Source: an uncultured Thermoleophilia bacterium
GTDB taxonomy: Bacteria; Actinomycetota; Thermoleophilia; UBA2241
DNA: 64,000 nucleotides
Reading direction: 5' to 3'
Assembly (NCBI GenBank): GCA_963715985.1
Contig: CAVQSP010000010.1
Coordinates: forward strand, 32,001 to 96,000
How positions within the stretch are numbered: the stretch's first letter is position 1; the number at the start of each line of letters is the position of its first letter. Under the pieces are notes generated by a model, which was not told the origin of the DNA, did not search any database, and was given only the letters and a program-made list of their open reading frames with translations. The translations under genes were made by a program, and so were the position numbers. Below, one piece after another: positions 1 to 64,000 of this stretch.

Positions 1-255
1 GGCATGCACGTCAACGACCTGCGCGGCAACCGCCGCACGGCGGACGTGGCGTACGCGCGGCAGATCGCCATGTATCTCTCGCGGGAGCTCACCGAGGCCT
101 CGCTGCCGGGCATCGGCAAGAGCTTCGGCGGGCGGCACCACAGCACCGTCATCCACGCGGTGAACAAGGTCGAGCGCCAGCTCAAGGACGGCCACGACCC
201 CCAGCTTCAGGACATCGTGGAGTTGGTCACGGCGCGTCTCAAGTCCGCACGCTGA
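1..255 (+). CDS. dnaA: Chromosomal replication initiator DnaA, C-terminal domain IV (5' truncated by window edge)
   Basis: [33 protein letters not shown] is the DnaA domain IV signature; lies upstream of dnaN. Confidence 0.96.
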
Positions 256-551
256 CCGCTCCCTCCGGTCCGCGCGCCGACCGCCCGCGGTAGTGTCCAC
301 ATCCCCGGTGCAGCAGGCCTGCGGTGCAGCGCGTGGACGTTCTCCCGCGCGAGCCGCAAATCCGCTATGCTTCCCTCCGACAGGGAGGGCCTCGCGGGCG
401 CAGCGTCACGTTCTGCACACCCCGTCCACAGCTCTGTGCAGACGCCGGCGCCCAGGCTGAGCAGGGACATCACGACCTCTCCGCATCGTCAACAGTGTCT
501 ATGACGATGACGAGGAGAGATGTCTTCTCTTTATTGTCATAAGGAGTCGGG
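256..551. other. Putative oriC (dnaA-dnaN intergenic region) with degenerate DnaA boxes and an unwinding element
   Basis: DnaA-box-like 9-mers GTGTCCACA (293-301), TTCTGCACA (411-419), CCGTCCACA (422-430), reverse TGTGCAGAC (435-443) and TCGTCAACA (486-494). These are followed by 3-nt periodic CTA TGA CGA TGA CGA and an AT-rich tract (about 520-543). Confidence 0.8.
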
Positions 552-1665
552 ATGAAGCTCACGTGTGATCGCTCGGTGCTGGTCGACAAACTCGCGATCC
601 TCTCCCGCGGTGTGTCCACTCGCCTTGCCCTGCCCGTGCTCTCGGGCATCCTCCTGCAGGCCGCCGAAGGACGCCTCGACCTCTTCTCCACCGACATGGA
701 GATCTCCATCAAGGCGTCCGTGGCCACCACGGTCGAGCAGGAGGGTGAGATCGTCGTGCCGGCGCGGCTCCTCAGCGACATCGTCCGCAACCTGCCCGGC
801 GAACAGGTGGTCATCGAAGCCACCGAGACTATGGCCAAGGTGTCGGCCGGCCGCGCCGAGTTCTCGCTCAACGCGTGGTCTGCGAGCGACTTCCCGCAGA
901 CGTCCACCTTCGACATGAGCGGCTCGTTCATGGTCGGCCGCGAGCCCTTCGTCGAGACGCTCAACAAGGTGGGCCGCGCCGCATCGCGCGACGAGACGCG
1001 GCCCATCCTCACCGGTGTGCTCATGACGATCCTCGGCGGCGAGCTGCGCATGGTCGCCACGGACAGCTACCGGCTGGCCGTCAAGGAGACCAAGCTGGAC
1101 CACGCCCTCCCCTCCGAGGTGCAGGCCATCGTGCCGGTCAAGGCGCTGGGAGAGGTGGCCCGGCTCGCCGGTTCGAGCAGTGAGGGCGACCTCGAGGTGG
1201 CCATCGGCGAGAACCAGGCGCTGTTCAAGCTCGGCGACGCGTCGGGAGAGGTCCTCATCGCGTCCCGTCTCGTGGAAGGCCAGTTCCCCAACTACCGCGC
1301 CCTCATCCCGGAGTCGTTCGACCACGAGGTCACGCTGGCGCGGGACGACTTCATGGCTGCGGCGCGGCGCGTCAGCCTGCTGGCCCAGAAGAACGCGCCG
1401 CTCCGCCTGTCGTTCGCCGAGCACAAGCTCTCGATGAAGGCGCTCACGCAGGACGTCGGCCAGGCGGAGGAGTCACTGGACGTGGAGTTCGCCGGTGAGC
1501 CCTTCGAGATCGGCTTCAACCCGCAGTACCTCATCGAGGGCATCGATGCCCTGGACGACCCGGCCGTCCACGCTGAGGTTCACGAGCCCGCTCCGCCCCG
1601 GCGTCATCAGTGGCGCCGACGGCAGCTTCACGTACCTCATCATGCCGATCCGCCTGAGCAGCTGA
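552..1665 (+). CDS. dnaN: DNA polymerase III beta sliding clamp (one apparent +1 frameshift near 1569)
   Basis: STDMEI, ATDSYRL, EGQFPNY, IGFNPQYL motifs; the C-terminus TLRFTSPLRPG..FTYLIMPIRLSS* is in a shifted frame ending at TGA 1663-1665; AAGGAG RBS. Confidence 0.95.
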
Positions 1666-1877
1666 TCGAGGTGACCGTCAGCGGCTCCTTGCCGCTCGGG
1701 GCGTTCCTCAAGGTCGCCGGCGCGGCCTCCACCGGCGGTCACGCCAAACTGCTCGTCCAGGAGGGCGAGGTCCTGGTCAACGGCGAGGTCGAGACGCGGC
1801 GCGGCCGTACTCTGCAGCCCGGCGACGTCGTGGCTGTGGGCGGCGAGGAGTATCGCGTGTGTTCGTCACCCGCCTGA
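1662..1877 (+). CDS. yaaA: S4-domain RNA-binding protein (YaaA/RlbA-like)
   Basis: LGAFLKVAG..TGGHAK..V.VNGEVETRRGRTL.PGDVV; conserved position between dnaN and recF; start is CTG 1662 or GTG 1671. Confidence 0.88.
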   Translation: MIEVTVSGSLPLGAFLKVAGAASTGGHAKLLVQEGEVLVNGEVETRRGRTLQPGDVVAVGGEEYRVCSSPA

Positions 1878-3173
1878 GGCTGGTCAACTTCCGGTCGTAC
1901 TGCGACGCGGCCGTGACCTTCGGCGACGGCCTCAACGTCGTGGTGGGGGCCAACGCCACCGGCAAGACCAATCTGCTCGAGGGCGCGTGGTTCGCGCTGC
2001 GCGGCAGCTCGCCGCGCACGCGCCGCGAGGAGAAGCTCGTCACGTGGGGACAGCGCTTCACCCGCGTCGAGCTCGAGCTGGACGGAGACGCCGGGGGCCG
2101 GCAGACGGTCGCTGTGGCCTATGCCACCGGCCAGGGCAAGCGCGCCCACTGGAACGGCGTGGAGGTGCCGTCGCAGGACGACCTCCGCGGGCGGAGCCAG
2201 GTGTTCATCTTCGTCCCCGAGAGCCTCCTGCTCGTCAAGGGCAGCCCAGCGCGGCGGCGCGCCCATCTGGACGCGTTCGCCGCCGCGCTCGACCCGCAGT
2301 ACGGCGCGGCGGTGCGGGACCTGCAGACGGCGCTGCGCCAGCGCAACGCGCAGCTGCTTGCCGTGAAGCACGGTGCCGCCATCGCCGCGCTCGACCCGTG
2401 GGACGCACAGTTCGCGCGCTGGGCCACCGAGCTGGGCCGCCGCCGCCGCGAGCTGGTGGCCGAGCTGGCCGAGTCGTTCTCCACCGTCGCCGCCGAGCTG
2501 GCGCCGGGCGACGCGCAGTTCCGGCTGCAGCTCGTGAGCCAACTCGGCGGCGTGGGCTACGAGGAGGCGGCGTTGCTGGAGGAGCTCCGCGCGCGCCGCC
2601 CGGGCGAGACGAGCCGCGGCCTCTGCGCTCTTCGGGCCGCACCGCGACGACCTCCGCTTCCTCGAGGTGTCCCCGCGGCCGCCGGCCGACGAGGGCTGGC
2701 GCAGAGAGGAAGACGCGCGGGCCGACAGCCGCGCCCGCGCCGGTGACGCGCGCGGAGGGTCGCGGTCGGAGACGGTGGGACCGGGCGCCGGCCTGCGGCC
2801 CGGTGGACCTGCCGCGCGGCGGCCGCGACCTGCGTCTCTTCGGCTCGCAGGGCGAGCAGCGCGCCGCCGTACTGGCGCTGCTGCTCGCGGAGCAGCAGCT
2901 CGCGACGGCGCGCATCGGCAGCCGCGGCACCCTCTTCCTGGACGACGTCATGAGCGAGCTGGACGATGCCCGGCGCCGCCTTCTGGTGCGCATGCTGGCG
3001 TCGGCCGGCCAGGCCATCATCACGACGACCAACCGGCACTATTTCACGGAGGACGAACTGCGTGGAGCCACCGTCATCGAACTGCCGATCGACGGCTCGG
3101 TGACCGTGCGGCTCGGTCGAGCCCCCGGCAGACGCGGAGCGGCTCGGCGCCGCCGGAGGACGCGGCGCTCTGA
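1859..3173 (+). CDS. recF: DNA replication/repair protein RecF (frameshifted; 3' end approximate)
   Basis: NFRSY, Walker A GANATGKTNLLE, GSPARRR, GPHRDDL, SQGEQR and FLDDVMSELD, spread over 2-3 frames. Confidence 0.92.
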
Positions 3174-3266
3174 TCCGCGGCGACCGCTCTCGCCGTTCGC
3201 CGTGGGCTAGAATCCTGGCACGGCGGCCGGCAGGTCGGCAGGCTGCCCTGGGGACCGGAGGTCGTC

Positions 3267-4263
3267 ATGAAGCCGCCGCAGCGCCCGCCGTCCGCCGGGC
3301 AGGAGGTCAGTCCGGGAGACTGTCGGCGGGGCGTGCTCGTGGAGCGCTTCTCGCTGGTCGCGGGCGTCCTCGGGGTTCGCCGCCGCCTCCGGCGAGGCCA
3401 GCCGGCCCCGGCGGCCGGCGCCGGACCGCGAGCAAGCCGCCCGTCAACGTCATCCTCTTCGGATGGGACGGCGCGCAGCGCGCGCACGTCAAGGAGTGTC
3501 TCGCGCGCGGCGAGCTGCCGACCTTGCGGCGCGGTCGCCGACAAGGGCCGACTCGTGGCCATCGACGTCGTGCGCACGACCGATACCAAGTCTGGCTGGT
3601 CGCAGATCCTCACCGGCTACCAGCCGGAGAAGTCCGGCGTGTTCAGCAACAGCCGCTTCCGCCCATCCCCGAGGGCTACACCATCTTCGAGCGCCTCGAG
3701 CGGCGGTATGGGCCGGGTTCGTCCGTGGCCGTGGTCGCGAAGAAGGATCACATCGGCTACGACGCGGGCCTGCCGTATGCCAACGCCGTCTCGCACATGG
3801 ACCACTTCGACAACGGCCTGGTGAAGAACGACATCGTCGCCGAGCGGGCCATGGCCTATCTGGAGCAGTACGGGTCGCGCCCGTTCTTCTTCTTCGTCCA
3901 CTTCGCCCAGCCGGACCACCTCGGGGCATGCGAGCCGGGGAGGACTCGCAGGAGTACACCGATGGGATCATCTCGGACGACTACTGGACCGGCAAGGTCA
4001 TCGCCAGACTGAAGGCACTGGGCCTGAGCGGCAAGACGGCCGTCTACATCACCGCCGACCACGGGTTCGACGAGGGCCTCAAGTCCCATGCCGACGCGCC
4101 CTACGTGTTCCTCGCCACGACGGACAAGGGTGTGCAGCGGCGAGGTCTGCGGGAGGACATCGCCCCGACGATCTACGACCGCCTCGGTCTCGATCCCGGC
4201 GCGATGTCACCGGCCCTCGACGGTCACTCACTGCGGCGCGCCTACTCCCCGCCGCTATGGTGA
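3267..4263 (+). CDS. Alkaline phosphatase superfamily / type I phosphodiesterase-like protein (several frameshifts, start uncertain)
   Basis: Pieced together across frames: NVILFGWDG, TDTKSGWSQILTG, FFFFVHFAQPDH, VYITADHG, DIAPTI. Confidence 0.72.
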
Positions 4264-4780
4264 GGCGCGCGCCGCAGGTCCGGGGGGCCGCGCAAGGGCG
4301 AGCTCCCGCCGCCTGGACCAGATCCTGGGTCCGGCTCTGGAACGGCTGGCGGCGAGCGACCAGGCCAAGGCCTACGCGGCCTGGGCGCGCGCCGCCGGCG
4401 AACAGGTGGCGGCCGGCACCCAGCTGCGCGGCTTCTCCCGCGGGACGCTGACCGTCGAGTGCTCGTCATCGGTGTGGGCCAACGAGCTCACGTATCTGAG
4501 CGGCCAGATCAAGGGGCGCATGGACGGCATGAGCTCCCGGCCACCCCGTCAAGCGGCTGCGCTTCACCGTCGCCCGCTCTCCCCGAAGGCAGGAAGATCA
4601 GCCTGCCGCGTCGAAGGATGATGCCGCCGTCCCAGCGGCCCGCGCCGCCCGAGATGGACGGGGCGCGGGCCCAGGCGGAGGGAGTGCGCGACGAGCGTCT
4701 TCGGGCGGCCATCGAGGCCCTGCTTCAGGCGCCCATCGGGGGGCCACCGAAGGCGCCCCGGCGACGGCAACCCTCGCGGT
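4260..4780 (+). CDS. dciA: DciA/DUF721 family replicative helicase loader (frameshifted, ends approximate)
   Basis: AWARAAGEQVA..GTLTVECSSSVWANELTYL is DUF721-like; canonical position just before gyrB. Confidence 0.78.
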
Positions 4781-4920
4781 TGACGAAAACCGCCGTTTTG
4801 CGGCGCTTTCGTAGGGTTCTTCAGGCTCGCCCCGAGACTCACCGTCTGATATACTCACGCAGGCAGGACGAGCCTGCCTGCACCACCCCGTCCCATCCCC
4901 TCGGCACACTGCGAGGTTGA

Positions 4921-9792
<4,872 letters not shown>

Positions 9793-9910
9793 CCGCCGCA
9801 GGCAAGTCAACGTGCGGTGGAGCGAGCGGCACCGCACGCTGACCGTCGTAGCCGGGCTGACGTCGGGTGCAGCGTAGCGGCACTCGACACTGCTGCAACC
9901 GCGTGACGTG

Positions 9911-9952
9911 ACGAGGGCCGGGGAGGCGCTGCCTCCCCGGCCCTCGTGCTTT
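9911..9952. terminator. Perfect 17-bp hairpin downstream of gyrA, probable terminator
   Basis: ACGAGGGCCGGGGAGGC-GCT-GCCTCCCCGGCCCTCGT followed by GCTTT. Confidence 0.7.
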
Positions 9953-10282
9953 CAGGTGACCGACGGCCGGTTCCGCTCGAGCCGCGTGCGGCCGGGGGGG
10001 ATGCCACCCGGCTCCGCCGCCGCCCCCAGGACGTCGCGCAGCCAGCCGATGCGCCGCAGCGACTCCGCCGGGCGACGGCCGGCCAGCCTGATCGAGCGAT
10101 CTCTGTGCCCGGCGCTCAGGATCATGACCGTGCTCATGGTGTGACCTCGATTCTTCTCTCAGCGGCGGTGGATCAGGTGCCGCAGCTTTGATGTTCATAA
10201 AAGATATCACAGAGACATCAGGAGGTCAACAGTGGTCCTTCAGGCCTTGCGAGAGCGCGACGACGTCTGCTAGGTTGCGTGC

Positions 10283-10960
10283 ATGTCTCGCTCTGACCCC
10301 AGGACCCCAGATGCCACGGAAGCGACCGGGTCGCTCGGCGATCAGGTCTACCGCGCGATCAAGGAGGACGTCCTCTCGGCGAGGATCGGCCGTGATGAAC
10401 TGCTTCTGGAGCAGGCACTCGCCGAGCGCTACGGCGTCTCGAAGACACCCGTCCGCGAGGCGCTCCGGCTGTTGGCCCACGAGGGGCTGCTCCGCGTGCT
10501 GCCGCGCAAGGGATACATGCTCCGGCCCGTCGGCATCCAGGATGTCGTCGAGGTCTTCGAGCTGCGACGCATCCTGGAGCCCGCGTTGTGTGCTGAGGCG
10601 GCCCGGCGGCGGACGTCGGAGCAGCTGGCCAGGATGGAGGAGTCGGTCGAGATCGAACGACACCTCGCGGACCCGAGCCTGGAGGAGATGGAGAGGTCTC
10701 TCGGGCTGCATCTGCTCATCGCCGAGTCGACCGGCAACGAGCGGGCCACCGCCATGGTGAGGTCCCTCATGGACGACGCGGCGCGGATGCCGCGGCCGAT
10801 CCCCGTCCTCACGACCGGGCCGAGGCGGCCGGGCGTCGAGGAGCACGCCCGGATCGTGGCCGCCATCGCAGCCGGAGACGTCGAGGAGGCGTCCGCCGCC
10901 ATGCTGGCCCACCTCGAGGCGACGATCGCGCGCGATCTGGGCGGCCTCGGCGCACGCTAG
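10283..10960 (+). CDS. GntR family transcriptional regulator (FCD domain)
   Basis: LAERYGVSKTPVREAL winged helix; C-terminal EEHARIVAAIAAGD..A..AM..HL. Confidence 0.92.
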   Translation: MSRSDPRTPDATEATGSLGDQVYRAIKEDVLSARIGRDELLLEQALAERYGVSKTPVREALRLLAHEGLLRVLPRKGYMLRPVGIQDVVEVFELRRILEPALCAEAARRRTSEQLARMEESVEIERHLADPSLEEMERSLGLHLLIAESTGNERATAMVRSLMDDAARMPRPIPVLTTGPRRPGVEEHARIVAAIAAGDVEEASAAMLAHLEATIARDLGGLGAR

Positions 10961-11035
10961 GCCGCCGGCTTCCAGGCGCGCTGTGAGAACCTTACTAAGT
11001 AAGGACCTAACCGCCGACCCGGTGGCGCTGCCGGC

Positions 11036-12439
11036 TCACCCGTCCTCGCGCCTGTAGTTCTCCCCGGCCACGAAGTCCTGCACCGTGCGCCGTGCTGCGA
11101 TCTGCCGCAGGCCGGCCTCGGTCACCATGTAGGCGGCGGCCTCGTCGCGGCCGTTGTAGGCGCTCATGCACTCGAGGGAGTAGGCGCCCACGTCGAGGAA
11201 GGCGACGATGTCGCCGACCTTGCTGCAGGTGGGAAGGTAGCGGAAGTCCGACCCGGGGTCGCCGGCGTACACGTCGCCGCCGTCGCACAGCGGACCGCCC
11301 AAGCGGAAGGGCCGCACCGGCGGCTTGCTGCAGTGATTGGCGAGCACGGCACGGAAGTACCAGTGGTAGCTCGAGTGCTCGAGGATGGTGTTGAAGCCGG
11401 CGTCGACCATGAGCCAATCCTCGCGGGTGATGCGTCCGTGGGCGGCCTCGACGAGCTTCGTCTTCTCGGCCTCGACGCGGGTCACGAGGATGGCCGTGTT
11501 GCCGGCGATCGCGCGGCCTGGCTCGAGGAAGAGCTGCAGGTCCGGGCGCGCACGGTGAAGGCGCTCGCCGATGGCTCGCGCGTAGCCCTCCAGCGTGTGC
11601 GGCGCCTCGAAGTAGGTGTCGGGCTCGTCGGCCGTGCGGTCGTAGTAGGGGATCGCGAAGCCGCCGCCGATGTCGAGGTGCTCGAGCCTGATGTCGTGGG
11701 CCGTCTCGATGCGCTCCAGCAGCGCCAGCGCCCGGTCGAGCGCCTCGAGGTAGGGCTCGACGTGCGTGATCTGCGAGCCGATGTGGTAGTGCATGCCGAC
11801 CAGGCGGATGTTGGGCAGCTGGGCCGCCAGACCGAAGGCGCCGAGGGCCTCGTTCACGTCGATGCCGGCTTTCGCGCCCTTGCTGGTGCGCAGGCCGGGG
11901 TGCGTCTCGCTGGCCACGTTGAGGTCCACGCGAAGGGAGACACGCGCCTGCGCGCCGAGGTCGGCGGCCACGTCGGCCACGCGCCGAAGCTCGAAGACCG
12001 AGTCCACGACGATGGCCTCTATGGGTGGCCGCAGGGCGGCGATGATCTCGTCGCGCGTCTTGGCGTTGCCGTTGAAGATGATCTGCCCCGGCTCGAACCC
12101 CGCCGTGCGGGCCTTCCAGAGCTCCCCGCCCGAGTTGACCTCGATGTCGATGCCGCCGCGACGAACGCGGTCGAGGAACCACAGGTTGGAGCAGGCCTTG
12201 CTGGCGTAGAAGACGCGGGTGGCAGGGTGGTGTGCGCGGAAGCCGTCGCGAAGGGTCGCGATGTTGCGGTCGATCTGGGCGGAGCTGAAGAGGAAGAAGG
12301 GCGTGGGTGTGGTGTCCGCCATGCCGGCCACGTCGATGCCGTCGAAGCGCATGCGGCCGCGCTCGCAGGTGATGACGTCCTTCATGGGGTCGGCGATGCG
12401 CGCGAACTCGACGTCGCACTGGGGGGCGTCGGGGTCCAT
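11036..12439 (-). CDS. Fold-type III PLP decarboxylase, diaminopimelate decarboxylase (LysA)-like
   Basis: YASKA (PLP lysine), HYHIGSQ, DIGGG, EPGR, GPLCDGGD, GAY. Confidence 0.85.
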   Translation of the reverse strand: MDPDAPQCDVEFARIADPMKDVITCERGRMRFDGIDVAGMADTTPTPFFLFSSAQIDRNIATLRDGFRAHHPATRVFYASKACSNLWFLDRVRRGGIDIEVNSGGELWKARTAGFEPGQIIFNGNAKTRDEIIAALRPPIEAIVVDSVFELRRVADVAADLGAQARVSLRVDLNVASETHPGLRTSKGAKAGIDVNEALGAFGLAAQLPNIRLVGMHYHIGSQITHVEPYLEALDRALALLERIETAHDIRLEHLDIGGGFAIPYYDRTADEPDTYFEAPHTLEGYARAIGERLHRARPDLQLFLEPGRAIAGNTAILVTRVEAEKTKLVEAAHGRITREDWLMVDAGFNTILEHSSYHWYFRAVLANHCSKPPVRPFRLGGPLCDGGDVYAGDPGSDFRYLPTCSKVGDIVAFLDVGAYSLECMSAYNGRDEAAAYMVTEAGLRQIAARRTVQDFVAGENYRREDG

Positions 12440-12505
12440 GGGCGACCTCTCAGCGGTTGGTGGGCGGGGCGCGGCTGAGAAGTGCTTACCCCGCGCCCCG
12501 CGGTC

Positions 12506-13278
12506 TCAGACCGCAGGCGCCCCGGCTGCGGCACGCACCAGCACGCCTCCGAGCGCACCGCTGCGCACGTTCTCGAGGATGCCGCCGTACTCGGCGGCCA
12601 CGAACTCGTACCAGTCGGCGCCGAACTCGCATCTCGATGGCGTCCTTTCTGGCGGCGATGCGACGGCACAGGACCTCGTACCAGCGCGTGAGCTCCGGCT
12701 CCAGGTCGCGGAGCTCGATGAGCGTCCAGCCGGCCGCGGCCAGGGCGCCGGGGAGGGCGCCGGGTTCCAGCGGGCGCCACCATTCCCGGCTCGGGTGCCC
12801 CCGCGTGGCCGCGGCGAAGCGCCCGTGCGGGTCCGAGTACTCCAGCAGGCGGAGCTCGGCGCCCCGCGCGGCCAGCCGGCGAAGCTGCGCGAAGGCCGCG
12901 GGCTGGTCGGGCACGGCGTAGAGGGCCGTCATGGCGTACACGAGGTCGAACGGACCGGCGAGCACGGCGGCGGCGGCCTGCAGGTCGCCCTCCACGATGG
13001 CGACTTCAGGGTGTCGCTTGCGGCCGAGGAGCACGGTCTCGGCGTCGATCTCGATGCCGGTCACCGTGCCGTAGCCGCTGTGCCTGCACCCAGGCCGCCG
13101 TGCCGCCGCCGCCGCAACCGGCGTCCAGGATGCGGCGGCCTGGGTCGGCCGCGAGCCCGGCGAAGAGGAGGCGGTTGGCCTCCTCTTCGCCGGGGTGCGC
13201 GTAGTCGGCGTCGCGGATGAGCGCCAGCAGGCGCTTGCCCGTGGCGTTGTTGATCGCCTTCGGGCCCATCGTCGTCAT
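12506..13278 (-). CDS. Class I SAM-dependent methyltransferase (frameshifts near 13068 and 12632)
   Basis: ILDAGCGGGGTA motif I, VTGIEID, FDLVYA; the reconstructed C-terminus EFGADWYEFVAAEY..V* ends at 12506. Confidence 0.8.
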
Positions 13279-13312
13279 CGTCGCGACCGGTCCCGGGCTT
13301 GTCGGGCCGTGG

Positions 13313-16009
13313 TCAGACGAGCTCGTGCAGGCGCTTGATGAGCGGCTCGAACTCGGGGCCGGTGAAGCAGTACTGGAGCTCGGTGAAGCGGCGCCGGAGC
13401 GCGATGACCGCCTCGCTCACGCGGGCCCCGTGGTTGACGACCGCCGCCATGAGTCCCGCGATCTCGCCGAAGTCCGCCGGCTCCATGCCGAACCGCGTCA
13501 TCTCGGCCACGCCGAGGCGCAGGGCGCCCGAGGCGGTGAAGCCCTCCTCGTCGGGCGCCGCCTGGTAGTTGCAGATGATGTTGTTGCCCTCGAGCAGGCC
13601 GGCGACCTCGGGGCCGCGCCCGTAGCCGACGCGCACGATCACCTGGTGCGTCTCGGTGAAGTCCACGGCCGGGTCGCCGGCCACGTCCAGCCCGGCCTCC
13701 TTGAGCGCCACGGCGAAGGCCTTGGCGTTGCGCAGGACGGCCTGCTGGTAGGCGTCCTTGAAGTGGTTCATCTCGAAGGTCGCCATGAGCAGGCCGAGCA
13801 GCGTGCCCAGGTGGTGGTTGCTCACCGATCCCGGGAAGGCACGGCGCTCGATGGCCTCCCAGAGGTCGTACTTCTCCTGCGGCTCCTCCCAGCGCCCGCC
13901 GATGAGGCCGCGCTGCGTGCCGAAGAAGGTCTTGTGCGTCGACCCGGTGACGAGGTCGGCGCCCTCACGGAACGGCTCCTGGAAGTGCGGCCCCACGAGG
14001 CCGAGCACGTGCGCCATGTCGTACATGAGCACGGCGTTGATGCCGGCGTCGTCGAGGAAGGTCCTGACTTCGTACACCGGCTCCGGGTGCAGCACCATGC
14101 TCTTGCCGAGGATGATGAGCTCGGGGCGCTCCTGCTCGATGAGGTCGAGGAGCGCCGGCACGTCCGGCTTGTACGGGTTGTCGGCGAGCACCGGGATGTC
14201 CACCACGGCCGGCAGTTCGGTGCGTGGGTCGCGGGCCACGTAGTCGCGCAGCGCGCCCATGGGCTGCGCGCTCAGGTGGCCGCCGCGGGCGATGTGGTTG
14301 TTGATCACCTTGGCGATGCGCCGCGGTTCGGCCTTGCGGTCGGCGCGGTTGAGGTAGTCCACCATCGCGCTGAACACGGCGGTGTTGGCCATCTGACCGC
14401 TGATGACGCGTGTCTCCACCTCCGGGCAGCCCAGGTAGGCGCGGAGCTCGTTGGCGAGCAGCCGCTCCACCTCGTGGATGAACCCGGTGCCCTGGTAGTA
14501 GAAGACCTCCTGGTCGTAGAAGGCCTCCGTCTTCTTGTGCTCGGCGTAGCGGAAGGACGGGTCGAGGGTGCTGAGCAGCCGGACCATCGGCGACGCCGTC
14601 ATCTCCGAAGGGATGAGGTCGATGCACTCGTCCTGGCGCCACACGTGGTTGGCCACGGCCAGGTTCAGGAGGCGAAGCGCCTTCTCGCCGGCCTCGCCTC
14701 CCTCGAGCTCGGAGAGCTGTGGCGTGTAGTCCCACACGATGGCCCGTGCGCACGGAGGAGCGTCGCTGCGCAGGTGGTAGGGCACCACGAGTCCGGGGAC
14801 GCGGCGGCCGCGCACGTCGAGCTCCACTTCGTCGTCCTCGACCACGCGGCTGTCCAGGTAGGCGAGGGCTATCGAGCGCAGGTCGTGCTCGTCCGTACGC
14901 GACGAGCAGAGCCCCTCGCCCTCCACGCCCCAGTAGGGCACGGCCGTGCCGCTGGTGACCCAGCCGAGGAGCTCGCCGTCCGGACGCAGGACCTGCGAGC
15001 CTTCGCGGGCGATGCCGCGCCCGGTCACGGCCACGGGCCGCGTGAGGCGTGGCAGGTCGTGGATCAGCGAGTAGTCGCGGGCGAGGATGCGCGCGTACGC
15101 GGCGTGCTGCAGCTCGAGCGCCGCACGCCCGACGAACTCACCCTTCAGCGGCGAGAAGCTGACCGCGAACGTGGCCAGCGGGCAGCTCATGATGGGGATC
15201 TCGTGGCCGTCGGGGTCGAGGCCGAGCTCGTGCCCGTACAGCGGCAGGCCGGCCTCGAGGCGCAGCGTGTCGCGGGCGCCGAGCCCCACGGGAGCGGCTC
15301 CTGCCTCCACCAGCGCGTCCCAGAGTGCCGGCCCGTGCTCGGGCGCCATGAACAGCTCGAAGCACAGCGGCTCGCCGGTGTAGCCGGTGCGCGCGATGCG
15401 TACCGGCACGGGGCGAGCCGTGCCGCCCGGACTCGGCACCTGCATGGTGGCGATGCTGAGCTCGTTGCGGAACGGATCCGGGAGCGTACCGGTCGCGATG
15501 AGGCCGGCGAGGATGTCCCGGGACGCCAGGCCCTGCAAGGCCAGCATGGCGATCTCGCCGGTCTCGTCGGTGAGCTCGACGTCCGGGAAGCCCTCCAGCT
15601 GCTCCTGGAAGTGCTCCCAGTCCTTGACCCGGTTGGCGGCGTTGACGACCAGCAGGTACTCGTCCTCCACGAAGCGGTAGAGGTAGGCGTCGTCCACCGC
15701 GCCGCCGGTCGGTGTGGGCACGATGGTGTACTGCGCCTGCAGGGGGTCGAGCGCCTCGGCGTTGTTGCTGAGCACGTGCTGCAGGAAGCGTGCGGCGCCG
15801 GGGCCGCGCAGCACGAAGCGGCCCATGTGCGACACGTCGAAGAGGCCCGCGCGGCTGCGGGTGGCGAGGTGCTCGGCGAGGATGCCGCCGGGGTACTGCA
15901 CCGGCATCTCCCAGCCGCCGAAGTCGACGAGTCTGGCCCCGAGCGCCACATGACGCCCGTGGAAGGGCGTGCGCAGCAGACCGGCGGCCTCGGGCGATGA
16001 GCCGCTCAC
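13313..16009 (-). CDS. Fusion of aminomethyltransferase GcvT (N-terminal) and serine hydroxymethyltransferase (C-terminal), 898 aa
   Basis: GcvT: LRTPFH, DFGGWEMP, FDVSHMG, RTGYTGE, GLGARDTLRLEAG. SHMT: LIPSE, SGQMAN, GGHLS, YDMAHVLG, GSTHKTFFG. One uninterrupted frame; GTG start overlaps the upstream stop. Confidence 0.92.
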   Translation of the reverse strand: MSGSSPEAAGLLRTPFHGRHVALGARLVDFGGWEMPVQYPGGILAEHLATRSRAGLFDVSHMGRFVLRGPGAARFLQHVLSNNAEALDPLQAQYTIVPTPTGGAVDDAYLYRFVEDEYLLVVNAANRVKDWEHFQEQLEGFPDVELTDETGEIAMLALQGLASRDILAGLIATGTLPDPFRNELSIATMQVPSPGGTARPVPVRIARTGYTGEPLCFELFMAPEHGPALWDALVEAGAAPVGLGARDTLRLEAGLPLYGHELGLDPDGHEIPIMSCPLATFAVSFSPLKGEFVGRAALELQHAAYARILARDYSLIHDLPRLTRPVAVTGRGIAREGSQVLRPDGELLGWVTSGTAVPYWGVEGEGLCSSRTDEHDLRSIALAYLDSRVVEDDEVELDVRGRRVPGLVVPYHLRSDAPPCARAIVWDYTPQLSELEGGEAGEKALRLLNLAVANHVWRQDECIDLIPSEMTASPMVRLLSTLDPSFRYAEHKKTEAFYDQEVFYYQGTGFIHEVERLLANELRAYLGCPEVETRVISGQMANTAVFSAMVDYLNRADRKAEPRRIAKVINNHIARGGHLSAQPMGALRDYVARDPRTELPAVVDIPVLADNPYKPDVPALLDLIEQERPELIILGKSMVLHPEPVYEVRTFLDDAGINAVLMYDMAHVLGLVGPHFQEPFREGADLVTGSTHKTFFGTQRGLIGGRWEEPQEKYDLWEAIERRAFPGSVSNHHLGTLLGLLMATFEMNHFKDAYQQAVLRNAKAFAVALKEAGLDVAGDPAVDFTETHQVIVRVGYGRGPEVAGLLEGNNIICNYQAAPDEEGFTASGALRLGVAEMTRFGMEPADFGEIAGLMAAVVNHGARVSEAVIALRRRFTELQYCFTGPEFEPLIKRLHELV

Positions 16010-17218
16010 GCCTCGGCCCAGCTCTTCAGCAGCCCGAGGCCCTCGCGGATCCGCTCGGTACTGATACCCGAGTAGGCGAAGCGCACGTAGCGCTGCTCCT
16101 CGCCGGGGAGCGCGCGGCCGAAGTGCAGGCGGGTGCAGAAGCTGACGCCCGTCTGCTCCAGCGCCGCACGCCGCAGCTCGTCGTAGGTCGAGAATCCCTT
16201 GCGCTCCATGAGCCCGGTCACGTTGGGATACAGGTAGAACGTGGCCCCCGGGCGGAAGCAGGCGATGCCGGGGATCTCGTTGAGGATGTCGACGGCGGCG
16301 TCGCGGCGCTCCCGGAGGATGCGCGACGATCTCGCGTGGCCCCGCCTGGTCGCCCGTGAGGCCCTCCAGGGCGCCGTACTGGACGAAGTGGTTGGAGCAG
16401 CTCTCGTCGTTGACGTTGAGCTTGGCGATCACGTCGGCGATCCACTGCGGCCCGATCGCGGCGCCCAGGCGCCAGCCGGTCATCGCGAACTTCTTGCTGA
16501 ACGTGTAGAGGATCAGACAGCGTTCCGCCATGCCGGGCAGGCTCGCCAGCGACCGGCTGGCGCCCGAGTAGCGGATGTCCCAGTACGCCTCGTCGCAGAG
16601 CACCAGCAGGTCGTTCCTCAGCGCGAACTCGGCGACGCGCTCCATCTCCGCCGGCGAGCTCTCCGCGCCGGTGGGGTTCTGCAGGTTGTTGAAGATGAGG
16701 ATCCGCGTGCGCGGCGTGACCTGTCGCTCCAGGGCGTCGAAGTCGAGCTCATAGTCCGCGTCGCCCTCCACGTAGCCGTAGGGCAGGGCGACGCCGCCGT
16801 TGAACTCGATCTGGCTCTCGTAGATGGGGTAGCCCGGATTGGGGTAGAGCACCTCGTCGCCGGGGTCCATGACGGAGAGGAGGAACTTGCCGATCACCGG
16901 CTTGCCGCCGGGCTCGACCACCACGTTCTGCGGGCCCAGCTCGAGCCCGCGAGAGGCGGCCACATCGGCGGCCAGGGCCTCGCGCAGCGGCATGATGCCG
17001 GCGTTCGGGCAGTAGCCGGTCTTGCCGTCGCGGATGGCCTTCTCCGCGGCGTCCACGATGTTCCGCGGTGTGGGCAGGTCCATGTCGCCGAGGTGGAAGG
17101 GGTAGACGGTGTGGCCGAGCGCCTGCCACTCGTTGGCCTCGGCCGAGACGGAGAACGCCGTCTCGGTGCCGAGACGGTCGATGCGAGCTGCCACGCGGTG
17201 GTCGAGTCCTGCGCCCAT
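16006..17218 (-). CDS. Class I/II PLP aminotransferase (aspartate aminotransferase-like; frameshift near 16327)
   Basis: NNLQNPTG, DEAY, TFSKKFAMTGWRLG, GATFYLYP, YVRFAY; AAGGAG RBS upstream of ATG 17218. Confidence 0.9.
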
Positions 17219-17242
17219 AGCACTCACTCCTTGAGCCAGAGA

Positions 17243-17272
17243 GGACAGGGTGATGGTCCCATCACCCTGTCC
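17243..17272 (-). terminator. Leader hairpin, probable riboswitch expression platform (attenuator)
   Basis: Perfect inverted repeat GGACAGGGTGATGG-TC-CCATCACCCTGTCC between the aptamer and the RBS. Confidence 0.65.
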
Positions 17273-17289
17273 GCCTGCGGGCTCGTGAG

Positions 17290-17420
17290 CCGCGTGCTCC
17301 AGGGGCCCGTCCGCTTGCGCTCCGTTGGCCTGAGAGATTCGGCGGCGCATCCGGCGCCATCCTTGCCCCTTCGGCGCCCGCCATCTCTTGCGAGCGGCGG
17401 GCTCTCGCGCCAGCATCCGC
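17290..17420 (-). ncRNA. Glycine riboswitch (single aptamer plus a probable ghost aptamer)
   Basis: Minus strand reads GGATG..GCGAGAG-CCCGCC..GGCGGG-CGCCGAAGGGGCAA..GAATCTCTCAGG..GGAC..CTGGAG, matching the glycine aptamer core; lies upstream of a gcvT-containing operon. Confidence 0.85.
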
Positions 17421-17784
17421 CGGGCGTCCTCGGTTGCCCCGAGCGTAGCACTCATGGGCAGCGCCGGGCAACGGGGGCGGGTGCAGGGTCAGCGGGACGT
17501 GGGGACGTCCAGCACCTCGACGTGCACGTGCGCCTTGTGGCGGATGGTGCGCAGCACGTCGATGGCCGCCTTGACGCAGTCCTCCAGGCCGGGCTCGGCG
17601 GCTTCACGGGGCAGGCCGACATCAGGTCGCGGCGCTCTGTGCGAGGATCGTCTCCCAGGCGGGCCTCCGTTCTATCCCCCGCCAGGCCGGGTCCGGCCCG
17701 TCACGTCCGGCTCGTGCGGGTGTAGGCTGCGGGGGCGCACGGGTCTTTGTCCGTCAGCTGTCCAGCTGTGCGCGGGGGTCGGAG

Positions 17785-18237
17785 ATGCACGCGGAAGAGC
17801 TCCGCTGGTTCAACGACTGGGTGGTGTCGTGGCCTGTCCAGGTCGCGGTCGCAGCCGCCCTCGTCGCCCTCGTGGTGATCGCCTTCGCGCGCTCGTCGCA
17901 GACGTTCGGTGAGGGGCCGGCGCGCACCCGGTTCCGCGTCGCCGTGGTGCTCCTGGGCGCCGCCCTCGTCCTTCAGGCGCTGCTCACGGCCGCGACCGGT
18001 CGCATGGTCACGCCGGTCTTGATCCAGGTGATCGAAGTGCTGTGGCTGTTCGCCTTGTGGCTCTACTACTTCTTCCGCCTGCTGACCGGACGGCGGAGCG
18101 GCAAGGGCGACCCCGAGACGCAGCGTCGCGGAGTCGCCCTGGACGACGCCATCTCCCGCTGCGGCCGCGACCGGGACGGACCGGAGGCCGGAGACGGCGA
18201 GCCGCGCTCCGGCTGCGCGGGCAGCGGCGCCCCCTGA
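17785..18237 (+). CDS. Hypothetical membrane protein (about 3 TM helices)
   Basis: GGAG just before ATG; three hydrophobic segments; GC3-rich codons. Confidence 0.6.
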   Translation: MHAEELRWFNDWVVSWPVQVAVAAALVALVVIAFARSSQTFGEGPARTRFRVAVVLLGAALVLQALLTAATGRMVTPVLIQVIEVLWLFALWLYYFFRLLTGRRSGKGDPETQRRGVALDDAISRCGRDRDGPEAGDGEPRSGCAGSGAP

Positions 18238-18313
18238 GCCCGGCGCCGCGCGAGGTCCCGGATGGGCCGGCGCCGGTGGCCCGCCCGCTCGACCTCCGAT
18301 AGACTCGCCTCCC

Positions 18314-19360
18314 GTGAGCGAAACGACCGACACGTCCGGCACGTCCTCGGAGGCCAGGCCTCAGCGCCGGCCGCGCGTGTTCAGCGGCATCCAGCCCTCC
18401 GGCAACATGCACCTGGGCAACTACCTGGGCGCCGTGCGGAACTGGGTCGCCATGCAGGAGACCCACGATTGCGTCTACTGCGCCGTCGACCTGCACGCGA
18501 TCACCGTGCGGCAGCAGCGTGCGGAGCTGCGGCGCAACACGATCGACCTGGTCAACCTGCTGCTCGCTTCCGGCATCGACCCCGAGCGCTCCATCGTGTT
18601 CGTGCAGAGCCACGTGGCGGCCCACACCGAGCTCATGTGGATCCTCAACACCATCACGTACATGGGCGAGCTGCGGCGCATGACGCAGTTCAAGGACAAG
18701 ACCGCCGGGCAGGAGGGCGAGAGCATCGGTGTCGCGCTGTTCGACTACCCCGTGCTGCAGGCCGCGGACATCCTTCTGTACCAGGCCGACGCGGTGCCCA
18801 TCGGCGAGGATCAGAAGCAGCACGTGGAGCTCACGCGCGACATCGCCATCCGCTTCAACAACGCCTTCGGCAAGGCCTTCGTCGTGCCCGAACCTATCAT
18901 CCGCGAGGGCGGGGCTCGGGTCATGGGCCTGGACGATCCCACGAAGAAGATGAGCAAGAGCTCCGGCTCCGACAACAGCTACATCGCCGTGATGGACCAG
19001 CCCGACGTGATGCGCCGCAAGATCAAGCGCGCCGTCACCGACTCGGGCACCGACGTCCGCGGCGGCCCGGACAAGCCGGCGCTCACCAATCTGCTCGACA
19101 TCTACAGCGCCCTGACCGGCGAGGCCGTGTCCGCCATCGAGCAGCGCTATGAGGGCAAGGGCTACGCTGACTTCAAGACCGATCTGGGCGAGGTGGTCGT
19201 AGAGGCGCTCGCCCCCATCCAGTCACGCATCCGCGAGCTCGAGGCCGACAAGAGCTTCACGCTCGAGGTGCTCCGCGCAGGGGCCGAGCGCGCCGAGGCC
19301 ATCGCCGGCCGCACGCTCGCCAAGGCGCGCGAGCGCATCGGGCTCGTCCCGCGCCCGTAG
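18314..19360 (+). CDS. trpS: Tryptophan--tRNA ligase
   Basis: SGIQPSG, HLGN (HIGH), YPVLQAADIL, GEDQ, KMSKS. Confidence 0.97.
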   Translation: MSETTDTSGTSSEARPQRRPRVFSGIQPSGNMHLGNYLGAVRNWVAMQETHDCVYCAVDLHAITVRQQRAELRRNTIDLVNLLLASGIDPERSIVFVQSHVAAHTELMWILNTITYMGELRRMTQFKDKTAGQEGESIGVALFDYPVLQAADILLYQADAVPIGEDQKQHVELTRDIAIRFNNAFGKAFVVPEPIIREGGARVMGLDDPTKKMSKSSGSDNSYIAVMDQPDVMRRKIKRAVTDSGTDVRGGPDKPALTNLLDIYSALTGEAVSAIEQRYEGKGYADFKTDLGEVVVEALAPIQSRIRELEADKSFTLEVLRAGAERAEAIAGRTLAKARERIGLVPRP

Positions 19361-19409
19361 GGTCCGCGCCCGCCGGGCGCCCGCCGACGCCAAGGCATCC
19401 GGAGGACCG

Positions 19410-20285
19410 GTGACCGCCACCACCGACCGCTACAGGAGCATCCGCACCGTCCTCTGGGGCGTGCTGGTGCTCAATCTCGCGGTGGCGACCGCGAAGCTCG
19501 TGTACGGGATCATCAGCCATTCGGCTGCCATGGAGGCCGACGGCTTCGCCTCGATGTTCGACGGGGCATCCAACGTCATCGGTCTGGTCGGCCTCTGGTT
19601 CGCGGCGCGGCCGGCCGACGTCGAGCATCCCTACGGGCACGCCAAGTTCGAGACCTTCGCCGCAGCGCTGATCGGCATCATGCTCGTGATCGCCGGCTAC
19701 ACGGTCGGCAAGGGCGCCGTCGACAGCCTCATGGGCCGCGGCGTGCCCACCGAGGTCACGTCGATCTCGTTCGGCATCATGCTCGGCACGCTCGCCGTGA
19801 ACCTCCTCGTCACCACCTGGGAGCGTCGCGCCGGCAAGCGCCTGAGCAGCGAGATCCTGCTCGCCGACGCCAGTCACACGCTGAGCGACGTGCTCGTCAG
19901 CTGCGGCGTCATCGTCAGCCTCATCCTCGTCAAGGCGGGCATCCAGCAGGCCGACGGCGTGGTCGCGCTCCTCGTCGCCGTCGTCATCCTCCGCACCGCC
20001 TGGGGCATCATGAGCGGCGTCCTGCACACGCTCGGCGACGCCGCCCGCCTGCCGGTGGACGAGGTCGCCGCAGTCGCCCGCCGCGTGCCCGGCGTCTCCG
20101 GCTGCCACGCCGTCCGCTCCCGCGGGCCCGAGTCGCAGGTGTACGTGGACCTGCACGTGCAGGTGGCGCGAGGGACCACGGTCGAGGTCGCACATGACGT
20201 GGCGCATGACGTCGAGGCGGCACTGCGCCACGAGTACGGCCAGATCACCGACGTGGTCGTGCACGTCGAGCCGGCGGAGCAGTGA
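19410..20285 (+). CDS. Cation diffusion facilitator (FieF-like) transporter
   Basis: PADVEHPYGH, LADASHTLSD, VDLHVQV, AHDVAH, VVVHVEP. Confidence 0.92.
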   Translation: MTATTDRYRSIRTVLWGVLVLNLAVATAKLVYGIISHSAAMEADGFASMFDGASNVIGLVGLWFAARPADVEHPYGHAKFETFAAALIGIMLVIAGYTVGKGAVDSLMGRGVPTEVTSISFGIMLGTLAVNLLVTTWERRAGKRLSSEILLADASHTLSDVLVSCGVIVSLILVKAGIQQADGVVALLVAVVILRTAWGIMSGVLHTLGDAARLPVDEVAAVARRVPGVSGCHAVRSRGPESQVYVDLHVQVARGTTVEVAHDVAHDVEAALRHEYGQITDVVVHVEPAEQ

Positions 20286-20388
20286 GGGCGCCGCGGACGC
20301 TCCGGCCCGCCTGCCGCGACCCGAGAGTGGCCCGCGCGGGGGCGAGCGCGTAGACTAGCGCACGCACCGAGGGTCCCCGGGAGGGCAC

Positions 20389-20859
20389 ATGATCTCCGAT
20401 GAGCTGATGAAGCGCAGAAACGCCGGCGCCATCATCGACAGGGCTGTCGACGCGATGGTCTCCGTCGACGTCATGAGAAAGCGCGCGATGCAGACGGTCG
20501 GCGATGAGTTCCCGCTCGTGTTCTGGACCGGCACGGGCCGCATCGTCGGTGCCGACGAGAAGACGCTCAGCCTGCTCGTGCGCGGGCTGCGCGCCGACTT
20601 CACGTGGGAGCGTCTCGGGGTCACCTGGCAGCGGCTGCTGGACAACCACACGCTGGACGTCGACGAGCTCGGCGGCGGTCACGACGCCGTGGGCATCGTC
20701 AGCATCTTCGCCCATCTGGCTGCCGGCGCTCTCGATGTGATCGACGAGGACGGCCTGCTGGTGGTCAAGAAGCGTCCCGACAGACCGATCCACCAGTACT
20801 CGGACATGAGCCGGCCCACCGCCTGGGCGCAGTGGCGGCGGGACATCCACGGCGACTGA
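20389..20859 (+). CDS. Hypothetical protein
   Basis: GGAGGG RBS; 156-aa ORF with coding-like codon usage; no recognised motif. Confidence 0.65.
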   Translation: MISDELMKRRNAGAIIDRAVDAMVSVDVMRKRAMQTVGDEFPLVFWTGTGRIVGADEKTLSLLVRGLRADFTWERLGVTWQRLLDNHTLDVDELGGGHDAVGIVSIFAHLAAGALDVIDEDGLLVVKKRPDRPIHQYSDMSRPTAWAQWRRDIHGD

Positions 20860-20893
20860 CGGCCGCCGAGGCATCGCCGTCTCGACCCTCGCC

Positions 20894-21793
20894 GTGATCC
20901 AGCTCTTACGAGACAGGCACGTCTTCAGCCTCTCGGCGACGGCTGAGCCTGCCGCGCGCGTCCCAGCCGGAGGCACCGTTTGCCTCGAGACCTCGGACTG
21001 CTTTGCCGACCAGGTGCGCTCGTCCTCCGATACGTCGGAGGGCGTCGACTGGGAGCACATCAATCCCGCGACGGGGCCCGTCTACGTGGATGGTGCGGAA
21101 CCCGGCGACGTACTCGCCGTCACCGTGGAGCGGATCGAGGTGGCGGACCAGGGCGTGATGGCGGTGAGCGCCGGTTTCGGCGTGCTGCGCGAGCACTTCT
21201 CGGGGACCTCGTTCCGCATCGTCCCGCTACGGGACGGCGCGGCGTTGCTGCCGGGCGGAGCCCGCGTCGCGCTGCGGCCGATGATCGGCGTCATGGGAGT
21301 CGCGCCGGTCGGCGAGCCGGTACCGTGCGGCTCGCCGGGACCGCACGGCGGCAACATGGACACGCAACTCATCGGGGAGGGCGCCACCGTGTATCTGCCG
21401 GTGGCGGCAGCCGGCGCTCTGCTGGCGGCGGGCGACCTTCACGCGGCCATGGGTGACGGCGAGATCAGCGGGACCGGGGTGGAGGTGGCGGGGCGCATCA
21501 CCCTGCGCGTGGACGTGCGCCGCGACCTCGCTCTCGTGAACCCGGTGGTCGAGACGCCGGAGGTCGTGGCGACCGTCGCCTCGGCCGTGACGCTGGACGA
21601 GGCCGCGGACCTGGCGACGCGAGACATGGCCGAGCTGCTGCGCGCGCGCCTCGGCCTCTCCATCGGCGACGCCACGATGCTGATGAGCGCTGGAGGTCAG
21701 CTGCGGGTGTCGCAGGTCGTGGATCCTCTCAAGACGGCGCGCTTCGAGATGTCCAAGGAGATCCTGGCGTGCTTCGCCACCACCCTTTTGTGA
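20894..21793 (+). CDS. Acetamidase/formamidase (FmdA/AmdA) family protein
   Basis: NPATGPVYVDGAEPGD, PMIGVMGV, HGGNMD, GDLHAAMGDGE, SQVVDP. Confidence 0.92.
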   Translation: MIQLLRDRHVFSLSATAEPAARVPAGGTVCLETSDCFADQVRSSSDTSEGVDWEHINPATGPVYVDGAEPGDVLAVTVERIEVADQGVMAVSAGFGVLREHFSGTSFRIVPLRDGAALLPGGARVALRPMIGVMGVAPVGEPVPCGSPGPHGGNMDTQLIGEGATVYLPVAAAGALLAAGDLHAAMGDGEISGTGVEVAGRITLRVDVRRDLALVNPVVETPEVVATVASAVTLDEAADLATRDMAELLRARLGLSIGDATMLMSAGGQLRVSQVVDPLKTARFEMSKEILACFATTLL

Positions 21794-21835
21794 GGGCGGG
21801 ACGGAACGCCGCACGCCCTCTGCTGGAGGTTCCCG

Positions 21836-22711
21836 ATGACCACTGACTACGGCGCCCAGAGCATGACCGCCCCTCTCAAGAGGGTCGTGATGCGGCGGCC
21901 CGGCGAAGACATGGCCGCCGCCGACCCGGCCGCGTGGCACTACACGGCGCCGATCGACCTCGAGCAGGCGCGTGCGGCGCACGACGCCTTCGCGGACGCG
22001 CTGCGCGCCTGGGGCGTCGAGGTGCTGTACCACGACGAGCCGCTGCCGGGGCTCGCCGACGGCGTGTTCGTCTTCGACCCCGCCCTCGTCACCGACCGCG
22101 GCACCGTGCTGCTCAGCATGGGCAAGGAGAAGCGCCGCGGCGAGGAGGAGCCACTGGGCCGCACGCTGCAGGCCTGCGGCGTGCCGCTGTACGGGCGTCT
22201 CGAGGGTGACGCCCGCGCCGAGGGCGGCGACACGCTGTGGCTGGACCACGACACGCTCGCAGTAGGGCGCGGCTTTCGGACGAACGCCGAAGGCGTGCGC
22301 CAGCTCCGCGGCCTGCTCGGCCCGCTCGGTGTCACGGTGGTGGACTACGACCTGCCGTTCTTCACGGGCCCAGAGGCCTGCCTGCACCTGCTCAGCGTCG
22401 TCAGCCCGGTGGACGACGACCTCGCTGTGGCGTACCCGCCGCTCATGCCTACGGCGTTCTGGGCGGAGCTCAAGCGGCGCGGCGTGCGCCTGCTGGAAGT
22501 CCCGGAGGGGGAGTTCCTCCACACGCAGGCGACCAACGTGCTGTGCGTGGCTCCGCGCCGCTGCGTCATGCTGCAGGGCAGCCCTGTGACCCGTCAGCTC
22601 CTCGAAGAGGCCGACTGCGAGGTCGTCACCTTCCCCGGGGAGCCGCTCTCCTTCAAGGCCGAGGGCGGGCCCACCTGTCTCACGCGCCCCGTTCTGCGCG
22701 ACGCCTCCTGA
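21836..22711 (+). CDS. Pentein-fold amidinotransferase / dimethylarginine dimethylaminohydrolase-like enzyme
   Basis: DGVFVFDP, RRGE, EGGD, CLHL, GGPTCL (catalytic Cys-His-Asp set). Confidence 0.88.
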   Translation: MTTDYGAQSMTAPLKRVVMRRPGEDMAAADPAAWHYTAPIDLEQARAAHDAFADALRAWGVEVLYHDEPLPGLADGVFVFDPALVTDRGTVLLSMGKEKRRGEEEPLGRTLQACGVPLYGRLEGDARAEGGDTLWLDHDTLAVGRGFRTNAEGVRQLRGLLGPLGVTVVDYDLPFFTGPEACLHLLSVVSPVDDDLAVAYPPLMPTAFWAELKRRGVRLLEVPEGEFLHTQATNVLCVAPRRCVMLQGSPVTRQLLEEADCEVVTFPGEPLSFKAEGGPTCLTRPVLRDAS

Positions 22712-22724
22712 GGGACGCCGAGCC

Positions 22725-24086
22725 GTGAGCACGGCCGGGGACGACGCCCGTGGAGCGCTGAGCTTCGCCGAGCGCCGCGCGCTCGACGCCCTGGACCTCG
22801 ACGGCCTCGTGGCGCTGGTGCGACGCCTCGTGGCGATCCCCAGCCTCGACGGCGCCGAGAGCCCCGCACAGCGGGCGGTCGGCGCCTGGATGCGGGATGC
22901 GGGGCTGACCGTGGACGAGTGGGAGATCGACCTCGCGGAGCTGGCCGCCCACCCCGACTGGTGCCACGAGGTCGAGCGCGACGAAGCGCTCGGCGTGGTG
23001 GGCTGGACCGGGGAGCGGCGCGGCGGCAGGGACCTGCTGCTCAACGGCCACATCGACGTCGTGCCCGTCGGGGACGAGGGCGCCTGGACGAGACCCCCCT
23101 TCGACCCGGCCGTTCGTGACGGCCGGGTCTACGGCCGCGGCGCCGTGGACATGAAGGGCGGTCTGGCCTGCGCGCTGGCCGCCGCCGCCGCGGTCCACGC
23201 CGCGGGTCTGCGACTTCGCGGTCGTCTGAGCGTGGCGAGCGTGATCGGCGAGGAGGACGGCGGCACGGGTACCTTGGCCACGCTGCTGCGCGGTCACACG
23301 GCGCAGGGTGCCGTGGTCACGGAGCCCACGCGGCTTCGTCTCGTCACCGCGCAGGCCGGCTCCCTGATGTTCCGGCTCACGGTGCCCGGCTTCTCCGCCC
23401 ACGGCTGCGTGCGCGAAGAGGGCGTGAGCGCGGTGGAGAAGTTCCTGCCTCTGTTCGCGGCGCTGCGCCGCCTGGAGGCGGAGCGTTGCGGCGTGGACAC
23501 CGCCGACGGCACGGGCGCGGCGGGCCACGCCGCCGCCGGCGAGCACTCGCACGTCGCGGGCGATCCGCGCTCGCCCCTGTTCGCCGGCTACCGGCTGCCC
23601 TGGCCCATCGAGGTCGGCACGCTGCGGGCCGGTGACTGGGCCTCGAGCGTGCCGGACACGCTGGTCGCCGAGGGCAGGTACGGCGTGGCTGTGGGCGAGG
23701 ATCCGGCGGCGGCCCGGAGGGTCTTCGAGGACGCCGTCGCCCGCGCCGCCGCCGCCGACCCCTGGCTGGCCGCACATCCGCCCTCGGTGGAGTGGTGGGG
23801 CGGCCGCTTCGACCCCGCGGTCACCGCGGAGGACGACCCCATCGTGGCTGCCGTGAGCGGCGCGGCCGCGGCGGTGTGCGGCAGCGCGCCCGCAGTCGAG
23901 GGCGTGACCTACGGCGCCGACATGCGGCTGCTCGTCAATGTGGGCCGCATCCCCACGGTGATGTTCGGCCCCGGCGACGTGCGCGTGGCGCACATGCCCG
24001 ATGAGCACGTCCCTGTCGCGGACCTCGAGGCTGTGGCCCGCACGCTGGTGGTGGCCGCCCTGCGCTTCTGCGGCGCGGAGGAGTAG
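22725..24086 (+). CDS. M20 family deacylase (ArgE/DapE-like)
   Basis: NGHIDVVP, GRGAVDMKGG, GEEDGG, EPT, YGADM, GPG..AHMPDE. Confidence 0.92.
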   Translation: MSTAGDDARGALSFAERRALDALDLDGLVALVRRLVAIPSLDGAESPAQRAVGAWMRDAGLTVDEWEIDLAELAAHPDWCHEVERDEALGVVGWTGERRGGRDLLLNGHIDVVPVGDEGAWTRPPFDPAVRDGRVYGRGAVDMKGGLACALAAAAAVHAAGLRLRGRLSVASVIGEEDGGTGTLATLLRGHTAQGAVVTEPTRLRLVTAQAGSLMFRLTVPGFSAHGCVREEGVSAVEKFLPLFAALRRLEAERCGVDTADGTGAAGHAAAGEHSHVAGDPRSPLFAGYRLPWPIEVGTLRAGDWASSVPDTLVAEGRYGVAVGEDPAAARRVFEDAVARAAAADPWLAAHPPSVEWWGGRFDPAVTAEDDPIVAAVSGAAAAVCGSAPAVEGVTYGADMRLLVNVGRIPTVMFGPGDVRVAHMPDEHVPVADLEAVARTLVVAALRFCGAEE

Positions 24087-24107
24087 GCCGGCCTCACGGC
24101 AACGAAA

Positions 24108-24141
24108 GGGGGCCGGGGCGGCGTGCGCCGCCCCGGCCCCC
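24108..24141. terminator. Hairpin between convergent genes
   Basis: GGGGGCCGGGGCGGCG-TG-CGCCGCCCCGGCCCCC; TTTCGTT tail on the minus strand. Confidence 0.7.
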
Positions 24142-24150
24142 GCCTGTGCC

Positions 24151-25395
24151 TCAGTTGGCGGTGACGACGTCCTTGCGCGTGACCGGCAGGTTGCGCACCC
24201 CGAGCTCGGCGATGAAGGCGTCGCGCACGCTGCGCGGCAGCTCCTCCGGGCAGACCATGCCCTTCTGGGCGATCTTGTCCTCGACGATGAACTCGGCGTA
24301 GATGCTGGCCGGCGTGCTGGTGCCGTAGCTGACGCAGGTGGCGCCGGGGATCTGGCCGTTCACCCATTTGATGTCCGGCGGGAAGATGTTGTAGCCCACG
24401 GTGGCCGGCTTGCCGTCCTTCTCGCCGATGCAGTCCACGGTGACCACGCCGTAGTCCGTGATCTCGCCGGCGAGCGCGAGCCTGGCGAGCTCGTCGGCCG
24501 GCGGGTTGGGCGCCAGGGTGGCCACGAAGACGTCGATCGGCCGCACCTCGGTGCCGTCCTTGAGCTTGACCGGGTACTTGCTGGTCATGCCCGAACCCAC
24601 CAGGGCGAGGTCGGCGTCGATGCCGCTGCCGTCTGCGTCGCCGCCCATCTTGAAGTCCACGTAGCGCAGGCCCTTGTCCCCGAGCACTTTGGGGAGAAGG
24701 CGCGGCAGGGTGCTGACCTCTTCGTGGTCGTGGCAGATGACGGTGCCGAGGCCGAACGGCTCGGGGAACTCGTACTGCTCGCGGCGCCCGAAGATCTCCA
24801 CGCGCTTGAACTCGCCGTCCTCGTACAGGAGCGGCGGCTGCGAGCAGTCGGTGTAGTAGGTCTCCTGCGACCAGACCTGCAGCGGCACGGGGGAGTCGAA
24901 GAGCGCGAAGTCCTTGATGCGGATCTCAAAGCACTTGTCGAGGTCCTCGTAGCCGTTGGCGGCGAAGGTGTTGGTGACGCCCGGGTCCATGCCGGTGCTC
25001 AGGAGGGCGAGCTGCCCCTGCCGCGCGAACTCGGGGGCAAGCGTCATCTGGTCGAGGTAGGCCTCGTCGATGGTCTGCGAGCGCGTCTGGCCCTGCGCCA
25101 TGTCGATGTAGGCGGCGCCGCACTTGAGACACGCCTGCATGATCGACGTGTTGAACTCGGGGATGACGGCGTTGACGATGAGCTTGCAGCCCTCGCCGGC
25201 CCGGGCGATCGAGTCGGAGTCGGCGGCGTTCATGAACAGCGCGGTGGCCTTGCCGTGGCCCACCTGGCCGGCGACGAAGCGGGCGCGACTCTCGTCGTAG
25301 TCGCTGACGACGATCTCGGTGATGGCCGGGTTGCGCGCCAGATTCCAGGTGAGGACCTGTCCCTGCATGCCCGCGCCGACGATGAGGACCTTCAT
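24151..25395 (-). CDS. Saccharopine dehydrogenase-like / carboxy(nor)spermidine dehydrogenase family oxidoreductase
   Basis: IVGAGMQG Rossmann motif, YIDMA, GMDPGVTN, HDHEE. Confidence 0.82.
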   Translation of the reverse strand: MKVLIVGAGMQGQVLTWNLARNPAITEIVVSDYDESRARFVAGQVGHGKATALFMNAADSDSIARAGEGCKLIVNAVIPEFNTSIMQACLKCGAAYIDMAQGQTRSQTIDEAYLDQMTLAPEFARQGQLALLSTGMDPGVTNTFAANGYEDLDKCFEIRIKDFALFDSPVPLQVWSQETYYTDCSQPPLLYEDGEFKRVEIFGRREQYEFPEPFGLGTVICHDHEEVSTLPRLLPKVLGDKGLRYVDFKMGGDADGSGIDADLALVGSGMTSKYPVKLKDGTEVRPIDVFVATLAPNPPADELARLALAGEITDYGVVTVDCIGEKDGKPATVGYNIFPPDIKWVNGQIPGATCVSYGTSTPASIYAEFIVEDKIAQKGMVCPEELPRSVRDAFIAELGVRNLPVTRKDVVTAN

Positions 25396-25534
25396 GTGCT
25401 CGTCTCCCTTGGAGGAGTTGCTGTGCCTGCCTGAGGTTCTATCAGATGCGACCTCAGAGGACAACCGCCGATGTGACGAATCTCGAGTCATGGCCGAAGT
25501 CATTGGCACGAGTGTCGCAGATTCTAGGCTGGAA

Positions 25535-26182
25535 TCAGCCGACTTTCGTGCCACACTCGGCGCAGAACTTGGCCTCGGGCTGGAGCTTGGCGCCGCACTG
25601 CGTGCAGTGCTTGCCCGACTTGAGGTCCTGGCCGCACTGGGGGCAGAACTTGGCATTGGTCTCCTGCGGGGCGCCGCACGCGGGACACGAGGCCACGATG
25701 CCCTCGCGCCAGTCCTTCTCGGTGAGGTGCTTGTCCTCGTCGCTCATCTTGGCGTGCGCCCAGACTTCTTCCACGGACTTGTCCGCCTGCGCCGCCGCCA
25801 TCTCCACGCCCATGTCGGGGGCGCAGTCCTTGCAGAGGCCCTTCTTCTCGTTCCAGCACTGCTGGCGGCACACCCAGGCGCTGCAGCGCGGGCACTGGAC
25901 GAACTTGGGGCGGATCTGGTCGACGGCCTTGTGGAACGCGGCGTCGCCGCCCTTCTCCCAGGCGGCGGACTTGACCTTCTCCGCCGCCGCGGCGCCCTGG
26001 CTGAAGAAGCCTCCGAGTAGGCTGCCTGCGCCCTCCAGGAGGTTGGTGGCAGTGGCTAGCTCGAAGCTGTCGAACTCGGTGCGGTAGCCGTTGCGGCAGC
26101 GGTTGCAGAGGAACTCGAACTGAAAGCCGCTGTCGGTACTGAGGTCGGTGTAGTTGTTGGTGAACTCGATCTCGCCTGCCAT
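25535..26182 (-). CDS. Multi zinc-ribbon domain protein
   Basis: CNRC, CPRC..C..C..CKDC and a C-terminal double zinc ribbon (CPACG..FCPQCG..CTQCG..FCAECG); GGAGG RBS. Confidence 0.85.
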   Translation of the reverse strand: MAGEIEFTNNYTDLSTDSGFQFEFLCNRCRNGYRTEFDSFELATATNLLEGAGSLLGGFFSQGAAAAEKVKSAAWEKGGDAAFHKAVDQIRPKFVQCPRCSAWVCRQQCWNEKKGLCKDCAPDMGVEMAAAQADKSVEEVWAHAKMSDEDKHLTEKDWREGIVASCPACGAPQETNAKFCPQCGQDLKSGKHCTQCGAKLQPEAKFCAECGTKVG

Positions 26183-26347
26183 GGAGCGCCGCCTCCGTTC
26201 CGGGGCCGACGGCCCCCGTGCGTGTGCCTGCGTGGTGGGCACGAGTATATGCCGCGCGTCGCCGGACACCGTGGTGGACGAGACGGTGCCCAATGCGCTC
26301 ACGGCAAAGCTCACGGCAGTCGGGTGCCACGACGCTGAGGATGAGAG

Positions 26348-26423
26348 TGGTGGAGCATAGCGGAATCGAACCGCTGACCTCCTGGGTGCGATCCAGGCGC
26401 TCTCCCAGCTGAGCTAATGCCCC
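26348..26423 (-). tRNA. tRNA-Ala (anticodon CGC)
   Basis: Reverse complement GGGGCATTAGCTCAGCTGGGAGAGCGCCTGGATCGCACCCAGGAGGTCAGCGGTTCGATTCCGCTATGCTCCACCA: 76 nt, G3:U70 pair, encoded CCA. Confidence 0.97.
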
Positions 26424-26452
26424 ACGAGGGGTCCCGTCTCCGGGGACTCAGT

Positions 26453-26481
26453 ATTATGGGGCATTCCCTTTTGGGCGGCAA
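26453..26481 (-). promoter_or_regulatory. Putative sigma70-type promoter of tRNA-Ala
   Basis: Minus strand TTGCCG-N17-CATAAT about 30 nt upstream of the tRNA. Confidence 0.6.
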
Positions 26482-26614
26482 GCCACGTCCGCGGCGCGTC
26501 CCCTCCGGCCGGCCGTCGCCGGAGGCGCGCACCGCCGGCCGGGTCCTTCCGGGCGCCGGTGGGCATGGCGTAGACTGGGCGTGCCCCGACCTGCCTGCGC
26601 CCTGGAGCCCCGCC

Positions 26615-27748
26615 GTGAAGATCACCGCCGTGCACGTCGACACGCTCGAGCTCGAGTACGAGGAGCCGTTCGTCATCGCCTCGTCGGCGCTCGCCGCCGG
26701 CCCCTGCGACCTGGTGCGCGTGGAGACGGACGAGGGTCTCGTGGGGTACGGAGAGGCCTGTCCGGCGTACGAGTTCACCGGCGACACGCTGTGGACGGTC
26801 CAGGACGTCATCGGCGAGTACCTCGGTCCCTCGGTGATGGGCAAGGATCCCTTCGACGTCGAGGCCATCGTGCGCTGCTGGGAGCGCGAGCTCTTCACGG
26901 TCGGCAACCAGGCGGCCCGTGCGGGCCTGGAGATGGCGCTGTGGGACCTCCAGGGCAAAGCGCTTGGGCGGCCGTTGAGCGATCTCGTCGGCGGCCGCAC
27001 CCGTGACGGACTCACGGAGGTCATCGCGTGGGGCTGGGACGAGCCCGAGGAGCTCGCGGCCAAGACCCGGACGGCCCTGGAGCTCGGCATCACCGTGTTC
27101 AAGATCAAGGTGGGCGACGCGCCGGAGCGCGATGAGCAGCGTGTCGCCGCGGTACGCGCCGCCGCCGGGTCGCGGGCGCGCATCACGGTGGACGCGAATC
27201 AGGGCTGGTGGGACGCCAAGACTGCGGTGGCCGCGATCAAGCGGCTCGAGCCGTACGGCATCGAGTTCGCGGAGCAGCCGGTGCGGATTGACGACCTCGC
27301 CGGGGCACGGTTCGTGCGCGAGCGCGTGGATGTGCCCATCGCCCTGGACGAGAGCGTGCGCGGCCCGTGCGAGGCGCTGGCGGCCGTGAACGCAGGCGCC
27401 TGCGACATCATCGTCGTCAAGCTGATGAAGACCGGCGGCATCCTGAACGCCCTCAAGGTGAACGCCATCGCGGAGGCTGCCGGAGTGACCGTGATGATCG
27501 GCAACATGGGCGAGAGCAGCCTGGGCCTGGCGGCCCACTTCCACCTCAACGTGGCGCTTGCCAACGCCGTGCACGGCGACGCGAACCTGCCCTCACGGCC
27601 CGCGGGGCTCAAGCGCGACATCGGCGCCGGCCTGCGCGCCGAGCTCCGAGACGGCGTCTCCGTCGTCGTGGTGCCGGACGCTCCGGGACTCGGCATCGTG
27701 GTGGACCAGGACGCCGTCGACGCGCAGCGGGTCTCGCGGCGCTGGTGA
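26615..27748 (+). CDS. Enolase superfamily protein, dipeptide epimerase / muconate-lactonizing enzyme subgroup
   Basis: FKIKVG (KxK), VDANQG, EQP, LDES, VKLMKTGG. Confidence 0.88.
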   Translation: MKITAVHVDTLELEYEEPFVIASSALAAGPCDLVRVETDEGLVGYGEACPAYEFTGDTLWTVQDVIGEYLGPSVMGKDPFDVEAIVRCWERELFTVGNQAARAGLEMALWDLQGKALGRPLSDLVGGRTRDGLTEVIAWGWDEPEELAAKTRTALELGITVFKIKVGDAPERDEQRVAAVRAAAGSRARITVDANQGWWDAKTAVAAIKRLEPYGIEFAEQPVRIDDLAGARFVRERVDVPIALDESVRGPCEALAAVNAGACDIIVVKLMKTGGILNALKVNAIAEAAGVTVMIGNMGESSLGLAAHFHLNVALANAVHGDANLPSRPAGLKRDIGAGLRAELRDGVSVVVVPDAPGLGIVVDQDAVDAQRVSRRW

Positions 27749-28677
27749 GCGGGACCGTGGACCGCGAGGAGCTCAGCCGGGTCTGGCGGGAGGCGGCGGG
27801 GCCGCCGGCACCGTCCGTGCCTTCGCCTGGGCCCACCACGCTCATGGGCGCGCCGCTCGCCTCGCCGGACGAGCTGCTCGGCGTCGACCTCGCCGTGCTC
27901 GGCCTGCCCATCGGGGCCTGGCAGGACGCGCCGGCCGCAGTGCGCACCGCCTCGCGTCGGTACTCGGGGTGGCTGGCGGCGGCCCAGGCCGAGATCGGCG
28001 TGCACGTGGCGGACTACGGCGACGTGGCCGTGGACGCCGCCGACGCCGCCGTCACCTTCCTGCGCGCCCACGAGCGCATTGCCGACGTCCTCGCTGCCGG
28101 CGCCGCTCCCCTCGTCCTGGGCGGTGACTCCCTGGTCACCGTCCCTGTCCTGCAGGTGCTCGCCGGAAAGCTGCGGGGCCGCCTCGGCGTCATCGCCTTC
28201 TCGCCGCGTCTGGACCTGGATCTCGAGGCGGCCGACACCGGCTCGGGACGCTGGATGCGAGCCTTGGAGCTCGGTCTCTGCACCCCGCAGAACGTCGTCC
28301 TGATCGGCGATCGAGGCGCGCCGGACGAAGCGCAGGCCCGGCGCGCCGGCGCCGCGCTGGGGGTGCGCCGCTATGGGCTCGCCGACGTCGCCGAGGCCGG
28401 CGTCGTCACGGTCGCCCGCGAGGCCCTGGAGTCGGCCTGCGCCGGCACTGAGGCCGTGTACGTCTCTGTCGACCTCGGCGTAGCCGAGGGCCTGAGCGAT
28501 CCGGCCGGGCTGAGCGCCGGCGACCTGAGCGTCGCGCTCGGTCTGGTGGCCGCCGCCCGCCTCGCCGCTGTGGACGTGTGCGGAGTCGATCGCGCGGCCG
28601 GCTCGGGCGGTGCCGCCCTGCTCGCCGCCCGCCTCGCCGCGGACATCGTGCTGGCCGTCTCCAGCGCCCGCGGCTGA
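27745..28677 (+). CDS. Arginase/agmatinase-fold protein lacking most metal ligands
   Basis: APAAVRTAS, DYGDV, LGGDS, IGDRG, VYVSVDLG; the GGDH, DAHxD and DxD motifs are degenerate. Confidence 0.8.
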   Translation: MSGTVDREELSRVWREAAGPPAPSVPSPGPTTLMGAPLASPDELLGVDLAVLGLPIGAWQDAPAAVRTASRRYSGWLAAAQAEIGVHVADYGDVAVDAADAAVTFLRAHERIADVLAAGAAPLVLGGDSLVTVPVLQVLAGKLRGRLGVIAFSPRLDLDLEAADTGSGRWMRALELGLCTPQNVVLIGDRGAPDEAQARRAGAALGVRRYGLADVAEAGVVTVAREALESACAGTEAVYVSVDLGVAEGLSDPAGLSAGDLSVALGLVAAARLAAVDVCGVDRAAGSGGAALLAARLAADIVLAVSSARG

Positions 28678-28871
28678 CCGCCCGCGGGCGACCGCCGGCG
28701 GCACCGCGGCCCCCCGCAATGGCACAGCGTTGCCACGCTGGTCAACGGGGCGTGGCGTCTCGTCCCGAGTGGTCTGGGCACTCGGCCCTAGACGTGAGTT
28801 CCATCGAGCGGGCGCCTCTGGTGGACGACACTGTCTGCAGAGCAGCAGCCACCAGTGGGGAGGGTTCGCAG

Positions 28872-29045
28872 GTGACACGCGAAGAGAAGGAGCAGGCGGT
28901 CGACGCCGTGCTCTCGACGTATGCGCACCTTGGCGCCACCCTGGTCGCGGACGACCAGACGCTCGTCAGGCTTCTGCAGACGCTCGAGCTCTCCACGACC
29001 GACAGGGAAGTCGGCGACTACCTCTGCTCGTTCCTCATCGCGTAG
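28872..29045 (+). CDS. Small hypothetical protein (57 aa)
   Basis: GGGGAGGG RBS before GTG; protein-like composition (MTREEKEQAVDAVLSTY..). Confidence 0.5.
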   Translation: MTREEKEQAVDAVLSTYAHLGATLVADDQTLVRLLQTLELSTTDREVGDYLCSFLIA

Positions 29046-30934
29046 GGGGCTTGCCGCTTCAGGCGTTCTTCGAGGCGGGCGTTCTCGAAGGCGGCGGCCA
29101 GCAGGTGACCGGCGCCGCGGAGGAGGCCCAGGGAGTCGGTGTAGTCGCGTGGCCGCGTGTCGTAGACGTCGATGAATCCGTGCAGGCGATCTCGAAGCAC
29201 GACGGAGACACACACCTCACTGGCGTATCCGAGCTCCCGGTACGCCAGCCTCTCAGCCTCGCTCAGCCTGGGGTCGTCGATCTCGCTGACCATGAACACC
29301 TGGTGAGCGTTCATGGCCTGCACGACCGTGGGGTGGCGCTCGAGGTCGAGAAGTGCGCCGACGGGGTGCTCGTCGAAGCCGCTGCGGTCGTAGCTGGCAA
29401 CGCAGCGCATGCCGTGGTCGGAGACGCGGAAGATGTCACAGCCGGCGGCGTCCAGGGCGCTCTGAAGACGCTCCGCCGTCTGGCGCACCAGCACGTCGAG
29501 CCCAGGTGCGCGCCCGGCGATCTCGCCGATCTGGACGAGCTCGTCGATCACGCGGCCGCGGCGTGCCACCTGTTCGGTGAACAGCCCGGTCTCGAGCGCG
29601 TGCCCGGCCACCCGGGCGAGGGCGCGGATGAGGTCGAGGTCGGCGGCGAAGTCGTGAGGTACGTAGTCGCAGAGCTCCACGAGGCCGATGACCTTCCCCG
29701 CCGAGAAGAGTGGCAACGTGACCTGAGACTGGTACCCCCACTTCTCCAGAGAAAAGCGGACCTCGTCGTCAAGAAGCGGGTCGGCGAGGTCCGCGATGAG
29801 GATGACCTCGCCGCTCTCCACCGCCCGCCTGCTGGCGGGGTACCTCGCCAGCGGCAGGACGACGTCCTCCCAGTCGCCGTCGAACTGGTCCCCGTCGTAG
29901 CTCGTCAGGGCGCGACAGGTCTCTCCCTCGACGGCGTAGACTTCTGCGACGGGGGCGCCGGTGACCGCGGCGAGTCGCTGGACGACGGCGCGCAGCACGG
30001 TCTCGGGGCCGAGGCGAACGGTGTCCTCCAGGCCCTCCTCCGTCAGCGCGGAGAGGCCGCGCCGGAGTCTCTCGATCCGCGCGGGATCGCCTGTGGAGGG
30101 TACCGCAGATGTGGACACGGCCGAGGCGCCCTGCTGCGTGGAGTCGGCTGCACTCCCTTGCTTGGGGCCGTCCGCCCCGCTGCCGGCAGCGTCTGTGGCC
30201 GGGATCTCGCAGGGCTCCTGCGCTTCCGGGGCCGGTTGCCCGAGGCGACTCGTCTCGCCGCCGCCTGCGATGAGCAGACCGGCGTGTCCGGCCACGGACT
30301 CGGCGAAGGTCACCATGGCGGCGGTGAAGTCGTGCGGACCGCGGGTGTCCGCCAACCGCAACACGCCCAGTGACCTGCCGGCGACGGTGATGGGCAGGAC
30401 GAGCAGCGCGCGAACGCCCTGCCGCAGGTAGTCCTCCGCCACGGGAGGGGCGAGGAGGCTGGTGGCCGCCAGGTCGGGGACCACGAGCCGGCGGCGGCTC
30501 CGGAGCACCTCGGCCTCGGTGGCCGACGACTCACGGGGGAGATGCGCGCCGGCGGTCCTGCCGTGGCCGTCCGGAGGATGGGCCGCCACGATCCTCAGGG
30601 TGTCGTCGCCGTCGCAGAGGGCGATGCAGCACGATGTGACGGCGACGCCCTCGGCGGCCACGCTCGCCAGCGCCTGCAGCGCCGAGATCTGCGAGATGCG
30701 GCCGGCGTCATCCTCGCCGGACCGAGAACCTGCCGGCTCCGCGGCGTGTGCGCTGCGCCCGAGCGCCGCCTCGATGTCGGCGCGCCGGTAGCGCCTGTGG
30801 CCACCCGGGCTCCGGTAGGACCTCACGCGGCCATCGTCGCTCCAGCGGCGGAGCGTGTTGTGGCTCACACCGAGCGCGGCCGCCGCCTCCGCGAGGCGCA
30901 GCCATTGCCCGCCGTTTGCTCTGCCTACGCGCAT
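29018..30934 (-). CDS. Excisionase/MerR-like HTH fused to three GAF domains
   Basis: WLRLAEAAAALGVSHNTLRRWSDDG..SPGGHRRY; three GAF-like repeats (LLVLPITVAGRSLGVL, VTLPLFSAGKVIGLVEL, VCVSVVLRDRLHGFIDV). Confidence 0.82.
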   Translation of the reverse strand: MRVGRANGGQWLRLAEAAAALGVSHNTLRRWSDDGRVRSYRSPGGHRRYRRADIEAALGRSAHAAEPAGSRSGEDDAGRISQISALQALASVAAEGVAVTSCCIALCDGDDTLRIVAAHPPDGHGRTAGAHLPRESSATEAEVLRSRRRLVVPDLAATSLLAPPVAEDYLRQGVRALLVLPITVAGRSLGVLRLADTRGPHDFTAAMVTFAESVAGHAGLLIAGGGETSRLGQPAPEAQEPCEIPATDAAGSGADGPKQGSAADSTQQGASAVSTSAVPSTGDPARIERLRRGLSALTEEGLEDTVRLGPETVLRAVVQRLAAVTGAPVAEVYAVEGETCRALTSYDGDQFDGDWEDVVLPLARYPASRRAVESGEVILIADLADPLLDDEVRFSLEKWGYQSQVTLPLFSAGKVIGLVELCDYVPHDFAADLDLIRALARVAGHALETGLFTEQVARRGRVIDELVQIGEIAGRAPGLDVLVRQTAERLQSALDAAGCDIFRVSDHGMRCVASYDRSGFDEHPVGALLDLERHPTVVQAMNAHQVFMVSEIDDPRLSEAERLAYRELGYASEVCVSVVLRDRLHGFIDVYDTRPRDYTDSLGLLRGAGHLLAAAFENARLEERLKRQAPYAMRNEQR

Positions 30935-31100
30935 GGTGATGGTCGCGGCGCCCTGCCGCATGCGCAAACCTACCAGATTCTTCGCGACTCTGGGAGCGTT
31001 GAGACGCTCGCGACGCACGCATCGCGACGTGAGGCATGAGAATCAGCCTGCGGCCGACGATACCGCGCCGCCACCGGCCACACAGCGAAACGAGAAGCGT

Positions 31101-32204
31101 CTAGTGCTCGTCTTGCCCCGACGGATCGCCGGCGGCCTCAACCGGCGCATCGGGACCGGCGATGGCCCTTGCGATGTCGGCGAAGGCGGCGCCGACCGGC
31201 GTGCTCGGGTCGAGGGCGGCCGGCGAGCCCGTATCGCCTCCTTCACGGGTGGCCTCGTCGAGCGGGATGCGGCCCAGGAGGCGTGTCTCCATGAGGCGCG
31301 CTATCTCGTAGGCGCCTCCGCGCCCGAAGATGTAGTGCCGGCTGCCGCAGTCCGGGCACTCGTAGTAGGACATGTTCTCGACGACCCCGAGCACGTGCTG
31401 CTTCGTCATACGGGCCATCTTGGCCGCCTTCACGGCTGTGCGGGAGGCGGCCTCCTGCGGCGTGGTGACGATGACGAGTTCGGCGCCGGGGATCATCTGC
31501 GCGACGGTCAGCGCGATGTCGCCGGTGCCGGGAGGCAGGTCTATGAGCAGAAAGTCCGGGCTGCCCCACAGGACGTCGCCGAGGAACTGCTCGATGGCGC
31601 GACCGAGCATGGGGCCGCGCCAGATGACGGGTTCGTTGTCGGGCAGGAAGAAGCCCATGGAGACGACTTTGACACCGTGGGCTTCCGGCGGCAGCATCTT
31701 GCCTTCGTGCGCCGCCGGGGGGACGGCGGCGAGACCCATCATCAGCGGCATGGTGGGTCCGTACACGTCGGCGTCAATGAGTGCGACGGCATGTCCCTGC
31801 GCTGCGAGGGCGACGGCAAGGTTGGCGGTGACGGTGGACTTGCCCACGCCGCCCTTGCCGCTTGCGATGGCGATCGTGCGCGTCTTCGAGCCGGGGCCGA
31901 AGAGGCTCTGCACCATCTGGTTGCGGCTGGTCAGGCGCTCCTTCATCGCGTCGCGCTCTTCGCACGACATCGCGTCGAGCTTGACCTCCACCGCGCGGCC
32001 GCCGGCGATCTGTGCCAGAGCCTGTTCCGCGTCGGCGCGGATCTGGTTGCGCAGGGGGCAGCCCGCGGTGGTGAGCACGATGGTGGCGCCGATCCGCTCA
32101 TCGTCGGCGACGATGTCGCGGACCATGTCGAGTTCCACCACGCTGCGCCGCAACTCTGGGTCCTGTACGGCGGAGAGCGCCCGCCGGACGTCTTCGTGGG
32201 TCAC
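31101..32204 (-). CDS. mrp: Mrp/NBP35 (ApbC) Fe-S cluster carrier ATPase
   Basis: VQDPEL, SGKGGVGKS, DADVYGP, IWRGPM, DLPPGTGD, ENMS..CPDC. Confidence 0.94.
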   Translation of the reverse strand: MTHEDVRRALSAVQDPELRRSVVELDMVRDIVADDERIGATIVLTTAGCPLRNQIRADAEQALAQIAGGRAVEVKLDAMSCEERDAMKERLTSRNQMVQSLFGPGSKTRTIAIASGKGGVGKSTVTANLAVALAAQGHAVALIDADVYGPTMPLMMGLAAVPPAAHEGKMLPPEAHGVKVVSMGFFLPDNEPVIWRGPMLGRAIEQFLGDVLWGSPDFLLIDLPPGTGDIALTVAQMIPGAELVIVTTPQEAASRTAVKAAKMARMTKQHVLGVVENMSYYECPDCGSRHYIFGRGGAYEIARLMETRLLGRIPLDEATREGGDTGSPAALDPSTPVGAAFADIARAIAGPDAPVEAAGDPSGQDEH

Positions 32205-32450
32205 GGAATCCTCCGCTCGTCGAAAGTTGCCTGAAGGACTCTACCCGGAGGGGCACGCCTGCAGTCGGGGCGTGGTCCGCGCGGGTCGCGCCTCGCCCGC
32301 ACTTCCGTCGCTTCACAACTCGCCCAGACCCACTTCAAGAGGTTCTTCACAAGTACGGCGTACCATGACACTCGAAACGTGCGGTACGACCTCTGTGGAC
32401 GCACGTTCCGCACACGAGCGCGTATCGCGCCGGGACAAAGGAGAGCCATC

Positions 32451-32943
32451 TTGAGGAAACGCTGGAAGACGATCGTGATCGCCGTCATGGTCGCCGCGAT
32501 CGGACTGTCGGTCGTGGCCGCGGCCTACGGCGCTACGAAGACCACCAGGGCCGGCAAGGGTCGCGGCGCTTGCGGCACGCTCATGAAGAACCCGCAGGCC
32601 GTCAAGGACATGCAGGCCCTGCGCGCCGAGCATCAGAAGGAGATGCAGGCCTGGTGGGACAAGTACGGCAGCGACCCGAACAGTGCCGAGGCTCAGGCAG
32701 CTCTCAAGGCACTTCGTACGGAGCACTGGAACGACATGAAGGCCCTCTTCAAGAAGTACGGCGTCGCGCTTCCCGCTAACGCCGGCCCCGGTAGCCTGCG
32801 GTGGCGGCAACGGCATGATGGGTGGCGGCAGCGGTGGCTGTGGCGGCGGCGGGTGCGCCGGCGGCAACGACACCACCGGCACCGGCTACGGCAACGGCAT
32901 GATGGGCGGCGGCAGCGGCATGATGGGCGGCTACGCCTACTGA
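32451..32943 (+). CDS. Secreted small helical-repeat protein with a Gly/Met/Cys-rich tail (frameshift near 32795)
   Basis: AAAGGAG RBS with TTG start; signal peptide; repeat LRAEHQKEMQAWWDKYG / LRTEHWNDMKALFKKYG; shifted-frame tail GGNGMMGGGSGGC..GMMGGYAY*. Confidence 0.7.
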
Positions 32944-32954
32944 GTCCGTCGCCA

Positions 32955-32970
32955 CGTTTCACGTGAAACA
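32955..32970. promoter_or_regulatory. parS centromere-like site
   Basis: CGTTTCACGTGAAACA, 15/16 match to the consensus TGTTTCACGTGAAACA; intergenic, origin-proximal, parAB in the same window. Confidence 0.9.
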
Positions 32971-33006
32971 CCGCCGGCCCCGTCACTGCGCCGGCGCAGG
33001 CAGAAG

Positions 33007-33038
33007 ACGAGAAGGGGCCCCTCGGGGCCCCTTCTCGT
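33007..33038. terminator. Bidirectional terminator-like hairpin
   Basis: ACGAGAAGGGGCCCC-TC-GGGGCCCCTTCTCGT between convergent genes. Confidence 0.75.
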
Positions 33039-33089
33039 TGTCCTGGTGGAGCTGGACGGTCTGCCGGCCGGCCCGCTCCGCGAGCGCAG

Positions 33090-34163
33090 CTACGCCTTGA
33101 TGTTCACCGGCTCCGGGTTGCCGGCGCCGGTAGCGTAGGTCTCCTTGAAGATCTCCATGAGCACCGGGCTCTCCCGCACGACCTCCAGCGAGATCACGGC
33201 GTGGTCCTTGGTGTAGCCGTTGCCGATGATCATCGTGGTGTCGGCGCCGATGCCCTCAGCGCCGAGGGCGGCGGACGTGAAGCTCGTCGCCATGGAGAAG
33301 AAGTACACGAGGCCGTCGTCCTTGGTGGCCAGGATCGACGCCATCTCCGTGTTGGGGATGTCGACGCAGTTGATGGTGAGGTCCGCCATCTCGCCGTCCG
33401 TCGCCTTCTTGACCTCCTCGTACACGAACAGCTGGTCGGTCGCGGAGCCCTGGATGATGACGTCGGCGAAGCCGGCCTTCTCGAGGCGCTTTCTGCCGGC
33501 GTCACCGTGGACGAGGCAGATCACCTTGCCGGTCGGCTTGACGCGCTTGCGCGCCTCGTAGGCGCAGAGCAGTCCGCTCTTGCCCCCGGCGCCGATGATG
33601 AACACGGTCTGGCCGGGCTTGCTGAGCTTGGCGGCCTGCGCCGGCGCGCCGGCGACGTCGAGGATGGCCAGCGCCAGCGCCTCGTCCATGTCCGCCGGGA
33701 TCTTGGCGTAGATGCCGGTCTCGAACAGGATCGCCTGCGCCTTGACCTTCACCTGGCAGGTGTCCTTGTTGATCGAGATGACCTCGTCCACCTTGAGGGG
33801 CGTGAGCGAGAGCGACACGAGCGTGGCGATGCGGTCGCCCACGGCGAGGTCGCGGTCCTTGAGCTTGGGGCCGATCTCCTTGACGGTGCCGAGCAGCATG
33901 CCGCCGGACCCCGTGTCGGGGTTGTGGTGCTTGCCGCGCCTGGCGATGATGTCGAGGCTGTGGCGGGCCATCTTCTGCACGTCCCCGCCCTCGGCCTCTT
34001 CGATCTGTGTGAAGCTGGCGGCGTCGATGTTGAGGGTGTCGACCTCGATGAGGATCTCGTCGTCGTAGATCTCCATCGTGTTGTCGACCTTCCACGCCGG
34101 CTGCGGCAGGACTCCCTTGGGCTCAACGACCCTGTGCGCCCCGAACTTGTTGCCTTCCTTCAT
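33090..34163 (-). CDS. kdd: L-erythro-3,5-diaminohexanoate dehydrogenase
   Basis: G.HRV.EP.GVLPQPA, LNIDAASF, NP.TGSGGML, VSLSLTPL, DVAGAP, YFFSMATSF, IGNGY; clustered with kamDE. Confidence 0.92.
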   Translation of the reverse strand: MKEGNKFGAHRVVEPKGVLPQPAWKVDNTMEIYDDEILIEVDTLNIDAASFTQIEEAEGGDVQKMARHSLDIIARRGKHHNPDTGSGGMLLGTVKEIGPKLKDRDLAVGDRIATLVSLSLTPLKVDEVISINKDTCQVKVKAQAILFETGIYAKIPADMDEALALAILDVAGAPAQAAKLSKPGQTVFIIGAGGKSGLLCAYEARKRVKPTGKVICLVHGDAGRKRLEKAGFADVIIQGSATDQLFVYEEVKKATDGEMADLTINCVDIPNTEMASILATKDDGLVYFFSMATSFTSAALGAEGIGADTTMIIGNGYTKDHAVISLEVVRESPVLMEIFKETYATGAGNPEPVNIKA

Positions 34164-34245
34164 GCCCCCTCCTTGTGTCTGCGGCGGCGACGCCTACGCG
34201 AGCCTGCGGAGCGGCTCTTGCGCGGGCGTCGCCGCGGCCTGAGGC

Positions 34246-35442
34246 CTAGGCCTCTACCTTGATCACCGAGCCGGCGCCCTGGCCGCCGCCCACGCAGGCG
34301 CCGGTGAGGCCGATCTCCTGGCCACGCTTCTGGAGCTCGTGGATGAGCGTGACGATCATCCGCGTGCCGGTGTTGCCCAGCGGATGGCCGAGCGCCACCG
34401 CGCCGCCGTTGACGTTGACGATGTCCGCGTCGAGACCGAGCTCGCGAACGGCGAGTGCGGCGACGCAGGCGAACGCCTCGTTGAGCTCGGCGAGCTGGAC
34501 GTCCTTGACTGTGATGCCGGCCTTGTCGAGGGCCATCTGGGCAGCCACGGTCTCGCCGTAGCCCATGATGGCCGGCTCCACACCGGCCGTGGCGTAGCTG
34601 ACCAGCTGGGCGATGGGCTTCAGGCCCAGCTCGGCTGCCTTCTTGCGCGAGGTGACGACCAGCGCGCTGGCGCCGTCGGCGATGGCGGAGGAGTTGCCGG
34701 CCGTCACCACGCCGCCGTCCTTCTTGAAGACCGGCTTGAGGCCCGCGAGCGCCTCAGGGGTGGTCTCGCGCGGGCACTCGTCGGTGTCCACGACCTTGGG
34801 GTCGCCTTTGCGCTGCGGGATCACGACGGGCACGATCTCGTCCTTGAAGCGGCCGGACTTGATGGCCGCCGTCGCGTTGAGCTGGCTCTTGTAGGCGACC
34901 TCGTTCTGGAGCTCCTTGCTGATGCCGAAGCGCTCGCTGAGGTTCTCGGCGGTGAGGCCCATGTGAGTGCCGCCGATGGCGCACCACAGGCCGTCCTGGA
35001 CCATGGTGTCGAACATGGGCGCCGACGGCATGCCCATGCGGTAGCCGCTGCGGCCTTCCTGCAGCACCCACGGCGCGCGGGTCATGTTCTCGGTGCCGCC
35101 GACCAGGTAGATCTCACCGTCGCCGCACTTGATGGCGGCGGCCGCCATGGCGAGCGCCGAGGCGCTCGACACGCAGACACGGTTGACCGTCATGGCCGGC
35201 ACGCTGTCCGGGATGCCGGCCTTCAGCTCGGCCTGGCGGGCGACGTTCTGGCCCAGCCCCGCCTGGATCACGTTGCCGAACAGCACTTCGTCCAGCTGCT
35301 CGCCGCTGACGCCTGCGCGCGCGAGCGCCTCGGTCATGGCGAGGGCGCCGAGCTCCTGCGCCGGAGTGGCGGCGAAGCCGCCCTGGAAGCGGCCCTGGGC
35401 CGTCCGTACCGCGGAGAGAATGACGACGTCGTTGTCAGACAC
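34246..35442 (-). CDS. Acetyl-CoA C-acyltransferase (thiolase)
   Basis: NRVC (nucleophile), TAGNSS..DGA, ELNEAF, GHPLG, CVGGGQG. Confidence 0.94.
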
Positions 35443-35548
35443 TATGGCCTCCTTGTGCCAGTCCGTGTGTGCCTGCAGCCCCCGTCGCGTTCCTTCCGCT
35501 CTGCATCACGACACATCGTTTTGACTTGCTGCTGTTCATGGTACCGGT

Positions 35549-36283
35549 TCAGTCGCCCGCTTGCCGCCGCACGACCTCCTGGGCCAGGAACGAGGCGACC
35601 TCGAGAGGCGTCGTGCGAGGGCCGAACCCCGCGTCGTACCCCAACTCCTTGGCGAAGGCGTTGTTGATGCGCGGTCCGCCGACGATGAGGACGAAGCGTT
35701 CGCGCACGCCCTCGGCCTCGAGGAGCTCGATGAGCTGCGTGAGGTGCTGCACGTGGATGTTCTTCTGGGTGACGATCTGGCTCACGAGGATGGCGTCGGC
35801 GCCGCGCTCGAGGGCCGTCTTGAGCAGCTGTGCGCAGGGGATCTGCGAGCCCATGTTGAGGGCGTCCATCTCCGGGTAGCGCTCGAGCCCGTAGTTCCCG
35901 GCGAAGCCCTTCATGTTCATGATCGCGTCGATCCCCACCGTGTGCGCGTCGCTCTCGATGGCGGCGCCGACGACGCTGAGCTTGCGGCCGAGCTTCTCCT
36001 TGATGAGCGCGTTGATGGCGTAGTAGTTCATCTCCTCGACCTCGAGGTAGTCGCCCTTCACCTCGTCCGGGTCGATGCCGGCATCGGTGCGCCCGTATGC
36101 GACGTAGAACGTGTAGTCGGGGTCGATCGCCTTGCACTCGGCGATGCCCACCGTGTGGAAGCCGAGCTTCTCGAGGAACTGCTTGCCCACGTCGGCGGCC
36201 TTGACCGAGTAGGTGATCGGAAGGGTGAACGAGAACTGGATGACGCCGTCATCACGAGTATCACCGTACGGCTTGACTAGCAT
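35549..36283 (-). CDS. kamE: Lysine 5,6-aminomutase beta subunit (cobalamin-binding)
   Basis: VKPYGDT.DDG..Q.SFTLP, DAHTVG (DxHxxG), MNMKG (PLP lysine), ELGYDAGFG. Confidence 0.93.
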   Translation of the reverse strand: MLVKPYGDTRDDGVIQFSFTLPITYSVKAADVGKQFLEKLGFHTVGIAECKAIDPDYTFYVAYGRTDAGIDPDEVKGDYLEVEEMNYYAINALIKEKLGRKLSVVGAAIESDAHTVGIDAIMNMKGFAGNYGLERYPEMDALNMGSQIPCAQLLKTALERGADAILVSQIVTQKNIHVQHLTQLIELLEAEGVRERFVLIVGGPRINNAFAKELGYDAGFGPRTTPLEVASFLAQEVVRRQAGD

Positions 36284-37889
36284 CAGTGCCCCCTCCCTCT
36301 GCCGAGAGTGACGCGCCGGGCGCGGGGCCTTCGGGCGCGCCGTCCATGCGGCCCTCACGAAGCGCCGCGAAGAACGGGTTGAAGTAGTCGGCCGCGTGGC
36401 GGAACACGCCCTCGTGGCCGCGCCCGCCCTTGGGGTCGCGCTTCACGTCGGCGAACTCGCCCAGCTCCAGCGCCCTGAAGAGGCCGATGGAGCGCACGTG
36501 CTCCAGCTGATCTACGGCCTTCTGCAGCTGGTCGTTGGCGCGTTGCTCGATCATGCCGCCGGGTTTGAAGGTGATCTCGCCGGCGAGGTCGCGGCACGAC
36601 TCGAACACGTACTTGGCGTTCTTGATGCTCACGTAGCGGTCCTGGAGGAGCGGCGTGTGCAGCGCCTCGGTGAGCATCCCCAGCAACATGATCTCCTGGC
36701 CGGTGAAGATGCCGGTGAAGTTGAACATGCCGTCGATGATGTGGCCCTGGAAGATGTCGCCCGGCATGTACTTGGTGGGCGGCATGTACTTGAGGGGGTA
36801 GCCCGGGAAGAGCTCGCGGACGAGCTGGGCGTCGGCGATCTGGTACACGACCTGGTCCGGCTTGCCCGGATCGATCTCGAACGCATGGCCGAGGCCGATC
36901 TGCCACGGCTCCAGGTTGGCGCGCAGGGCGAAGGCCTCGTTGATGAAGTCCGAGCTGACCACCGTGTAGCCCTTCTCAAAGGCGTCTGCGGTGGTCAGGT
37001 AGTTGTCCTCGCCGGTGTTGATGATGATGCCGGCGCGCGCGTTGATGAGGCGCGAGAGGTACTGGTCGACGAACGTGCGCTCCATGTTGATGTTGCGGAA
37101 GATGATGCCGTACATGGAGTCGTTGAGCATCATGTCGAGGCGCTCGAGCGCCCCCATGGTGGCGATCTCCGGCATGCAGAGGCCGCTGGCGTAGTTGCAC
37201 AGACGCACGTAGCGGCCGAGCTCCTCGCCGACGTCATCCAGGGCGGCACGCATGAGGCGGAAGTTCTCCTGGGTGGCGTAGGTGCCGCCGAAGCCCTCCG
37301 TGGTCTCGCCGTAGGGCACGTAGTCCAGCAGGCTCTGCGCTGTGGTGCGGATGACGGCGATCACGTCGGCGCCGGCGCGCGCCGCCGCCTTGGCCTGCGC
37401 GGCGTCCTCGTAGATGTTGCCGGTGGCGACGATGACGTACACGTAGGGCTTCACGGGCTCGCCGACCTCGGCCACGAGCTCGTTGCGCCGCCGCCGCACG
37501 GCGTCGATACGCGCCACGCCCTCGGCGGCGAGCTCGGCGGCGCGCGCGTCCACGGCCTCGCGCCGTTCGGCCGCCACTGCAGCCAAGGCGAGGTCGCCGC
37601 CGGCGACGCCCTCGGCGACCTCCTGGGCACTGCGTCCCGTCTGCAGCATGACGTCGACGAAGGGCCGCATGATGCCGCCCGGCAACAGCTCGCGCGCGTG
37701 CTCCGCCACGACGTTCACGAGGGGCACATCGATCTCGTTGACGCCGGCCACGCCGAGCAGCCGCAGCGTCGCCCGCTCGGTGCTGTCCGTGGTGTGTGCG
37801 TCGATGTGTTTCTGGATGTCGTCGGCCACGGCCTCGGCCGCCGCGCGGGCGCGGCCGACCAGGCCCTGGTCGAGACGGAGCGCGTCCAT
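36261..37889 (-). CDS. kamD: Lysine 5,6-aminomutase alpha subunit
   Basis: IVATGNIYED, GAD.IAVIRTTAQSLLDYVP, GTYATQENF, NYASGLCMPE, KYMPPTK. Confidence 0.94.
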   Translation of the reverse strand: MDALRLDQGLVGRARAAAEAVADDIQKHIDAHTTDSTERATLRLLGVAGVNEIDVPLVNVVAEHARELLPGGIMRPFVDVMLQTGRSAQEVAEGVAGGDLALAAVAAERREAVDARAAELAAEGVARIDAVRRRRNELVAEVGEPVKPYVYVIVATGNIYEDAAQAKAAARAGADVIAVIRTTAQSLLDYVPYGETTEGFGGTYATQENFRLMRAALDDVGEELGRYVRLCNYASGLCMPEIATMGALERLDMMLNDSMYGIIFRNINMERTFVDQYLSRLINARAGIIINTGEDNYLTTADAFEKGYTVVSSDFINEAFALRANLEPWQIGLGHAFEIDPGKPDQVVYQIADAQLVRELFPGYPLKYMPPTKYMPGDIFQGHIIDGMFNFTGIFTGQEIMLLGMLTEALHTPLLQDRYVSIKNAKYVFESCRDLAGEITFKPGGMIEQRANDQLQKAVDQLEHVRSIGLFRALELGEFADVKRDPKGGRGHEGVFRHAADYFNPFFAALREGRMDGAPEGPAPGASLSAEGGGTDASQAVR

Positions 37890-37896
37890 CAGTGCA

Positions 37897-39033
37897 TCAC
37901 CTGCTTTCGAGTCGGGAGAGGTCGCGTCGGGAGGGCGCGCCGTCCGGGAGCGAGGCGCGCGCGTTGACGACGTCGAACACGGGCACGCGGTCGCCGATGG
38001 CCCCGGCGACTGCGTTGAAGAAGACCTGGGGCTGGTACGGCTGCGGTACGCGGAACGGGTTGGCGGTGACGGCGAGCACACGCAGTGGCGTAAGGACCTC
38101 TACCGTCACGCCTCGTCGCACCAGCCTGGCCACGTGCGCCGGGGGAAGCACGAGCACGGTGGCGTCGCGCACCACCAGGCGCAGCGTGCGGCGCGGCGGC
38201 AGCACGCGCGTGAAGTCGTCTACGAACTCCTGCGTGAGCGCCCCGCCCACGTAGAGCGTGCGTGTGTCCAGACGCGTGACCGCGCGAGCCACCGTGACGC
38301 CTTCGCCCACCACGGTGTCCACCTGCAAGGGCACGGCGCTACGGCGCCCGTCGAACGAGACGGCGCGGGCCTGCCGCGCGACATACGGCTCGAGCAGCGT
38401 GCGCGTCTCGGCGTCGACGGCGGACAGCATGAGCATGTCCACGGCCGCCGCCGTGGCCTCGAGTACGTCGTCGAGCGTGTCGCCGACCATGCCGCCGGTG
38501 GCCAGCACGACGCCGTCGCTCACGCGTGGTGACGCGCTGCCGATGCGGTTGATGGCGCCGTCCACGAGCACCTGCTCGGCGCCGTGGGCCTGGAGCCGCT
38601 CGATGGTGACGTGCAGCTCGGCGAGGGTGGTGGGCCCGCTGACCTCCACCTCGCCCTTCCCGGCGCGCCCGATGACCACCCGACCGAGCGGCGTGTGGAA
38701 GGGCAGTTCCTCCAGCACCTCCATGGCGTAGTGCGAGCGCTCCAGCGAGCCCTGTGTCGTGGCGATCAGGGTGCCGGGCGGAGGCGAGATGCGCGGCTTC
38801 GCGAGGCCGGTGAGGTGATCGGTCCGCTCACCGTCGAGACCGAGCGACGTGAGCCCGAAGAGGTGAGACGAGTTGGCCATCAGCGCGTTGACCACGGTGG
38901 TCTTGCCGGCGTTCTTCACGAGCCCGATAACGGCCAGCGAACGGCTGCCGGAGGCGGCGATGATGTCGTAGAGGGCGTCGACGGTGGCGGCGTCGGGCGG
39001 TGCGCTGCCGGCGGCGCGGAGCGGGCGGGTCAC
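37897..39033 (-). CDS. P-loop protein associated with lysine 5,6-aminomutase clusters (KamB-like, putative reactivase component)
   Basis: IGLVKNAGKTT, GLTSLGLDGE..D, TPLG.V, DGAINR; directly upstream of kamD. Confidence 0.7.
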   Translation of the reverse strand: MTRPLRAAGSAPPDAATVDALYDIIAASGSRSLAVIGLVKNAGKTTVVNALMANSSHLFGLTSLGLDGERTDHLTGLAKPRISPPPGTLIATTQGSLERSHYAMEVLEELPFHTPLGRVVIGRAGKGEVEVSGPTTLAELHVTIERLQAHGAEQVLVDGAINRIGSASPRVSDGVVLATGGMVGDTLDDVLEATAAAVDMLMLSAVDAETRTLLEPYVARQARAVSFDGRRSAVPLQVDTVVGEGVTVARAVTRLDTRTLYVGGALTQEFVDDFTRVLPPRRTLRLVVRDATVLVLPPAHVARLVRRGVTVEVLTPLRVLAVTANPFRVPQPYQPQVFFNAVAGAIGDRVPVFDVVNARASLPDGAPSRRDLSRLESR

Positions 39034-39779
39034 GTCGTGCCTCCCGCATCGTCGGCCACCGCGTCCGCGCGCGCAGCGCCCGCCGGCGCGCCGGTGGCTG
39101 CACCGTTCGCCGTGCCGTTCGCTCCCGTGCCGCGGCGGATCTCCTTGAGGTAGCTGAAGATCGTGTACCGCGACAGGTCGAGCGCCTCGGCGACCTGCTC
39201 GGCAGAGCGCTTCACGAGGAAGGTGCCGCGCTCCTCCAGCCGCTTGACGACCTCCATCTTCTCTTCGCGCGACATGGCGGCCGGCGTCTTGCCCATCTCC
39301 CCGAGGATGGTGGTGACCATGCCGGCGACCACGTCGCGGATGTCGCCGGCGAAGATCTCGGCCGCCTCGGGCACGGCCTCACCCCCAAGGCGGCCGACCG
39401 CGGTGAGGTTGGCGAGGGCGCGCTGCGCCTGAACGATCTCGGAGATGTCCACGTTCAGGCCCAGCAGCCCCAGCGGCCGGCCGTCCTCGTCGCGCAGCGT
39501 CACCGCCAGCGACTTGAGGAGCTTGCCGTCGTGCGTCGTCAGGTACAGGCGCACGTCGTTGGCCTCGTCGGCGTTGTGGAGGTTGCGGAGCATGCGGTCG
39601 GTGGGCGCGTCCCCCACCGTGCGACCGGTGACGGCACCGTTCTCGATGGCGACGATGGAGTGCGGCAGCTGCGCGACGTCGTGGAGCACCACTTCGCAGT
39701 CCTGGCCGAACAGCTCGGCGAGGCCTCGCACGACGGGCAGAAAGGCACGAAGACGCGGATCGAGGTGCTCTCCGGGCAC
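39030..39779 (-). CDS. YheO-like PAS + HTH transcriptional regulator
   Basis: FGQDCEVVLHD..SIVAIENG.VTGR.VG, LKS, L.ERG.F.VK......A..L..SRYTIFSYL. Confidence 0.88.
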   Translation of the reverse strand: MPGEHLDPRLRAFLPVVRGLAELFGQDCEVVLHDVAQLPHSIVAIENGAVTGRTVGDAPTDRMLRNLHNADEANDVRLYLTTHDGKLLKSLAVTLRDEDGRPLGLLGLNVDISEIVQAQRALANLTAVGRLGGEAVPEAAEIFAGDIRDVVAGMVTTILGEMGKTPAAMSREEKMEVVKRLEERGTFLVKRSAEQVAEALDLSRYTIFSYLKEIRRGTGANGTANGAATGAPAGAARADAVADDAGGTT

Positions 39780-39845
39780 GTCGCCCTCCGGTCGGCCCGG
39801 CGTGGCGCCGGGCGCCCCAAGGCGCCGGTGCGTCCTTGGACGTCA

Positions 39846-39875
39846 GGTATACACCGGCGCGCGGTCGCCTGTCAA
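39846..39875 (-). promoter_or_regulatory. Putative sigma70-type promoter of the kam operon
   Basis: Minus strand TTGACA-N18-TATACC upstream of the regulator gene. Confidence 0.55.
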
Positions 39876-39990
39876 AAAGAGTGGAAGTGCTACCCGGAAG
39901 AGTGGGAACCCGGACACGAGGCGGCGGCCGGCGGCGCTTCCGCGCCGCCGGCCGCCGTCAGGCTGCCGACCCTCAGTGCGGCCGGATCCG

Positions 39991-41163
<1,173 letters not shown>

Positions 41164-41302
41164 CGTCGTCCTTTCGTGTGTGCGTCGTCTGCATGCGGGC
41201 GCAGGCATCTGCTCGGCGCAGGCCTGCCGTCCGCAATGATGTCCGCTCCGTGTTAAGTGCTCGGGCGGCGGCATTGAGTAACGCCGGCGCCCGCATTAAC
41301 GC

Positions 41303-43090
41303 TCATGAATCGCCGTTGGGCGGCCTCCGCCGCGGTCGTCTCGGCAGGCGCACGATGAAGCTTGCGCCGCGGCCCCTGCCGGCCTCGGCGCTGATGCTGC
41401 CGCCCATCATCTCCGTGAGCTCCCTGGCGATGGAGAGGCCGAGACCGGCGCCCGCGGTGCTGGCGCGCTCCTCGCTGCCGCGGTGGAAGCGCTCGAAAAC
41501 GTGCGGCAGCTCGGCCGCCGGGATGCCCGGCCCGTCGTCGCTCACGACGATGGTCGCCCAGGCCGGGTCGCCCTCGGCGGCGATGCGGATGCTGCTGCCG
41601 GGCGGCGAGAACTTGACGGCGTTGTCCACGAGCGCGCGCAGCACCTGGGCCAGGCGCTGCTCGTCGCACCATGCCGTGAGCGGCTCGCCGTCCTCCACAC
41701 TCAGCGTGAGCTCGTTGGCCTGCGCCTGTACCTGGAACTCGTCGAGCACGGAGCGCGCCACCGTCTCGAGGTCCACGTCCTCGGGCTGCAGCTCCAGGGA
41801 ACCGGCCTCGACCGTGGAGAGGTCGAGCATGCTCACGGCGAGGTTGCGCAGGCGGTCGACCTGCTGGCGCATGAGCTGCAGGAACTCGCTCTGCTCCTCG
41901 GGGCTGACGTTGCCCTCGTCGATGAGCTCGAGGAAGCCTGCAAGGGAGAACAACGGCGTCTTGAACTCGTGCGAGGCGTTGGCGATGAGGTCGCGGCGGG
42001 CGCGCTCGAGGCGCGCCTGCGCGGTCACGTCGCGGAGCACGAGGATGGACGTGAAGTCTGCGTCGCCGGCCACGGGGTACGTGGTGGCCTCCAGCGTGCG
42101 GTCGCCGTGGACGAACACCACGGCCTGCACGTCGTCCTCGCGGCGCGACTCGCGCCAGGCGTCGGCCACGTCCACCGGGAACTGCTCGTCGATGCTCCCC
42201 CCCACCGGCAGCGGCTCGCCGAGCAGGTCGGCCGAGGCGGGGTTGGCGATGGTCACGGCGCCCTCCGCCGAGAGGCCGATGACGCCCTCGCTGAGGTCGT
42301 TGAGGAGGACCTCCACGCGGTCGCGCTCGTACTCGACTTGCGCGAACGCGCCGGTGAGGCGCTCTGCCATGATGTTGAAGGTGTCGGCGAGCTGACCGAT
42401 CTCGTCTTCCACGGTGGCCGGCACCTTGGCCGAGAGATCGCCGGCGGCGATGGCCTCGGCGCTGCGCTCGATGCGCTTCAGGCGCCGGGCGATGAAGTAC
42501 GAGGCCATGTAGCCGAGCAGAAGGCTGATGCCGAGCGCCAGGACCGTGGCGAACAGCAGCTGGCGCTGGACGGCGGCCACCGCGTTGGACACGTCCTTGA
42601 GGGAGGCCACCACGAGCACGGTGCCGTACACCGTGCCGGTGGTGGTGTCGACCAGCGGCACGGCCGTGGCCGCATACCTGCCGGAGGCCGTGTCCACAAC
42701 GCCCTGCGCCGGGCGCCCCGTGGTCAGCGACTCCGGGATCATCGGGTAGTCGCCCACGTCGAAGGTGCCGACGCCCCCCGAGTCCTGGCGCGGCACCTGG
42801 TTGCGCGTGATGAGGACGATGCGCGCATTGAACTTCATCCCCAGCAGCGAGATGGTGCGCTGCAGAGCGTTGGGGTCGATGATGCCCATGTCGCCGTTGC
42901 CGAGGTCCACCACGCCGCTCGTGGCCACCGTGTTCCCGATCAGGGTGGCGTTGACGAGGTGGTCCCCGAGCTTCTGCTGCTCGAGGCGGCTGGTCAGCGG
43001 CGGGATGACGTAGATGTAGGCGACCAGCATGGCCAGCGCCACGAGGGCGAGGATGAGGACGGTCAGCCAGTTCTTTACGGAGCGGAACAT
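41303..43090 (-). CDS. Sensor histidine kinase (2 TM, HAMP, PAS, HisKA, HATPase)
   Basis: DEIGQLADTFN, SHEFKTPL, DNAVKF, DDGPGI, FERF, GAGLGL. Confidence 0.94.
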   Translation of the reverse strand: MFRSVKNWLTVLILALVALAMLVAYIYVIPPLTSRLEQQKLGDHLVNATLIGNTVATSGVVDLGNGDMGIIDPNALQRTISLLGMKFNARIVLITRNQVPRQDSGGVGTFDVGDYPMIPESLTTGRPAQGVVDTASGRYAATAVPLVDTTTGTVYGTVLVVASLKDVSNAVAAVQRQLLFATVLALGISLLLGYMASYFIARRLKRIERSAEAIAAGDLSAKVPATVEDEIGQLADTFNIMAERLTGAFAQVEYERDRVEVLLNDLSEGVIGLSAEGAVTIANPASADLLGEPLPVGGSIDEQFPVDVADAWRESRREDDVQAVVFVHGDRTLEATTYPVAGDADFTSILVLRDVTAQARLERARRDLIANASHEFKTPLFSLAGFLELIDEGNVSPEEQSEFLQLMRQQVDRLRNLAVSMLDLSTVEAGSLELQPEDVDLETVARSVLDEFQVQAQANELTLSVEDGEPLTAWCDEQRLAQVLRALVDNAVKFSPPGSSIRIAAEGDPAWATIVVSDDGPGIPAAELPHVFERFHRGSEERASTAGAGLGLSIARELTEMMGGSISAEAGRGRGASFIVRLPRRPRRRPPNGDS

Positions 43091-43120
43091 ACGGATGGGG
43101 CGCCTGCGCGCCGCCCTCTA

Positions 43121-43828
43121 TTAGAACTCGCGGAACTTGTAGCCGATGTTACGGACGGTGAAGATGAACTCGGGGTCCTTGGGGTCGCTCTCCAGCTTCT
43201 CGCGCAGGTGGCGGATGTGCACATCCACGGTGCGCGCGTCGCGGTAGTCGGAGTCGCCCCACACCAGCTGCAGCAGGAGCTGGCGGCTGTACACGCGGCC
43301 CGGGTGTGAGATGAGGGTCTTGAGGATCTCGAACTCGATGTAGGTGAGGTCGACCTTGGCTCCGCGCAGGATGACGTTGCGCTTGAGCAGGTCGACCTCG
43401 AGCTCGTCGACCTTGATGACCTCTTTCTTGGCCGCCTCGGCACTGCGGCTCATCTCGGCGCGCCGCAGCTGGGCGCGCACGCGGCTGCGGAACTCGCGCA
43501 GGCTGAACTTGTCTTTGGTGATGTAGTCGTCGGCGCCGATCTCCAGGCCGAGGACCTTGTCGAACTCCTCCGACTTGGCGGTGAGCATGATGATCGGCAC
43601 GATGCTCTGGGCGCGGATGCGGCGGCACACCTCCATGCCGTCCACGTGCGGCAGCATGAGGTCGAGGATCACGAGGTCGAAGCTCTCGCGGGCGAACGTC
43701 TCGAGAGCTTCCTCTCCGTCGCGTGCGGTGACGACGTGGTAGCCCTCCTTCTCGAGAGGGAAGCGCAGCAGCTTGAGGATGGCCTCCTCGTCGTCTACCA
43801 GCAGGATGCGGGCTCCGGTGTCCGCCAT
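43121..43828 (-). CDS. OmpR/PhoB family response regulator
   Basis: ILLVDDE, LDLMLP..DG, MLTAK, GADDYITK, RTVDVHIRHLREKLE, TVRNIGY. Confidence 0.95.
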   Translation of the reverse strand: MADTGARILLVDDEEAILKLLRFPLEKEGYHVVTARDGEEALETFARESFDLVILDLMLPHVDGMEVCRRIRAQSIVPIIMLTAKSEEFDKVLGLEIGADDYITKDKFSLREFRSRVRAQLRRAEMSRSAEAAKKEVIKVDELEVDLLKRNVILRGAKVDLTYIEFEILKTLISHPGRVYSRQLLLQLVWGDSDYRDARTVDVHIRHLREKLESDPKDPEFIFTVRNIGYKFREF

Positions 43829-44484
43829 CAGGTCTCCCCCTTCTCGGCGCGCGCGGGCTCCCGCGGTGCGGCCAGTCCGCGCACGCGAAAACCGGCGCCC
43901 AGTGCGGCGGCGATGGCCTCGCACCCTGCGAGGTCGGCGCCGGCGCAGTCGACGGCCGTCAGCGTGGTCTCGATGTCGTGCCTCACACACTGTTCGGCAA
44001 ACTGGATCACGGCCCTGTGCGTCTTCGCGAACACGGGCCGGCAGATGTCGTCGTAGGACTCCGGGTCGGCGGCGTTGAGGCTCACGGTGACGGCGTCCAG
44101 GCCGGCCGCCGCGAGGGCCGCCGGCACGTCCACGTCCGGGTTGAGCAGGCTGCCGTGCCCGTTGGTGTCGAGGCGCGCGTGGATGCGCCTGAGATGCAGC
44201 CACTCCGTGACCGCCAGCACCAGGTCGAGGCGCATGGTGGGCTCGCCGAAGCCACAGAACACGACCTCGGCCGCCGGTCCGTCCAGGAAGGCGAGCTCGA
44301 CGGCCGTCGTGACCTCGTCGGGCTCGGGCTCCCTCTCGAGTACCAGGCTCTCGCCGTACACGCCGTCCGTCCACTCGCGGAGGCAGAAGCGGCAGGAGCA
44401 GGAGCAGCGATTGGTGAGGTTCAGGTACAGCGCGTCGTGGCCGCGGTAGACGATGGTGCCTGGGGGAGCAAGAGGTGTGGTCAT
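43828..44484 (-). CDS. Radical SAM protein, TatD-associated family
   Basis: LYLNLTNRCSCSCRFC (CxxxCxxC), L.LEREP, VVFCGFGEPT, DTNGHG, VSLNA. Confidence 0.88.
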   Translation of the reverse strand: MTTPLAPPGTIVYRGHDALYLNLTNRCSCSCRFCLREWTDGVYGESLVLEREPEPDEVTTAVELAFLDGPAAEVVFCGFGEPTMRLDLVLAVTEWLHLRRIHARLDTNGHGSLLNPDVDVPAALAAAGLDAVTVSLNAADPESYDDICRPVFAKTHRAVIQFAEQCVRHDIETTLTAVDCAGADLAGCEAIAAALGAGFRVRGLAAPREPARAEKGET

Positions 44485-44664
44485 GAGGGGGCTGGGTCGG
44501 ACGGCATGTCGATGGCTGGGGTCGCCTGGAGGGCGGGAAGAGCTTCTGGAGTATAGCAGGGTACAATTGGCCCCCATGCTCCGCCGCCCGACATCCGTTG
44601 CCGCCGCTGCGCATGCCCGCGATTCGCAGGTCGCGCATGTCCGCGTCCGCCGTTCGGGGCTCAC

Positions 44665-45705
44665 GTGAGCACGCTCCCCGGCATGGAGGCGATGCTGTAC
44701 GAGAAGCTGGCCGACGGGGAGGTGCAGTGCCACGTCTGCCCGCGGCTCTGTCGCATCGCGCCCGGCAAGAGCGGTGTGTGCCGGGCGCGCCACAACGCCG
44801 ACGGCACCCTCATCGCCATCACCTACGGGCGCGTGTGCAGCGTGGCCGCCGACCCTATCGAGAAGAAGCCCCTGTACCACTTCTTCCCCGGTACCACCGT
44901 GCTCTCGCTGGGCAGTGTGGGCTGCAACTTCACGTGCCGGCACTGTCAGAACTGGCAGATAGCGCACGCCGACCCCGGCGAGGCGGCGCGCGATCTGCGC
45001 GAGCTGCCGGTGCGTAACCTGCCGGTGCTGGCCGACCATAACGACTGCCAGGGCGTTGCCTGGACCTACAACGAGCCCACCATCTGGCTCGAGTACATCC
45101 TGGACGGCGCCCAGCTGGCGCACGAGCACGGCCTCTACACGGTGATGGTGACCAACGGCTACATCACCGAAGAGGCGCTCGACGTGCTGGCGCCTCACAT
45201 CGACGCCTACCGCGTGGACGTCAAAGGCTTCACCGACGACCAGTACCAGGAGTTGTGCCGTATCCGCGACATGTCCCCGGTGCTGGCCGCAGCCGTGCGC
45301 GCTCAGGAGGTCCACGGCTGTCATGTGGAGATCGTCACCAACGTGATCCCCACGTTCAACGACGACGACGAGACCCTTCGCGGCATCGCGGCCTGGATCG
45401 CCGCCGAGCTCGGTCCCGACACGCCGTGGCACGTGACGCGCTTCATGCCGTATCTCGAGTACGCCCATCTCTCGCCGACGCCGGTCAGAACGCTCGAGCG
45501 TGCGGTGCACGTCGGGCGCGACGCCGGCCTGCGTTTCGTGTACCTGGGCAATGTGCCGGGGCACGAGGGCGAGAACACGATGTGCCCCAACTGCAGGCGG
45601 CTTCTGGTCAGGCGCACCGGCCATGCGGTTGAGGATGTCGCGCTGCGGGGAACATTCTGTGCGATGTGTGGGGCCAACGTGCACATTCGCACCTCCATCA
45701 AGTGA
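44665..45705 (+). CDS. amrS: AmmeMemoRadiSam system radical SAM enzyme
   Basis: CHVCPRLC..G.CRAR, DPIEKKPLYHF.PG, GCNFTCRHCQNW, TYNEP, YLGNV, CPNC. Confidence 0.9.
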   Translation: MSTLPGMEAMLYEKLADGEVQCHVCPRLCRIAPGKSGVCRARHNADGTLIAITYGRVCSVAADPIEKKPLYHFFPGTTVLSLGSVGCNFTCRHCQNWQIAHADPGEAARDLRELPVRNLPVLADHNDCQGVAWTYNEPTIWLEYILDGAQLAHEHGLYTVMVTNGYITEEALDVLAPHIDAYRVDVKGFTDDQYQELCRIRDMSPVLAAAVRAQEVHGCHVEIVTNVIPTFNDDDETLRGIAAWIAAELGPDTPWHVTRFMPYLEYAHLSPTPVRTLERAVHVGRDAGLRFVYLGNVPGHEGENTMCPNCRRLLVRRTGHAVEDVALRGTFCAMCGANVHIRTSIK

Positions 45706-45751
45706 CGGACGTATTGGCGCGTTGACGTTCGGACGGATAGGATTCGACCCC

Positions 45752-46174
45752 GTGAACGACTACGTGAAGATGGACATTCCCGCCAAGGCCGAGTACGTGG
45801 TGCTCGGCCGCCTCGCGCTCGCGGGCCTGCTGCGCTCCCGCGGCTTCTCCGAGGACGCCGTGGCGGACCTCAAGCTGGCGCTCACGGAGGCGTGCTCCAA
45901 CTCCGTGCGGCACGCCTACGACCACGACCAGGGTCAGGTGCACCTGGGCTTCACCGTGCACCGGGACCGCGTCACCATCGAGATCCGCGATGAGGGCGGC
46001 GGGTTCCACGAGGACGACGTCGACTGCCCGGAGTGTCAGGGCATGCCGGAGATCCACCTGGCCGAGGGCGGCATGGGCATCTCCATCATCCGCGCCGTCG
46101 TGGACGACTTCGATCTGCGTCGCGGGGACGGCGGCGGCACCGTGCTCGTGCTCACCAAGCTGCGCGACCTCTGA
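45752..46174 (+). CDS. Anti-sigma factor / Ser kinase, RsbW-like
   Basis: IPAKAEYV, DLKLALTEACSNSVRHAY, D.G.GF, EGGMG. Confidence 0.88.
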   Translation: MNDYVKMDIPAKAEYVVLGRLALAGLLRSRGFSEDAVADLKLALTEACSNSVRHAYDHDQGQVHLGFTVHRDRVTIEIRDEGGGFHEDDVDCPECQGMPEIHLAEGGMGISIIRAVVDDFDLRRGDGGGTVLVLTKLRDL

Positions 46175-46364
46175 CGGCTCGCGCCGTCGCCTCCCGCCGC
46201 ATCCAGCCGCTGGGCGCCTCCGCTCCCGGTGCTGCGTCCCCGGCCGGCTGAGTCTGCTGCGTGCCACCGGGGTTTAGCCCTGCGCCGCCTTCTGGGAACA
46301 ACCTGAGTCAGTGAAGGTGTGGGGCGCGCCGGCGGCGGGCCCCTCGGCGGGAGGTCCCGGCGTG

Positions 46365-48466
46365 GTGAAGACCCTGCAGCAACCGGTCCTGGCGCACGTG
46401 CTCTTCGACGAGGCGCACGGCGAGGCGTGGTCGATCCGCCCCGAGGCGGCGGCCCAGATGCGCCCTGAGCATCCCGCTGCCGCCTCGTACGCGGTCGCGG
46501 CCACCGCGCTCGCGGAGCGGGACTTCGCGGTGGCCGTCCACCCGTCCGGCCCCCTGGAAGGCGAGGCGCTCGCGGCCGCCGACGTGCTCGTCATCGCACA
46601 TCCCTCCGACCCGGCCTGGGAAGGCACGCTCGGAGGCTCGCCGCGCCTCTCCGGGCCGGAGATCGACGCGGTGGAGGAGTTCGTGGGCCGCGGCGGCGGC
46701 CTGCTGGTGCTGGGCGAGACGGAGCAGCGCAAGTACGGCGACAACCTCAACGACCTGCTGGCTCGGTTCGGCGTCCGGCTCGACAACACCACGGTCTTCG
46801 ACTACGCGGGATCCCCGGAGGCGCCCACGTGGGCGCCGGCTGTCGCGGAAGCGACGGCCGCCGCGCCGGCGCTGCTGCATCTGGTGAGGGAGTCACGCTT
46901 CTATCGCGCCGGCTCGCTCACGGCCGACGCGCCCGGAGCTGTGGTGCTGCGCACGGGCGCGCACGCAGCGCCTGCAGGCGCCGCCCTTCTCGCGGCCGTG
47001 ACCCACGGCCACGGCCGCGTGGTGGTCGCGGCCGACTCAGACCTGTTCGGCGACGACTTCCTCACCAGGCACGACCACCTGCAGCTGTGGCTCAACGTCT
47101 TCTACTGGCTGGCGCGCCCCGCCTTCGCCGGCGAGGACGGTGCGCTGGCTTCGGACGCCGCTGCCGACCCGTGGTGGGCGCGGCTGCGCGACGAGACCGA
47201 CGCGCTGCGCCTCCTCCAGGAGCCGCGGGGCGAGGTGGATGGAACGGCCGTCGACGCGCAGGTGGTGCGCGGGCACGTGGACGTCATGGTCGAGGCCGTC
47301 CAGGCGCTTGCACCGCGCTTCGCACACCAGCGCGCCTACCTCGAGCAGGTGACCCGCGACCTGCGTGCCTGGGTGGACGGCGGCTGCGGCCGCCCGGACT
47401 TCGGCGCGTCGCTCGAGCTGCTCAGGCCGGAGCGGGAGCGCCGCGACGGGGTCGAGCACCTCGTGGTGCTCCCGCTCTACACGCCCAACGGGTCGCCGGA
47501 CACGCGCTTCGAGGCGCTCCTGGTGCGGACCCCGTGGCCGCCGTTCGTGGATCAGCTCGAGCGCACCGAGTTCGACAACGGCAAGTTCGTGCCGGTGCAG
47601 CTCGTGGACCACACGGCGGGGTACGCCGGCGAATGCGCCGTGCTCTTCCCCGAGACGGTGAGCCTGTCGGGGCGCCCGAGCAACAACTTCGGCGCCATCT
47701 TCTGCGATCGCGAGTCCCGCCGCTTCCGGCGTACGACGTTGGCAGCCGCGGAGGTGCTTCACCTCGACCTGCCGCCGGACGCCGCCGCCCTGGTCAGCTC
47801 CCCCGAGCTCTCCCTGCAGACGTACATCCTCTGGGACCTCATCCACGACCGCTGGCACAGCCACGGCGATCTGCCCTTCGACCCGTTCATGATCCGCCAG
47901 CGCCTGCCCTACTGGATGTACTCGCTGGAGGAGCTGCGCGTGGACCTCGCGACCTACGGCAGCGCAGGGGAGCTGGCGCGTCGCGGCTTCCACTTCGCGA
48001 GGTACGTGCAGTACGCGATCCTCTTCGACCGCATCCTGCGCTTCCCCATCACGGGCTCGCGGGTGCGCAACTACGACGGGCTGGGCGGCCAGCTGCTCTT
48101 CGCCTTCCTGCACCGCCGTGGCGCCGTGGCGTGGACCGACAACAGGCTCAGCATCAGCCTGGGACCAGGTGGACGACGCGGTCGCCGAGCTGCGCACCCG
48201 CGTCGACGACCTGTACCGGCGCGGCATCGACCTGAGCAAGAGTGGCCTACTGGGCGGCGGCGCACGACCTGGTGGCCGAGTCCGTGGAGCCCAACGTGGC
48301 CTCGCTGTGGCGCCGCGAGGCGCGCGTGGTCTCCGATGAGGCGGAGCCGCGCGAGTGGGTGGACCGCGTGCTCGACGACGAGTTCCCGCTCAGCACGTTC
48401 TACCTCGCGCTGCAGAAGAAGCTGGCGGAGGCGGCCGGGCCGCCGGCCGCACCGGCCGCCGTATGA
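46365..48466 (+). CDS. DUF6421-like protein with an N-terminal DUF4350/GATase-like domain (frameshifts near 48160 and 48241)
   Basis: N-terminal VLFDEAHGE, GGGLLVLGE, ADSDLF; C-terminal LYTPNGS, CAVLFPE, IFCDRE, WDLIHDRWHSHGDLPFDPFMIRQR, EELRVD, NYDGLGGQ. Confidence 0.75.
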
Positions 48467-49182
48467 CGCACGGCACCGTCGCGGGGCTGGCGGGCGTCTT
48501 CGGCCTCGACGACCTCCAGGTCGTGGCTCTGGACCGCTACGTCGACCTGCTGCTGGCCTGGCGCGGCAACGTCACCGGCCTCACCACGCGTGACGAAGTC
48601 GTGGGCACCTTGCTGGGCGACGCGCTGGCGCTCCTGGACGTCGACGCGCTTCGGGAACGGGCCGGCGCCCCGTGGGTGGATCTGGGCGCCGGCGCCGGCA
48701 TCCCCGGCATCCCTCTCGCTGTGGCCGAGCCCGCCGCCAGAGTGACGCTCCTCGAGGCGGCGTCCCGCAAGTGCGCGTTCCTGGAGGCGGCGGTCGAGGC
48801 CGCCGGCCTGGACGACCGCTGCGTGGTGGAGTGCGCGCGCAGCGAGCGATCTGCGGCGGCCGGCGCGGCGGGCCGTGAGGCGTACGCAGTCGTGCTGGCG
48901 CGCGCCGTGGCGCCGCTCCCGGTCCTTGTGGAGCTGGCCGCGCCGCTGCTCGCGTCCGGCGGCGTGCTGCTGGCCAGCAAGACCGGCCGCGCTCTGCGGG
49001 ACGAGGGCCCGGCTGCCGAGGTCGTGGCCGGTCTGTGCGGCATGGCGGCGCGGCCGCCGCAGGCGCTGCCGCGCTCCCCGCTGGACGACGCCGTCTGTGC
49101 GCTGTTCGAGAAGGTGGAGCCGACGCCCGCGCGTCTGCCGCGGCGTGAAGGCCAGGCCGCCAAACGGCCGCTGGCTCGCTGA
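48463..49182 (+). CDS. rsmG: 16S rRNA m7G527 methyltransferase RsmG (GidB)
   Basis: DLGAGAGIPGIPLA, LLEA..RK..FL, ARAVA, PRREG...KRPL; precedes parA. Confidence 0.9.
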   Translation: MTHGTVAGLAGVFGLDDLQVVALDRYVDLLLAWRGNVTGLTTRDEVVGTLLGDALALLDVDALRERAGAPWVDLGAGAGIPGIPLAVAEPAARVTLLEAASRKCAFLEAAVEAAGLDDRCVVECARSERSAAAGAAGREAYAVVLARAVAPLPVLVELAAPLLASGGVLLASKTGRALRDEGPAAEVVAGLCGMAARPPQALPRSPLDDAVCALFEKVEPTPARLPRREGQAAKRPLAR

Positions 49183-49233
49183 CCGGCCGCCACGCGCCAT
49201 CTGCTAGTATCGGTGCCCCGCGAAAGGAGCCCG

Positions 49234-49998
49234 GTGACTCGCGTCATCGCCGTGACCAACCAGAAGGGCGGGGTCGGCAAGACCACCACCGCCGTCAATC
49301 TGGCCGCGTGCATCGCCCAGGCCGGCTTCGAGGTGCTGCTCATCGACATGGACCCCCAGGCCAACGCCACGGCCGGGCTCGGGTGCAGGGCACCGGACTC
49401 GAGGCGCAGCAGCTACGGCGTGCTCGGCGGTGCCGCCAGCGTCGCGGAGGCCACGCTGCACACGGGCGTGGAGCACCTTGCGCTCCTGCCGGCCTGTCCG
49501 GACCTGGCCGGAGCCGTCGTCGAGCTCGCCAACGCGCACGCGAGCGAGTACGTGCTCGACTACGCCCTCACCGCCCGGCTCGAGGCCTACGACTTCGTCT
49601 TCATCGACTGTCCCCCGTCACTCGGTGTACTGACGCTCAACGCCCTGGTCGCGGCGCGCGAGGTGCTCATCCCGGTGCAGAGCGAGTACTACGCGCTCGA
49701 GGGTCTTGCCCAGCTGCTGGATACCGTGGCGCTGGTGCAGGAGCATCTCAACCGCGAGCTCCGCATCCTCGGTGTGGTGGTGACCATGTACGACGGGCGC
49801 ACCAGGCTGGGCCGGGAGGTGGCCGGCGACGTGCGTGAGCACCTCGGCGACTTCGTGTTCGACACCGTCGTGCCGCGCAACGTGCGGCTCAGCGAGGCCC
49901 CGAGTCACGGGCTGCCCATCTCAAGCTATGATGCCACCTGCGCCGGCAGCGACGCGTACTTCGATCTCGCCAAGGAGGTCGTCTCCCGTGACGGATAA
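49234..49998 (+). CDS. parA: Chromosome partitioning ATPase ParA/Soj
   Basis: NQKGGVGKTTT, IDMDPQANAT, IDCPPSLG, EYYALEG, PRNVRLSEAPS. Confidence 0.95.
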   Translation: MTRVIAVTNQKGGVGKTTTAVNLAACIAQAGFEVLLIDMDPQANATAGLGCRAPDSRRSSYGVLGGAASVAEATLHTGVEHLALLPACPDLAGAVVELANAHASEYVLDYALTARLEAYDFVFIDCPPSLGVLTLNALVAAREVLIPVQSEYYALEGLAQLLDTVALVQEHLNRELRILGVVVTMYDGRTRLGREVAGDVREHLGDFVFDTVVPRNVRLSEAPSHGLPISSYDATCAGSDAYFDLAKEVVSRDG

Positions 49999-50938
49999 GA
50001 AGGCTCTGGGCCGAGGTCTCGGGGCCCTCATCGGTGACAGCAGGGCGGCCTTGGCGCGCGGTGGGTCCGGGGGCAGCGAGAGTCGCCTGCGCGAGCTGCC
50101 GCTGGCGGAGATCGCCGTGAACCGTCGCCAGCCGCGCCGCACGTTCTCCGCCGACGAGCTCGACGAGCTGGCAGCCTCCATCAAGGCGCTCGGCGTGGTG
50201 CAGCCGGTGGTCGTACGGCCGCTCGCGGCGACCGCGGTGGACGCGCCCGGCGCGGGAGCACCCGCGGCGGCCGGCGCGGCTCCGGCCGGAGCCGCCGCGC
50301 CGCGTTTCGAGCTCATCGCCGGCGAGCGCCGCCTGCGGGCCGCCCGGCTCGCCGGCCTCGAGAGCATCCCGGCCCTGGTGCGGCCCGCCGACGAGGTCGC
50401 CTCTCTGGAGATCGCGCTGGCCGAGAACGTGGCGCGCGAGGATCTCAACAGCATCGAGGAGGCGCAGGCCTACGCCGCGCTCGTGGACGAGTTCGGGGTC
50501 ACGCACGAGCGCGTGGCCGAGCTGGTGGGGCGCAGCCGCGTGGCGGTGACCAACCTCCTGCGCCTGCTGGAGCTCCCCGACGATGTGCAGCGCATGCTCG
50601 AGCAGGGCGAGCTGAGCGAGGGACACGGACGCGCGCTGCTGGCCCTGCCTGACCACGAGCAGCGACGCAAGATCGCGCGGCTGGTGGTCGCCCAGGGCCT
50701 GTCGGTGCGTCAGGTCGAGGCGCTGGTGCGCAAACTCAACGACGAGGCGGCCGGCACGGCGCCTGCGGCGCGCCCGCCCGCCCCCGACTTCTCCGATCTC
50801 GTGGACGAGCTCTACGGCGTGCTCGAGGCGCCGGTGCGCATCACCAGCGGGGCGCGCGGCGGGAGTATCCAGATCGCCTTCAAGAGCAAGGCGGAGCTGG
50901 AGCGCATCGTCGCGCTTCTGCGCTCTCTCGGGGTCTGA
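49988..50938 (+). CDS. parB: Chromosome partitioning protein ParB/Spo0J
   Basis: KALGRGLGAL, QPR, IAGERRLRA, ENVAREDL, GRSR..V.N.LRLL, GHGRALL. Confidence 0.95.
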   Translation: MTDKKALGRGLGALIGDSRAALARGGSGGSESRLRELPLAEIAVNRRQPRRTFSADELDELAASIKALGVVQPVVVRPLAATAVDAPGAGAPAAAGAAPAGAAAPRFELIAGERRLRAARLAGLESIPALVRPADEVASLEIALAENVAREDLNSIEEAQAYAALVDEFGVTHERVAELVGRSRVAVTNLLRLLELPDDVQRMLEQGELSEGHGRALLALPDHEQRRKIARLVVAQGLSVRQVEALVRKLNDEAAGTAPAARPPAPDFSDLVDELYGVLEAPVRITSGARGGSIQIAFKSKAELERIVALLRSLGV

Positions 50939-51000
50939 CGCTCCGTCGCTGGGGGGCGACGCGACACGACTCCGCGCGTCGCGCCCGCGCGCTCCCCGCC

Positions 51001-51585
51001 TCAGGGCGCGGGCGCCTGGTCCGGGGAGACCGTGATGCCGACCGACGGTGTGGTGGGGGCCGGCGTCGGCGTCGTCGCGTAGGGATCCGTGGTCGGATAG
51101 TCGGTCGTGGTCGGATACGGCGTCTCCGTCGCGCCCGGCGTGGTCGTCGTCTCCCCGCTCGGGGTGGAGCCGGGCGGTACGGACCCGGCGGGCACGTAGA
51201 CCACCGTGCCGTCTGCGAGCGTGTAGAACGCGCCCAGCAGCGTGCCCACGCCCGTGATCTGCGCCCCGCTGTTCATGTCGAGCTTCGTGATCTGGTCACC
51301 GTCCTTGACGACCACCTGCATCTCGGGGGTGCCCGGGTTGGTGACGATCGTCATGGTGTCGCTGGTCAGGAGTCCGGTGATGCCCGCCGCGGTCAGCGCC
51401 GCCACGAGGAAGCCCACGGCGAGAACGATGGCCACGTCGAAGAGGTTGACGATGCCGTCCAGAGGATCTCCATTGCGGTCGGCCGTGCCGACGCGCCGCC
51501 GGCGCATGTAGCGCAGCCCGGTCGCCGGCGCCTCGTAGATGCTGCCGACGTCGTGGAGGGTGGGGTGGTCGTCAGAAGCAGGCAC
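51001..51585 (-). CDS. DUF2149 family membrane protein with a Pro/Thr-rich tail
   Basis: DPLDGIVNLFDVAIVLAVG, NPGTPEMQVVVK.G, G..LG..Y.L.DG..VYVP. Confidence 0.85.
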   Translation of the reverse strand: MPASDDHPTLHDVGSIYEAPATGLRYMRRRRVGTADRNGDPLDGIVNLFDVAIVLAVGFLVAALTAAGITGLLTSDTMTIVTNPGTPEMQVVVKDGDQITKLDMNSGAQITGVGTLLGAFYTLADGTVVYVPAGSVPPGSTPSGETTTTPGATETPYPTTTDYPTTDPYATTPTPAPTTPSVGITVSPDQAPAP

Positions 51586-51594
51586 GCGGCCCTC

Positions 51595-52683
51595 TCACCG
51601 GCCCCCGGACGAGCCTCCGGCTCCGGGGGCGGGCCCGGCCGGCGGCTGGGGGTCGACGGGGCCCAGGTCCGCGAACGGGTCGTCGTCGCGGTGCCAGCTC
51701 ATGGAGGGGTCGTCGAAGGTGAGCGGCGACGCCTCCGCGGCTGTCTGCGCGCCCTTGATGGTCGCCGGGGCCGCCGCCGTGTCGGCCGCCGCAGCGGCGC
51801 CGACCACGGGCATGCTCTGTGTGGGGTTCTCGGCCTCGAGGCTCGCCGCCTCCGGCTGCCACGCCGGCTGGGAACCGGCCGCGAGAACGGCTCTGCCGCC
51901 ATTGCCGGAGGCGACCGGCACGAGCGGCTCCACGGGCACCTCGTCCAGCACCGGGATGACCATGCCGCGCTCGACGTCCGCGCCGTCCACGACGTAGTCG
52001 ATCTCCGGGTCGGCGTCCCACACGCCCTTCTTGTTGCGCTTGCGCCCGGAGCGCAGCCTGCCGCTGCCGCCCTCGAGGAGCTCGAGCAGGTACTCCATGT
52101 CGGAGATGTCCTGCGAGTACATACGGTCGCGGACGATGCTGATGACGAAGGCGATACCGCCGATGAGCAGGCCGATCACCGTGACCGAGAAGGCGGTGAC
52201 CAGGTTGTCCGCGAGCGCGGTGGTGTCGCCGGTGGCCAGGCCGACGAGCGCCGGGGAGAGCGGGATCAGCGTGCCCATGAGGCCGAGCATCGGGCCGATG
52301 CGCACGAGGATGCGCGTACGCTCGAGGCGCTTGACCGTGTAGAACTCGTACTCCTGGAGCAGCTTGAGCGGCTTGGCCGCGAGCCGCTGGGTCTGGTAGT
52401 TGCGGATGAGGTCGAACAGGAACCGGGCCACGATGAGCGAGTAGTTGTTCTCCTGCAGGTAGCGGTAGGCCGTCCGCGGCTTGCCGTCCTCGAACGCCCT
52501 GCGGGCCCGGAGCGTGCGCGCCTCGAGCGCGTCGAGGTCGCGGTAGCGGAACCGCAGGTACAGCTCGTAGAGGAAGAAGCCGAACTCGATGAGCACCCAC
52601 ACGAGGCACAGCAGCGCGGCGATGAGCACGGGCCACAGAAGCACCCGCGAGATGTTGTAGATGACCTCTTGGAGGCCGTTCAC
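51595..52683 (-). CDS. MotA/TolQ/ExbB proton-channel family protein with a long disordered C-terminus
   Basis: RIGPMLGLMGTLIPLSPAL, LVTAFSVTVIGL; N-terminal TM helix. Confidence 0.88.
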   Translation of the reverse strand: MNGLQEVIYNISRVLLWPVLIAALLCLVWVLIEFGFFLYELYLRFRYRDLDALEARTLRARRAFEDGKPRTAYRYLQENNYSLIVARFLFDLIRNYQTQRLAAKPLKLLQEYEFYTVKRLERTRILVRIGPMLGLMGTLIPLSPALVGLATGDTTALADNLVTAFSVTVIGLLIGGIAFVISIVRDRMYSQDISDMEYLLELLEGGSGRLRSGRKRNKKGVWDADPEIDYVVDGADVERGMVIPVLDEVPVEPLVPVASGNGGRAVLAAGSQPAWQPEAASLEAENPTQSMPVVGAAAAADTAAAPATIKGAQTAAEASPLTFDDPSMSWHRDDDPFADLGPVDPQPPAGPAPGAGGSSGGR

Positions 52684-52690
52684 GCTTCTG

Positions 52691-54523
52691 TCATCTCCCC
52701 GCCGGTTTGAAGATGTCCTTGACCTTGGCGAGCGACCCCTTGAGGCGGTCCCAGGCACTGCCGCCGCCGGGCAGGACCTTGCCCTCACTCGCCTCGCCCA
52801 GCGCGTGCTCGCGACGGTTGAGGACGAGGTAGGAGATCAGGGCGCCTATCGGCAGCATCGCGAGCAGGGTACCACCGAGGAAGCCGGCCGCACTACCCGT
52901 GCCTCCGTCCGCGGTACCCGACGCCTCCGCGCTGCCCGACGGCGTCGGCGAGCTGACCGGCGTCCCGCTGATCGGGTACCCGCTCTCGTAGGGTGACGGC
53001 GTGGTCGTCGTCTCCGGCGAGGGCTCCGGCGTCAGCGTGGGGTAGGGATAGGGCGTCGTTGGATACGGCTCGGGCGTGGACGTGGTGGGCGCAGGCGTCG
53101 GAGTGGGGTAGATGGTCGGGGCCGGGATGTAGGTCGGCAGTACGGTCGGGACGGGGATGGGCGTGGGCACCGCGACCACGAAGCTGCGCTCGACTCTCTT
53201 GATGTTGCCCGCGTAGTCCACGATCTCCAGGCGGTAGGTGTGCGCGCCGTTGGGCACGTTCTTGAGCTGCAGGTGCAGCGCGTGCGCACCGATGTCAGCC
53301 GGCTTGGTCCGGTCCGTGCTGTCCACGAAGACGCGGCACTTCTTGGGGTTCACGCCGGTGCCCTTGGTCCCGTCAGTGTAGGTGGCTCGTATGAGCACTG
53401 TGTTAGAGGCGTATTTGACGCCGTTGCGCGGCGATGTGGTGAGCACTCTGGGCTTGAACACGAACGCCTTGAGCGCAGGGGGCCTCGTGGCGGGGTACGT
53501 CGTGAACGGCTTGTCGCGCAGCGCGGTGATGGCCCAGGCCGTGGTGGGCAGCGGGGAGCTGGAGTCGCCCTTCCTCTTGAGATACGCCCCCGTCTTCTGC
53601 TGGAGGGCGGCGAGGGCGGTGCGCGGCGTGCCGGAGCCCATCGCCCAGAGGGCATCGTCGGGCGTCTCGCCGAGGGCGAGGATGGCCTGGATGGCGGCCG
53701 CCGTGGCCTCTGCGTCCGTGCCCTTGTCGGCTACGAGGGGGAAGCCGCCGTCCGCGCTCTGGCTGGTCTTGAGGAACTGGCGCGCCGCGGGCAGGACGGC
53801 CGCGTCCACCGTGCCCTCCGCAGTCAGCGTGAGGGCCTGGATGGCGAGCGCCGTGTCCAGGCAGTCCGACGAGAGGCTCGCCTGCGCCGGGAAACCGCCG
53901 TCCTCCTTCTGCTGGGTCGCAAGCCACCTCCCGGCAGCCCTGAAGCGGTCGTTGTCGGTCACGCCCATGGCCTGCATGGCGAGGAGCGCCCAGTTGGTGG
54001 TGTGGACGGCCTTGAACTGGCGGTCGGAGGAGGCCGGCGAGAAGCTGCCGAACGTCTCCGAGCCCTCGACCATGTCCTGGTAGCTGTAGAGCTCGGCGAG
54101 GAGGTCCACGTGCGGCGTGCCGGCGACGAAGACCCGGTCCGCCTGGTCCGCCGCCACGTATGAGAGGATCGCCTGCGCGTAGTAGACCGGCGCGTTGTCG
54201 GAGTCCGTGCCCGTCGCAGCTTTGGCGTGGTCGTTGGCCTGGAGATAGGAGAAGGGGTTCTTGCCGCCGACGGTCCACATGGATGAACCGATGCGCTCGC
54301 CGCTGGCCACGGCGCCGATGATGACCCATTCGGTGGCGGCCATGGAGCCGAAGCCGCCGTCGGCCTTCTGCTGCGCGTGGAAGTAGTCGAGACCTCTGGT
54401 GACGGTCCTGGGACGGGGGTCTGTCTGTGTGTCGCGCCTGACGGCCGCGGCTGTGGCGACGAGGCACGCCGCCAGTGCGGCGGCAAGCGCGAGCGCCAGC
54501 CAGATCTTCCTGCCCATGCGCAT
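52691..54523 (-). CDS. Exported, C-terminally membrane-anchored protein with prenyltransferase/squalene-cyclase-like repeats, an Ig-like domain and a Pro/Thr linker
   Basis: Signal peptide; repeats QQKADGGFG, QQKEDGGF..DTALAIQAL, SQSADGGF..TAAAIQAI, LQQKTGAY..TAWAITAL; NGAHTY..VDYAGN; PT-rich linker; TM helix. Confidence 0.85.
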   Translation of the reverse strand: MRMGRKIWLALALAAALAACLVATAAAVRRDTQTDPRPRTVTRGLDYFHAQQKADGGFGSMAATEWVIIGAVASGERIGSSMWTVGGKNPFSYLQANDHAKAATGTDSDNAPVYYAQAILSYVAADQADRVFVAGTPHVDLLAELYSYQDMVEGSETFGSFSPASSDRQFKAVHTTNWALLAMQAMGVTDNDRFRAAGRWLATQQKEDGGFPAQASLSSDCLDTALAIQALTLTAEGTVDAAVLPAARQFLKTSQSADGGFPLVADKGTDAEATAAAIQAILALGETPDDALWAMGSGTPRTALAALQQKTGAYLKRKGDSSSPLPTTAWAITALRDKPFTTYPATRPPALKAFVFKPRVLTTSPRNGVKYASNTVLIRATYTDGTKGTGVNPKKCRVFVDSTDRTKPADIGAHALHLQLKNVPNGAHTYRLEIVDYAGNIKRVERSFVVAVPTPIPVPTVLPTYIPAPTIYPTPTPAPTTSTPEPYPTTPYPYPTLTPEPSPETTTTPSPYESGYPISGTPVSSPTPSGSAEASGTADGGTGSAAGFLGGTLLAMLPIGALISYLVLNRREHALGEASEGKVLPGGGSAWDRLKGSLAKVKDIFKPAGR

Positions 54524-54736
54524 CCTTTTTGCGTGGCCCGGGCGAGTGCGCGAGCTGAGCGCCATCGTACCAAGGCCCTTGGGCCGCGGCCACCGCTCGC
54601 GGCAGGCTCGCGGGCTTGTCCCGGGGACGCGCGCCCGCCCGCCGCGGTTCGCCGCGGCCCCTGCGCGCGCCGCCGGCCCCCGGAATATCCGTCTAGGGGG
54701 GTTCACTTTCGGGTGCCTGCGACCGACACGCACCGT

Positions 54737-55006
54737 ATGAGGACCAGTGCCGACAGAGGACGGCTGGACGAACCGGAGGGCGAGGTCGAGTTCTTCGGCT
54801 TCAAGCTCACCGTTCGGAACCCGCGTCTCGCGGAGCTGTTGAACAGCAGCGAAGACGAGGACGTCCGGGTGGTCGACAAGGGCGGCGCGGAGGCGGTCGC
54901 GCCCGAGGCGGCGGAGCCGGCCGTCCCGCGAGCGCCGGTGTGCCGCGGCGAGGAAGTCGGCGACGTATCGGTAGTGCGCCTCAGGCCGGCCCGCGACGAC
55001 GTCTGA
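54737..55006 (+). CDS. Small hypothetical protein
   Basis: ATG 54737; acidic, protein-like sequence (EGEVEFFGFKLTVRNPRLAELLN). Confidence 0.5.
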   Translation: MRTSADRGRLDEPEGEVEFFGFKLTVRNPRLAELLNSSEDEDVRVVDKGGAEAVAPEAAEPAVPRAPVCRGEEVGDVSVVRLRPARDDV

Positions 55007-55048
55007 GTCTGAGTCCTCGCCTGCGAGGATGTATCCTTGGGAGCCGAC

Positions 55049-56101
55049 ATGGCTTCCCTTCTCTCACTGGTCATCCCCGTCTACAACGAGGCGGAGAGCC
55101 TCGAACCGCTCGTCGCCGAGATCGACGAGGCGCTCACGGCTGCCGGCCTGGCCTTCGAGATCGTCTTCGTGGACGACGGCTCCAGCGACGGGTCGTTCGC
55201 CGTCATGCAGCGGCTGGCGACGGCGCGCCGCGACGTACGCGTGGTCAAGCTGCGTCGCAACTTCGGCAAGGCGGCGGCCCTCTCCCACGGCTTCGAGGTG
55301 TGCCGTGGTGACGTGGTCGTGACGCTCGACGGCGATCGCCAGGACGACCCCGCCGAGATCCCGCGCCTGGTGGCGCGCCTGGACGAAGGGTACGACCTCG
55401 TCTCGGGCTGGAAGCAGAGCCGCCAGGACCCCATCAACAAGACGCTGCCGTCGAGGTTCTTCAACTGGACGGTGCGGCGTACCACGGGCCTGCCGCTGCA
55501 CGACTTCAACTGCGGCCTCAAGGCGTACCGCCGCGACGTGGTGGACACCATCCACATCTACGGCGAGCAGCACCGCTACATCCCGGTGGTGGCGTCGCAA
55601 GCCGGGTTCACGGTCGCGGAAGAGCGCGTCAACCACCGCCGCCGCACGGCCGGGGTCTCCAAGTACGGGTGGCAGCGCTACCTGCGCGGCTATCTTGACC
55701 TGACCACGGTGTTGTTCCTCGGGCGCTACCAGCACCGTCCCCAGCACCTGTTCGGCGGCATCGGCACGCTGCTCATCCTCATCGGGCTTCTCGTGGAGCT
55801 CTACCTCACCGTCGACAAGATCGTGTTCGGCAACCCCATCGGGCAGCGCCCGCTCCTTCTCCTGGGGGCGCTGCTCATCATCGTCGGCGTGCAGCTGCTC
55901 TCGCTCGGCCTCATCGGGGAGCTCATCGCCAACTCGAGGGCACGTGAGGGCCCGGACACGCTGCAGGTGGCATGCATCGTAGAGGCGGCCGCCCCTGCCG
56001 CGATCCCCGCCGCGGGTCGGCCCGTCGCGATGGACGCGATGGGGGACGCTCATGCGGGGGTCGCCACGCCGGCCGCACCGGGCGCCGCCGACACGCCGTG
56101 A
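55049..56101 (+). CDS. GT2 polyprenyl-phosphate glycosyltransferase (ArnC/GtrB/Ppm1-like)
   Basis: VIPVYNE, VDDGSSDGS, RNFGKAAAL, LDGDRQDDP, DFNCGLKAY; 2 C-terminal TM helices. Confidence 0.93.
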   Translation: MASLLSLVIPVYNEAESLEPLVAEIDEALTAAGLAFEIVFVDDGSSDGSFAVMQRLATARRDVRVVKLRRNFGKAAALSHGFEVCRGDVVVTLDGDRQDDPAEIPRLVARLDEGYDLVSGWKQSRQDPINKTLPSRFFNWTVRRTTGLPLHDFNCGLKAYRRDVVDTIHIYGEQHRYIPVVASQAGFTVAEERVNHRRRTAGVSKYGWQRYLRGYLDLTTVLFLGRYQHRPQHLFGGIGTLLILIGLLVELYLTVDKIVFGNPIGQRPLLLLGALLIIVGVQLLSLGLIGELIANSRAREGPDTLQVACIVEAAAPAAIPAAGRPVAMDAMGDAHAGVATPAAPGAADTP

Positions 56102-57216
56102 CCCGCGCCGTCGCCTACTTCGGCACGTACGACCCCGACTACCCGCGCAACGCCGTCATCATCACCGGCCTGCGTGAGCGCGGGGTGGCCGTGTACGAGT
56201 TCCGGGCGCCGCTGCCGCCGCTGAGCGCAGCGGAGATGGCCACGCCGGCGGGCGCTGCCCGCCTGGCCGCCGCCGTCGCGGCCGCGCACGTGCGGCTCAT
56301 GGCCCAGCACCGTCGTGGGCTGGACGTGGACGCGGTGGTCGTCGGGTACCCCGGCCACTTCCTGGTGCCGTTCGGGCGCGCCCTGTCGGCGTACAGGCGC
56401 GCCCCGCTCGTCTTCGATCCGCTGGTGTCGCTCTGGGACACCTTCGCAGGTGACCGCGGCCTCGTGCAGGGCGGTGGCTGGAGGGCCTCAGCAGTGCACG
56501 CGGTCGACGAGGTCGCCTTCGCCCTTCCGCGGCTGGTGCTCGCGGACACCTGGGCGCACGCCGCGTACTACCAGGAGGCTCTCGGGGTCAGTCGCGACCG
56601 TCTGGCCGTGGTCCCTGTCGGCGCGCAGCCGGAACCCAAGGCCACGGGTGCGGCGCGGGAGCTCACCGCCGGCGAGGCGCTCATCGTGTTCCAGTACGGC
56701 AAGTGGAGCCCCCTGCACGGCGCCGAGACCGTGCTGGAGGCGGCCGAGCTGCTCCGCGACGAGCCGATCCGCTTCGTGCTGGCGGGTGAGGGGCAGTCCT
56801 CGGAGACGCTGCGCGCTCGCATCGCTCAGCGGCGTTTGGCCAATGTGGAGTGGACCGGCGCGCAGGCACCTGCGGCGCTGCGCGCGCGAACGCTGGCGGC
56901 AGACGTCTGCCTGGGCGTGTTCGGCGGGTCCGCCAAGGCTGCCCGCGTCGTCCCCAACAAGGCGTACGACGCGCTGGCCTGCGGGCGGCCGTTGGTGACG
57001 GGCGACACGCCCGGCGCCCGCGAGCTGCTGCACGACGGCGAGGACGCGCTGCTCGTGCCGACCGGCGACGGTGAGGCGCTGGCAGGGGGTCTGCGCCGGC
57101 TCGCCGACCGCGGGCTGCGTGAGCGGCTGGCGGCGGCCGGCCTGACCCTGTATCGCCGCCGCCTGACTCCCGCCGCCGTGGCCGGCACGCTGCTCGCGGA
57201 GCTGGAGCGCGTGTGA
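56098..57216 (+). CDS. GT4 family glycosyltransferase
   Basis: YGKWSPLHG, ADVCLGVFG..KA.RVVPNK.Y.ALACG.P..TGD. Confidence 0.88.
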   Translation: MTRAVAYFGTYDPDYPRNAVIITGLRERGVAVYEFRAPLPPLSAAEMATPAGAARLAAAVAAAHVRLMAQHRRGLDVDAVVVGYPGHFLVPFGRALSAYRRAPLVFDPLVSLWDTFAGDRGLVQGGGWRASAVHAVDEVAFALPRLVLADTWAHAAYYQEALGVSRDRLAVVPVGAQPEPKATGAARELTAGEALIVFQYGKWSPLHGAETVLEAAELLRDEPIRFVLAGEGQSSETLRARIAQRRLANVEWTGAQAPAALRARTLAADVCLGVFGGSAKAARVVPNKAYDALACGRPLVTGDTPGARELLHDGEDALLVPTGDGEALAGGLRRLADRGLRERLAAAGLTLYRRRLTPAAVAGTLLAELERV

Positions 57217-58214
57217 GCCGCGAGCCTGCGGAACGCGGCTCCTTGGCGGGCCTGCGGCGGCAATCGAGCGACGACGCCCACGCGGTCGGGACGCGGCGCC
57301 GACCGCTGTGGCTGCGCGTCGCCCAGGTCGTTCTCGTGGCGGCGGCCGTGTTCTTCGTCGCCGTCTACCTCGTCCGCTCCTGGTCGAGCATCAAGGACTA
57401 CGACTGGACGCTGCGGCCGGGCTGGCTGGTGCTCTCCGCGGCCGCCTTCCTCCTCTTCTACTTCATGCAGGCCGTGGTGTGGTGGCTGGTGCTGCGTGGG
57501 GTGGCGGTGCGCTGTGACTTCCTCACCGCCGCCGCAACGTGGGCGAAGTCGATCCCTGCCCGGTACATCCCCGGCACGGTGTTCATGTTCGTGGGCCGCG
57601 CCTGGCTCAGCCATGCGCAGGGCATGCCGGTCGACCGCGTGAGCGCGGCGATGGTGTACGAGCAGGCCCTGGGGGTCTGCTCGGCGCTGGTCACGGTCGG
57701 GCTCCTCTTCCCGTTCTGGGAGTATCACCCCGGAGCCACCGCGCTGAGCCTCATCGCCATCCCGGTGATCGTCGTGCTGCTGCACCCCCGGGTGTTCCGC
57801 CCTCTGGCGGGGCGGGCGCTGGGCGTGCTGCACCGCCCGCCGCTCGAGGTGACGCTGGGGTTCGGCACCGTCGTCGCCCTGCTCGCGTACTTCGTCGTGA
57901 GCTGGTTCGTGGCCGGCCTGGGCGCCTGGCTTCTGGGGCGGGCCGTCACGGGGCTCGAGGTCGACGCCCTGCCGCTGGTCATCGCCGCCTACGCTCTCGC
58001 CTACGTGGTGGGCATGGTGGCGTTCTTCATCCCCAGCGGCATCGGCGTGCGCGAGGCGGTGCTCACGGCATCGCTGGCCAAACAGCTGCCGGCCGGGGTG
58101 GCCCTGGCTTGGGCGCTGCTGCTGCGCGTGTGGGTGACGGTGGTGGAGCTCGCTTTCGTGGCCATCGTCGCCGGCGTGGAGGCGCTGGTGCGGCGCCGCC
58201 GAGGTGCGGGATGA
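57213..58214 (+). CDS. Flippase-like membrane protein (LPG-synthase TM / YbhN family)
   Basis: ARYIPG, PSGIGVREA, LLLRVW; multiple TM helices. Confidence 0.85.
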   Translation: MSREPAERGSLAGLRRQSSDDAHAVGTRRRPLWLRVAQVVLVAAAVFFVAVYLVRSWSSIKDYDWTLRPGWLVLSAAAFLLFYFMQAVVWWLVLRGVAVRCDFLTAAATWAKSIPARYIPGTVFMFVGRAWLSHAQGMPVDRVSAAMVYEQALGVCSALVTVGLLFPFWEYHPGATALSLIAIPVIVVLLHPRVFRPLAGRALGVLHRPPLEVTLGFGTVVALLAYFVVSWFVAGLGAWLLGRAVTGLEVDALPLVIAAYALAYVVGMVAFFIPSGIGVREAVLTASLAKQLPAGVALAWALLLRVWVTVVELAFVAIVAGVEALVRRRRGAG

Positions 58215-59893
58215 GCAGCGCCTCCAAGGCCAAACGGGCGCGACGGGAGGCTGCGGCCGTCCAGGGCCGTCAGGCGCGCCTGGGCCCGCTGCGCCTTGCG
58301 CCGATCGCGGAGCTGGAGGCGGAGGACTGCGCCCGCTTGGCGCGCCGCGCCGCCGTGGCCGTCATCGTGGGCGCGGTGCTGTTCGCGGCCGTCTACGGAC
58401 TGCTGTCGTGGCTCAAGTACCGCGCCTACATGGACGCCAGGTTCGACCTCGGCAACATGGTGCAGGCCGTGTACAACACCGCGCACGGTCACTTCCTGGA
58501 GATCACCACCGGCGAGCTGAACGCGCGCCAGATGTCGCGGCTGGGCTCGCACGTCGACCCCATCCTGGCGCTGTTCGCGCTGCCCTGGCTGGTTTGGCCG
58601 AGCCCCGTGATGCTGCTCGTGCTGCAGGCGGTCATCGTCGCCACGGGAGCCTGGCCGGCGTATCGCCTGGGCACGCTGGTCACGCGCGACCCCCGTGCGG
58701 GAGCGTTCCTGGCCGGCGCCTACCTGCTCTACCCTGCTCTGGGCTTCCTCGTGCTCAACGAGTTCCATCCGGTCGCACTGGCGACGCCCCTCCTGCTGTG
58801 GGCGTTCCTGTACGTCGAGGAGGGGCGCTGGTGGTGGGCGGCGCCGTTCCTCGTCCTGGCCGCCGCCTGCAAGGAGACGGTGCCGCTCGTGCTCGCCCTC
58901 ATGGGCGTGTACTTCGCGATCCGCAAGCGCTCGTGGCGGCCGCTGATCCTCACGGTCGCGGCCACCGCCTACTTCGCCGTCGCCGTGTGGGCCGTCATCC
59001 CGCACTTCAACGGCGACCAGAGCGCCTTCATCGCTCGCTACGGCGACTACGGCGAGGGCGCCGGCCAGGTGGTCAAGACTGCGCTCACGCATCCCGTGCG
59101 GACCGCTGCGGACGTGGCATCGGAGTCCAACCTCACGTACTGGGTCCACCTGCTCTGGCCGTTCGGCTTCGTCTCGCTGCTCAGCCCGCTCACGCTGCTG
59201 ATCGCGGCCCCGGAGCTGCTGCTCAACGCGCTCTCCTCTATCGGCTTCCAGCGGCGCATCGAGTTCCACTACACCGCCCTGGAGATCCCGTTCCTGTACG
59301 CGGCTGCCGTGCTCGGCCTGATGAGGTTGTGGCGCTGGCTCGGGGGCGGGTTCCGCCGCGCGGAGGCGGCGATGCGGGGCCAGCTGCTGAGCCGTGAGAC
59401 CTTGGCCTTGCTGGTGCTGGCGGCGGCCCTGGCCGGCAACTACTTCCTCGGGCCGCTGCCCTTCTCGCTGCCCGGCGCCGCCTACGACGGCCGGGACTAC
59501 GCGCGCTCCTCCCACGATGCGACCCTGGACGAGGCGGTGGCGATGATCCCGGAGGGCGCCAGGGTTTCGGTGAACAACAACGCCGGCGCCCAGCTGGCGG
59601 CGCGCCGGATCTCGTATGTCTTCCCCTCCTTCACCGGTGCCGACTGGGTGCTGGTGGACACCCGGCACCCCTTCGTCTACGACAAGGAGGACACGGTCCA
59701 GCACCAGATCGCACTCGGCAAGCTGGTGCTGGACCCGAGCTTCCAGAACGTCTTCGCCCAGGACGGCGTGTACGTCTTCAAGCGCGTCGCGCCGGCAGGC
59801 ACAGGCCCGGGGGGGTCGTCGACGGACGGAGCGTCCACCCCGGCGCCCTCAGTCTCTCCCTCGCCGTTCGCCTCCGCGCCCGCGGGCGGCTGA
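58211..59893 (+). CDS. DUF2079 family GT-C-type membrane protein
   Basis: FDLGNMVQ, LGSHVDPIL, EFHPV, CKE, FHY; many TM helices. Confidence 0.85.
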   Translation: MSSASKAKRARREAAAVQGRQARLGPLRLAPIAELEAEDCARLARRAAVAVIVGAVLFAAVYGLLSWLKYRAYMDARFDLGNMVQAVYNTAHGHFLEITTGELNARQMSRLGSHVDPILALFALPWLVWPSPVMLLVLQAVIVATGAWPAYRLGTLVTRDPRAGAFLAGAYLLYPALGFLVLNEFHPVALATPLLLWAFLYVEEGRWWWAAPFLVLAAACKETVPLVLALMGVYFAIRKRSWRPLILTVAATAYFAVAVWAVIPHFNGDQSAFIARYGDYGEGAGQVVKTALTHPVRTAADVASESNLTYWVHLLWPFGFVSLLSPLTLLIAAPELLLNALSSIGFQRRIEFHYTALEIPFLYAAAVLGLMRLWRWLGGGFRRAEAAMRGQLLSRETLALLVLAAALAGNYFLGPLPFSLPGAAYDGRDYARSSHDATLDEAVAMIPEGARVSVNNNAGAQLAARRISYVFPSFTGADWVLVDTRHPFVYDKEDTVQHQIALGKLVLDPSFQNVFAQDGVYVFKRVAPAGTGPGGSSTDGASTPAPSVSPSPFASAPAGG

Positions 59894-59978
59894 ACCGCCG
59901 GTAGTGCCCGTCGCGGCAAGGCCCGTGTGCGCCCGGCCGGCCGTGCATCGTCGCACCCCGGGCCCCTCGTCCGCCGGC

Positions 59979-61301
59979 CTACGCCACCCAGCTGAACACC
60001 GCGAACTTCGCCGTGAGCAGGACGAGCACCACCACCCCGCCCACCATCGCCACCTTGTGCAACCGCGGTCTGTCCTGCGTGTAGAGAGCCAGAGCGACGT
60101 ACAGGGGGAACACGGTGAGCGTGAAGCGCGGGTAGGACATCAGCGGGACGTACTTGGAGGGGAAGAACAGCGGGTACGAGAGCAGCGCCAGCGCGTACAG
60201 CGAGTACGCGCCCGGCAGGCGCCGGGCCCCGTACCACAGGAGGAGCGCGGCGCCCAGGAAGAACAACAGGTTGATGGTGTTGGTGAAAGCGGTGCCGTAC
60301 GCGGCCCCCGGCCGTGGCACCGCCCAGAGGACGTTGGAGAACTCCGCCGCCACCATCCTGCGGAAGCCCCAGAACAGCGTGACGAACGCGCGCGTCACGG
60401 TGTAGTTGGGGAAGGCGAAGCCGCGCTCCCACTGTGCCTGCGCCGTCGAGAAGATCATCGGCTTGCCGAAGGCGAGCGCCAGGTACGCCATCCAGACGAG
60501 GATGCCCTCCACCACCATGAGCAGGTTGGCGATGTGGGAGTCGGTGCGCTTGATGCTCCAGCCCCGGCGCTGGTAGTAGTAGTAGGCCATGGGCACGAGC
60601 AGGATGACGCCGGTGCTTCGCGTGAGTGTGGCCAGCAGACCCATCACGCCCGCGAGCCGCCAGCGGCCTTCGCGGGCGAACACGAAGCAGGCCAGAGAGA
60701 GCACGAGGAACAGGGACTCCGTGTAGACGGCCTGGAAGAAGAAGGACAGCGGGCCGATGGAGAGGTAGATCACGGCCCGCCCGGCCGTCTTCTCGCCGAA
60801 GTCGCTGTGCACCAGCCGGTACAGGAGCCATACGCAGCCCGCGAAGCAGGCCAGCGAGATGACGATGCCTGTGATGACGAGGTTGCCGCGGAAGGCCAGG
60901 CCGATGTAGCGCAGGAGCAGCGGGAACAGGGGGAAGAACGCCGTGCTGCCGTCACCGTCGGCGTACCCTCCGGTGGCGATCTTGATGAACCACACGGCGT
61001 CCCAGTGGGCCCACGGGTTGAAGAGGTGGCCCAGGGCGCCGCGGAAGACCTCGGCACGGGCGGGGAAGCGCCAGCCGATGGGCAGGTCCTGGACGCCGAT
61101 ATACGTCGCGGCCAGGAAGCCGACGGCGAAGATGAGGACGCGGCTGCCGGCGGCCCAGGCCACGGCGCGCGTGAAGGGACGGCCCGGGGCACGGACGCCC
61201 GCCGCCGGCTCGTGCGTCGGTGCCGCCTCCGGGACCGCCGCCGCCCCCTCCTGCGTCAGGGCGGCCTCGGGGGGCGTGGCCCCCCGTGCGCTCTCATCCA
61301 G
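59979..61301 (-). CDS. GT-C mannosyltransferase, PIG-V/GPI18-like
   Basis: WDAVWF..IA..GY, AFFPLFP, YTESLF, TRSTG; probable CTG start at 61301 after GGGGAGG. Confidence 0.88.
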   Translation of the reverse strand: MDESARGATPPEAALTQEGAAAVPEAAPTHEPAAGVRAPGRPFTRAVAWAAGSRVLIFAVGFLAATYIGVQDLPIGWRFPARAEVFRGALGHLFNPWAHWDAVWFIKIATGGYADGDGSTAFFPLFPLLLRYIGLAFRGNLVITGIVISLACFAGCVWLLYRLVHSDFGEKTAGRAVIYLSIGPLSFFFQAVYTESLFLVLSLACFVFAREGRWRLAGVMGLLATLTRSTGVILLVPMAYYYYQRRGWSIKRTDSHIANLLMVVEGILVWMAYLALAFGKPMIFSTAQAQWERGFAFPNYTVTRAFVTLFWGFRRMVAAEFSNVLWAVPRPGAAYGTAFTNTINLLFFLGAALLLWYGARRLPGAYSLYALALLSYPLFFPSKYVPLMSYPRFTLTVFPLYVALALYTQDRPRLHKVAMVGGVVVLVLLTAKFAVFSWVA

Positions 61302-62115
61302 CGCCGCTCGCCTCCCCGGCGCCGCCGAGGACGCCGTCGGCGCGCAGCCTCACGAGGACGGCGGCGCGCAGATCGCTGGCGAGGGTGCGGCGGGCGAGCG
61401 GGTCCGCTACCCAGGCGTGAAGCCTCAGGCCGACGTCGCCGGCCCCCAGCAGCTCGACGGTGACGAGGTTCGCCTTGCCCTCCGGGGGCTCGGTGAGCTC
61501 ATCGGCCACAGCCAGGGCGGAGGCGCGCACCACGTCCAGATCGCTGTCGAGCGGCACCGAGAAGTCGACGGTCACCATGCTCCCGTGCGACCCCAAGGAG
61601 TAGTTGTTGACCATCTGGCTGGCGAACGCCTCGTTGGGGATCACCACGCGGCGCCCGTCGCCGGTGCGGATGAAGGTGTACGTGAACGTGATCTCCTCCA
61701 CGGTGCCGAACACGTCGCCCACGCTGATGTAGTCGCCAAGACGTACGGGTTGGGAGAACGCGAGCATCACGCCGCTCACGAGGTTGGCCAGCGGCGCTCG
61801 GGCGGCGATGCCGATGACGCCTGAGATGATGGCCGCCGAGGCCAGGATGGCGCCGGCCAGCGTCTGGAAGAACGCGAACTGGAAGAGCGCGATGGTGACG
61901 CCGGCGCCGATGATCAGCACGAAGACCAAGCGCCGGATCATGGTGTAACGCGTTTGGTCGGCGCGACTGGGGGCCTTGCCCAGCAGTCGGGCCATGGCGG
62001 CGTCGCGGCGCGCGAGGAAGAAGTCGACCAGGCGCGCCGCCACGAGCGCGATGATCACGTAGACCGCGGCCTTGAACCACGAGGTCTCGTAGAACGCCAC
62101 GGCGACGATGCTCAC
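61294..62115 (-). CDS. Small-conductance mechanosensitive channel (MscS) family protein
   Basis: IGIAA...LANLVSG, PVRLGDYI, GTVEEI, IPN. Confidence 0.9.
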   Translation of the reverse strand: MSIVAVAFYETSWFKAAVYVIIALVAARLVDFFLARRDAAMARLLGKAPSRADQTRYTMIRRLVFVLIIGAGVTIALFQFAFFQTLAGAILASAAIISGVIGIAARAPLANLVSGVMLAFSQPVRLGDYISVGDVFGTVEEITFTYTFIRTGDGRRVVIPNEAFASQMVNNYSLGSHGSMVTVDFSVPLDSDLDVVRASALAVADELTEPPEGKANLVTVELLGAGDVGLRLHAWVADPLARRTLASDLRAAVLVRLRADGVLGGAGEASGAG

Positions 62116-62127
62116 GGCTGCGTCCGG

Positions 62128-62709
62128 CTAGGGGGTGCTCGTCGCGCCCGGCTCGGGCGTCGCCGAAGGCTCGGGCGTCAACTCAGACGGCAGGAGGTCG
62201 TCGCGGATGTCGTACAGCACACGGCCGGTGCGATAGTCGAGCATGGCGACGATGGTGTCGCCGTGCTCTGTGACCGTATCCACCGCGCCCTCCACCTGCC
62301 AGATGAACCTGTAGGTGGGCGTGACCGAGGACGTCAGTCTGCGGCCGTCGATGGTGTGCGTGAAGGCGTGCGGAGCGCGCGCCGGCACGAAGAGAAGCTG
62401 CACCTCGCGCGGGTCGACGGCCGTGCCCTTGAAGATCCACTGGGCCTTGCGCAGCGCCATTCCCGAGGTCTTGAGGGCGGCGTTGCCCGGCACGCCGATC
62501 GCCGCCAGTGCGAACGACCACCCACGCCAGGGCGCGCGCACAAACTCCATGCGCTGGCTGGGCGCCGTGTAGCGAAAGGCGACGAAGGCCGGGAAGATGA
62601 AGATGACGACGGCCGCAGCCACCAGTGTGACGACGAGCAACTGGCGGCCGCGACCGGGTCGCGCGCCGGTGGCGCGCGGGGCCTTGGGGCGGGTCGCGCC
62701 GTCAGCCAT
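62128..62709 (-). CDS. Hypothetical membrane-anchored protein
   Basis: N-terminal TM helix, Pro/Thr C-terminal tail; overlaps or abuts its neighbours in an operon. Confidence 0.65.
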   Translation of the reverse strand: MADGATRPKAPRATGARPGRGRQLLVVTLVAAAVVIFIFPAFVAFRYTAPSQRMEFVRAPWRGWSFALAAIGVPGNAALKTSGMALRKAQWIFKGTAVDPREVQLLFVPARAPHAFTHTIDGRRLTSSVTPTYRFIWQVEGAVDTVTEHGDTIVAMLDYRTGRVLYDIRDDLLPSELTPEPSATPEPGATSTP

Positions 62710-63508
62710 TCGGGGCGGTGTCCACCACGGCGCCGTCGGGCAGTACGTCGGTGTGCGCGAACACGGCGCGCCCGGCCGACTCGAGCGCCTGGAAGTAGTC
62801 CTCGTCGTGGAGCGGGTTGAGGTGCATCGGCACCAGGCGGCTCACCCCTGCCGCCTTCGCGATCCCGGCCACGGCGCTGATCTCGCTGTGGGTGGCGTAC
62901 CCCGGCAGCAGCGCGGCCGGCGCCTGCGCGGTGCGCGGGTCGGCATCGTTGTACCAGGCCTCGTGGAGCAGCACGCCGGCTCCCTCCGCGAAGCGCGCCG
63001 TCTCGGGGTCCGGGCGCGTGTCGGTGGCGAGCACGAAGTCGTCATCGACGCGGTACGCGACGCTCACGTCCGAGTGTTGCTGCGCGCGCAGGGTGATGCG
63101 GTGGCCGGCGACCTCGTTGGCACCCGCGCTGAGCGGCTCGAGGCTGACGCCCTCGAGGTCCGCCCAGTCCTTGGGGTTGTACGGCTTGCGCAGGAGCCCA
63201 GTCACCGCCGCGAACGGGTCCACGCCGTTGACGGCCGCCTCGGGGGCGTGGATCACGAGCCGGCGGCCTGGCAGCACCCCCGGCAGGTAGGCGAGCCCGC
63301 ACACGTGATCGAGGTGGTAGTGCGTGAGGAAGAGGTGCACGGCGCCACCCCCGGCCAGCAGGTCCGCCTGCGCGGGCTCGCGCAGGCGGCGCAGGCCGGT
63401 GCCGGCATCGAAGATGAAGGTGTCGTCGCCCAGCCGGCACGCGAAACACGTGGTCTCCCGCCGGTCGCTCGGCATCCATCCCATCGTCCCGAGCAGGGTC
63501 ACGCGCAT
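62702..63508 (-). CDS. Metallo-beta-lactamase-fold hydrolase (RNase Z-like)
   Basis: LLGT.G..P, FDAGTG, THYHLDH, TDT, LLHEA, MHL. Confidence 0.9.
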   Translation of the reverse strand: MRVTLLGTMGWMPSDRRETTCFACRLGDDTFIFDAGTGLRRLREPAQADLLAGGGAVHLFLTHYHLDHVCGLAYLPGVLPGRRLVIHAPEAAVNGVDPFAAVTGLLRKPYNPKDWADLEGVSLEPLSAGANEVAGHRITLRAQQHSDVSVAYRVDDDFVLATDTRPDPETARFAEGAGVLLHEAWYNDADPRTAQAPAALLPGYATHSEISAVAGIAKAAGVSRLVPMHLNPLHDEDYFQALESAGRAVFAHTDVLPDGAVVDTAPNG

Positions 63509-63548
63509 GGGGTCCTCGCCTTCTTCTACGCTGTCCGCTCAACGAGTG

Positions 63549-63572
63549 TGTACCGTCAAGCATAACGGTACA
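63549..63572. promoter_or_regulatory. Inverted-repeat operator candidate between divergent genes
   Basis: TGTACCGT-N8-ACGGTACA overlapping a TACAAT -10-like hexamer. Confidence 0.55.
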
Positions 63573-63590
63573 ATCGATTGAGGAGACAGA

Positions 63591-64000
63591 TTGTCCCCGG
63601 CGCCCGGCCAGGGAGGCCCGTGGTGGACGAGGTACTGCGCAGCGTGTCCGGCGGTCTCGACCTCGACGACGTGGCCCGGGGGTTGTGGGAGGCTGCCCTC
63701 CCGCATCTCGCGGCGGCGGTCGAGGGCGACGACACGGAGTTCCTCGGGGCGGTGGAAGACGTCGCGCGCGCCGCCGGGCTCGTCCACGTCGTGCCCGTCG
63801 CCGCGCTTCTCGACGGCTACAACGACGGCTGTCGACAGCTGTGCGCCAGGCTCCAGCGCTCCGGCACCCCGGAGACCCAGGCAGCCGCGCGCCGCCTCGC
63901 CGGCCTCGAGAACGTGGCCCTCACGCGCATCGCCAGCGGGTACTGCTCCGGCCTCGAGGAGACCATGGTGATGATGCGTCAGAGCGCGGACGAAGCGTCA
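63591..64000 (+). CDS. Hypothetical helical protein, frameshifted and truncated by the window end
   Basis: GAGGAG RBS with TTG; coding-like frame ..LENVALTRIASGYCSGLEETMVMMRQSADEAS runs off the end. Confidence 0.5.

Follow-up and report, generated by a model that had tools for sequence, protein, structure and literature searches.

We identified an operon that is likely to be induced by glycine and to use up or assimilate it, converting glycine to serine and then sending the carbon towards glycerate. It lies in a 64,000-nucleotide stretch of DNA (the window) from an uncultured wetland actinobacterium (Thermoleophilia, UBA2241). A predicted glycine riboswitch heads the operon, and its second gene encodes a glycine cleavage T-protein (GcvT) fused to SHMT.

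All features of the operon are on the minus strand. The first gene encodes a class I/II, aspartate aminotransferase-like PLP aminotransferase (16006..17218, start ATG at 17218) and the second encodes the GcvT::SHMT fusion (13313..16009, 898 aa, start GTG), both assigned by domain searches. These are followed by a gene for a class I SAM methyltransferase with a PMT-like fold (12506..13278; profiles and structure model) and one for a fold-type III PLP decarboxylase, a DokD/LysA-like paralogue (11036..12439, 467 aa; profiles). An earlier sequence-only reading of this DNA had described four tightly spaced, co-directional genes with a 4-nt overlap and gaps of about 35 and 66 nt. We found the same arrangement: the aminotransferase and fusion genes overlap by 4 nt (GTGA), and the gaps that follow are 34 nt and 66 nt. 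A promoter scan found no canonical sigma-70 promoter, and the search for U-tract terminators found one terminator-like site, inside a gene and below the shuffle mean.

Frameshifts in the operon are assembly errors

In the window as assembled, the aminotransferase gene occupies two reading frames and the methyltransferase gene three, which the sequence-only reading did not mention. There are three +1 frameshifts, near 16325 in the aminotransferase and near 13077-13079 and 12631 in the methyltransferase, and the N-terminal part of the aminotransferase reads by accident into the fusion as an open reading frame of 1380 aa. With three frame breaks within 4.7 kb, the operon could be decaying, the frameshifts being real and the aminotransferase and methyltransferase being pseudogenes. 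However, in comparison with six relatives each frameshift comes from one surplus base, and in short-read contigs of four other metagenome runs that are 95-99% alike, the base is missing at 12631 (three runs), 13077/13079 (three runs) and 16325 (two runs). Similar breaks divide gcvPA and the essential gene gyrA, the latter also in the window. The size of the assembly (22 contigs for 4.35 Mb) suggests long-read sequencing, although no platform is recorded. Because the six relatives and the independent contigs are without those bases, and because gyrA is split too, we conclude that the frameshifts are assembly errors. We rejected the pseudogene reading on these grounds, and decay of the operon is extremely improbable. 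For annotation, the three 'pseudogene' breaks here should be treated as assembly artefacts.

The leader RNA resembles a type-1 singlet glycine riboswitch

The leader of the operon is predicted, from its sequence and that of its relatives, to be a type-1-like singlet glycine riboswitch that binds glycine and controls the genes downstream. A glycine aptamer and a leader hairpin ahead of the genes had been noticed in the sequence-only reading, which suggested a covariance-model search for the aptamer. That search gave a single match to the Rfam model RF00504 at 17308-17419 (54.8 bits, E 1.5e-08, full model 1-94), above the gathering score of 32 bits, and a perfect hairpin is present at about 17243-17272. 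Homologous leaders from relatives (29 leaders) scored 39-63 bits against RF00504, and of the related loci, 14 of 17 and 15 of 20 had a riboswitch in front of the operon.

The aptamer, together with an outer helix P0, covers 17297..17436. P0 forms by pairing of the conserved 5' leader GAACCGAGGA..GCCCGG with the 3' linker CGGGCCCCUGGAG. RNAalifold predicted P0, P1, P2, P3 and P3a from 13 aligned leaders, with compensatory (double) changes in 6 of 55 pairs and few pairs broken; the support from covariation is modest because the 13 leaders are from close kin. Directly after the 3' strand of P0 is a short variable hairpin (17273..17296) that folds with 6-8 bp in all 13 leaders and whose stem sequences differ (covarying). 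By its position, this hairpin is a candidate for the 'ghost aptamer' of a type-1 singlet.

These traits (a single Rfam match, and both P0 and a covarying hairpin after it in 13 of 13 leaders) make the leader a candidate for the published type. As described by Ruff et al. 2016 (PMC5066625), a type-1 singlet has one aptamer with a stem-loop 'ghost aptamer' after, not before, it and a P0/kink-turn between leader and linker; the ghost aptamer has a conserved stem sequence and makes A-minor contacts, and type-1 singlets are predicted to be ON switches. In that account and in PMC6944388, type-1 singlet glycine riboswitches regulate 'GCV' genes in Actinobacteria.

The likely expression platform is a 13-bp hairpin (GGACAGGGUGAUG / CAUCACCCUGUCC, about 17243..17272) that is invariant in sequence. 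Its stem is identical in all 13 aligned leaders, bar one G-U, and it folds with z of -3.6 to -5.5. The 3' arm is complementary to the region of the Shine-Dalgarno sequence (AAGGAG, 17227..17232, 8 nt upstream of the start codon), and the hairpin is therefore likely to be the expression platform and may act in switching. A single conserved OFF structure was not seen in the minimum free energy folds of the leaders.

Glycine riboswitches control gcv operons (gcvT-gcvH-gcvP) in Bacillus, Vibrio, and Streptomyces. The operon described here has the same RNA family, with one aptamer, P0 and a 3' stem-loop ahead of a T-protein gene, and would follow the same logic in which glycine breakdown is induced at high glycine. 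It differs in that the T-protein is fused to SHMT, that an aminotransferase gene comes first (a 2-hydroxyacid dehydrogenase gene in relatives), that H, P, L, and LipA are in a second riboswitch unit, and that the regulon reaches enzymes of serine, hydroxypyruvate, and glycerate.

The fusion combines a T-protein with an archaeal-type SHMT

The fusion has a T-protein domain at about residues 12-410 and an archaeal-type SHMT domain at about residues 450-880. The T half passed the cut-offs of two GcvT models (NF001567, 303.8 with a cut-off of 300; TIGR00528, 248.3 with a cut-off of 235.85) and matched the folate-binding and C-terminal barrel domains (PF01571, 246 bits; PF08669, 30.7 bits). Its best solved relatives are the free-standing T-proteins of Bacillus subtilis (1yx2), Thermotoga maritima (1woo), and Escherichia coli (1vlo and 3a8i), to which residues 9-373 align with 160-177 bits. 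Compared to these, the fusion is longer at its C-terminus by approximately 470 residues, which form a complete PLP enzyme.

The SHMT half is, by sequence comparison, a divergent, archaeal-type member of the SHMT family. It matched PF00464 with 104.3 (cut-off 27) and was below the cut-off of the NCBIfam GlyA model NF000586 (223.2 compared to 335). It aligned over the whole chain of the SHMT of Methanocaldococcus jannaschii (4uqv/4bhd; 165 bits), in contrast to only 75-83 bits with bacterial and eukaryotic SHMTs, and shares with the M. jannaschii enzyme the lysine motif GSTHKTFFG and the motifs YD.AHVLGL and FPG.VSNHHL. After the RYAEH motif, seven residues are inserted in the SHMT half. In 12 diverse fusions, the PLP-binding lysine of the T-H-K-T motif was nearly invariant. 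The methanogen enzyme uses a different C1 carrier, and because this is the closest solved relative, use of folate by the SHMT half is an assumption.

The fusion is found in several phyla, where its database name is only 'GcvT'. At six loci, in at least three lineages, gcvP genes adjoin the fusion, and a tandem glycine riboswitch directly precedes it in Ca. Formimonas warabiya.

The T half probably works with the H-, P- and L-proteins of the same genome

The sequence-only reading had observed that the window contains neither gcvH nor gcvP. This holds for the window, which is on contig C10; whole-genome matches to PF01597 and PF02347 are only on contigs C13 and C11. Outside of the window, a second glycine riboswitch heads a gcvH-gcvPA-gcvPB-...-lpd-lipA unit. 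The fusion is the only match to PF01571 in the genome and hence its sole T domain; the genome also has a separate glyA-like gene, 31% identical.

Presence of the fusion goes together with presence of the P-protein in the same genus. In five of five genomes without the fusion (93-100% complete), the P-protein and any T domain were also absent. Four of five genomes with the fusion had a P-protein, and none was found in the fifth (G021, 90% complete). The sole T domain, the gcvH-PA-PB-lpd genes, the co-varying presence, and the adjacency to gcvP elsewhere are all genomic observations, and they are consistent with a T half that works with H, P, and L of the same genome.

Related operons point to an exit through glycerate

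The riboswitch-led gene run recurs among 37 related loci, as the comparison of gene order suggested in the sequence-only reading revealed. Genes that are missing from the operon in the genome studied are present in some of these loci: a hydroxypyruvate/glyoxylate reductase-like dehydrogenase gene (10/37), a glycerate 2-kinase-like gene (9/37), and a transketolase-like gene (10/37). One locus, L129, has the order riboswitch-HPR-AT-fusion-TKL-GK-DC, with reductase (HPR), aminotransferase (AT), transketolase-like (TKL), glycerate kinase (GK), and decarboxylase (DC) genes. The reductase and kinase were below the NCBIfam cut-offs (217 compared to 455, and 207 compared to 550), and their names indicate presumed substrates. 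The reductase and kinase genes are absent from the operon in the genome studied, and the best match to the reductase elsewhere in that genome is only 35% identical. Together, the reductase-, kinase-, and transketolase-like members of the 37 loci point to a route from glycine to serine, hydroxypyruvate, glycerate, and phosphoglycerate.

We propose that the aminotransferase is a serine:2-oxoacid aminotransferase. No equivalog model was reached, and among solved structures the closest to it are aspartate aminotransferases; the proposed serine specificity is therefore drawn purely from context.

The order of reactions implied by the gene set of the relatives is that of the lower half of the photorespiratory and serine pathways, in which GDC and SHMT are followed by serine:glyoxylate aminotransferase, hydroxypyruvate reductase, and glycerate kinase. 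Two of the enzymes differ: the serine:glyoxylate aminotransferase of plants and methylotrophs is class V, whereas the aminotransferase here is class I (aspartate aminotransferase-like), and the kinase is of the archaeal-type 2-kinase family. In addition, a single bacterial operon holds all of the genes and places them under the control of an RNA switch.

The methyltransferase and decarboxylase are variable members of the operon

In its fold, the methyltransferase resembles phosphoethanolamine N-methyltransferases, but the catalytic Asp and His of those enzymes are not at their places. In a Foldseek search with its structure model (pLDDT 91.1), phosphoethanolamine N-methyltransferases occupied ranks 1-17 with TM 0.78-0.84, and sequence profiles of these enzymes matched with E 4.6e-13. 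In the model, the whole-chain fold and the C-terminal helical lid appear to be like those of PfPMT (3uj6) and AtPMT (5wp4/5wp5), with TM of about 0.8; identity to phosphoethanolamine N-methyltransferases is 13-22%. The catalytic residues of PfPMT are Tyr19 and His132 with Asp128 (PfPMT numbering; residues named in the titles of mutant structures). In a profile alignment to 3uj6, 3ujc, and 4r6w, the position of Asp128 is an invariant Thr and that of His132 is a gap/insertion or Ala; Tyr19 is outside of the aligned stretch. A true phosphoethanolamine methyltransferase was therefore ruled out, despite the match in fold. Pfam and NCBIfam gave generic class-I domains only, a homologue search gave only the name 'SAM-dependent methyltransferase', and a protein atlas gave only generic clusters. 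Among the matches listed, homologues were found only in this clade (120 of 226 matches, all at least 70% identical).

The decarboxylase is, judged from its profiles, a DokD-like paralogue of the Orn/DAP/Arg fold-III family. Like DokD and LysA, it is a fold-III PLP decarboxylase. Its closest solved relative is the D-ornithine/D-lysine decarboxylase 6n2h (DokD; 268 bits), and its score with the DokD model NF052544 was 343.9, below the equivalog cut-off of 700. It narrowly passed the cut-off of the LysA model TIGR01048 (312.5 compared to 297.9). The sequence-only reading had considered that this might be the only, ordinary LysA of the genome; a gene elsewhere scored 472.1 bits as LysA, so the decarboxylase is not the only LysA-like gene and is probably not the housekeeping one.

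The 66-nt spacer before the decarboxylase contains a GC-rich 11-bp hairpin (12464..12501) that is weak, because 8 of 200 shuffled sequences fold as well (z -2.0). A rho-independent terminator between the methyltransferase and decarboxylase was ruled out, since the hairpin is not significant. The leader of the decarboxylase, approximately 60 nt including this hairpin, is shared with two of four aligned relatives (G014 and G153), in which it is behind a different upstream gene, and thus appears to travel with the decarboxylase.

Model and alternatives

Based on the observed RNA family and its conservation, the domain content, the synteny, and the presence and absence of genes, we propose the following. 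At high glycine, the type-1-like singlet riboswitch would turn on the aminotransferase, the fusion, and the downstream genes, likely by release of the Shine-Dalgarno sequence. The T half of the fusion, with H, P (PA/PB), and L, would convert one glycine to CO2, NH3, and 5,10-methylene-tetrahydrofolate, and the fused archaeal-type SHMT half would join the C1 unit to a second glycine to make serine. The aminotransferase would most likely convert serine to hydroxypyruvate. In relatives, the operon would add a hydroxypyruvate reductase and a glycerate 2-kinase, yielding phosphoglycerate, and/or a transketolase-like enzyme. The last two genes, for the methyltransferase and decarboxylase, would be lineage-specific additions.

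A different fate for serine had been suggested in the sequence-only reading, in which a glycine-induced pathway makes serine from glycine and C1 units and the last two genes then methylate and decarboxylate a product, for example to a betaine- or choline-like compound; an ethanolamine-like product would be a variant of this route. The riboswitch, the conserved gene run, and the fusion agree with the part up to serine. For the remainder, the structural match of the methyltransferase to phosphoethanolamine N-methyltransferases is favorable, the methyltransferase and decarboxylase genes are also contiguous in an independent 2019-nt contig, and in one relative (G019) the methyltransferase gene is within the operon, between those for the fusion and glycerate kinase. 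However, the methyltransferase is present in 11 and the decarboxylase in 4 of the 37 related loci, and both together in none, so the two are not conserved as a pair with the fusion. In addition, neither Asp128 nor His132 of PfPMT is retained in the methyltransferase, the decarboxylase is closest to D-Orn/D-Lys decarboxylases in a fold-III family (known serine decarboxylases have another fold), and we did not see an ethanolamine kinase or other choline or betaine gene beside the operon. We consider this route very unlikely. The other suggestion made there, that the last two genes are unrelated passengers, was nearer the mark, the two being variable accessory members at the 3' end of the operon.

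The pathway might also run mainly in the direction of synthesis, like the reductive glycine pathway, with C1 units, CO2, and NH3 combined to glycine by reverse cleavage and carbon then assimilated through serine and glycerate. All of the steps are reversible, the fusion adjoins gcvH/P in Desulfobacterales-type MAGs and in a C1-fermenting Peptococcaceae bacterium, and an exit through serine, hydroxypyruvate, and glycerate is used in serine-type variants of that pathway. Nevertheless, a switch that is ON with glycine fits disposal of external glycine equally well, and the organism belongs, by its label only, to aerobic-type soil and wetland Thermoleophilia. We think that operation primarily in this direction is improbable, if somewhat less so than the choline-like route, and favor glycine consumption through serine towards glycerate.

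More speculatively, the fusion could channel two glycines to one serine with methylene-tetrahydrofolate never released. In that case, the operon would by itself provide a bacterial equivalent of the photorespiratory route from glycine to glycerate, which might also run in reverse as the exit of a natural reductive glycine pathway, and the added PMT-fold methyltransferase and DokD-like decarboxylase might act on side-products. We regard this extended version as possible, though doubtful.

Significance

Textbooks cover both glycine riboswitches and the glycine cleavage system; we know of no textbook account of a natural covalent fusion of T-protein and SHMT. A full-text literature search found no description of the GcvT-SHMT fusion, and it looks to be undescribed in the literature searched. 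That search also found no glycine riboswitch with hydroxypyruvate or glycerate-kinase genes next to it; these terms are absent from the main text of PMC6944388, whose regulated genes are tabulated in supplementary tables that may contain such contexts.

The fusion marks T-protein and SHMT as a functional unit and suggests that the C1 unit is handed over between them. It may be a ready-made part for engineered assimilation of formate and CO2 through the reductive glycine pathway, and the gene order in relatives supplies a coherent continuation beyond serine, which would pass by way of hydroxypyruvate and glycerate and end at phosphoglycerate. The gene content of these operons widens the known regulon of the glycine riboswitch.

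Structure of the operon and its frame breaks

The operon lies on the minus strand within a stretch of 70% G+C. A glycine riboswitch (17308-17419) is followed by a class I/II aminotransferase (17218..16006), an 898-residue protein with GCV_T, GCV_T_C and SHMT domains (16009..13313; the fusion), a class-I SAM methyltransferase (13278..12506) and an Orn/DAP/Arg-type PLP decarboxylase (12439..11036). The glycine riboswitch and tight co-directional spacing proposed in the sequence-only reading were both confirmed: the Rfam model RF00504 matched over its whole length at 54.8 bits (gathering score 32), and the genes are separated by a GTGA overlap and then by gaps of 34 and 66 nt. The flanking genes are unrelated to the operon: on one side are gyrB, gyrA and a GntR/FCD regulator gene in convergent orientation, on the other are genes for a tRNA synthetase and for cation efflux. 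Elsewhere in the window are a tRNA gene (26351-26423, minus strand, 63 bits) and, on the plus strand (20810-24086), a formamidase/acetamidase-family gene, an arginine-deiminase/DDAH-like gene and an M20 peptidase in a row, possibly a small cluster for amidine/amide catabolism.

The reading frame of the aminotransferase shifts near 16325 and that of the methyltransferase shifts twice, near 13077-13079 and near 12631. Because the wrong frame stays open in G+C-rich sequence, the N-terminal part of the aminotransferase seems joined to the fusion in an ORF of 1380 aa. In alignments with six relatives, each break corresponded to exactly one surplus base in the window sequence. We compared the operon region with contigs from four other wetland-metagenome runs that are 95-99% alike, and found one base fewer at 12631 in contigs from three runs, at 13077 or 13079 in three, and at 16325 in two, with no further indel in the coding parts of the operon. 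The genome is a MAG of 22 contigs (88.8% complete, contamination estimate 7.29%) in which gcvPA is also frame-split. gyrA (7245-9792, plus strand) is in two overlapping frames: 7245-8108 encodes DNA_topoisoIV positions 1-196, and 7885-9792 encodes positions 193-431 and the C-terminal propeller. Here, too, a single-base assembly error has split a gene, in this case an essential one. Based on the excess base relative to relatives, its absence from independent runs, and the splits in gyrA and gcvPA, we treat the three breaks as assembly errors and take it that the organism itself has an intact aminotransferase and methyltransferase. The genome has two more paralogues of the operon aminotransferase (about 66% identity), which gave near-identical split matches on two other contigs (C9:167255-168428 and C3:6177-7350); these may reflect duplication or a contaminant.

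The fusion as the predicted T-protein of a divided glycine cleavage system

The N-terminal 410 residues of the fusion passed two NCBI GcvT models (303.8 versus a cut-off of 300; 248.3 versus 235.85) and matched solved T-proteins at 160-177 bits. The C-terminal 450 residues matched Pfam SHMT at 104 bits, and the closest solved structure was the SHMT of M. jannaschii (165 bits, versus at most 83 bits for bacterial and eukaryotic SHMTs), with which the lysine-bearing THKT motif and neighbouring motifs align. The genome has no T-protein domain other than that of the fusion; elsewhere it has an ordinary glyA-like gene with 31% identity. Source names for fusion proteins are only "GcvT" or "aminomethyltransferase".

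A second glycine riboswitch (64 bits) is on another contig (C13:84155-90000; positions 1156-7901 of locus L006), followed by gcvH, gcvPA (frame-split), gcvPB, an unassigned stretch, dihydrolipoamide dehydrogenase and lipoyl synthase. Every glycine-cleavage part except T is under its own glycine switch in this genome. With the fusion as the sole T domain and H, P and L behind the second riboswitch, two glycine-sensing units divide the glycine cleavage system between them. Presence or absence of the fusion was tied to that of P-protein: four of five fusion-bearing genomes had P-protein, and none of the five genomes of the same genus that lack the fusion (93-100% complete) had P-protein or any T domain.

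Strong matches to the fusion were found in 72 of 301 sampled genomes of the class, where two families carry it (48/55 and 23/55) and the other ten do not. Outside the class, Ca. Formimonas warabiya has a full-length fusion, and so do MAGs labelled Desulfobacterales, Desulfatiglandales, Thermodesulfobacteriota, Xanthomonadales, SAR324, Ectothiorhodospiraceae and Armatimonadetes; these are 48-67% identical. Of the 50%-identity clusters, about twelve are full length, with identities down to 37%. Six loci (L037, L147, L049, L050, L056, L065) have gcvPA/PB next to the fusion. On the chromosome of the Firmicute Ca. Formimonas warabiya, a 58%-identical fusion is directly preceded by a tandem (two-aptamer) glycine riboswitch (L058, 6473-6750), an independent pairing of the two. 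One relative, G022, has two copies on two contigs (L037 and L039): one, 77% identical, in a unit of riboswitch, hydroxypyruvate/glyoxylate reductase-like dehydrogenase (HPR), fusion and glycerate 2-kinase-like gene (GK), the other, 66-67% identical, in a unit without riboswitch running from aminotransferase (AT) and fusion to gcvPA-gcvPB.

Operon variants and a proposed route from glycine to phosphoglycerate

We examined 37 fusion loci in relatives, 17 in a first batch and 20 in a second; their close kinship means that the counts are not independent, and MAG completeness varies. The riboswitch heads 14/17 and 15/20 operons (in the second batch, all 15 loci of the window's family and none of five from the other family), and the aminotransferase is present in 15/17 and 13/20. 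A D-2-hydroxyacid dehydrogenase that best matches glyoxylate/hydroxypyruvate reductases (2/17 and 8/20) is always between the riboswitch and the aminotransferase or fusion. Also found were the glycerate 2-kinase-like gene (3/17 and 6/20), a transketolase-like gene (TKL) of 776-786 aa (2/17 and 8/20), the methyltransferase (MT; 10/17 and 1/20) and the decarboxylase (DC; 2/17 and 2/20, never with the methyltransferase). Typical arrangements are riboswitch-HPR-AT-fusion-GK (L132, L136-L139), riboswitch-HPR-AT-fusion-TKL-GK-DC (L129), riboswitch-AT-fusion-TKL-DC (L130) and riboswitch-HPR-AT-fusion-MT-GK (L027); in a Xanthomonadales-labelled MAG, TKL-fusion is accompanied by an aminotransferase in convergent orientation. 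The window operon, AT-fusion-MT-DC, is the shortest form; outside the operon, its genome has a transketolase-like gene of 69.5% identity, along with kinase and reductase matches that are weaker. Two sister-genus genomes have SAM riboswitches (RF00162, 49-50 bits; L140 16306-16395, L142 15440-15530) located 6-7 kb downstream of the pair formed by the fusion and the transketolase-like gene.

The simplest reading that joins these genes would be a four-step route in which glycine cleavage and SHMT convert two glycines to serine, the aminotransferase converts serine to hydroxypyruvate, the reductase yields D-glycerate, and the kinase yields phosphoglycerate. We infer the action of the aminotransferase on serine from context only, and the reductase and kinase assignments score under curated cut-offs. 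Transketolases can use hydroxypyruvate as the donor of a ketol group, and the transketolase-like gene would fit here as an alternative.

Methyltransferase and decarboxylase

The methyltransferase matched nothing beyond generic class-I domains in sequence libraries, and a homologue search found it in this clade only. Its predicted model is confident (pLDDT 91.1), and phosphoethanolamine N-methyltransferases of plants, Plasmodium and nematodes took Foldseek ranks 1-17 (TM 0.78-0.84), with their C-terminal lid included in the match; a profile search agreed (E 4.6e-13). However, in profile alignments PfPMT Asp128 is opposite an invariant Thr and His132 is opposite a gap or Ala. Membership of that family was therefore rejected, and the predicted fold likeness is kept as a lead.

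The decarboxylase narrowly passed the LysA model (312.5 versus 297.9). It is not the genome's sole ordinary LysA, a possibility left by the sequence-only reading, since a separate 472-bit LysA is present elsewhere. The nearest solved protein is a D-ornithine/D-lysine decarboxylase (DokD; 268 bits, versus at most 196 for DAP decarboxylases). The choline- or betaine-like product suggested earlier is rejected, because the decarboxylase never occurs with the methyltransferase in the 37 loci and the Asp128/His132 positions are not kept.

The decarboxylase is at the operon 3' end only in the closest relatives of the window (fusions 83-85% identical), after whichever gene ends the operon (MT, GK or TKL). 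It has its own leader of about 60 nt, common to the window and two relatives (G014 and G153). This leader, ..GTCTGAGACC..GGGTAAGCA.., is at 12440-12508 in the window, about 4410-4500 in L043 and about 13476-13569 in L129. It includes the last bases and stop codon of the preceding gene, even though that gene differs (methyltransferase versus glycerate kinase), which suggests that recombination immediately 5' of the conserved decarboxylase leader has exchanged a cassette. The PMT-fold methyltransferase and DokD-like decarboxylase are lineage-specific additions to the operon.

A putative translational switch

We aligned the window leader with those of twelve relatives that have the riboswitch directly before the aminotransferase (n=13). 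The consensus fold has an outer helix, P0, then P1, P2, P3 and P3a, with compensatory change in 6 of 55 pairs. The Rfam match contains a single aptamer only, and P0 pairs the strictly conserved 5' leader with the post-aptamer linker. In all 13 leaders, a hairpin of 6-8 bp with variable stem sequence directly follows the P0 3' strand, and next is a 13-bp hairpin of identical sequence, then the ribosome-binding site and start codon. In the window, a perfect hairpin 3' of the aptamer precedes AAGGAG and the ATG at 17218. This layout resembles that of the type-1 singlet glycine riboswitches described by Ruff et al. (PMC5066625), in which a stem-loop "ghost aptamer" 3' of the aptamer is tied to it by P0 and a kink-turn, and all type-1 singlets are predicted ON switches. 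In Actinobacteria, Crum et al. (PMC6944388) report singlets of type 1 upstream of genes for glycine cleavage.

In the invariant hairpin, the 3' arm (UCACCCU) complements the ribosome-binding region, which reads AGGGGUGA in most relatives and AGGAGUGA in the window, and the 5' arm is similar to that region. These features suggest a translational switch in which glycine binding would favour the invariant hairpin and free the ribosome-binding site. Minimum-energy folds of the leaders gave no single conserved OFF form.

The glycine riboswitch RNA, the glycine cleavage system, SHMT and the serine-to-glycerate route are already known. Among the papers listed by full-text literature searches, none was found to describe the fusion or its riboswitch regulon. 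The covalent T-protein/SHMT fusion departs from the known picture, as do its predicted use as the only T-protein and the apparent control of the whole putative glycine-to-glycerate route by one singlet glycine riboswitch and of H, P and L by another riboswitch.
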